From NCBI RefSeq assembly GCF_900232105.1, contig NZ_LT934425.1, positions 3,030,001-3,062,000 on the forward strand: DNA of 32,000 bases. Reading direction: 5' to 3'. Under the pieces are notes generated by a model that saw only the letters and a list, made by a program, of their open reading frames with translations, was not told the origin of the DNA and ran no database searches. This stretch comes from Candidatus Kuenenia stuttgartensis. Lineage in GTDB: Bacteria > Planctomycetota > Brocadiia > Brocadiales > Brocadiaceae. Shown one piece after another: positions 1-32,000 of the stretch. Position 1 is the first letter of the stretch. Each line of letters begins with the position of its first letter. The position numbers and the translations under genes are program-made.

Positions 1-64
1 TGTGAAGTATGCCGGAGAAGTAATAAGAAGAAAGGCTGGTAAGGCTATGTCTTCCGGTGGATAA
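1..64 (+). CDS. rplF: 50S ribosomal protein L6, C-terminal end (gene runs off the left edge)
   Basis: Frame 2 reads VKYAGEVIRRKAGKAMSSGG and stops at TAA 62-64. The Y.GE.VRRK.GK tail resembles the L6 C-terminus, and L6 precedes L18 in the spc operon order. Confidence 0.7.
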   Translation, partial: VKYAGEVIRRKAGKAMSSGG

Positions 65-87
65 TGTTTTGGTTAAGGGTATAGATT

Positions 88-456
88 ATGGATCCAATTA
101 AAGAAAAAAGAAGAAAAAGAGCAGGGCGACATAAAAGAATCAGAAAGAAAGTGATAGGCAGTTGCGAAAGACCACGTTTGAGCGTTTATCGAAGTCTGAA
201 GAATATTTATTGTCAGATTATTGATGATAATGAGGGCAAGACACTAGTTGCAATTTCTACTTTAACGCCAGATGTTAGAGCAAGTATCGTATATGGTGGC
301 AACATAAAGGCGGCGGAGATCGTTGGTGAAAAACTGGCAGAACAGGCTATAAAGAAAGGTATTACAAAAGTAGTTTTTGATAAAGGTGGATATGCTTATC
401 ATGGAAGGGTTAAGGCTTTAGCGGAAAGTGCCAGAAAGAATAGTTTAAATTTTTAA
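88..456 (+). CDS. rplR: 50S ribosomal protein L18
   Basis: 122-aa ORF with a basic N-terminus ([14 protein letters not shown]), RLSVYRS.K.IY.Q.IDD and a [16 protein letters not shown]-terminal motif. Operon position is between L6 and S5. Confidence 0.95.
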
Positions 457-486
457 TTATTTGATAAGTCGAACAAGGAGATACAG

Positions 487-972
487 TTGGCGCAACCAGA
501 ACAACCGATTAATCTAGAAGAAACAGTTGTAAAAATTAACCGATGTACGACTGTAACCAAGGGTGGAAAGTCGATGAGCTTTAGTTCTCTTGTTGTTGTT
601 GGAAATAAGGCGGGGAGTGTCGGTATCGGCTTTGGAAAAGCGCGTGAGGTACCAAACGCGGTAAATAAGGCCGTCAAGGAAGCGAAAAAACAGCTATTTA
701 AAATAAATTTAAAGGGCGACACGATACCACACGAGATAATGGGACGTTACAAGGCTGCCAGAGTATTCATGAAGCCCGCTTCACCAGGTACAGGTATTAA
801 AGCTGGTGCGCCTGCAAGAGCAGTTCTGGAATATGTGGGAGTAAGAAATATCTTGACTAAATGTTATGGCAAAAGGAATCCACTTAATGTCGTTAAGGCT
901 ACATTAAACGGTTTGAGATCCCTAAAAACAAAAGAAGAAGTTGAAGAACTACGGGGAGTAAGGATAGAATGA
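487..972 (+). CDS. rpsE: 30S ribosomal protein S5 (TTG start)
   Basis: 161-aa ORF with INRCTTVTKGGK..SF..LVVVGN..G.VG.G.GKA.EVP.A..KA, typical of S5. AAGGAG lies upstream, and the stop overlaps the next start as ATGA. Confidence 0.95.
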   Translation: MAQPEQPINLEETVVKINRCTTVTKGGKSMSFSSLVVVGNKAGSVGIGFGKAREVPNAVNKAVKEAKKQLFKINLKGDTIPHEIMGRYKAARVFMKPASPGTGIKAGAPARAVLEYVGVRNILTKCYGKRNPLNVVKATLNGLRSLKTKEEVEELRGVRIE

Positions 973-1412
973 ATCTTTTTGATTTAAATGCGGTTCCAAT
1001 AAAGAGGAAACGTAAGAAAAGGGTAGGGCGAGGAATTGGGTCCGGTTGGGGAAAAACTGCAGGTCGTGGAGCAAAAGGAGCTTCTTCGAGATCTGGCTTC
1101 AGCATGAAAAAATTGTTTGAGGGTGGACAAACACCTCTTTTCCGCCGATTACCAAAACGTGGTTTCAACAACATATTTAAAAAAGAATATAACATTGTAA
1201 ATTTAAAGGACATTGCACATTTTGGCAGTGGTGATATAGTAACGATTGCTATACTGAAGGAATCTGGGATAATTAAAAAAATAGGTGTAGGAGTGAAGGT
1301 GTTGGGTGAGGGCGAGTTAAAAAATTCAATTACAGTTGAAGCGCACAAATTTAGCAAAGTCGCAATGAAAAAGATTAAAGCGGCAGGCGGAGAGGCTAAA
1401 ATAATTTCATGA
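969..1412 (+). CDS. rplO: 50S ribosomal protein L15
   Basis: 147-aa ORF with KRVGRGIGSG.GKT.GRG.KG and GGQTPL.RRLPKRGF motifs. It follows S5 directly, with no L30 gene between. Confidence 0.95.
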   Translation: MNLFDLNAVPIKRKRKKRVGRGIGSGWGKTAGRGAKGASSRSGFSMKKLFEGGQTPLFRRLPKRGFNNIFKKEYNIVNLKDIAHFGSGDIVTIAILKESGIIKKIGVGVKVLGEGELKNSITVEAHKFSKVAMKKIKAAGGEAKIIS

Positions 1413-2791
1413 TTGAACAATTTGGAAATGTTTTTCGCATACCTGAGTTACGTAAAAAAGTTCTAATCACACTTGGTTTAATAGCATTGTGTCGGGTAGG
1501 TGTTTATTTACCCATACCCGGTATCGATACTACTGTATTAAAATCGTATTTTAATCAGTTTTCACAGTCCGGAATTGGGCAATTATTAGGAATGGTAGAC
1601 ATGTTTGCAGGCGGTGCCATGTCTTCCGGTGCTATTTTTGGACTAGGAGTGATGCCTTACATCAGTGCCTCTATCATCTTTCAGTTGTTAGTTGGTGTGG
1701 TTCCTTATTTAGAACGGCTACAGAAAGAGGGTGAGGTAGGCAGGAAGAAAATTAATCAATATACACGGATTGCAACCGTAGGTTTGTGTCTTTTCCAAGC
1801 TTTTGTGATGACGAGAACACTTTACACTGTCGAGTTTAATGGAGTTCCAGTTATACCAGTATATTTACAGGGCGTTAGTTTTCAGTTAATGGCGGCAATT
1901 TTACTAACAACTGGCACTATGATCTTGATGTGGATCGGGGAGCAGATAGAAGAGCACGGGATCGGTAGTGGTATATCGATAGTTATTATGGTTGGGATTA
2001 TTGAGCGCCTGCCTTGGGCTTTTAACCAAATAGTACAGAACTTTACATTTTCTGTAGCTCCGGCAGAACATCAGATTGGAATCGTTAAACTTTTAATATT
2101 GTTGGGTATGTTTTTCGCCATTGTAGGTGGTGTTGTCTATATAACGCAAGGGCAAAGGCGTATTCCTATACAACAAGCTAAGCATACGCGTGGTAGGAGG
2201 GTGTACGGTGGACAAAGACACTTCTTACCGCTAAGAGTGAATCAAGCTGGCGTGATGCCAATAATATTTGCGCAATCATTGTTGATTTTCCCTGCTGCAA
2301 TCATGCAAGGTATACAGATACGGTTTGAACCCGGGAGCGTTGGTTATTGGATAACCTCGCGCTTATCGGGTATTTTGCAAGAAGGTGTTTTATACGTTAT
2401 GTTGTATATTTTACTAATTACTTTTTTTTGTTATTTTTGGACGGCTATCCAATTTAACCCAAGAGAAATGTCCAATAATATGAAAGATTATGGCAGCTTT
2501 ATTCCCGGGATTAGACCGGGGCATAGAACTGCAGAATATCTTGAGAGTATTATGGGCAAGATAACACTTGCAGGTGCTGCCTTTTTATCTTTAATTGCTA
2601 TTCTTCCGAAGTTGGTAGCAGGAGGCTTTGAACTTAACAGGGCTATTGCTGGATTTTATGGAGGCACTGGATTACTGATAATTGTTGGTGTTGCATTGGA
2701 TATGGTGCAAAGAATCGAATCGCATATGATAATGAGGCAATATAGTGGCTTTCTTAGCGGTGGTACACGAATTAGAGGTAGGATGGGATGA
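1409..2791 (+). CDS. secY: Preprotein translocase subunit SecY
   Basis: 460-aa polytopic membrane protein with GI.PYI(S)ASII.QLL, GEQI.E.GIGNG.S..I and RIPGIRPG motifs, in the canonical position after L15. Confidence 0.97.
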   Translation: MIEQFGNVFRIPELRKKVLITLGLIALCRVGVYLPIPGIDTTVLKSYFNQFSQSGIGQLLGMVDMFAGGAMSSGAIFGLGVMPYISASIIFQLLVGVVPYLERLQKEGEVGRKKINQYTRIATVGLCLFQAFVMTRTLYTVEFNGVPVIPVYLQGVSFQLMAAILLTTGTMILMWIGEQIEEHGIGSGISIVIMVGIIERLPWAFNQIVQNFTFSVAPAEHQIGIVKLLILLGMFFAIVGGVVYITQGQRRIPIQQAKHTRGRRVYGGQRHFLPLRVNQAGVMPIIFAQSLLIFPAAIMQGIQIRFEPGSVGYWITSRLSGILQEGVLYVMLYILLITFFCYFWTAIQFNPREMSNNMKDYGSFIPGIRPGHRTAEYLESIMGKITLAGAAFLSLIAILPKLVAGGFELNRAIAGFYGGTGLLIIVGVALDMVQRIESHMIMRQYSGFLSGGTRIRGRMG

Positions 2792-3465
2792 GGATCGTAT
2801 TTTTAGGTCCTCCAGGTGCAGGTAAAGGAACTCAAGCGGAAACAATTAGTAAGATTGAGAATATTCCTCATATTTCTTCAGGGAATTTATTACGCGAAGC
2901 TATTGAGGCCGGAACTGAGACAGGTGCTAAGGCTCGTTTTTATATAGAGAAAGGCATATTAGTACCAGATCAAGTTGTTGTGGGAATTGTTGTAGATAGA
3001 ATTTTAAAGCATGATTGTGAAAATGGTTTTGTTTTGGATGGTTTTCCAAGGACACTTTCTCAAGCAAAAGTGCTTGACGAAATGTTAAAAACACTTGGAG
3101 ATAGTCTTGACATTGTTTTTTATTTTATTGTCTCTGAGCAGACGGTTATTGATAGATTGTCTGGTAGGATGATTTGTAGTGTGTGCGGTGCGAATTATCA
3201 CATAAAATTAGTGCCACCGCTAAAAAATGGTATTTGTGATAAGTGTGGCGGGAAATTACTTCAAAGGGCCGATGATAAACCAGAAACAATTATAGAAAGA
3301 CTTAAAGTTTATCGTGAACAAACGGCAGACCTAGTTGAATATTATAAGAAAAATAAGATATTAAGGGAAATAATTAGTGACTTGAGAATAGAAGTGATCT
3401 CAAAGACTATCGCTGATATCATAAATCAAGAGTGCAAGAAGCAAAAAAAGACAATGGCCGGGTAA
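2788..3465 (+). CDS. adk: Adenylate kinase with a zinc-binding lid
   Basis: P-loop GPPGAGKGTQ, then GFVLDGFPRT, and a lid carrying CSVCG...CDKCGG (four Cys). It overlaps the secY stop as ATGA. Confidence 0.97.
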   Translation: MRIVFLGPPGAGKGTQAETISKIENIPHISSGNLLREAIEAGTETGAKARFYIEKGILVPDQVVVGIVVDRILKHDCENGFVLDGFPRTLSQAKVLDEMLKTLGDSLDIVFYFIVSEQTVIDRLSGRMICSVCGANYHIKLVPPLKNGICDKCGGKLLQRADDKPETIIERLKVYREQTADLVEYYKKNKILREIISDLRIEVISKTIADIINQECKKQKKTMAG

Positions 3466-4223
3466 CAAAGGTGATAGTGCGCAAATCTCCACGTGAAATA
3501 GAAATAATGCGAAGTGCTGGAAAGATAACGGCAGAAGCGCTAAGACTGGCGAGAGAACTCACTAAAATAGGTATAACAACAGATTATTTAAATGAAGAAA
3601 TAGAGAAATTCATTATAAGTAAAGATGCGGTACCTGTTTTTAAAGGCTATAGAGGGTTCCCTAAGAGCATATGCACTTCAATAAATGAAGAAGTTGTTCA
3701 TGGTATACCTAGCCAAAGAAGATTAGACGAAGGTGATATTTTAAGCATAGATGTTGGTGTCCGTTATCGTAAATATGTTGCAGATGCTGCACTGACAATA
3801 CCCGTTGGGATTATTTCTGAGGAAGCTGAAAGACTTTTAGATGTGTGTGAAAAATCGTTATATTTGGCCATAAGTGTGATCAAGTCACATGAAAAGTTGT
3901 CATTGATTTCGCGAACAATACAAGAGTTTGTTGAGGAAAACGGTTATTCAGTTGTAAGAGATTATACTGGTCACGGCATTGGTAGAAGCATGCATGAAGA
4001 TCCACAAGTACCTAATTTTGTTAGTAAGTCGCTTTTAGAATATGATGAAATATTAATGCCTGGCGTGACTATTGCAATAGAGCCTATGATTTGTGTTGGA
4101 AAGCCAGGTACGAAGGTGTTGAATAATAGGTGGGTCGTCGTGACAAAAGATGGAGAATTATCAGCCCATTTTGAACATACGGTCGTAGTTACGGAAAATG
4201 GGGCTGAAATTCTAACGCTGTAG
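3432..4223 (+). CDS. map: Methionine aminopeptidase type I (true start probably GTG at 3471)
   Basis: Motifs are KSPREIEIMR.AG, VHGIP, D.G....Y..D...T, HGIG...HE.P and EPM...G. The ORF-track start overlaps adk by 34 nt; the in-frame GTG at 3471 just after the adk stop is more plausible. Confidence 0.92.
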   Translation: MQEAKKDNGRVTKVIVRKSPREIEIMRSAGKITAEALRLARELTKIGITTDYLNEEIEKFIISKDAVPVFKGYRGFPKSICTSINEEVVHGIPSQRRLDEGDILSIDVGVRYRKYVADAALTIPVGIISEEAERLLDVCEKSLYLAISVIKSHEKLSLISRTIQEFVEENGYSVVRDYTGHGIGRSMHEDPQVPNFVSKSLLEYDEILMPGVTIAIEPMICVGKPGTKVLNNRWVVVTKDGELSAHFEHTVVVTENGAEILTL

Positions 4224-4244
4224 AAATTTTTTTATTTATATAAT

Positions 4245-4463
4245 ATGGCAAAAGAAGAACCGATTCGTGTGGAAGCAGTTGTAAAGGAATCTCTTCCCAA
4301 TGCAATGTTTAGGGTAGAGTTGCAAAATGGACATAAGATACTTGCGCATGTTTCTGGTAAAATGCGCATGCACTTTATTAAAATATTGCCTGGTGATAAA
4401 GTGACTGTTGAGATGTCTCCATATGATCTTGATAAAGGTAGGATAATTTATAGGCAAGTTTAA
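4245..4463 (+). CDS. infA: Translation initiation factor IF-1
   Basis: 72-aa ORF with the S1-like IF-1 signature (MAKEE.I...[23 protein letters not shown]...I.ILPGD.V.VE.SPYDL..GRI.YR). Confidence 0.95.
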
Positions 4464-4504
4464 AAGATTCGGCATATTTTAATTATTATTTAGAGAAGGC
4501 CACC

Positions 4505-4618
4505 ATGAAAGTTAGAACTTCGGTGAAGAGAATTTGCGAAAACTGTAAAATAATAAGAAGAAAAAATGTAGTTCGTGTAATTTGTTTGAATCCTCGGCAC
4601 AAGCAGAGGCAAGGATAG
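4505..4618 (+). CDS. rpmJ: 50S ribosomal protein L36 (too short for the ORF track)
   Basis: The ATG at 4505 gives [37 protein letters not shown] and stops at TAG 4616-4618. This is the classic 37-aa L36 with a C..C...C...H zinc ribbon, and AGAAGG lies upstream. Confidence 0.9.
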
Positions 4619-4648
4619 TTTTTGTGATTTCTAGAAAGGAATCTATTA

Positions 4649-5032
4649 ATGCCTAGAATTGCAGGTACAGATATTCCCGCAGATAAAAGAATAGTTGTTG
4701 CGTTAACATATTTTTACGGTATTGGGGGTGCTCTATCTAAGAAAATATTAAGAGAACTTAACATAGATGAAAATGTGCGCGCTAAGGATCTTCATGAAGA
4801 CCAGCTTAGTATTTTAGGCGCTCATATCGGGAAAAATTATAACGTAGAAGGTCAATTACGTAGACAAGAATTACAGAATATTTCACGTTTGAGAAGCATA
4901 AGTTGTTACCGTGGAATGCGTCATCGAATTGGATTGCCGGTGAGAGGTCAAAGGACAAAAACAAACGCTCGAACTCGAAAGGGGCGAAAGAAAACTGTAG
5001 CGGGCAAAAAGGGAGTTAAAGAAATGAGGTAA
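4649..5032 (+). CDS. rpsM: 30S ribosomal protein S13
   Basis: 127-aa ORF with MPRIAG.DIP..KR...ALT.IYGIG, then YRG.RH..GLPVRGQRT.TNART.KG. Confidence 0.95.
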   Translation: MPRIAGTDIPADKRIVVALTYFYGIGGALSKKILRELNIDENVRAKDLHEDQLSILGAHIGKNYNVEGQLRRQELQNISRLRSISCYRGMRHRIGLPVRGQRTKTNARTRKGRKKTVAGKKGVKEMR

Positions 5033-5096
5033 CCTTTTGTATTCTGAACTATCTAATAAATTTTTGATATGTAATTATGAATTTTAAAAGGTTAAG

Positions 5097-5933
5097 ATGG
5101 AAAAAAAAGAAATAATTGCAGCATTAATGACAGCTAATGTGAATTTTTTAAATGCTCTCGGATTGAATATAGATGTTTCAATTAGCAGAGAAAACAAGAA
5201 GTTTAATGAAGTCGTAGGATTCTGTGAACAAGTTATAACAATAATCGAAACCTTCTATAAAGAAAAAAAAGAAATTGTATTTCTTGACTGTTCTTGTGGT
5301 AAATCTTATTTGTCGTTTGTCTTGAATTATGTACTTTCAAATGTCTTTGCTTTAAATACATATTTCTATGCGGTCGATAAGAATACGGCAATAATAGAAA
5401 AATGCGAGAGGATCAATAGCCTTCTCGGATTTAAAAATATGTGTTTTATAAATGCTAAAACAATTGATGTTCTACCAGAAAAATCTGTCGATTTTGTTAT
5501 TGCACTTCATGCTTGTGATGTCGCTACGGATGAAACTATTGCAAAAGCAATTAAAATAAAATCCAGGCATATTCTGGTAGTACCCTGTTGTGAAAATAAT
5601 ATTAGAAATCGGCTTAAAGAAGGACATCCGTTGGTGGATATAACGGATTTTGGCTTATTGAGATATCGGTTTGCAAGTATCCTTACCGAAGCATTAAGAG
5701 CACAGTTTTTAGCTGGAGCAGGTTATAGTGTTAAGCTCGTTGAGATCGTATCCCCAAAATATACGCCAAAAAACCTGATGATCATAGCAAAAAGAAAAAA
5801 AAGAAATAAAAAATACAATATGAATAAGTTTCAGAAATTAGATGAGATGTTTAATACTGACTTTGCCTTGCAAAGTTTTTTTGCCGATACAGGTTCAAAT
5901 CGAAGTGAATGTTATAAGGCAATATGTGGGTGA
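5097..5933 (+). CDS. Class I SAM-dependent methyltransferase (Methyltransf_32/PF13679-like) inserted between rpsM and rpsK
   Basis: 278-aa ORF. FLDCSCGKSYLSFVL matches the D.G.GKGYLS SAM-binding motif, and ALHACDVATDETI is the LHACD.ATD signature I associate with PF13679. It is flanked by AT-rich spacers of 64 and 289 bp. Confidence 0.75.
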   Translation: MEKKEIIAALMTANVNFLNALGLNIDVSISRENKKFNEVVGFCEQVITIIETFYKEKKEIVFLDCSCGKSYLSFVLNYVLSNVFALNTYFYAVDKNTAIIEKCERINSLLGFKNMCFINAKTIDVLPEKSVDFVIALHACDVATDETIAKAIKIKSRHILVVPCCENNIRNRLKEGHPLVDITDFGLLRYRFASILTEALRAQFLAGAGYSVKLVEIVSPKYTPKNLMIIAKRKKRNKKYNMNKFQKLDEMFNTDFALQSFFADTGSNRSECYKAICG

Positions 5934-6222
5934 TATATTGTAATATACTGTAAGGGTTTGCAAACATGGACTTCTATGTTTACTCATAACTTTTATTTTT
6001 ATAACTGGTTATAGCATTTGAAAAATCTTATTTTGTGAACTCCTTGAGTATCGTTAATCTGTTCGTTTTGCGGTATACTGATAAGCTCATAAAAAATATA
6101 ATAGTTTTATAAAAGTGTTTGTATGACATTATAAGCTGTAATTAAAGTTAAAAAAAAGTGTTACTATGTTTTTTGTGTACTAAACACAATAACCAGGATG
6201 ATTTTGATTGATGAGGTGAAAT

Positions 6223-6600
6223 ATGTCTAAAACTAGCAAAAAAATTAGGCGCAATGTTACAAGAGCTATCGCAAATATTAAAGCTACATTTAATAATACT
6301 TATGTGACAATAGCAGATGTTAATGGTGAGACAATTTGCTGGGCAAGTGCTGGTACCGCAGGTTATAAAGGATCCCGGAAAAGCACCCCTTTTGCAGCTC
6401 AAAAAGCAGCGACAAGTGCTGCTGAAAAAGCACAGAAATATGGAATACAAGAAATAGAAATAAGAGTTAAGGGGCCTGGGCCTGGCAGAGAATCTGCTAT
6501 CACGGCCCTTCAAGCCGCAGGATTGAGTGTAAAAGCGATAGAAGATGTTACGCCTCTTCCACATAATGGTTGCAGACCCCGTAAAAAGCGCAGGGTGTAA
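6223..6600 (+). CDS. rpsK: 30S ribosomal protein S11
   Basis: 125-aa ORF with A.I.A.FNNT.VTI.D..G....[18 protein letters not shown] and a HNGCRP.K.RRV C-terminus. Confidence 0.95.
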
Positions 6601-6634
6601 AATAAATACAAATGTAGTTCTGGAAAGGAAAGAT

Positions 6635-7261
6635 ATGGCGAGATATGTAGGACCGCAGTGTAGGTTGTGTCGAAGAGAAGGTGAAAAACTGTTTTTGAAA
6701 GGATTTCGTTGTGAAACGGCTAAGTGTGCGATAACAAAGCGAAAATATCCTCCTGGACAATTTTCATGGGGAAGAGGAAAACTTTCGAAGTATGGTATCC
6801 AGTTCCGGGAAAAACAAAAAGTGAAACGTTTTTATGGTGTTTTAGAAAGACAGTTCCGGAATTACTTTAGAAAAGCGGAAAAACAAAAAGGGAATACTGG
6901 TGATAATCTATTAGTAATGTTGGAACGAAGGTTGGATAATGTTGTACATTTACTAACATTTGCACATTCAAGGAAAAGCGCCAGACAGCTTATTTTACAT
7001 GGCAATGTAACGGTCAATGATAAAAAAGTTGATATCGCCTCTTTTTTAGTAAAAGTTGGTGATGTGATAAGGCCAAAAAATAGCGAAAGAAGTCGGAAGC
7101 TTGTTCAGGATAACGCGGAAGCTTTAAAATCCAGAAAAATATCCTCTTGGTTAGAATTTCGGCAGGGTGCATTGGAAGGTGTGGTGACACAACTTCCAAA
7201 CAGAGATGATATTTCTGTTTCCGTGCAGGAACAGTTAATAATCGAACTTTGCTCAAAATAA
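6635..7261 (+). CDS. rpsD: 30S ribosomal protein S4 (start moved to ATG 6635)
   Basis: MARYVGP.CRLCRREG.KLFLKG.RC is the canonical S4 N-terminus, and GGAAAGGAAAG lies upstream. The 30 extra codons in the ORF track overlap rpsK and are not S4-like. Confidence 0.93.
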   Translation: MARYVGPQCRLCRREGEKLFLKGFRCETAKCAITKRKYPPGQFSWGRGKLSKYGIQFREKQKVKRFYGVLERQFRNYFRKAEKQKGNTGDNLLVMLERRLDNVVHLLTFAHSRKSARQLILHGNVTVNDKKVDIASFLVKVGDVIRPKNSERSRKLVQDNAEALKSRKISSWLEFRQGALEGVVTQLPNRDDISVSVQEQLIIELCSK

Positions 7262-7407
7262 TCTTTTTAGCCGGATCATTCCACAATAATAAGAGTTGTC
7301 ATTGTAGTCGTCAATTGAATTTGTAATCCCGCAAACATTCGTAAGAAAATTACTTACGTCAAATTTATTTTTATAAATTCCCTTATAAATAGATTAGGGA
7401 GGAAAAT

Positions 7408-8424
7408 ATGCGAATAAGGTGGAGAGGTCTTGAACTACCAGTACGAGTAGATGTTGAAAATGAAACTTTGACCGACAGGTATGGTAAGTTCATAGCAGCC
7501 CCTTTCGAACGTGGTTTTGGTCACACAATAGGAAATAGTCTACGAAGAATTTTGTTGTCTTCTTTAGAAGGTAGCGCTGTTGTTTCAGTTAAAATTGAAG
7601 GGGTGGCGCATGAATTTACCAATGTACCAGGTGTAATAGAAGATGTTGCTGATATAATCCTGAATATCAAAAATTTGATTGTCAAAATGCATTCTGATCA
7701 GCCGAAGATTATAAAAATTGAGGCTAATAAAAAAGGTAAAGTTACCGGCAAAGATATTATTACTGACGAAAACGTGGAAGTTGTTAATGATGATTTACAT
7801 ATAGCAACACTTTCAGAGGATATGGCTTTTAATGTTGAAATGGAAGTGAGAAAAGGTCGCGGGTATGTAACTGCTGATGAAAATGAAGCTGAGGATCAAG
7901 AGATTGGTTTGATATCTGTAGATTCTTTTTTTTCTCCTGTCAGAAATGTACGGTATGTCACTGAGGAGACACGTGTTGGAAGACGAACAAATTATGACAG
8001 ACTTATTTTAGAGATTTGGACGAATGGTACTGTTACTCCCGAGATGGCTTTGGTTGAAGCCGCAATGATTACTCGAAAGCATTTGAATCCGTTTATACAA
8101 TACTTCGAAATAGGCAGAGAATTACAACAAATCGAAAAAAATATGAGTGCTGAGTGCATATCTGACATGTCTTCTGAAGAATTTAATAGGACTTTGAGCA
8201 TGCCGATTGCGGAATTAGATTTATCGGTGCGAGCTTCTAATTGTTTAGAGACTGTTAATATCGTAACGGTAGGTGATCTTGTTGTTAAAACAGAGGACGA
8301 TCTTTTACAGATAAAGAATTTCGGAAAAACCACGATGAAGGAATTAAAGAAAAAACTAAGTCAGTTAAATTTAGCTATTGGGATGCCATTGGAAATAAAA
8401 CGAATGGAAAAGGGAAAAGGTTGA
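7408..8424 (+). CDS. rpoA: DNA-directed RNA polymerase alpha subunit
   Basis: 338-aa ORF. The N-terminal domain has FERGFGHT.GN.LRR.LLSS..G.A. The C-terminal domain has L.LSVR..NCL....I..VGDLV......LL.I.NFG..S..E. GGGAGG is the RBS. Confidence 0.97.
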   Translation: MRIRWRGLELPVRVDVENETLTDRYGKFIAAPFERGFGHTIGNSLRRILLSSLEGSAVVSVKIEGVAHEFTNVPGVIEDVADIILNIKNLIVKMHSDQPKIIKIEANKKGKVTGKDIITDENVEVVNDDLHIATLSEDMAFNVEMEVRKGRGYVTADENEAEDQEIGLISVDSFFSPVRNVRYVTEETRVGRRTNYDRLILEIWTNGTVTPEMALVEAAMITRKHLNPFIQYFEIGRELQQIEKNMSAECISDMSSEEFNRTLSMPIAELDLSVRASNCLETVNIVTVGDLVVKTEDDLLQIKNFGKTTMKELKKKLSQLNLAIGMPLEIKRMEKGKG

Positions 8425-8428
8425 TACA

Positions 8429-9004
8429 ATGAGACATGGAAAGAGAGGCAGGCATTTATCTAGAACTTCCGCTCACAGAAAGGCATTGAGGCAGAATATC
8501 GCAAATAGCCTTTTTATTCACGGAAGAATAGTTACAACTGTTGAAAAAGCAAAGGAGACAAGATCTTTTGTTGAAAAGATAATCACCATAGCTAAAAAAG
8601 GATTGGACAAAAAAGAGAGCGACAGGCCAGGCTATGTACACTGTTATCGACAGGTTCTTTCTAGATTGAAAAATGTCGATATTGTAAAAAAGATTTTTGG
8701 AGAAGGAGATTGGCGCGAGAGTGAGGGTATTGCAAAAAGATTTACAAACAGGAATGGTGGATATACACGTATATTGAAATTGTCAGGTACACGCTTAGGA
8801 GTTCTTTCTGGGAGCAGTGTTGGTAAGATACCAGAGCTTGAATATTCTATGGGTGGAATATGTAGAAAATTAAGGTTGTTGGGAAGAAGGCTTAATGATA
8901 ATGCATCCCTTGCTATTTTTGAGTTGGTAGAAACTGAAACAGATGTAAACAACTCAGAAGAGATTAAACCCAAAGTTGCCACCTCTTCGCTTAAAAACTT
9001 CTGA
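8429..9004 (+). CDS. rplQ: 50S ribosomal protein L17 with an internal insertion of about 32 aa and a C-terminal tail
   Basis: Starts MRHGK.GR.L.R.S.HR.A...N.A..L..H.RI.TT..KAKE.R, then GGYTRI.KL..R.G and DNA....ELV. It is 191 aa against about 120-130 aa for typical L17. Confidence 0.9.
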   Translation: MRHGKRGRHLSRTSAHRKALRQNIANSLFIHGRIVTTVEKAKETRSFVEKIITIAKKGLDKKESDRPGYVHCYRQVLSRLKNVDIVKKIFGEGDWRESEGIAKRFTNRNGGYTRILKLSGTRLGVLSGSSVGKIPELEYSMGGICRKLRLLGRRLNDNASLAIFELVETETDVNNSEEIKPKVATSSLKNF

Positions 9005-9015
9005 TTTTTTCTGAT

Positions 9016-9648
9016 ATGCCTTTGTTTATGTGGGTAGAAAGTTCAATACCAGGAGTGATTTTTTCCAGGAAGCGTTTTGTCCTTGCTTCAAATTCACCGC
9101 AAAGGATCAAATTGTTAAAATTGATGAGGTTATCTTTTGACGTGGTACCTCACGGAGTCGAAGAAAGCCTTTATAACAAACGATTACCACCGGACGTACT
9201 TGTTCAATATCTTGCATCGTTAAAGGCAGGTAGTGTCGCTAAAGGGTTGAAAGACGTGTTTATCATTGGAGCAGATACGGTTGTTTTGCATAACAATGAG
9301 GTTTATGGCAAACCAAAAGATGAAGATGATGCGCGAAGAATGCTTTTTTTATTAAATAATTCGGTTCATGAAGTATTTTCCGGACTCTGTATTAAAGAAC
9401 TGCCGTCTGAAAATGAATATGTAGGTGTTGCACTGACCAAGATAAAAATGAAGAATGTTTCGGTATATGAACTTGAAAGTTACGTGCAATCAGGAGAGCC
9501 AATGGGAAAAGCCGGTGCTTATGCTGTCCAGGGAGCGGGCAGAAGGTTTATTGATAGAATAGATGGAAGTTATTCAAATGTTGTTGGTTTACCGCTAGAG
9601 TTATTGTATAAAATGCTTAATGATTTTGTAAATAATGAATATTCCTAG
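9016..9648 (+). CDS. maf: Maf-like nucleoside triphosphate pyrophosphatase (start may lie further downstream)
   Basis: Maf-family motifs are present: LAS.SP.R..LL, GADTVV, GKP.D...A..ML, GKAGAY..QG and G.YSNVVGLPL. Confidence 0.85.
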   Translation: MPLFMWVESSIPGVIFSRKRFVLASNSPQRIKLLKLMRLSFDVVPHGVEESLYNKRLPPDVLVQYLASLKAGSVAKGLKDVFIIGADTVVLHNNEVYGKPKDEDDARRMLFLLNNSVHEVFSGLCIKELPSENEYVGVALTKIKMKNVSVYELESYVQSGEPMGKAGAYAVQGAGRRFIDRIDGSYSNVVGLPLELLYKMLNDFVNNEYS

Positions 9649-10102
9649 AAATTTTAGTTGGTTATTAAAAGGTGAAATTGCTGGTATGGCTAGACCCATA
9701 TCTGTAGTATCTGATTTTGAATTTCTTAGGGAAAATGGTATTGATGTTATAGTTACTTTGTCAGAGTGGCCACTTCATAAAATATTATTAGAGGAATTTG
9801 GTTTTGTCAACAAGCATATCCCCATTGCAGACCTTACCCCACCTACACAAGAACAGATAGAAGAATTTATTTTTTTTGTAAATGAAGCTGTGTCTTCTAG
9901 TAAAAAAGTGGTTGTACATTGTGATGCAGGAATTGGGAGGACTGGTACTATGCTGGCATGTTACCTTGTAAATAAAGGATTTAGCGCAATAGATGCTATT
10001 GTAGAAGTTCGCAAAAAGAGACCGGGTTCTATTGAGACTGCTGCACAGGAAGAAACTGTATCAAAATACGAGAAAAGACTTTCTAAAAAGATTAAGAAAT
10101 AG
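9635..10102 (+). CDS. Dual-specificity / Cys-based protein phosphatase
   Basis: 155-aa ORF with the HCX5R P-loop VHCDAGIGRTGT. It overlaps the end of maf by 14 nt. Confidence 0.75.
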   Translation: MNIPRNFSWLLKGEIAGMARPISVVSDFEFLRENGIDVIVTLSEWPLHKILLEEFGFVNKHIPIADLTPPTQEQIEEFIFFVNEAVSSSKKVVVHCDAGIGRTGTMLACYLVNKGFSAIDAIVEVRKKRPGSIETAAQEETVSKYEKRLSKKIKK

Positions 10103-10973
10103 CATGTAGTATCGCATGTTAAGCGAGCAAGAAATATCTTGTATTTTATTGAAGTGATATTAAAAATTAAGTTTTGTCTAATTCTAGGTCGATTACTTTT
10201 TTTACTGTAAAAAGTATACTTGTAACAATTTCCTTATCCGCAATCATTCAATTCTCCTTAGGTTTTCCTGCTGTTCCTTTAATACAAATCAAGTAAGCAG
10301 CGCAATTTTTTTGCACGTACAGCAGTGCAGTTTAATTTCTACCTTATAAACAGAAAATCTTTCGTAAAAAAGAAAATATATGACTCCATTGATTTTTTTT
10401 GTTTTTGGAGAATATGCAAGATTTCAACCTTACAATGGCTTGGAATTACGATAACCATTTTTCAGAAAATGGTTAAAAGTTGGGTAAACTAACAAAGACA
10501 GATATGCAAAAAGCTTTTAAATGGACTGCTCTGTTTTACAGATTTTGTGGGGAATTGTTATGGAGAGGCTATTTTATTAAATCTCTCAGAAAAAATATTA
10601 GTATTTTAAGCGCACAATACATTGCAGATATCAATGTTGTAAAATCCAATTAAAATCACTGCATTCATTTGCAGAATGTTTTTAGGTTTGTTTTTCGATA
10701 ACTTGTTTATGCAAAGTAAGTTATTGCAACTAAAGGATTATTTTTCTACCTTGAAATTTTCTTGCCAGTTAAATTTGTTTATGATAGTATTCACGAAAAT
10801 TTGTGTCTTTTAAATACTAAAATATAATGGCTACACTTTTTATAGAAGAAATAGTTTTATGATTTATGTAGTTTATATTTGTTTTATGCGGTTGTTTTTA
10901 AATGAAATATATCCCTATGTTTTGATCTCCGGTAGTTTAATAAATTACGCTGAATAGTTACAAAATATTTATA

Positions 10974-11160
10974 TAGTCAAACAAATAAGGTTTTCGAAAA
11001 ATTTACACACCCCCGGCCCCTCTTTTTAGAGGGGAGAGAAGAAGTCCCCTCTATCAAGAGGGGATTTAGGGGTGTGTTTGATAATATGCCTAGTCAAATA
11101 AATCTGTTTTTTAGAAAGCCATTTTATCGCCAAATCTCTAAAATCATATTTGTTTGGCTA
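10974..11160. mobile_element. MITE copy 1 (187 bp) derived from the IS630-family element at 30729-31855, flanked by TA/TA
   Basis: Terminal inverted repeats are tagtcaaacaaata at the left and tatttgtttggcta at the right. The first ~27 nt are near-identical to the 30729 end of the IS. The interior holds two GC-rich hairpins (cccctc..gagggg). TA sits on both flanks (10972-73 and 11161-62). Confidence 0.7.
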
Positions 11161-11464
11161 TATTAATTACTTGATTTTGATAGAATTTGATTAAAGTTTA
11201 TACCGTCCAAAATATTTTTAAGCGTTCGGGATTATAAAAGCACTTTCATTGTTTAAAGGAAAACGCTTAAGAACAACATTTCGTTGCTGAAAATAAGTCA
11301 TCCCAGCGTTTGGTTCTTTTCTTAGAAAATAATATTATTGCTTTAGTTAGTTAGATTTATTGGTATAATTTTTTTCACAAAGATGATGCTCTTGTGATTA
11401 TGCTATTAAAGAAAATTTGCAAAAAAGGTTGATAGTTTGTTATCAAAATAAGAATAAGATTGTA

Positions 11465-13179
11465 CCTAAATCCTGCAAACAAGGCAAAGCCTTGTTGCAG
11501 GAATAGGATTGAAATGGTAGGATTTCCAAGGTATTCGGCGGTATATTGATAACAAAAAACACCTGAAAGGAGATTCACCATTTCGATGAAGAATATAGCA
11601 AAAAAATACAGCAAAAGACAACCGAAAATCAAGGCAGAGATGAGCGGGAAAGGCTTAACGGTACATGCAGGGCTTTTACCGGTATTGAATTTATGGGTAA
11701 GCTGATGTTCCGGGAGAGAGTCCATGAAGCGGTCCATAAGGATCGTGGAGCAAATGCCCGGTATCAGTTTGTCGATGCGGTACAAATGGTAGTGATAGGG
11801 TTGATAGCAGGGGCGACATCGATGGTAGAGGTGATGAAGGTGTGTACAGATGAGGTATTGAAGAAGATGTCCGGTTGGAAAGAGGTACCTGTAGATACTA
11901 CGATAGGACGTATTATGAAGCTGGCGAGTCAGGGAGATATAGTGGAACTGACGGGGGTGATCCACCGGTTTAGGGGAAAGATATGGAAGCGTGCGGTGAG
12001 ATCAGGCCATAAACTCAGGAGTGCTCTTTGCGAAGTATGGATAGATGTTGATTCTACCGTAGATGGTGTATATGGGAAACAGGAGGGTGCAGAGGTAGGA
12101 TATAATCCGCACAAGAAGGGGCAGAAGGCGTATCATCCCTTAATGGCATTTATTGCAGAAACAAAGGAGGTATTACATAGTTGGTTCCGCTGTGGAAGCG
12201 CCTACACGAGTAACGGAGTAGTAGAGTTCATGAAGGAATGTATGGCGTACATGAATAAGGGGGTAAGGGTGGTATTTCGGGGAGACAGCGGTTTTTTTAC
12301 CGGAGAATTACTTGAATACCTTGAGTCAATATTGGCGGGATATCTGATTAAGGTAAAGCTGAAGAATCTGGAAGGATTGCTTGAAGGGCAGAAATGGAAT
12401 GAGGTGAAAGGGGAGCCAGGATGGGAACAGGCTGAATTTTGGTATCGATGTGCAGGGTGGGATCGTGCGAGACGTTTTGTGGCAGTGCGGCAATTGGTCA
12501 AAAGAGAAAAGAAATTAGTAGAAGTGTCCGTGTATGAGTATTTTTGTTACGTTACAACGGAGCGGTTAAGTCCGATGGAAGCGCATCGTTGTTATGGAAA
12601 GAGGGCTACCTGCGAGACTTTGATAGAAGAGAGTAAAGGACAGATGAATGCGGGGCACATACGTACGGGTGAATTTTTGGCCAATGCTGCGCTATTTCAG
12701 TGTGCGGTGTTAGCGTATAATCTTTTGAAGTGGATGGGATTGCTCAGTGGTGGAGTGATACAACAGTGGGAAGTAAAGACGATGAGACTGTGGTTAATCC
12801 GTGTGGCAGGGAAACTGGTGGAGAGAAGCCGGCAGATGACATTAAAATTGCCGGAGAAATTTCTCCATCAGGAGGAATGGGAAAAGTGGGAACGCATGTC
12901 ACTGGATGTAGTTTTTCAGTAGAAAACCGACGTTGTATTTCGTTTTTTTAGTCTTTTGAGAGTGGTAAGTATACCGCAGATGGAGACAGTACATCCCTAT
13001 CTTGATTTTCATTGCATCAGAGAGCACGTTTCCGACAATTTCCCATGTCTTTTTGTTTAAAGTAGTACAATAGCGCTACCACAATTGCTAAAAAACGGAT
13101 ATCTGTTATCGCTTTTTGCCAATCTTGGTAGTGGAAAATACTGATTTTCGCATTGCGAAAATCGTTTGCAGGATTTAGG
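11465..13179 (+). mobile_element. IS1380-family-like insertion sequence (1715 bp) with 5-bp target-site duplication TTGTA
   Basis: The 16-bp inverted repeats cctaaatcctgcaaac (11465-11480) and gtttgcaggatttagg (13164-13179) start with CC as in ISEcp1/IS1380 ends. TTGTA occurs at 11460-11464 and again at 13180-13184. One DDE transposase gene lies inside. Confidence 0.8.
11693..12922 (+). CDS. DDE transposase (IS1380/IS4 superfamily); N-terminal ~36 codons are in another frame (11586-11705)
   Basis: 409-aa ORF with GYNPHKKGQKAYHPL, VVFRGDSGFF and a C-terminal ...E..K region. The ATG at 11586 opens MKNIAKKYSKRQPKIKAEMSGKGLTVHAGLLPVLN. That stretch continues naturally as FMGKLMFRERV in the -1 frame, so the gene is frameshifted near 11685-11700. 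Confidence 0.85.
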   Translation: MGKLMFRERVHEAVHKDRGANARYQFVDAVQMVVIGLIAGATSMVEVMKVCTDEVLKKMSGWKEVPVDTTIGRIMKLASQGDIVELTGVIHRFRGKIWKRAVRSGHKLRSALCEVWIDVDSTVDGVYGKQEGAEVGYNPHKKGQKAYHPLMAFIAETKEVLHSWFRCGSAYTSNGVVEFMKECMAYMNKGVRVVFRGDSGFFTGELLEYLESILAGYLIKVKLKNLEGLLEGQKWNEVKGEPGWEQAEFWYRCAGWDRARRFVAVRQLVKREKKLVEVSVYEYFCYVTTERLSPMEAHRCYGKRATCETLIEESKGQMNAGHIRTGEFLANAALFQCAVLAYNLLKWMGLLSGGVIQQWEVKTMRLWLIRVAGKLVERSRQMTLKLPEKFLHQEEWEKWERMSLDVVFQ

Positions 13180-13200
13180 TTGTATATTTTGTCTGATTTT

Positions 13201-13212
13201 TGGTGGTATAAT
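13201..13212 (+). promoter_or_regulatory. Candidate extended -10 promoter element (TGGTATAAT) upstream of ppdK
   Basis: tggtggTATAAT has TATAAT at 13207-13212, 62 nt upstream of the ppdK ATG and 28 nt downstream of the IS1380-like right end. No good -35 is present. This is motif inspection only, in AT-rich DNA. Confidence 0.3.
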
Positions 13213-13274
13213 TTGTTAAAAAAGTTGAATTTCTTTTTGTGTTAAGAATATATTCGTTGAAAGGAGCATTCTGA

Positions 13275-16043
13275 ATGGCGCCCAAGTATGTCTATTTCTT
13301 TGGAGAGGGTAAGGCTGATGGGAAAGCGGATATGAAGCATCTGCTTGGTGGTAAAGGGGCAAATTTAGCGGAAATGACTAATATTGGCATCCCTGTTCCC
13401 CCTGGTTTTACTATCACAACGGAGGTTTGTGATGCATATTATAAGAATAAGCAACAGTATCCCAAGGGACTTGACAAAGAGATAGCGCAAAATCTTTCCA
13501 TGCTGGAAAAATTGATGGGAGCAAAGTTAGGCGATTCAAATAATCCTCTGTTGGTTTCCGTTCGAAGTGGCGCTGCGGCATCTATGCCGGGAATGATGGA
13601 TACGGTATTGAATCTTGGTTTAAATCCAGAAACGGTAATGGGGTTGATAAAAAAAACGGGAAATGAGCGTTTTACGTGGGACGCATACCGCAGGTTTATT
13701 TCAATGTTTGGTGATGTAGTTATGGGGATTGAACGACATTATTTCGAAGAAATCCTGGACAAATATAAGAAAAAATCACGGGTCAAAAATGATACAGATT
13801 TGACAACAGAACAATTGAAAAATATTGTAGAAGAGTATAAGGAAATTTATAAAAAAAATGCGCGTGAACCATTTCCGAATAATCCTGCAGAACAACTTCA
13901 TAGAGCGATTCAAGCCGTTTTTGCATCATGGAACAATCCTCGCGCAATAAAATACAGACAGCTTTACGAAATTAAGGGGCTTATTGGTACGGCAGTAAAT
14001 GTTCAGGCGATGGTATTTGGAAATATGGGAGATCATTCTGCCACGGGGGTCTGTTTTACCAGAAATCCCTCAACAGGAGAAAACAAATTTTACGGGGAAT
14101 TTCTTATTAATGCACAGGGAGAAGATGTTGTTGCGGGTATTCGTACGCCAGAGCCGATTGCAAATCTTGAAAAAGAAATGCCAGCGGTCTATAAACAGCT
14201 TTTTAAATATAAGAACATATTAGAGAAGCATTTTAAAGATGTTCAAGATATCGAATTTACTATTCAAGAGAATCGCTTGTTCATGCTGCAAACAAGAAAT
14301 GGAAAAAGAACTGCTCCGGCAGCAATAAAAATTGCAGTTGATATGGTAAAGGAAAAATTAATAGATAAGAAGACGGCTATTTCCAGAATAGACCCTAATC
14401 AACTGGATCAGTTATTGCACCCGACTTTTGATCCTAAGGCAAAAAGAGAAGTAATAGCAGAAGGTCTGCCAGCTTCTCCCGGAGCGGCTACCGGCAGGGT
14501 CGTTTTTAGCGCTGAACAAGCAGAAAGATTAGCCGAGAAAAACGAACAGGTAATTTTAGTCAGGAAAGAAACTTCTCCGGAAGATATTGGCGGAATGCAT
14601 GTTTCTCAAGGAATCCTTACTACCAGCGGCGGTATGACTTCCCACGCTGCTGTGGTTGCGCGAGGAATGGGTAAATGTTGTATCGCTGGTTGTAGTGCTA
14701 TACATGTGGATTATAAAAAGCAGCTTTTTAAGGTAGATGGCAAGGTGATAAGGGAGGGAACGTTCATTTCATTAGATGGCAGTAGCGGTGAGGTAATGAT
14801 GGGGAATGTGGCAACTCTTGTACCCAAACTTAGCGATGATTTTGCCACACTCATGACTTGGGCGGATGAGATAAGAAAGTTGAAAGTGAGAACTAACGCA
14901 GACACTAAGATAGATGCACGGAAAGCTCGCGAGTTTGGCGCTGAAGGCATCGGACTCTGCAGAACAGAACACATGTTTTTTGGCGAGAATAGAATCGATT
15001 TCGTTCGGCAAATGATTCTTTCCGCCCCGGATGTGAAAAATTTGAAAACCAAAATTGCTTATATACAAAAAGAAATAAGTAATGCACAAAACAACAAGAT
15101 AAATGTTCTCAAAAAAGATTTAGCAAGGGCGCAGAATGAAATTAAATATCCCATGACGGCATATATGTCTGCATTGAAGAAATTGCTTCCTATGCAACGC
15201 AGAGACTTTGAACAGATTTTTAAAGAGATGGATGGGCTTCCTGTGACTATCCGTCTTCTGGACCCTCCCCTTCATGAATTTTTGCCTCAAGAGGAAAATA
15301 ATCAAAGAGAAATAGCAAAGCGGATGAAAATTAGTTTTCAGGAAATACAGGAAAAAGTTTCGGCGCTTCACGAACTAAATCCTATGCTTGGCCATAGAGG
15401 ATGCAGGCTTGGTATTACCTATCCCGAAATATATGAGATGCAGGTACAGGCAATTATCGAGGCTGCATGTAACATGAAAAAAAAGGGTATCATCATTTAT
15501 CCGGAAATAATGTTGCCCCTTATTAGTACTGAAAAAGAATTAATTATCTTAAAAGAGTTGATTCAAAAAAATGCAAAAGAAATAATGGAGAAAAAAGGCG
15601 TAAAGGTAAATTACCTTATAGGAACAATGATCGAATTACCACGGGCAGCTTTAATAGCAGATAATATTGCCAGACATGCTGAGTTCTTTTCCTTTGGGAC
15701 GAATGACTTAACGCAGATGACATTTGGTTTTAGCCGTGATGATGTTGGATCTTTCGTTCCGGAGTATATTGATAATGAAATATTAGAGAAGGACCCTTTT
15801 CAGGTTTTGGATCAGGAGGGCGTTGGGAAGTTGATTCAAATAGGTATTAATGGAGGGAGAAGCACGAGAAAAGAATTAAAAATTGGAATTTGCGGTGAAC
15901 ACGGGGGAAATCCTCAAACAGTTTCCTTTTGCCATGGGATAGGTATGGATTACGTAAGTTGCTCTCCTTTCAGGGTGCCAATAGCCCGTCTTGCCGCTGC
16001 ACATGCAGCACTTGAGCAACCTGTATCGCGTGCGACAATTTAA
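13275..16043 (+). CDS. ppdK: Pyruvate, phosphate dikinase
   Basis: 922-aa ORF. It has LGGKGANLAEM, the phospho-His loop GGMTSHAAVVARGMG, then GIGLCRTEHMFF, FSFGTNDLTQ and CGEHGG. GAAAGGAG is the RBS. Confidence 0.97.
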   Translation: MAPKYVYFFGEGKADGKADMKHLLGGKGANLAEMTNIGIPVPPGFTITTEVCDAYYKNKQQYPKGLDKEIAQNLSMLEKLMGAKLGDSNNPLLVSVRSGAAASMPGMMDTVLNLGLNPETVMGLIKKTGNERFTWDAYRRFISMFGDVVMGIERHYFEEILDKYKKKSRVKNDTDLTTEQLKNIVEEYKEIYKKNAREPFPNNPAEQLHRAIQAVFASWNNPRAIKYRQLYEIKGLIGTAVNVQAMVFGNMGDHSATGVCFTRNPSTGENKFYGEFLINAQGEDVVAGIRTPEPIANLEKEMPAVYKQLFKYKNILEKHFKDVQDIEFTIQENRLFMLQTRNGKRTAPAAIKIAVDMVKEKLIDKKTAISRIDPNQLDQLLHPTFDPKAKREVIAEGLPASPGAATGRVVFSAEQAERLAEKNEQVILVRKETSPEDIGGMHVSQGILTTSGGMTSHAAVVARGMGKCCIAGCSAIHVDYKKQLFKVDGKVIREGTFISLDGSSGEVMMGNVATLVPKLSDDFATLMTWADEIRKLKVRTNADTKIDARKAREFGAEGIGLCRTEHMFFGENRIDFVRQMILSAPDVKNLKTKIAYIQKEISNAQNNKINVLKKDLARAQNEIKYPMTAYMSALKKLLPMQRRDFEQIFKEMDGLPVTIRLLDPPLHEFLPQEENNQREIAKRMKISFQEIQEKVSALHELNPMLGHRGCRLGITYPEIYEMQVQAIIEAACNMKKKGIIIYPEIMLPLISTEKELIILKELIQKNAKEIMEKKGVKVNYLIGTMIELPRAALIADNIARHAEFFSFGTNDLTQMTFGFSRDDVGSFVPEYIDNEILEKDPFQVLDQEGVGKLIQIGINGGRSTRKELKIGICGEHGGNPQTVSFCHGIGMDYVSCSPFRVPIARLAAAHAALEQPVSRATI

Positions 16044-16064
16044 TCAGAAAGATTAATTTGGAAT

Positions 16065-16155
16065 ATGCTTATGCATTTAACTCCTAACTAAACGAGTCAG
16101 AGAATACAAAAATACCCTTCTTAAGGGCACTATTAGGAGTCAAATGCATAAGCAT
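16065..16155. repeat. 91-bp imperfect palindrome (23-bp arms, 1 mismatch) downstream of ppdK
   Basis: The left arm atgcttatgcatttaactcctaa (16065-16087) pairs with the right arm ttaggagtcaaatgcataagcat (16133-16155). The 45-nt spacer contains a small ccctt/aaggg hairpin. Confidence 0.6.
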
Positions 16156-16177
16156 TTTTAGAATAATCGTGACACAG

Positions 16178-16212
16178 AAGGCATCCTCATTTTAGAAGGA
16201 TGCCTTTTGTGT
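16178..16212 (+). terminator. Rho-independent terminator candidate for ppdK
   Basis: A perfect 10-bp stem, aaggcatcct (16178-87) with aggatgcctt (16197-206), has a 9-nt loop and is followed by TTTTGTGTT. Confidence 0.65.
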
Positions 16213-16279
16213 TATGATGGAAAAAATACCTGTTAATGCATGAAATCCGGTTCTTTATGTATATATTGAATATAACAGT

Positions 16280-17053
16280 ATGATTGAAATATATAAAAAA
16301 TTGCCAAAGACAAATTGTGGTGAATGTGGAGATGCAACTTGTACCGCGTTTGCACTTAAAGTAATAAACTCTCAACGTAGAATACAAGATTGTCCATATG
16401 TTGCAAACAAAGACAGCAAACTGGCATTAAATAAACCCGTAGCTACCATGGACGATAATTACAGTCGTGTAAGTTATGAATTAGAAGCTGTGGCGAAATG
16501 TGTGAATTTTAAGGATGCAAGCGCTGCAATTGGCGGCGGGTATGAGATTAAGGATGGCGAAGAGAGAATAACGCTTAAAATGATAAATAAGCCATATGAG
16601 ATTCGCAGAAAAGGTTTATATGAAAATGATACATATTGTATTGATTCGTGGTCCAAAATTATCATTTACGATTATGTGCGCAGGCAGGGCCGCAGATCTT
16701 TAACCGCTGAATGGGTCACATTGGGATATTTTACAAATACCGCTTCACACGTTAAAGCCTTTCAGCGGAACGCCGAAGAGAAGATTGCCACAAAATTCAA
16801 TGATAATAAACAAGGATTGATAATTCGATGTAAAGAATTGGGTGGAGTTGCTGCACAAGGGCAAATGAGGGCCGATTATATTTATCAATTTGGTTTGTTG
16901 CCAAGGATACCCTTGTATATGTGTTTTTGGGAAGCAGACGATGAATTTTCGGCTAGTTGTAAATTGTTTCTTGATAGTAGTGCAGAAGATTATATCGATA
17001 TAGAATATCTGGCGTATCTCGTTGAAAGATTTGTGGAAATTTTTGTTCACTAA
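16280..17053 (+). CDS. DUF3786-like protein with an N-terminal putative [4Fe-4S] domain (CFeSP/RnfB-type)
   Basis: The N-terminus LPKTNCGECGDATCTAFALKV......IQDCPYV is the C-X2-C-X4-C-X16-C motif seen at the N-terminus of corrinoid Fe-S protein large subunits and RnfB. The remainder (LPRIPLYMCFW.ADDEF) resembles DUF3786 from memory. Confidence 0.7.
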   Translation: MIEIYKKLPKTNCGECGDATCTAFALKVINSQRRIQDCPYVANKDSKLALNKPVATMDDNYSRVSYELEAVAKCVNFKDASAAIGGGYEIKDGEERITLKMINKPYEIRRKGLYENDTYCIDSWSKIIIYDYVRRQGRRSLTAEWVTLGYFTNTASHVKAFQRNAEEKIATKFNDNKQGLIIRCKELGGVAAQGQMRADYIYQFGLLPRIPLYMCFWEADDEFSASCKLFLDSSAEDYIDIEYLAYLVERFVEIFVH

Positions 17054-17101
17054 CAAGACAACTTTTTTCCCTACAAGAAGAAAAAGGTAAAATACCCTCT
17101 T

Positions 17102-17252
17102 GTAACAGGTTCGTTTTTTTTAAAAGTCGGGGCAAAGCATTTTCTATAAATTGCCATAAATGTGCGCATACTCAAACAGGCAAATGCTTCGCCTCGACAC
17201 TATGCGGCAAAACACCGATATTATTGGAGTTTTTCAAAAAACTAAAGTGTTA
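17102..17252. mobile_element. MITE family 2, copy 1 (diverged; about 151 bp)
   Basis: It aligns along its length with 25162-25300. Shared blocks are gtaaca..tttttt..aaaagt.gggc.aagcatt, aaattg.cataaa.tgtg..cata.c.caaac.ggcaaatgctt and attattgga.tttttcaaaaaactaaagtg.ta. Confidence 0.6.
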
Positions 17253-17412
17253 GTGCGCCAGGCGAAGCTTGTAAAAGCCAGTTGGTTGAAAAGCCAACAT
17301 GAATGTTATTTTTGGTCGCGCCTTAGTGAATCTGTTTGAAGAGCCGTGTGCAGGAATACTGCATGCACGGTTCTATGTGAGGCGGCGGGAGTAATCCTGC
17401 CGTCTACACGAC
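17253..17412 (+). ncRNA. Miniature group II intron-like element: 5' GUGCG, two small hairpins, canonical domain V and domain VI
   Basis: GTGCGCC lies at 17253. There is a GCUU-GUAA-AAGC hairpin at 17267-78 and a gttgg/ccaac hairpin at 17281-98. D5 at 17341-73 is GAGCCGUGUGCAGGAAUACUGCAUGCACGGUUC, with the AGC triad and a 2-nt bulge. D6 at 17377-409 has a GUAA loop and a bulged A at 17406. Confidence 0.55.
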
Positions 17413-17605
17413 CTCCGCCTTAATTTTTTTTTGCCTTATAAAAAACAAATCAAGCAGTGTCCCTCTGTAAAATAGAGGCAATGCAATGCACCGCACTGCA
17501 GCACCGAACAATTTCCCTTCATCTCATGTTCAGAAAAATAACACATCTATTAATGAAGAGATTTAAAGTTGATAATAGATGAAAAATAAGATAGTATTCC
17601 CAAAG

Positions 17606-17683
<78 letters not shown>

Positions 17684-18165
17684 ATAATGACAACTACTTA
17701 CGACTACCATATACTTCCTGAATACTGAAAATTGTATACTTTTTGTATACTTCATTTTTTATTCAGTACTTTATCAAGTATATCAACAGCTTTTATTTTA
17801 TGACTTGGTGAAAGGTGTGCATAAAATGACTAAAACATAAAATTTAGCCACAGGTTGCACTACCACATATAATCTGAAAATGCAAATCAAGCATTCTTTA
17901 CCCACGGCAACGTCAAAGTCACCCTACGAAAGACGCGGATCAAGGATTTGTGCCAAAAGCTCCCGTCAATAAGTGGAGAAGAAGATAAAAAACAATAGAA
18001 TTTTCATATAAATGGGCAAAAATGAGTAAAACAAGCAAAATAGAGCGGGAGTATCCCTGTAGTAATGAAAGAGAGAGAGAAAAAAAATAAAGTGTTTTTT
18101 TTGTTCTCTACATGTTACATGCGAAGCATTTGAAGTGAAAGAAAAGGTCTTGCCGCAAAATTTCT

Positions 18166-18655
18166 GAGCGTCTTTGTTCGCAGCCTATAATGCTGCATTA
18201 CTAAATGGGTGAAAGTCCCATATCGGAAATTGGTTGTTTGACCGATTAGCTATATCTGACATATTGTAAAGGTAACTTGCAATATGAAAGCTCAGAAGTA
18301 AAAGTCCTTGCAAGCGAAGGGCAAACAAGTTTACGGGTCGTACCATAAAGGGAATATTGCAACCTCGTTACGCAGACCACCATAGAACTTGCGAAGTGGC
18401 GGCGAAACAGATACTAAACCACTGCAAAGATGGTGAAAGTTAGTATTACTGATGAAGCAACAACCAAAAGCAATCGGTAAATCTGTCGGGGTATGGATGG
18501 CGACACGTAAACAAAGTAGTGCAGAGTAAATTAGGGAAAATCTTGCTATCAGCCAATACAAGTCCGTACGGCAAAGACCTGTTAGACGAAGTATAATAAG
18601 GTAATGGGAGATAGCGAGCTGGTAGGTTGGAGGCCATTAGCCTCCAACCCCCACT
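18166..18655 (+). mobile_element. 5' ribozyme portion (domain I, probably part of domain II) of a + strand ORF-less group II intron; right boundary approximate
   Basis: It starts GAGCG at 18166, a variant of GUGYG. GGGUGAAAGUCCC lies at 18207-19, as in domain I of the O. iheyensis-type introns I recall. There are many GNRA-capped helices in the + sense (gcGAAGgg, gcGAAGtg, ggcGAAAc, gGTGAAAGt). cuuuguu (18172-78) can pair with aacaaag (~18502-08). Confidence 0.5.
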
Positions 18656-20580
18656 CGTCGCCAGATACTTTGGACAACGTGACAAAGCATCCTTTTTAAA
18701 CCATACGTCTTTCTCGTAGTTAGCGACCCCGACGTGTTGCTCTATAACAGAGAAAAGTCAAACATCATGCTTTAGCACACGCCTTAAGAAATTCTCTTTC
18801 GAATGAGAGTAACCCCATTTTAAAGAATCGGTGAACAGGGAAACGCTTGTTGTCTGTTCTCCATTTTCTTGAGAACTTGAAACATCTCAGTCTCATGCGT
18901 ACCCAACAGTCTAATGAGCGATATACCTTTTGTACATTGCCCAGCCGAAAATAGTTGACATGCCCACGAATTACGGGGTTTAATGTATCAACGATGGCTT
19001 GCAGATTGACGCCCTGTGTACGTCTGGTGATGTCTCTGATGTTGTTCCTTCGGCAGGCTCAGGACAGGCTCTTGAGTTTGTTCAGTGATTTCGTGCTTAT
19101 ACCCTTATACTTGCCCTTGAAATCGTATCCGAGAAACCTGAAACCTCTTTTGAAGTTGGTGAGCTTGGTTTTATCCTCGCTCAGCTTCATTCCAAGTTTC
19201 CCTGCAATGATTTCTTTGACATAGCTGAGGGCGGCTGGGAGTTCATCTTTTGTTTTAGTCATGACAACGAAATCATCGGCGTATCGGACAAACTTATATC
19301 CAGCCTTTTCAAGTTCCTTGTCGATGATGTTACCGATAAGGTTTGCAAGCAAAGGGGAAATTACACCTCCTTGCGGAGTGCCTTTGTTTGTCTCATGCAC
19401 GATGCCGTCCTCCATGACCCCTGCCTTGAGCATGTTCTCAATACTGTTCAAAACCCATCCATCAGCAATTTTCTCACGTAAGGAGTCCATAATAAGCTTA
19501 TGGGGTATGGTGTCATAGAATGCCATTATATCGGCATCAAGGACGCTGGTATACCCTTCCTGCTTATACTGTTCAAGCCGTTTGATAGCATCGTGACAGC
19601 ATCGTGACAGCATCTGTCAGGGCGAAATCCAAAGCTGTTATCTGAGAATCCTTTCTCAAATATTGGCTCTATGATTTGCCTGAACGCCTGCTGTACAATC
19701 CTGTCCTTAACAATGGGAATGCCAAGAGGTCTCTTGTCATGCCTGCCTTTGGGGATGTATACCCGCAGGACAGGCGCAGGGTTGTATATGGCAGTCTTGA
19801 GTTCCTGATGGATACTCATGATATTCACATCAAGATTGGACTCAAATTGCTTAATACTTACCCTGTCAAGACCAGCTTTGCCTTTATTCTTCTTTACGTG
19901 TTTGAAAGCAGCATAAAGGTTTTTCAGACTAAACACCTTGTCTCTTAATGAATGATACTTAAGCATCTCTCGATATATTCCTTTCGATTGATTACGGATA
20001 ATAGATTTGTCAATCGTGTTTCCTGGGTACGGATTCTCCCAAACATAGGCAAAACAAGAGAGGCTCTTGTTACTGTTTACCTACGCAAAAGAGTTTCTTT
20101 TCTCATTGAACGTATTCAATCTGCCACTTTCATCAATTCCACTACGGTTATGCCCCTTTCATTTCCGATTCACACCGGAAACTATTATGAGCAATGCTGA
20201 CGACTTCAAAGATAGACTTGTGAGAGAAGCTTGTCTATCACCATCTCATACAGCTCGGACTTCGGAATTTCCTTATACCTTGCTGTTAGGGAATTTTGCC
20301 CAAGGCGTAAGTCCTCCCCCGGTCATATGGATTACCCCTTTTCCCTTCGTGATGTATGTTCAAACGCATTAACCAGAGATGGTTTTACTTAATCTGTTTA
20401 TCCATCTCCAACAAAGGACATTGTCAGTGCTTCGCTGAGAAATGGCAGTTGGCACGGAATAACACGCCACACTCATACACCCCAAAAGGTCGTCTGTACC
20501 TCGTAACTCCGTCATACCCCTCACGGGTATATGCTATCTTTCTACGCATACGGATTGCTCCATTGTGTGCGCATAGGCAC
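18656..20580 (-). mobile_element. Group II intron on the - strand (domains I-III at ~20580-19967, IEP in domain IV, degenerate 3' end); boundaries approximate
   Basis: The - strand of 19967-20580 is rich in GNRA-capped helices (cagcGAAGcac, cacGAAGgg, ccGAAGtcc, ggaaatGAAAgggg). Its 5' end is near gtgcctAUGCGCAC (20574-20580). An RT/maturase reading frame lies inside. Downstream of the ORF there is only a non-canonical D5-like helix (18698-18743), preceded by a ucuguu linker. Confidence 0.65.
18765..19966 (-). pseudogene. Group II intron reverse transcriptase/maturase (RT domains 0-7 plus X, no endonuclease domain), disrupted
   Basis: N-terminal motifs are GLDRVSIKQFE and RVYIPKGRHDKRPLGIPIVKDRIVQQA. 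They are followed by SFGFRPDRCCHDA, LDADIMAFYDTIPH, GTPQGGVISPLLAN, FVRYADDFVVM, and the X domain IRDITRRTQG...LNPVIRGHVNYFRLGN. The frame is broken by an 11-bp tandem duplication (19588-19609) and by an in-frame TGA (19059-19061). Confidence 0.85.
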
Positions 20581-20923
20581 AAACTTCTCTACGAGGATTA
20601 GGCTCGCAGAGGTGGTATTTTCAACCACTCAGGTATTCCATACTTCAAGGCACTCAGAAGCTCAGATGAGACCGTAGTAGCGTTTGACTTTGAGGGACAA
20701 CATAACCCACAAAAGAGCAAAGGGTCTCTGGACAGGATTTGCTACCAAATAATAGTGAAATCAAATGCCGAAATTAGTAGGCTACAGTAACTAAAAGGCG
20801 GTAGCTATACTCTCCTATAAGATGGAGAAATGCAGGTGAATGTGGGACTTGCACTTAATCCTAAATATCTTTATCGAAGGTTGAGAGCGGATATTCTGTT
20901 TGAAGCCGTACTGGGGAAAACCC
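20581..20923 (+). mobile_element. Continuation of the + strand group II intron: D2/D3-like region, short ORF-less D4, linker and 5' half of domain V
   Basis: A D3-like cucagaagcucagaugagaCCGUAGUAGcg lies at ~20651-20682 (compare CGUAGUAG.CUGAGAAGG in Ll.LtrB D3). The linker auucuguuugaag matches the one before D5 of the mini element. AGCCGUACUGGGGAAAACCC is at 20904-20923. Confidence 0.5.
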
Positions 20924-22307
20924 CATAAGCGCTAACTTGTTTTATTGACAAATTTTATTCATCATGGTATTTTTATATTAATTATCCCGCTAATCACTCT
21001 ATAGGAGGATAAAGCCATGATGAGAGAAGATTGGGATCTTCTAAGAACTTTCTTCCCAAACGATTGGAAAAGTTTAGCCGTTGATACAAATGCTTTAAAA
21101 GGCTTGCGCAAGGATAAATCTGAAGAAAAGCTTCTTCGAACATTATTAATTCATTTAGGATGTGGCTATTCATTGCGTGAAACAGTAGTTCGAGCCAAGC
21201 GTGCTAACTTAGCAGATTTATCCGATGTTGCCTTATTAAAGCGATTAAAAAAGAGCAAAGAATGGCTATATAAATTATGTTTATCTTTATTCCGTGAGCG
21301 TGGCCTCCAAATTAATAAACGGAATAATTTTCATCTTCGCTTATTTGATGCAACAACAGTAAAGGAACCTGGGAAAACAGGAAGTCTTTGGCGCATTCAT
21401 TATAGTATTGAGGTTCCTTCATTATCTTGCGATTTCTTTAAACTTACGGGAACTGAAGGAGAAGGCACAGGAGAATCTTTTCGGCAGTTTCCGATGAAAA
21501 AAGATGATTATATTATAGCTGACAGAGGTTACTGTACTGGCCAAGGAATTCATCATGCAACAAGGAAAGGCGCTTATCTTAGCGTTAGAGTTAATTCGCA
21601 ATCTCTACGGATATTCGGCGAAGAAAAGAAACCCTTTCCTTTATTGAAAGAAATCCAATATTTAAAAAGACCCCTTGCTATAAAATCATGGAACGTTTTT
21701 ATTCCAAACGTTGATAATACTGAATATGTCAAAGGTCGTCTTTGTATAATACGCAAAACAGAAGAAGCCATTAAAATAGCTCATAAAAAACTTAAAAGAC
21801 ATGCAAGCAAAAAGGGCATTGAACTAAAACCGGAGACCCTTATTTATGCCAAGTACGTAATAGTATTCACAACGTTTCCTGAAAATCAATTTACCGCTTT
21901 TGATATCTTAGAATGGTATCGAGTTCGATGGCAAATTGAACTGGTCTTTAAAAGATTTAAACAAATAGCACAATTTGGACACTTACCTAAATACGATGAT
22001 GATAGCTCAAAAGCTTGGCTTTATGGCAAACTATTCGTTGCTCTTTTGACAGAAAAACTAATAGATTTTGCTACGTCTTTTTCCCCCTGGGGATACTTCA
22101 TTGTCAAGCAAGAAGACTAAAAGCAAATGGCGTGAATTTGCTTTTATGCTTAATCAAGTAAAACGGGCTATAGAACCAGCGTTATCATTACAGGAAGTTC
22201 TTAAGTGCTGGAATGACATTGCTTGTTCTTTAGCAGAAAATACAAGAATCCGAAAAACACAGATATCAAAATACTTCGAGCATACCTAAAACAAGTTAGC
22301 GCTTATG
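20924..22307 (+). mobile_element. IS4-family insertion sequence (1384 bp) with 20-bp perfect terminal inverted repeats and an 11-bp target-site duplication
   Basis: IRL cataagcgctaacttgtttt is at 20924-43, and IRR aaaacaagttagcgcttatg ends at 22307. The direct repeat ggggaaaaccc occurs at 20913-23 and 22308-18. Confidence 0.88.
21017..22120 (+). CDS. IS4-family DDE transposase; last ~60 codons continue in another frame (22068-22289)
   Basis: 367-aa ORF with IIADRGY, a D-rich region and RWQIELVFKRFKQ (the Y-R-E-K region). The second ORF (SKWREFAFMLNQVK...) runs to 15 nt before IRR. The frame change falls around the C5/G4 runs at 22083-22092. Confidence 0.85.
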   Translation: MMREDWDLLRTFFPNDWKSLAVDTNALKGLRKDKSEEKLLRTLLIHLGCGYSLRETVVRAKRANLADLSDVALLKRLKKSKEWLYKLCLSLFRERGLQINKRNNFHLRLFDATTVKEPGKTGSLWRIHYSIEVPSLSCDFFKLTGTEGEGTGESFRQFPMKKDDYIIADRGYCTGQGIHHATRKGAYLSVRVNSQSLRIFGEEKKPFPLLKEIQYLKRPLAIKSWNVFIPNVDNTEYVKGRLCIIRKTEEAIKIAHKKLKRHASKKGIELKPETLIYAKYVIVFTTFPENQFTAFDILEWYRVRWQIELVFKRFKQIAQFGHLPKYDDDSSKAWLYGKLFVALLTEKLIDFATSFSPWGYFIVKQED

Positions 22308-22318
22308 GGGGAAAACCC

Positions 22319-22376
22319 ACCGTACGGAATTTTAGAGAGGGAACAGGAAACATACTAAAAAGAGATTGAGTAAATA
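22319..22376 (+). mobile_element. 3' half of domain V plus a degenerate domain VI region of the + strand group II intron; 3' boundary uncertain
   Basis: After removing the IS and one TSD copy, the sequence reads AGCCGUACUGGGGAAAACCCACCGUACGGAAUU. This is a D5-shaped hairpin with UGGG/CCCA upper stem, CC bulge and CCGUAC/GUACGG lower stem. The base reads GAA where the usual GUU partner of AGC would be. I could not draw a convincing D6 stem. Confidence 0.45.
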
Positions 22377-22612
22377 CCTCCGCTTCAGTATGAAAGAGGT
22401 TTCAAACGTTTAGCAATGCGCCTGTTTTCTACTCGGTAATATTTGTTACCTGTGGAAAATGAAAAAAACCAACCACTAGTATAGCGTTTCGGCAAAACAT
22501 CGACATATTGTTTTCCATTATGAACTACGACTGAACAGTCTTAAATCTTGTATTTACAAAGGATTGGATTTTCAATGCCCTCATAGTAATGATGCTATTT
22601 TATGTGTATATT

Positions 22613-22870
22613 TTAATGAAACGTTATACTAGATTCCCCAAAGAAGCCATTGCCCTTTGGGGCATTTTTTGTGCGTGTTTGAGAATTATCTTCACGGGAA
22701 GCGGTATCACGCACATAATGAAGTCCATTTTCTATTGACCAGTGTCCGCGAGAAGACTTAAGAATGGTTTTGGGACTTGCTTTTTGTTGTGTCAGGCTGG
22801 TAATACCGTAAACAATTTCCTCGGTTTTTTTGTCGGTCTTGACTTCTGTAAATATTCCATGAATGCAAAA
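22613..22870 (-). pseudogene. C-terminal remnant of an ISAs1-family-like transposase
   Basis: The - strand frame reads IHGIFTEVKTDKKTEEIVYGITSLTQQKASPKTILKSSRGHWSIENGLHYVRDTASREDNSQTRTKNAPKGNGFF and stops at 22613-15. The Y.I.SL.....L......HWSIEN.LH.V.D..F.ED....R..NAP pattern is the ISAs1-type C-terminus. There is no start codon and no N-terminal part. Confidence 0.6.
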
Positions 22871-23659
22871 TACCTGGCGCGAAAATAAGACTACAAAAAA
22901 TATTTTAAGTACAGATACTACAACACGATATGGTTATAAGCCCATTTTCATCGTTTCAGGGTGTTGCAAATGAAACATGATGACTAGTGACTTATTTTGT
23001 CATTACAAGGGTATCAGCTTGTCATTGCGAGGGTCTTTTCCGAAGCAATCTCATAAACCGTCATAGAGGTCCTTCCATCCTGCATTCATTCATTCCATTA
23101 ATTAATTCTATTTTTTTTAGCCCTTGAGCCACCCTTAATTCGCTTCTCCCGCGATATGGCGTTTCTTACGTCATGAAATATCTCGTAGTATACTGAACTG
23201 CTTCATATTGTTTTTGTCTTTGTGAAACAGGATTATTGAAATAGGAAACGAGATTAAGTTTGTCATGTATTAGTGTGTTATTGTGATGATTATGCATTTG
23301 TGATATTCTTTCTGAATATTGATAATCCTGCCAGATACCTTCTATTTGAAAGGTATTGGCGCTTATGAATTGGTGGATATTTTGAATTATAGCGCACTTA
23401 TAATCACCATTCAAGCATTTTGTCCATCATATTATCACCCTAAAATCCCAAAATTTGTTAAAGTTCCCGAATAGTGCAAAAATGTCCTGATCTTAAAATG
23501 TATTTTGTTGCTACTAACAGGCAAGCAAGTAGACTATTTTGTAATATAGGTTTACAAGGTAAGGGCTAGATAAATTCGTCGCTCTGCGGCCTTCAAACAC
23601 AAAAGACTTTAAGGGGTGTATTATGATGGTTTATGTGTGTAAAAATAGGTGTTTAAGCA

Positions 23660-23898
23660 AAGAGATCGCAATCAGTATGTATGGTAGAGGGCGGGCATTT
23701 GATAACATTTTTACGGAACGTCTTTGGAGGAGTGTGAAGTACGGAGAGGTTTATCTCAAAGAATATCAGGCTTGTAGTGAAGCACGTGAGGGTTTGGAGA
23801 AGTATTTTACATTTTATAATATTAGGAGGTATTACCAATCACTGGAATATAAAATACCGTATGAAGTTCATTTTGGAGTTTCTTCAGTGAGCAAATGA
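23660..23898 (+). pseudogene. C-terminal remnant of an IS3-family transposase (integrase-core tail)
   Basis: ISMYGRGRAFDNIFTERLWRSVKYGEVYLKEYQACSEAREGLEKYFTFYNIRRYYQSLEYKIPYEV matches the conserved IS3 OrfB tail (D..G.A.DN.F.ER.WRSLKYE.VYL..Y......A...I..Y...YN..RPHQ.L.Y.TP.EV). No upstream catalytic region is present. Confidence 0.7.
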
Positions 23899-24159
23899 GG
23901 AAAAGGAGCGGTGGGGCGAAGGAAAATTGCAGAGTGTGCAGAAGGGTAACGGAAGGAGCCTGCTGCACACTGTAGATTGATGAATTAATGCATCTAAATA
24001 TTAATAGTAAATGGTCTTGACAAACCAGTCCACCTTATAAAAAAACTTTGACAGCATAGTGATATAACACTGCAGCCGCAGAAACGGCTTGTTTCCAAAC
24101 TAATCGCTGGTACGCATGGAAATAAGTGCTAATGTACTAATGATAATTTAAGTAAGATG

Positions 24160-25059
24160 TTAATTTGTTTTCCTTTTTTTGGATTTTCTAAATCTTCCAA
24201 TATTCAAATAAACGCCTATATTGGCATTCTTGTCTTTATAGGGAGAGATTTTGCCTTCAGCGGAAGTAAACAATGTGGTAACCCCAGGTCCGTGGCCTGC
24301 TGTTATACAATTTGTGTGAACAACAACCCCTACTGTGATAGCCCCGGTTTTATATATTCTTCCATAGGAATGGTCTGCATCCATAATCGCAACTATATCT
24401 CCCAACCGTAAGGTATCCAGGTTATGTTTTTCTATTGTTTGTTTGTCGAACAATTGTATATCATAATCTCCCCGATAACAGTGTTGTGAACCAAGCCCTG
24501 ATCCCATAATTGCTGCCGGTATAGTGTGTGTTACTGGAATTTGCATCACCCCTTTTGTCTTGTCATATTTTATTGGCAATGTTTCTAGAAGATGAGGGGA
24601 GAGATTGATGGTTTTTATTTGCGGACAATTTGTAAAAGAAAAGCCCAAACCGATACAGCGAATAAGTATTTTGTCGCCTATTACGAGTTTTTCAATAGTT
24701 TTATCATCAAAATCTACCAGCACGTTTTCTATGCCGCCATGTTTTCCCGTAACGATGCCTGTATCTCCCTTTGCGTCTCCGGACACAACTTTTGCGCTAT
24801 TTCCGATGCAAGCCAATAAATTGAGTGCACCATTTTCTTCCTTGTCTTTATTCCTGATGGATACACAGGGCTCAACATGGTCAGCTTCCCATTGTATCGC
24901 ACTATCCCCTATTTTTACATTATAAGTAATTCCGCCTATACCTGGCAATATGGCAGGTATCCCTTCGGGAGATATGCTGTATGCCTTTGCGCCTCCTGAT
25001 GGACTGGAGACTTCCCCCAATGCAGATATTTCAACAAGACGATTCCCATTTGTTTCCAT
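24160..25059 (-). CDS. Conserved hypothetical protein (possibly DUF4438 family; assignment from memory only)
   Basis: 299-aa ORF with AGGAGA as RBS and uniform coding look. Gly-rich beta-type motifs are present (LPGIGGITYNVKIGD, GDAKGDTGIVTGKHGG, GHGPGVTTL). I recognise no catalytic motif. Confidence 0.7.
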   Translation of the reverse strand: METNGNRLVEISALGEVSSPSGGAKAYSISPEGIPAILPGIGGITYNVKIGDSAIQWEADHVEPCVSIRNKDKEENGALNLLACIGNSAKVVSGDAKGDTGIVTGKHGGIENVLVDFDDKTIEKLVIGDKILIRCIGLGFSFTNCPQIKTINLSPHLLETLPIKYDKTKGVMQIPVTHTIPAAIMGSGLGSQHCYRGDYDIQLFDKQTIEKHNLDTLRLGDIVAIMDADHSYGRIYKTGAITVGVVVHTNCITAGHGPGVTTLFTSAEGKISPYKDKNANIGVYLNIGRFRKSKKRKTN

Positions 25060-25161
25060 AGTATGTCTTTTTTTCTCCTCTAATACTGAGGTTTAACGAA
25101 TCTTCACTAATATGCAGGCGTAATCTAGCATAGGGTACGGAATAATGGCAATACAAAATTT

Positions 25162-25300
25162 GTAACACTTTAGTTTTTTGAAAAAGTAGGGGGCGAAGCA
25201 TTTGATGTAAATTGTCATAAAATGTGTTCATACCCAAACGGGCAAATGCTTAGTCCCTACTTTACGATTATTGGAATTTTTCAAAAAACTAAAGTGCTAC
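25162..25300. mobile_element. MITE family 2, copy 2 (139 bp) with 24-bp terminal inverted repeats
   Basis: gtaacactttagttttttgaaaaa (25162-85) matches tttttcaaaaaactaaagtgctac (25277-300) at 23 of 24 positions. An internal pair aagcattt/aaatgctt extends the hairpin. The element sits in the divergent intergenic region between 24160-25059(-) and 25501(+). Confidence 0.65.
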
Positions 25301-25399
25301 CAAGATTTACATTGATATTTTTCGCGCACTCTCCGCCATAGTTGTTTTTGGGATAAAGGAATTGTTTAAGTAAGGGAAACCGAATAATATATTTTTTTT

Positions 25400-25429
25400 T
25401 TGCAATTTCAAACGTATTATTGTTATAAA
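25400..25429 (+). promoter_or_regulatory. Candidate sigma70-type promoter for the RCC1-repeat gene
   Basis: TTGCAA (25400-05), an 18-nt spacer and TATAAA (25424-29), 72 nt upstream of the ATG at 25501. The call rests on motifs only, in AT-rich DNA. Confidence 0.35.
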
Positions 25430-25500
25430 CTATACACATATTAAATTTGATGTGTTTTTATTACGATTAATACTAAAACAAGTACAGGCAAATAGATACG

Positions 25501-26736
25501 ATGATAATAAAGTTACAGAAGGGGTTTTCAGAAAACATGGTGATTAACATTTCTTATTGTATTTTAATAGTAGCGGCAATGTTAACTTTCTGTTGTTCAT
25601 TATTTGCTGCCGTTCCTCAAATATCAGGCGGAGGTTCTCGCAGCCTTGTTTTGAAACCAGATGGTACCGTTTGGGCGTGGGGGGGGAACCATGCCGGACA
25701 ATTAGGCGATGGTACTACCAATCCCCGGAAATTTGCCATACAGGTGAAAGGACTGGAGGATGTAGTTTCTATTGCTGCCGGATGGGAGCATAATCTTGCC
25801 GTTAAATCAGATGGAACAGTCTGGGCATGGGGAAATAACCGATTTGGACAATTAGGCGACGGCACGAACGAAAACCGCAACACGCCGGTAAAAGTGAAAA
25901 CCATAAAAGATGTTACTGAGATTGATGCCGGATTCTACCATAGTATTGCTTTGCAATCAGACGGAACAGTTTGGGTATGGGGCAATAACGAGTTAGACCA
26001 GCTAGGCGATGGAACAAAATCGGATGCATATAAGCCCATGCAAGTACAGGGACTTAACAATGTTGTTGCTGTTTCTGGCGGCAATCATCACAATCTTGTG
26101 CTAAAGGCGGATGGAACAATATGGGGTTGGGGCGCCAATGGATATGGACAGTTGGGGGATGGTACTATGACGGAAAGTTCTATCCCTACTCCGGTTTATG
26201 ATTTCAATGGGGCAGTTTTTATTGCAAGCGGGAACAATTACAATGTAGCCGTGAAAGCTGATGGCAGTATTTGGGGATGGGGCATGAATACCTATGGTCA
26301 ACTGGGAAACGGAACACAAACAAATAGCAAGATTCCAATTCGTATTAATGGGCTTAATAATAGTGTTTCAATTGCAACCGGTGGCTATCATGCTCTCATT
26401 TTGCAACAGGATGGCACTGTGCTGTCAATGGGATACAACAGGACAGGGCAGCTTGGGACAGGCGCTACTTCCAATTATCAATATACTACATTAAAGGTGC
26501 ATGGACTCAGCGATGTTGTTTCAATAGCGGCAGGATATTATCACAGTCTCGCTTTAAAGAAAGACGGAACGATTTGGGCATGGGGAAATAACGAATATGG
26601 CCAATTGGGAGATGGTACGCTCAATTACAAAAAACTTCCCATTCTCTCACAGATCAAATTGGATCAAACCATTACGCCTGCCCCAAAGGAAGATAGCGCA
26701 TCTGCAAACACTCCAATTCCCACCCTCGTGAAATAG
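25501..26736 (+). CDS. Secreted or membrane-anchored RCC1-repeat (beta-propeller) protein
   Basis: 411 aa with an N-terminal hydrophobic signal/anchor (ISYCILIVAAMLTFCCSLFAA). Seven repeats follow of about 50 aa, each carrying DGTVWAWG.N..GQLGDGT. Confidence 0.9.
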   Translation: MIIKLQKGFSENMVINISYCILIVAAMLTFCCSLFAAVPQISGGGSRSLVLKPDGTVWAWGGNHAGQLGDGTTNPRKFAIQVKGLEDVVSIAAGWEHNLAVKSDGTVWAWGNNRFGQLGDGTNENRNTPVKVKTIKDVTEIDAGFYHSIALQSDGTVWVWGNNELDQLGDGTKSDAYKPMQVQGLNNVVAVSGGNHHNLVLKADGTIWGWGANGYGQLGDGTMTESSIPTPVYDFNGAVFIASGNNYNVAVKADGSIWGWGMNTYGQLGNGTQTNSKIPIRINGLNNSVSIATGGYHALILQQDGTVLSMGYNRTGQLGTGATSNYQYTTLKVHGLSDVVSIAAGYYHSLALKKDGTIWAWGNNEYGQLGDGTLNYKKLPILSQIKLDQTITPAPKEDSASANTPIPTLVK

Positions 26737-26831
26737 TTACAGTATTAATAGGCGGCTACCCGATGTATTTAGTCGACAGAACTATTATTAAATATTGTCC
26801 ATTTTAACGTAAAAATTGTCAAAATAAACAC

Positions 26832-26860
26832 TTGACAAATATCAGGATTAAATGTATAAG
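26832..26860 (+). promoter_or_regulatory. Candidate sigma70-type promoter (TTGACA-17-TATAAG) about 245 nt upstream of the aquaporin gene
   Basis: TTGACA at 26832-37, an exact 17-nt spacer, and TATAAG at 26855-60 preceded by TG. Confidence 0.4.
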
Positions 26861-27103
26861 CATTACGAAATGGGCGATTTCTTCAAAAGCATGCCAGTAA
26901 ATATCTTAGAGACAAATTACGTTTTTTTATTCTAATAATCTCGTTTTAAGGGTGGAATTTGTTTTTTTAAGATAATACAGTAACTATAAGGTTTAGCATT
27001 ATTTAAGCTTCATCCTGTTAGATGTTTGTGTCCTGTAGAAAAATGTGAAAGTTTCGTTTTTTATATTTTGTGTTTTAGAAACTTAATAGAGGAGAAATCC
27101 GGG

Positions 27104-27847
27104 GTGGACTCATTCAAAAAATACATTGCAGAATTTTTAGGCACTTTTACGCTTGTTTTTATTGCCGCTGGCGCAATTTGTACAGATTATTACCTGCGGA
27201 AAGCAGGAGGGGACGGTATTGGGGTTTTAGGGATTTCCATTGCTTATGGGTTGGCAATTGTCTCTATAACATATGCACTGAGCTATATTTCAGGCGCACA
27301 TATTAACCCTGCCGTTACAATAGCATGTTGGATCACCAGAAGGATGAATCCGAATCTGGCTATAAAGTACATTGCAGCACAGATTGCCGGCGCTGCGTTG
27401 GCTGGTTTTGTCCTTAAGATTTTATTTCCTGAAGCAATATATACGGTTCATCTGGGAGCAAGCATGTTAGGGGACGGGATTTCTGTAATGCAGGGACTCG
27501 TTATGGAGTTTATCGTTAGCTTTCTGCTCGTTCTTACAGTCTTTGGGACGGCAATTGATAAAAGGTCTTTTGGTAGTTTTTCCGGATTAACTATCGGGCT
27601 TGTTGTGTTGTTCGGCGTCCTTATTGGCAGCCCGATTAGCAGCGGAGCAATGAACCCGGCAAGGGCATTTGGGCCAGCTATCGCGTCCTGGCAGTTTGCA
27701 AACCATTATGTTTGGTGGGTAGGTCCTGTTTTAGGCGGTGTGGCCGCCGCTTTTTTCTACGATGCTGTGTTCGCCGAAAAAGAAAAAAAGATGAAGGCAG
27801 CAAAGAAAACGACGATTCCTGCTTTCCGCCGAAAGAGAAGACGGTAA
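27104..27847 (+). CDS. Aquaporin / MIP-family channel (start moved to GTG 27104)
   Basis: Two NPA boxes are present (SGAHINPAVT and GAMNPARAFGP), with six hydrophobic segments. GGAGA lies 8 nt upstream of the GTG at 27104. The 26 extra codons from the TTG at 27026 are not MIP-like. Confidence 0.9.
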   Translation: MDSFKKYIAEFLGTFTLVFIAAGAICTDYYLRKAGGDGIGVLGISIAYGLAIVSITYALSYISGAHINPAVTIACWITRRMNPNLAIKYIAAQIAGAALAGFVLKILFPEAIYTVHLGASMLGDGISVMQGLVMEFIVSFLLVLTVFGTAIDKRSFGSFSGLTIGLVVLFGVLIGSPISSGAMNPARAFGPAIASWQFANHYVWWVGPVLGGVAAAFFYDAVFAEKEKKMKAAKKTTIPAFRRKRRR

Positions 27848-28008
27848 TGTAGCAGCATACGGATTGCAAAACCCCCTTCTTTCCAGTTGCAACAAAAAAT
27901 CGTTTTAAAATGTATTTTGTGTTTCCCTTTTACCTAACGAACAAACTGAGATTTTAACGGAGACACCACGAACGATCAATCCTGCATATAGGGACAGCAT
28001 CCCTAATC

Positions 28009-29727
28009 TCAGAACTCCTGATCTGGTGGAATTTGATTTGATACCAAATTATATACAAGGCGCAGATTTGTGCCTGGGAATAATGTTTCGGAACTATTAA
28101 GTACATCGCATAATTGTTGAACATATCTGTTGTTCCTTGGGTTTGTCATGTTATGAATCGTTATCCTTAAGACGCCATTCTTTTCATCCGGCATTATATC
28201 TGCATCTGTCATAAAAATTTGACGTACCAGTGATCTTGCTTCATCTTTTTTAGAAATATATTCCTGCAATGTATTTGCCATTGCCGTCTCTGCCCGATAA
28301 GCAATCATTTTGATTGTGTCTACGAATTGCTTTCCGCTCTTCTTTAAATCCTGAAATTTCTTATCTTCCGGGAGTTTTGAAAACTCTATATGTTTCTCCG
28401 TATTCTTTTTTGTCGCCTTGAGTTGTTCAATCTCTTTCTCCAGCGTATCTATCGATTCTCTTATTGTTGCTTTCTCCTGTACATACTTCCGGATATCGGG
28501 TTCTTCTCCTTCTGCTTTTAATACCAATGCCCCATATTTTACCCGCTGCCTGTTTAACAGTGTAGTTTTGGTTTTTATCTGACTTTCCAATTCCCTGTAA
28601 CGGGGATTCACCACCTTTGTCGTCTCACTTATTGCCTCCTGTTCGTACTCGATAAGTCTGTCTATACCATAATGTTCCATCATATATTTAAGAAAGTTCT
28701 CCTGAGACCATCTGGAGAACATTCTTGCTGCCAGTACCTCAGCGTTATTCATAAAATCAGTGGTTATTATCGATGTCTGATGACCTGTATCGGTCAATTT
28801 GCGTATCTCGCGCACCCAAAGGTCTTGCTTCCGGAAATACACTCCTCGTTCCGCCAGTTTCATCTTTACCACTTCGCCATTGTTAAGAACCACCTCTTTC
28901 TCTATAAATTCTGATTCCGGCCAAACATCATTTACATACTTTTTGTAGGTATAACACGCTATGCGTTTCTCCCACATTTCTTTGAAAAACTCAGGACTGT
29001 AACCCTCACGGTCAAATACTACACCAAAGCGATAGAGATGACGATTGGCTTTTAATTCTTCCCCGGTAGGCTGCTTTGGTATGTCTCGGAGCAACCGGGG
29101 TATGATCTGTTCTCTCATTACCGAAAGCAAGCCGGGATTTACCGCTTTGCTTACCACGAAAAATGGCTTACCTACTGCATCATTTACCCAATAGTCGGTT
29201 AAACCCCTTAAACATAGCTTTTGCCTCGATACATACCGCTTCGGTAACGGTGTCTTGCTTCCGCTATATACCCGTACATGGCCGTCCACGTAAAGGATCC
29301 CGGCCAATTCCGGATCCTCTTCCATCCAGTATTTTGATAACTCTTTGCTCCACTGCTCAGGTTCGCCATGGTTTGTTATATATTTCACTTTTTTGCGCAG
29401 TGTTCGTATTTCAGGTATACGGTCTAACCCGATTGCCTTGCCCAATTCCCCAGCTTCACAATAGCGAATTGCCTCCAGTGATTTGATCCTTAAGAGGGCT
29501 GCAAACGACAGTAGCAGCAGAAACGATTGTAATCCATAGTACCCTTTGGGAAATGAGAGATAGTTGTTTGCATACTTTAGCAAACCATTTAATAATAATG
29601 CCGGCAGTGCAAACAATACCCCTGCCGATTTGACGTCCTGATCGGGAACAAATGCCGGAACTGCCTCATTAAGCCCACCTAATGCGGCTTCTACACGTTC
29701 TTGTTCCCGTGTACATCCAAGACCCAT
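28009..29727 (-). CDS. Large transposase-like protein (orfB; DDE-type suspected, family not identified)
   Basis: 572-aa ORF with YVDGHVRVY and TTDF motifs and RWSQENFLKYM (an R-x3-E pattern like the YREK region of IS4-like enzymes). The tail is coiled-coil-like. Its frame stays open upstream into orfA, and it sits among other IS elements. Confidence 0.65.
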   Translation of the reverse strand: MGLGCTREQERVEAALGGLNEAVPAFVPDQDVKSAGVLFALPALLLNGLLKYANNYLSFPKGYYGLQSFLLLLSFAALLRIKSLEAIRYCEAGELGKAIGLDRIPEIRTLRKKVKYITNHGEPEQWSKELSKYWMEEDPELAGILYVDGHVRVYSGSKTPLPKRYVSRQKLCLRGLTDYWVNDAVGKPFFVVSKAVNPGLLSVMREQIIPRLLRDIPKQPTGEELKANRHLYRFGVVFDREGYSPEFFKEMWEKRIACYTYKKYVNDVWPESEFIEKEVVLNNGEVVKMKLAERGVYFRKQDLWVREIRKLTDTGHQTSIITTDFMNNAEVLAARMFSRWSQENFLKYMMEHYGIDRLIEYEQEAISETTKVVNPRYRELESQIKTKTTLLNRQRVKYGALVLKAEGEEPDIRKYVQEKATIRESIDTLEKEIEQLKATKKNTEKHIEFSKLPEDKKFQDLKKSGKQFVDTIKMIAYRAETAMANTLQEYISKKDEARSLVRQIFMTDADIMPDEKNGVLRITIHNMTNPRNNRYVQQLCDVLNSSETLFPGTNLRLVYNLVSNQIPPDQEF

Positions 29728-29744
29728 ACCAGCACGACTATCGG

Positions 29745-30245
29745 TTACGGCACGCTCACTTTTGTTTCTTTGCTCCGGAGCGCTTTCTGCCGTTTTTTTT
29801 TCTCTAACTGACCGCTTTGGATTGCCTTGTGAATCGTACTTGATTTGATATTGAACTTCTTACCTGTTTCTGAAACACTCTGCCCTCTTTCCAGGCACTT
29901 TTGCACCTTCGCTTTTACCTCTGGCGTAAGCACATGGGCTGACCTTGTTCGCGCTGACTGACGGAAAAATCCCTTAGGCCCATGTTCTCTTAGCCGCTTT
30001 ACACTACGCTTAACACTTATTGCCGAAACACCGAAGGCCTTCACTATTTGTTGTTGCTTGACATTACCGCCGACTACTAATTGACTGGTGATGAACCGAA
30101 ATGATTCCAGGTCGTCTTCCTCATGACTAAACACAGGAAGTCTTCCGTGAAAATAATATATCTTGCTACCTATTTTCTCAAAACCTACCTGATTATTTAT
30201 CAGTTTGCAGTCAGGGGAAAATAGGGGTAATACTAACTGTGGCAT
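29745..30245 (-). CDS. Helix-turn-helix DNA-binding protein (orfA of the same element)
   Basis: 166-aa ORF with two HTH-like segments (QQQIVKAFGVSAISVKRSVKRL and SVSETGKKFNIKSSTIHKAI). It ends 17 nt before the orfB ATG. An A9 run lies 46 nt before its stop. Confidence 0.65.
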   Translation of the reverse strand: MPQLVLPLFSPDCKLINNQVGFEKIGSKIYYFHGRLPVFSHEEDDLESFRFITSQLVVGGNVKQQQIVKAFGVSAISVKRSVKRLREHGPKGFFRQSARTRSAHVLTPEVKAKVQKCLERGQSVSETGKKFNIKSSTIHKAIQSGQLEKKKRQKALRSKETKVSVP

Positions 30246-30546
30246 GAGTACCCTCCCTTTCTCCGAAAAAAAGGGATCATATCATTTTCCACCCACGTAT
30301 GGCAATGCCTTCTCTCTATATACACCTATCTCTACACAATTCAATAGCTTACATACTTTTTGACTAAAAAGGCACTTCCTGGGTTCTGAATCTGAAGAAT
30401 CAATTCAATAAACTTGACTATAGAACTACAGTTGCAAAACATACCAACAAACCGCCCACATCACCTTAGATTAGGCTGGGGTTTTAAAAGGCAAAAATCC
30501 CACGGCATTCATTTTTATCCACATTTATTTTCACACTTTTGACATA

Positions 30547-30704
30547 TAGTCAAACAAATAAGGTTTTCGAAAAATTTACACCTCCCGTCCCTTCTATAAA
30601 GAGGGAATTAAGGGGCGTGCTTGTATAGTATGCTTAGTCAAATAAATCTGTTTTTTAGAAAGCCATTTTATTGCCAAATTCCTAAAATCATATTTGTTTG
30701 GCTA
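30547..30704. mobile_element. MITE copy 2 (158 bp) of the IS630-derived family, flanked by TA/TA
   Basis: It has the same termini as 10974-11160 (tagtcaaacaaataaggttttcgaaaaatttacac ... catatttgtttggcta) but only one internal GC hairpin. TA lies at 30545-46 and 30705-06. It is 24 bp from the full-length IS. Confidence 0.7.
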
Positions 30705-30740
30705 TATTCCATTTTTTCCCTTAGAATATAGTCAAACAAA

Positions 30741-31268
30741 TCAGGTTTTCGAAATTTGCTCGCCAATAATTTGAAAATTTTCAGTTAAAAGAGTAGACAA
30801 TTCATCTGTATACTCGTTAATATTTTTGAAAAAACTTAAACATTTGTTTTTAAACTTCTCATAAGTATCATAATACTTGTTATACAATATTTTTTTGCGA
30901 AAGAATTTCCATAATCTTTCAATGAGATTTAAATTGGGCGAATAGGAAGGGAGAAATTTGATCTTTATTCTCGAATTTGCAAGGTATTCTTTGACCAACT
31001 TAGACCTGTAATATTTAGCATTATCAGAGATTATGTAAATAGTACCGGCTTGAGCATACCTTGACTCTATTTCATGGAAAAGCTTTATTGTTGATTGAGC
31101 ATTGATGCTTTCATCTTCCCGGATTGTTACTTCAAAGGTTTCTATGTCAATAGCACCGTTTAAATTTATTCTTTTCCTGCCGGTATTAGAGGGTATTTCC
31201 TTCTTTTTGCCTTTCTCTATCCAGCAATATGCAGACGTAGAATTATGCTGTGGATGAACTCCATCCAT
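30741..31268 (-). pseudogene. IS630-family transposase, DDE catalytic part (frame open upstream to ~31364)
   Basis: ILFMDGVHPQHN carries the first D, and IYIISDNAKYYRS carries the second D. SYSPNLNLIERLWKF carries the third acidic residue, D or E (I could not tell which). The frame upstream of M reads FQAKQNPEKQKEFIENYKQLKEEKAPGDKILF. Confidence 0.8.
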
Positions 31269-31341
31269 AAAAAGTATCTTATCTCCAGGGGCTTTCTCTT
31301 CTTTGAGTTGTTTGTAGTTTTCGATAAATTCTTTTTGTTTT

Positions 31342-31779
31342 TCAGGGTTTTGCTTTGCCTGGAACTATTGTAGTTTTCTTGTAAGTAAAGCCTAATCTAT
31401 CGAGGGTATGTACCATTCCTTCGGGTGTATAGATTTTATTGAATGTCTGTTTTACATATTCAACAATTTCTTTTGCCGCACTATAGTTGTTTTTCCTGAT
31501 ATGATCTTTTAATTGTTCTTCTTGTTCGCAGGTGAGTTTTGGCACACAGCCAATATAATTGTCAGATAAAAGCCCGTCAAAACCTTTATCTTTGTATAGT
31601 TTTTCGTAATTCCTGATTGTTTGATCGTCTAACAAGAGCGCCTCTGCTACTTTTTCATAACTCCATCCTGAATCAAGAAGAAGTATAGCTTTGATTCGGT
31701 CGGCATGACGTCTATGAGGCTCTTTCTTATGTGCTTTTTTAAATTCTATTCGGGTTTTTTCACTGAGAAATGGATTCAT
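31342..31779 (-). pseudogene. IS630-family transposase, N-terminal HTH part (frame interrupted)
   Basis: 145 aa ending ...YKKTTIVPGKAKP*. The conserved IS630 continuation (A)NPEKQKEFIENY... lies in the +1 frame immediately after. Confidence 0.8.
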
Positions 31780-32000
31780 GCAGAATTTAATACTCTAGAA
31801 ACAATTCAAATGCAAGAAAAAAACAGATTTTTATAAAAATAAATGCTTTTTACTATACCACCTGACAATTGTCCTGTTTTTTTCATCAGATTAAAAAAAG
31901 TGTAAAAGAATGTCATCGTGCTAAAAAAGCTGCTCACCACCACTATACTACTATTTATTATCGCAGCCTTCGTGTTATTTGTAGCGAAATCACTTCAAAA

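Follow-up and report, generated by a model that had tools for sequence, protein, structure and literature searches.

How does a group II intron come to be reduced to its two ends, and is what remains still of any use? The question is raised by a 160-nt group II intron-like element on the plus strand (17253-17412) of the window analysed here, a stretch of 32,000 nt (G000:C1:3030001-3062000) from a 4.4-Mb single-contig genome. The element consists of a GUGCG start, two small hairpins, domain V (D5) and domain VI (D6), and occupies an intergenic position between a MITE and a tRNA gene. A preliminary description of the sequence offered three explanations, namely, an internal-deletion derivative, a non-autonomous element mobilised in trans, or D5 and D6 co-opted for another role. 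[quoted passage not shown] Like truncated bacterial introns (PMC4424553), the element studied here is a fragment lying amid mobile DNAs, outside housekeeping genes, and lacks an IEP and a complete ribozyme. Unlike the usual 5' or 3' truncations, it keeps both termini and has lost the interior, with an apparent insertion sequence (IS) stub at the junction.

Anatomy of the 160-nt element

The group II 5' end, the two hairpins, one of them with a GUAA loop, D5, D6, the bulged A17406 and the ...GAC 3' end, all of which had been recognized in the preliminary description, proved to be present and correctly placed. The sequence at 17253 is GTGCGCC, and the first 50 nt of the element (17253-17302), which by homology and fold are equivalent to intron nt 1-50, comprise the GUGCG end and two D1-proximal hairpins, predicted to fold as GCUU-GUAA-AAGC and as a 7-bp stem with a GAAA loop. 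Beyond a 19-nt junction filler (17303-17321), nt 17322-17339 are colinear with all copies of the intron family described below and represent intron nt 558-575, which comprise the last part of D4 and the linker leading to D5. D5 (17340-17374) carries the AGC triad at 17342-17344, a 2-nt AU bulge and an apical pentaloop GAAUA, and D6 (17377-17409) has a GUAA loop and the bulged A at 17406, the seventh base from the 3' end at 17412, a boundary that is common to 10 family copies. The search with RF00029 yielded a match to 17339-17412 that spans the full model (positions 1-77 of 77) and exceeds the gathering score (43.7 versus 40 bits; E = 1.4e-5). The minimum-energy fold of 17253-17440 contains a 14-pair D5 with the 2-nt bulge and the pentaloop, as well as a D6 in which A17406 is the single bulged base, and the fold of the whole element has a z-score of -4.65 relative to shuffled sequences. 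The core features at 17253-17412 are real and go beyond a chance pattern.

The previously noted near-complete absence of domains I-IV is borne out by alignment to the complete 648-nt intron described below, which shows that intron nt 51-557, approximately 507 nt covering most of D1 and D2-D4, are missing. The element contains no ORF and hence no intron-encoded RT/maturase in D4. Overall, among the features of group II introns, D5, D6 with a branch-point-like A, a 3' end of the form AY and a 5' end conforming to GUGYG are present, whereas a complete D1 and D2-D4 are not. Group III introns of Euglena chloroplasts are approximately 90-120 nt long, lack D5 and are spliced out of essential genes, where they occur in large numbers. 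The 160-nt element resembles them in being a very small group II derivative with recognizable terminal motifs and D6, but differs in that it possesses D5, lies in intergenic mobile DNA and is unique, and it falls outside group III.

The preservation of D5 and D6, highlighted in the preliminary description, is indeed high: in an alignment of eight family 3' ends, all 28 of the 28 pairs of the element are standard ones, including 14 of 14 in D5. Furthermore, private changes in D6 maintain the pairing, with an A-U pair converted to U-A at the second pair and a G-U pair to A-U at another. By contrast, two relic copies in the genome of a same-genus relative, G001, have substitutions in the AGC region of D5. 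In what is a shallow alignment (8 sequences, 93% mean identity), covariation in D5/D6 was no better than in shuffles, between 72 and 264 of 500 shuffles attaining the observed values, according to the measure used. The state of D5/D6 accords with descent from a parent lineage that had stayed functional almost up to the deletion. The D6 changes could mean continued selection, but are equally expected if they were made in a working parent and the deletion is recent; given that other relic copies show a decayed D5, a recent deletion from a functional lineage explains the intact D5/D6 just as well.

These observations bear on the possibility that D5 and D6 are kept by selection, as a trans-acting domain V serving introns with a damaged D5, as a protein-binding decoy, or as the structured 3' end or terminator of an upstream transcript. 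The perfect pairing and the structure-preserving, copy-specific changes speak for such a role, as do the run of nine U residues that starts 17 nt past D6 and the presence of an IS within the D5 of a neighbouring intron-like element. However, the arrangement exists in one copy and recurs in none of the 60 related genomes searched, no terminator-like site was called on the plus strand at D6, this genome contains no cognate D1-D3, and the filler resembles accidental IS debris. Taken together, we found nothing that points to co-option and regard this explanation as very improbable; its narrower form, in which D5-D6 together with the 50 nt from the intron 5' end are selected as a small structured RNA, either a trans-acting domain V or an RT/maturase-binding decoy, appears slightly less probable again. 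Were it true, the compensatory changes in D6 would be a trace of selection in a genome crowded with damaged introns.

The parent intron family and its target site

In the 4.4-Mb genome, the 160-mer occurs once, and no other piece of its intron family was detected. D5 alone (element nt 80-120) resembles another, unrelated intron family of this genome (83-90% identity), the flanks and D6 of which differ, and the one further D1D4-6-type match in the genome (4356529-4356785) corresponds to an unrelated element. We then searched for the 160-mer in 40 related genomes, followed by all 44 genomes of the family, 17 further genomes of the order and metagenome contigs. In the genomes of the family, the 160-mer was never found in one piece; instead, its two ends were found separately, and no second copy of the 160-nt form was recovered from 60 related genomes. 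In G002, a member of the same genus, they lie 508 nt apart on contig C46 and delimit a 648-nt ORF-less group II intron, which is matched by the Rfam models D1D4-6 (114 bits) and RF00029 (48 bits). In global alignments, nt 1-50 of the element match nt 1-50 of this intron at 49 of 50 positions and nt 70-160 are 91% identical to intron nt 558-648, whereas intron nt 51-557 (~507 nt) are replaced by 19 unrelated bases. The D1D4-6 match on the 648-nt intron covers nt 37-282, of which only nt 37-50 survive in the 160-nt element. The second copy in G002 (contig C20, L041) is identical to the element over the entire 5' part (50/50). The homology of nt 1-50 to genuine intron 5' ends rules out a plain 5'-truncated 3' fragment preceded by a chance GUGCG.

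Longer forms of the intron also exist. G047, which represents another genus, carries a 1927-nt copy with a broken RT/maturase ORF in D4, and a metagenome contig (L063) contains a 1.93-kb copy with an intact RT/maturase ORF of 457 aa (358 bits with TIGR04416, for which the cut-off is 300, plus RVT_1 and GIIM matches), in which no endonuclease-domain match was detected. This metagenome copy is the only one in which an intact IEP of the family was seen. Partial copies include one spanning nt 1-461, others in which nt 1-190 are joined to ORF sequence, and 3' pieces. In the nt 1-190 form, represented by L044 (G001:C5) and L060 (metagenome), the 5' part is fused directly to the RT ORF region, approximately nt 671-853 of the 1.93-kb form; it is another internal-deletion derivative of the same intron family. 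Altogether, the intron family has representatives in four or more genera of the bacterial family and in metagenomes (L043, L041, L044, L056 and L063). It looks undescribed and represents a modest addition to the known group II introns. In genome G013 (L033), approximately 160 nt downstream of an intron 3' end, we also observed a match to the c-di-GMP-I-GGC riboswitch model RF03167 (1754-1860, plus strand; 47.3 bits, below the gathering score of 59).

The intron family displays a whole series of decay products, of which the 160-nt element is the most extreme. The four forms, namely, the autonomous 1.93-kb intron, the ORF-less 648-nt intron, the fragments and the 160-nt stub, offer a natural series for intron decay in bacteria. 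A parallel is provided by ORF-less introns served in trans, as in Thermosynechococcus elongatus (PMC2882425), which likewise derive by internal deletion from an ORF-bearing family; the 648-nt form in G002 is of this type. However, such introns retain D1-D6 and are present in several copies, whereas the 160-nt element retains approximately 50 nt of D1 along with D5/D6, is single and has no family partner in its genome.

As previously noted, a MITE copy abuts the 5' side of the element, and it ends exactly at 17252. Comparison with the other copies in the genome shows that this MITE (17102-17252), with 26-nt terminal inverted repeats at 17103-17128 and 17227-17252, constitutes the 5' exon and the apparent homing site, and that its last base, a C, has been displaced by the intron to 17413, where it forms the first base of the 3' exon, as indicated by empty MITE copies and by the 3' flanks of the introns. 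There are approximately 80 MITE copies in the genome for which the match reaches the 17252 end; the consensus end is ...CAAAAAACTAAAGTGTTA, usually followed by C, and most empty copies read GTGTTA C. All family copies with a readable 5' flank are inserted after ...AAAACTAAAGTGTTA, which in most of them is the end of an abutting MITE. Five readable 5' flanks, in the window, G002:C46, G002:C20, G001:C5 and G047:C2, end with AAAACTAA(A/C)(G/T)TGTTA, and on three contigs of G006, approximately 21 nt of the MITE end pass directly into the intron 5' end within one match. On the opposite side, C follows the intron 3' end in 9 of 10 copies. Given that family copies sit after AAAACTAAAGTGTTA, mostly at a MITE end, the contact between the element and the MITE reflects homing rather than chance. 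In G002:C20, the motif is present without the rest of the MITE, and therefore the motif, not the MITE as such, is the target.

We infer that retrohoming of the family takes place at AAAACTAAAGTGTTA^C, one base in from the end of the MITE terminal repeat. Since the copies always follow AAAACTAAAGTGTTA, which belongs to the terminal inverted repeat of this abundant MITE, any end of the MITE could serve as a homing site, and homing to MITE ends would explain the intron pieces that abut MITEs in these genomes. A candidate EBS1, UAAUACU, at nt 346-352 of the 648-nt intron can pair with AGUGUUA, the candidate IBS1, and falls within the part deleted from the 160-nt element; for EBS2, no convincing assignment could be made in the 648-nt intron. 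The use of repeated or mobile targets is shared with other introns, such as class C introns at terminators and attC sites and introns in IS, but, unlike in class C, the target of the parent family is apparently read by pairing with the approximately 7-nt candidate IBS1 at the MITE end and not as a terminator stem-loop. Recognition of the intron family and of its MITE-end target may help the annotation of this clade.

The preliminary description also reported a CCTCCGCYT motif after the 3' ends of both the 160-nt element and the neighbouring plus-strand intron. The motif does occur at both places, but at 22377-85 it (CCTCCGCTT) is internal to the neighbouring element, the ends of which were placed at approximately 18177 and 22437 by comparison with empty sites. 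The argument for a common 3' exon fails, because C17413 belongs to the MITE and the motif at 22377-85 lies inside the neighbour. Of the linker said to be shared with the neighbour at 20890-20903, an exact 11-mer, TCTGTTTGAAG, is confirmed, whereas the BLAST match to that element is marginal (E = 0.11); the shared 11-mer may reflect distant relatedness or chance.

Origin of the deletion and fate of the element

The filler holds a clue to how the interior was lost. The sequence ATGTTATTTTTGGTCGCGCC (17303-17322) matches, at 18 of 20 positions, the exact terminal 20 bases of six copies of an approximately 1.9-kb repeat, and the flanks of the six copies diverge right past the matched terminus. The repeat encodes a DDE transposase of the ISAzo13 type (PF07592, 361 bits). 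When 20-mers were shuffled, 3 of 120 reached 18/20 anywhere in the genome, and a match of this quality located exactly at an IS terminus is rarer still. The filler has no counterpart in the introns of relatives, and a matching ISAzo13-family IS was not found at the relatives' loci. The filler thus probably represents the terminal ~20 nt left behind by an inserted ISAzo13-family IS, with the caveat that the stub diverges by 10% over 20 bases, compared to approximately 2% among the IS copies, while the 5' 50 nt of the element are 100% identical to a G002 copy. The 1.9-kb ISAzo13-family IS is represented by G000:C1:2131548-2133466 (L057) and approximately six other copies; this IS has a second ORF, of 279 aa, without a Pfam match.

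The match of the filler to an IS terminus at 18/20 suggests an IS insertion followed by a deletion at the DNA level. In the sequence of events that we infer, one intron copy would have entered the MITE at 17252/17413, after which an ISAzo13-family IS probably inserted just upstream of the pre-D5 linker CTTAGTGAATC. A DNA-level deletion would then have removed intron nt 51-557 together with all of the IS except for its last ~20 nt, leaving the first 50 nt of the intron, the IS stub, the linker, D5 and D6. The deletion was possibly part of a larger rearrangement. Synteny with G002, the closest genome (94% identity), breaks between 17152 and 17447, and, given that the break falls in the interval holding the junction, the deletion may be one face of such a rearrangement. 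Comparison of orthologous loci shows synteny to be broken in all three same-genus genomes (G001-G003), and in none of them does the DUF3786 gene adjoin tRNA-Pro.

The same synteny break leaves room for a variant in which the ends stem from two different intron copies and were brought together by a more extensive rearrangement rather than by a deletion inside a single copy; recombination at copies of an IS or of the intron could, for instance, have placed the DUF3786 block beside the tRNA-Pro block. The absence of this gene order from G001-G003 speaks for such an event, and so does the difference in identity to the G002 copies between the 5' 50 nt (98-100%) and the 3' 91 nt (91-92%). However, this difference rests on few sites (0-1 of 50 versus 8 of 91), both ends have the same orientation and are in the correct order, and the 3' end is followed by the terminal C of the MITE, which is what a single insertion into one MITE would produce. 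We consider a two-copy origin of this kind, including the recombination scenario, to be unlikely, albeit worth keeping in mind; its product would still be a dead relic.

A further proposal, of a miniature, non-autonomous retroelement that an intron-encoded protein mobilises in trans, would account for the retention of both termini (GUGCG ... AC) and for the occupation of the family's proper target site. Yet, the latter is explained by the insertion of the parent, reverse splicing requires the exon-binding sites of D1, which are deleted here, and the element exists in one copy in a genome with no IEP-bearing or full-length member of the family. The junction was not found in the 44 family genomes, in the 17 order genomes or in metagenome contigs with the 5' end of the family: one metagenome scan revealed no 160-nt form among the contigs carrying this end, and an exact search of metagenome contigs for the deletion junction gave no match, although records close to this genome may be hidden from such a search. 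Mobilisation in trans, one of the explanations put forward initially, thus appears hardly credible.

The remaining explanation offered at the outset, derivation by internal deletion, is supported by the searches of the genome and its relatives, which recovered a single copy that aligns with both ends of a full-length intron and lacks the interior. Hence, the 160-nt element is very probably a bacterial group II intron relic that has lost its interior and its function. Neither splicing nor reverse splicing of a group II intron is possible without D1, which provides the receptors for D5 as well as the exon-binding sites. The element, having lost D1-D4 in a genome that offers no cognate copy, is expected to be inert, capable of neither reaction. 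It would thus be one more decayed intron copy, an ordinary outcome for bacterial mobile introns and no novel class of miniature element, and drops off the list of candidate new RNA elements.

Neighbouring mobile DNA

Downstream of the 160-nt element, at a distance of 195 nt, lies the tRNA-Pro(GGG) gene (17607-17683), as already recorded in the preliminary description. Farther downstream, at 18177-22437 (plus strand), is an ORF-less intron-like element of approximately 850 nt excluding nested inserts, which matches Rfam D1D4-4 with 71.5 bits, has an atypical 5' end (TTCGCAG...) and contains a D5-shaped hairpin that is not scored by RF00029. Its ends were set against approximately 8 empty sites, which lie within an IS remnant (17903-18176 and 22628-22876), and in the window a 2040-bp RT element and an IS4-type IS are inserted into it; a second copy is located at G000:C1:4319476-4322201 (L028, minus strand). 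The inserted 2040-bp element (18617-20656, minus strand) encodes a split reverse transcriptase (RVT_1) and is present in approximately 10 copies in the genome, with 98.6-99.7% identity; at E <= 5, neither RF00029 nor D1D4 gave a match to it, an unexpected result in a group II intron this large. In the sister genome G002, the homologue of the window from 24042 onward begins within approximately 60 nt after tRNA-Pro, and the 6.3 kb of nested introns, IS and MITEs at 17700-24040 are therefore lineage-specific insertions.

Follow-up and report, generated by a model that had tools for sequence, protein, structure and literature searches.

An intergenic stretch of Candidatus Kuenenia stuttgartiensis, situated 483 nt 3' of tRNA-Pro(GGG) in the analysed window (the whole stretch of DNA, 32,000 nt long, which is 100% identical to assemblies of this organism), very probably holds three stacked mobile elements: an ORF-less + strand group II intron, a - strand group II intron encoding an RT/maturase, and an IS4-family insertion sequence (IS). 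The evidence consists of boundaries, empty sites, homology and covariation. An earlier note on this DNA had put three such elements at roughly these places, and matches to RF02003, RVT_1 and NF033592 agree with it; the boundaries needed correcting.

The + strand intron extends from 18166 to 22437 and measures 839 nt when uninterrupted. Its 5' segment (18166 to 18616, + strand) opens with GAGCG and covers domains I and II as far as J2/3. Domain I matches RF02003 (group-II-D1D4-4) at 18203-18348 on the + strand with 71.5 bits (E 6e-14; gathering score 49), and like RF02003 introns it has GGGUGAAAGUCCC about 40 nt in, the motif that the earlier note had picked out there. GAGCG is a genuine 5' end among RF02003-type introns, including RT-encoding ones, which bears out the proposed start. 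The 5' boundary nevertheless comes from homology, to within about 1 nt, because there is no empty site for this intron: every strain contig that reaches far enough carries it. The segment is collinear with positions 5126-5576 of L010, a strain contig (GCA_020063645.1) in which the intron is uninterrupted, and with environmental homologs. Domain I had been drawn as far as ~18655; the domain itself stands, but the segment ends at 18616, and 18617-18655 belongs to D6 of the - strand intron. Likewise, the middle segment, claimed from 20581, starts at 20656. It runs to 20923 (+ strand) and contains, as claimed, D3 (CCGUAGUAG) after J2/3, a short ORF-less D4, and the 5' strand and loop of D5, which begins at 20903. 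This segment is collinear with L010 5577-5844, and its motifs recur in a deltaproteobacterial MAG (L022) and in metagenome homologs. The D3 region across the restored junction matches RF01998 below threshold (19.3 bits vs a gathering score of 35).

The 3' segment (22319 to 22437, + strand) comprises the 3' strand of D5 (22319-22333) and D6 (22335-22434), with a bulged A at 22431, and ends in ...CUACUCGGU. The intron had been thought to end at 22376. Its true end at 22437 is indicated by a 3' motif, GCGCC(N)CUACYCGRY|, that is common to 97 distinct homologs and is followed by unrelated flanks, and by the homology with L010, which stops at the same place. The bulged A sits 6 nt from this sharp boundary. 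Far from being undrawable, D6 in this lineage is a 13-bp helix in which both sides change in 10 of the 13 pairs; over D5 and D6 together 99.1% of positions counted are paired (0/500 shuffles). Folding of the insertion-free 839-nt copy in L010 (MFE z-score -4.18) also recovers both the D5 and the D6 hairpins. D5 keeps the AGC triad and the 2-nt bulge; two additional As face the triad, and the loop is a GAAAA pentaloop. The AA-bulge pairing proposed for this D5 (helix 1) is without covariation support, and the invariance of the AAUUUU tail and of the lower helix of D5 in alignment A3 is partly by construction, as both were set by the search pattern.

Is this element a decayed relic, or a mere 5' intron fragment, whose odd D5 base and missing D6 reflect mutational damage? 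RF00029 finds no D5 in it, the uninterrupted copy too yields neither D5 nor D6 with that model (E<=10), the RF01998 match is sub-threshold, and a search of ~150 kb of Kuenenia DNA turned up neither a second copy nor an intact cognate IEP. The GAA read earlier as a damaged D5 base is, however, part of a conserved lineage trait: the GGAA base recurs in more than 120 environmental copies (a lower bound from the D5-pattern search) and in the MAG, and GGAAUUUU lies within the D5 sequence that these share. D6 covaries strongly up to the common end motif, and the entire 839 nt are collinear with homologs of equal length. Given this family-wide conservation, decay is very unlikely.

The homologs, ~840 nt long, have no RT gene between their 5' end and D5, and the copy in the MAG, also ORF-less, is 88% identical in the D5 region. 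Many copies are nested within RT-encoding introns, with hosts of RF02005 or RF02003 type among them. This raises the question of whether the hairpin is a domain V at all, or whether larger RT-encoding introns carry the ~840-nt units as accessory modules, 5' or internal, one of which became detached in Kuenenia. In 10 of the 12 metagenome loci with an RT match, the hairpin is indeed followed downstream by a same-strand RT gene, and at several loci an RF02005 domain I begins no more than ~10 nt from the end of the unit. Yet at two loci (L147 and L254) the unit splits the RT ORF of a host that has an RF00029 D5/D6 of its own, which is insertion rather than modular design, and on many long contigs the unit has no RT in its neighbourhood (e.g. 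L152, L176, L184, L198, L199). The unit also has its own 5' end, a hairpin with an AGC triad and 2-nt bulge, a bulged A in D6 and a sharp 3' boundary. The modular explanation is thus improbable. Instead, as judged from sequence, the + strand element belongs to a widespread intron lineage whose 5' end reads GAGCG or GUGNC, whose domain I is of RF02003 type and whose long D6 has a bulged A. It departs from RF02003 and IIC introns in being ORF-less, in its much larger D1-D2 (~450 nt), and in a D5 with an AA insertion and a pentaloop that RF00029 misses. Members of such a protein-less lineage, if active as ribozymes, would splice and move efficiently only with an RT/maturase supplied in trans.

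The - strand element (18617 to 20655) is an RT-encoding group II intron as proposed, with its extent corrected from ~1.9 kb to 2039 nt. It reads 5'-GAGUGCC...CCUACCAGCU-3', is absent from L010 with a clean junction, and from end to end shares 86% identity with an intact Ca. Brocadia copy (L001, 2298-4314). A 2-nt ambiguity at the junction was settled by the 5' ends of its relatives (GNGUG). The invasion of the + strand intron from the opposite strand is borne out, with the site at the D2/J2-3/D3 boundary (...GAUAGCG|AGAAGCUCAGAUGAGACCGUAGUAG) and not clearly inside domain II as suggested. YUGAG lies in the DNA target 4-6 nt upstream of the junction, as it does for other copies of this lineage. 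The two introns were held to be of different lineages; they are indeed unrelated, as BLAST finds no similarity between them.

The domain V of this intron (18657 to 18727, - strand) is branched. Its base helix GUCGC/GCGAC includes a CGC triad, the triad that IIC introns use. Over this base come a 4-bp helix that contains a U.G pair, then an AU bulge and an upper helix with a GAAAG loop, and the 3' strand carries an additional, inserted hairpin. In an RNAalifold analysis of 10 diverse copies, 18 of 32 pairs show compensatory changes, and pair counts on the same 10 sequences from which the structure was derived are 94.4% paired (0/500 shuffles). Only one compensatory change occurs in the long-range base helix of D5, which hardly varies. 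Domain VI (18620 to 18653, - strand), in which the A at 18623 is bulged and which is followed by the 3' tail GCU (18619-18617), is supported by covariation, both sides changing in 7 of the 14 pairs of its helix (helix 4). RF00029 does not match this D5 either, and its non-canonical form, taken for damage, is conserved in intact relatives.

The IEP gene (18765 to 19966, - strand) encodes an RT domain and an X/maturase domain and has no endonuclease domain. It is broken, as the earlier note had said, by an in-frame stop between the two domains (19059 to 19061) and by an 11-bp tandem duplication, detected directly, that shifts the RT frame (19587 to 19608). The resulting ORF pieces (19526-19966 and 19059-19613) match RVT_1, and the X domain is readable past the stop. 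With the two lesions mended, the 396-aa IEP matches TIGR04416 with 392.7 bits (cut-off 300). The IEP is 87-93% identical to intact IEPs of 382-388 aa, and its best PDB matches are to GsI-IIC RT (E 8e-72). The stop is common to the strains, and the ORFs of two other strain contigs (L004 and L006) end at the same place. The duplication was seen in this strain only; it is missing from both contigs, which have a 298-aa ORF there, and from the Brocadia copy. Thus, of the damage read into all three layers, the broken IEP alone holds, and both D5s and D6 are conserved lineage features.

The claim of an IS4 element in domain V was upheld, with its right end corrected from 22318 to 22307. The IS (20924-22307, + strand) is 1384 bp long and carries a transposase ORF (21017-22120, + strand; DDE_Tnp_1, and NF033592 with 163 bits vs a cut-off of 115). 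Its terminal inverted repeats (~20924-20944 and 22287-22307) are perfect over 24 nt when bases shared with the target duplication are included, ~21 nt of which lie inside the IS. The flanking 11-bp target-site duplications (20913 to 20923 and 22308 to 22318) are copies of GGGGAAAACCC, the upper helix and loop of D5. Of 10 other Kuenenia loci retrieved, 9 carry identical 1384-bp copies with 11-bp duplications; for the remaining one (L014) a motif scan gives a span of 1402 bp. With its DDE transposase, inverted repeats and 11-bp duplication, this is an ordinary IS4-family member. Its one notable trait is a GGG-N5-CCC-like target preference, which GGGGAAAACCC in the D5 hairpin fits.

All eight strain contigs compared cover at least part of the locus. 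One (L007) is 100% identical to the window with both insertions, and L004 has both insertions. L003, L005 and L006 depart from the window at the 5' end of the - strand intron and have lost the D5 half of the + strand intron by rearrangement, and L010 departs at the 3' end of the + strand intron. In other words, contigs diverge exactly at intron ends, and intron copies act as recombination substrates. L010 has the uninterrupted copy: it lacks both the - strand intron and the IS and is collinear through both junctions. The + strand intron is therefore the oldest layer, as every long-enough contig has it while L010 is without either insertion, and the - strand intron and the IS both came after. 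This much of the proposed chronology of three invasions stands; a haplotype with one insertion only, which would order the other two, was not seen among the strain contigs. The layers would give no chronology if L010 were instead derived by precise deletion of both elements, and recombination at intron copies, seen at the divergence points of L003, L005, L006 and L010, lends this some plausibility. Both junctions in L010 are, however, base-exact, with a single copy of the 11-bp target and the D5 hairpin restored. From what is established about both element types, two insertions are far more parsimonious than two independent events that each remove an element exactly at the DNA level, in one case a group II intron and in the other an IS plus one copy of its duplication. 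A deletion origin of L010 is extremely unlikely.

With the + strand intron as the oldest layer, an endonuclease-less RT/maturase intron would have retrotransposed into its opposite strand at the D2/D3 boundary, probably through reverse splicing into DNA, primed at a replication fork. The stop codon and the 11-bp duplication would later have disabled its IEP. An IS4-family element that is apparently active today would have entered GGGGAAAACCC in the D5 upper helix and loop. In this strain the + strand intron would neither fold nor splice, and the - strand intron would not make its own protein.

Nested group II introns are known from Methanosarcina acetivorans (Dai & Zimmerly 2003, summarised in PMC4424553) and bacterial twintrons from Thermosynechococcus (PMC2882425) and Trichodesmium (PMC4649490). 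As far as those accounts describe them, non-coding DNA there likewise holds group II introns, ORF-less ones included, that lie within other group II introns; recombination occurs between copies, and ORF-less members presumably need IEPs made elsewhere. Compared with these cases as described, the inner Kuenenia intron is on the opposite strand, which precludes sequential splicing, it is the outer intron that lacks an ORF, and an IS adds a third layer. The two introns are also unrelated, which sets the event apart from homing into a related intron. The term twintron-like thus suits the topology only: with the inner intron on the other strand, the transcript of the outer intron offers nothing from which the inner one could be spliced. 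The - strand intron resembles IIC introns (e.g. Oceanobacillus iheyensis O.i.I1) in its CGC triad, endonuclease-less IEP and best PDB match. It differs from them in its branched D5, and neither a terminator nor an attC-type 5' exon hairpin was seen. A catalogued intron of the same organism, c-Ku.st.I1, unclassified or of class F, encodes an endonuclease-less RT/maturase placed near classes C, F and g1 (PMC3552965, PMC4244168); compared by description only, this placement is consistent with the IEP of the - strand intron.

The nesting itself is thus a known kind of event. In both intron lineages D5 is unusual enough to escape standard searches. Of more interest than the nesting is the widespread ORF-less lineage to which the + strand intron belongs, often nested in RT-encoding introns and invisible to Rfam RF00029.

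A group II intron on the + strand of the window (18166-22437) holds two further mobile elements: a - strand intron that encodes a reverse transcriptase/maturase (IEP), and an IS4-family element (IS) in the loop of its domain V (D5). The local gene order begins with PPDK (13275-16043) and continues with DUF3786 (16280-17053), a canonical D5/D6 fragment on the + strand (17339-17412; RF00029, 43.7 bits), and tRNA-Pro(GGG) (17607-17683), which lies just before the nested introns. Beyond them are an IS3-type fragment (23623-23898) and then DUF4438. The locus belongs to Candidatus Kuenenia stuttgartiensis, and eight contigs of Kuenenia strains were recovered via the DUF3786 protein. One of them, L007 (GCA_900232175.1), is 100% identical to the window over 16000-25500, and another, L010 (GCA_020063645.1), lacks both insertions. 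L010 matches the window in three stretches (16000-18618, 20656-20923, and 22309-22437). It reads uninterrupted across the first junction (...GAUAGCGAG|AAGCUCAGAUGAGACCGUAGUAG...), and at the IS site it carries one copy of GGGAAAACCC inside an intact hairpin. The + strand intron is present at L010 5126-5964 as an uninterrupted element of 839 nt. In other words, the computational excision of the IS and the - strand intron, which the earlier note had proposed, is naturally realized in this strain. The three-element architecture is real, as this empty-site strain confirms. Of the earlier description, the nesting stands, the coordinates are corrected here, and the reading of damage narrows to the IEP.

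The boundaries of the - strand intron were defined by comparison with L010 and with relatives. Exactly 2039 nt of the window are missing from L010 at this site, with a 2-nt ambiguity at the junction. An intact copy from Ca. Brocadia (L001) aligns over window 20664-18617 with 86% identity. The relatives begin with GUGUG, GCGUG, or GAGUG (that is, GNGUG), and these starts place the intron at 20655 to 18617, 5'-GAGUGCC...CCUACCAGCU-3'. The 3' end ...CCUACCAGCU is also found in relatives with unrelated flanks. The segments 20581-20655 and 18617-18655, previously given to the + strand intron, belong to the - strand intron, as seen from the L001 alignment, the L010 empty site, and the 5' ends of the relatives. 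In five independent copies of the lineage, the 5' exon has YUGAG 4-6 nt before the junction, suggesting that they follow a shared target rule. On contig L261 (~110-150), a relative of the - strand intron follows 18 nt that duplicate its 5' end (GCGUGCCUUGAAGUAUGG|GUGUGCCUUGAAGUAUGG), which looks like one copy having landed within the first 18 nt of a second.

The pieces of the RT open reading frame on the - strand match RVT_1, and the X/maturase domain is readable past an in-frame stop at 19059-19061. A second lesion is an 11-bp tandem duplication at 19587-19608. When one 11-bp repeat is removed and the stop is read through, a 396-aa IEP results that matches TIGR04416 with 392.7 bits (cut-off 300) and is 87-93% identical to intact IEPs of 382-388 aa from Ca. 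Brocadia and anammox metagenomes. Homologs of this IEP carry GIIM, and the closest solved structures are IIC RTs. The stop is common to the strains, the duplication is limited to the window and L007, and the strain contigs L003 and L005 carry another frameshift in the IEP. All three layers of the nest had been described as damaged, but these two lesions leave the IEP as the only demonstrably damaged part.

Direct evidence for the + strand intron comes from a match of RF02003 (group-II-D1D4-4) to its domain I at 18203-18348 on the + strand (71.5 bits against a gathering threshold of 49, E 6e-14). The same match is present in every strain contig with the region. The 5' terminus, placed by homology to about 1 nt, reads GAGCG and differs at position 2 from the expected GUGYG. 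In a genome scan, GAGCG opens many RF02003-type introns with varied upstream exons. A genome collection was scanned with the pattern GAGCG...GGGTGAAAGTCCC...TAGC; the matches listed did not extend to Kuenenia. Among these listed matches, GAGCG is a true 5' end of RF02003-type introns, and a homolog was found in a deltaproteobacterial MAG (L022). This homolog is collinear and ORF-less, with 88% identity in the D5 region, where the GGAAUUUUAG tail is kept as well. Some of the GAGCG introns of RF02003 type encode an RT and have a canonical D5/D6 ~1.9-2.0 kb downstream. The nearest relatives of the + strand intron begin with GUGNC, offset by 1 nt. Pairing of a candidate EBS1, GGGAAU (18351-18356), with AUUUCU in the 5' exon was rejected because the segment is conserved in relatives despite their different 5' exons.

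The 3' end was defined from metagenomes. A search for D5 of the + lineage with the pattern AAGCCGTAC-N11-15-CCGTACGGAATTTT returned at least 120 copies, which end in GCGCC(N7-10)CUACYCGRY followed by unrelated sequence. The Kuenenia sequence GCGCCUGUUUUCUACUCGGU fits this consensus and places the 3' end at 22437, where homology between the window and L010 likewise terminates. Collinear full-length homologs of ~840 nt were found (e.g., on contigs L161, L238, L142, and L165). No RT gene was found by tblastn between the 5' end and D5 of the homologs, and within the 839-nt intron itself no ORF on the + strand reaches 50 aa. Judged from its sequence, the + strand intron is a complete, ORF-less member of a large lineage. 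BLAST of its RNA against that of the - strand intron detected no similarity; the two belong to unrelated lineages.

Of all parts of a group II intron, domain V is the most strongly conserved, and it is the homologue of the catalytic stem of spliceosomal U6. What does it look like in the + strand intron? The sequence is AAGC-CGUAC-UGGG-GAAAA-CCCA-CC-GUACG-G. It retains an AGC triad and, in the 3' strand, a 2-nt bulge (CC) in a hairpin just upstream of domain VI (D6). It deviates from the canonical form in two ways: AA is inserted ahead of the UU that would pair with the triad, and a GAAAA pentaloop replaces GNRA. The hairpin is conserved in 98 distinct copies. In these 98 D5-D6 sequences, 99.1% of the cells are paired, far above all 500 shuffles and every slid register. 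The triad may pair with the U residues after the inserted AA, as we propose; the search pattern fixed those bases, so covariation does not bear on this pairing. D6, which had been considered not drawable, is a 13-bp helix (22335-22434) whose bulged A (22431) lies 6 nt before the 3' terminus. It covaries, with 10 of its 13 pairs changing on both sides and 98.5% paired. Furthermore, the minimum free energy fold of the 839-nt RNA (z = -4.18) independently drew the same D5 and D6. RF00029 gave no match at E<=10 on the uninterrupted intron of L010, and no match at gathering level at the D5 hairpin of 20 homologous loci.

The D5 of the - strand intron deviates in another way. Ten diverse copies of the lineage were compared, whose IEPs are 45-87% identical to the window protein. 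D6 is canonical in all ten, and its bulged A lies at 18623 in the window. Their D5 is branched. Its base helix, GUCGC/GCGAC with a CGC triad, is almost invariant. In the 3' strand, an additional hairpin separates this helix from the remaining D5, which consists of four pairs ending in a conserved U.G, then an AY bulge, the upper helix, and a pentaloop (GAAAR or UAACK). RNAalifold drew this structure unaided, with 18 of 32 pairs compensatory. Pair counting over the branched D5/D6 gave 94.4% paired, a value reached in 0 of 500 shuffles, the counted sequences being those from which the structure came. RF00029 at E<=1 found no match on the - strand of the window or in two intact relatives (L001 and L002). 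The inserted hairpin has a conserved GUUGUC loop (18684-18689, - strand), whose complement, GAGCAAC, is found upstream of D5 (18734-18745, - strand); the corresponding segments in the distant L265 lineage are AAUC and GAUU. These could form a tertiary pairing, although the branched model accounts for the data without it.

The third element, the IS, is 1384 bp long (20924-22307) with perfect terminal inverted repeats. Its DDE transposase matches the IS4-family model NF033592 with 163 bits against a cut-off of 115. The target duplication in the window is 11 bp, GGGGAAAACCC, at 20913-20923. Duplications of 11 bp, mostly GGG-N5-CCC or variants, were found at all 13 IS copies examined (including L011-L020), so the element has a marked preference for targets that are G/C-rich at both ends. 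The upper helix and loop of D5, GGGGAAAACCC, form such a GGG-N5-CCC-like site, which explains why the IS landed there. An identical transposase is encoded on many contigs, suggesting recent activity.

The strains also bear on the chronology of the insertions. All strain contigs of sufficient reach carry the + strand intron, which thus came first. L004 and L007 carry both later insertions, and L010 carries neither. Contigs L003, L005, and L006 keep the - strand intron, but their homology to the window breaks off precisely at the 5' terminus of this intron (~14365, corresponding to window 20656), where a transposase gene of ISAzo13 type (PF07592) follows with its 3' part. Such a break looks like recombination between two copies of the - strand intron. 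As a result, the strains give no order for the - strand intron and the IS. The window and L010 also part exactly at the 3' end of the + strand intron (22437/22438 against L010 5964/5965), beyond which the window enters IS3-type debris and L010 an AAA_22 gene region. This divergence hints at a second copy of the + strand intron or a break-point there. The nest had been likened to a twintron. It is not one in the splicing sense, because the RT ORF, D5, and D6 of the inner intron all lie on the - strand and the inner intron is not removable from the outer transcript. The opposite-strand nesting has no special mechanistic meaning.

Members of the + lineage are themselves found inside other introns. 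On several metagenome contigs, a unit of this lineage lies inside an RT-encoding intron on the same strand. It interrupts the host RT ORF in L147 and L254. In L146, L207, L162, and L258 it is placed between the host's domain I (RF02005 or RF02003) and RT, or just before them. Some nested units are within ~10 nt of the host domain I. On other long contigs the unit has no RT nearby. This nesting resembles that of the Methanosarcina ORF-less introns, which home into intron sequences (PMC4424553). Elements of 934 nt in acidobacterial genomes that begin with GAGCG ("type 2") were first read as RT-containing; they are more likely ORF-less and nested upstream of a host RT, and they were set aside because the strict D5 pattern was absent. 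On an alphaproteobacterial contig (L076), a small RF01999-type intron occurs twice (1-1509 and 4735-5334). One copy contains an insertion of ~913 nt with a GAGCG start and an RF02003 match, seemingly a further case of an ORF-less intron within an intron. The same 5' flank recurs in Bradyrhizobium erythrophlei (L091).

Other repeats and fragments are present in the window. The canonical D5/D6 at 17339-17412, ~195 nt upstream of tRNA-Pro and with no domain I ahead, probably represents what is left of the 3' end of a third intron. A metagenome contig (L009) ends at 17341, which suggests that this sequence is repeated in the genome. GUGCG at 17161 was considered as the 5' end of a third, mini intron reaching to 17339-17412 and was rejected, as 17100-17252 is a dispersed intergenic repeat of ~150 nt that also occurs at 25160-25299 (73.5% identity). 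In the downstream copy, 25140-25185 and 25277-25323 form internal inverted repeats, and the dispersed repeat could be MITE- or REP-like. A second pair of ~195 nt, at 10971-11164 and 30544-30708, is 77% identical, and a 29-nt near-exact copy is located at 30726-30754.

Nested group II introns, bacterial ORF-less introns that depend on IEPs in trans, and IS insertion into other elements are documented (PMC4424553, PMC2882425, PMC4649490), and catalogues list c-Ku.st.I1, an intron of Kuenenia, as unclassified or class F (PMC3552965, PMC4244168). The locus is a new instance of a known phenomenon. It offers a clean, strain-resolved case of mobile elements colonizing one another and serving as recombination break-points in a highly plastic anammox genome, a useful yet ordinary example. 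Its moderate interest is as a pointer to two lineages with D5 variants. Less expected are these two conserved variants and the abundance of the ORF-less lineage, and a literature search of incomplete coverage found no description of either. We regard it as possible, though somewhat doubtful, that both introns represent lineages whose conserved D5 is unlike the canonical 34-nt hairpin, with AA opposite the AGC triad in the + lineage and a hairpin in the 3' strand just above the CGC triad in the - lineage. If so, surveys based on D5 would have missed such lineages. Surveys of ORF-less introns rest on D5 motifs or RF00029 (PMC4424553, PMC8919778), and the 2015 review explicitly pointed out that introns with an unusual domain V would escape notice. 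Two conserved, covarying D5 variants that escape RF00029 and motif tools imply gaps in the census of introns, above all of ORF-less ones. The variants also provide natural test cases for how far a catalytic stem can be rearranged around its triad and remain functional.
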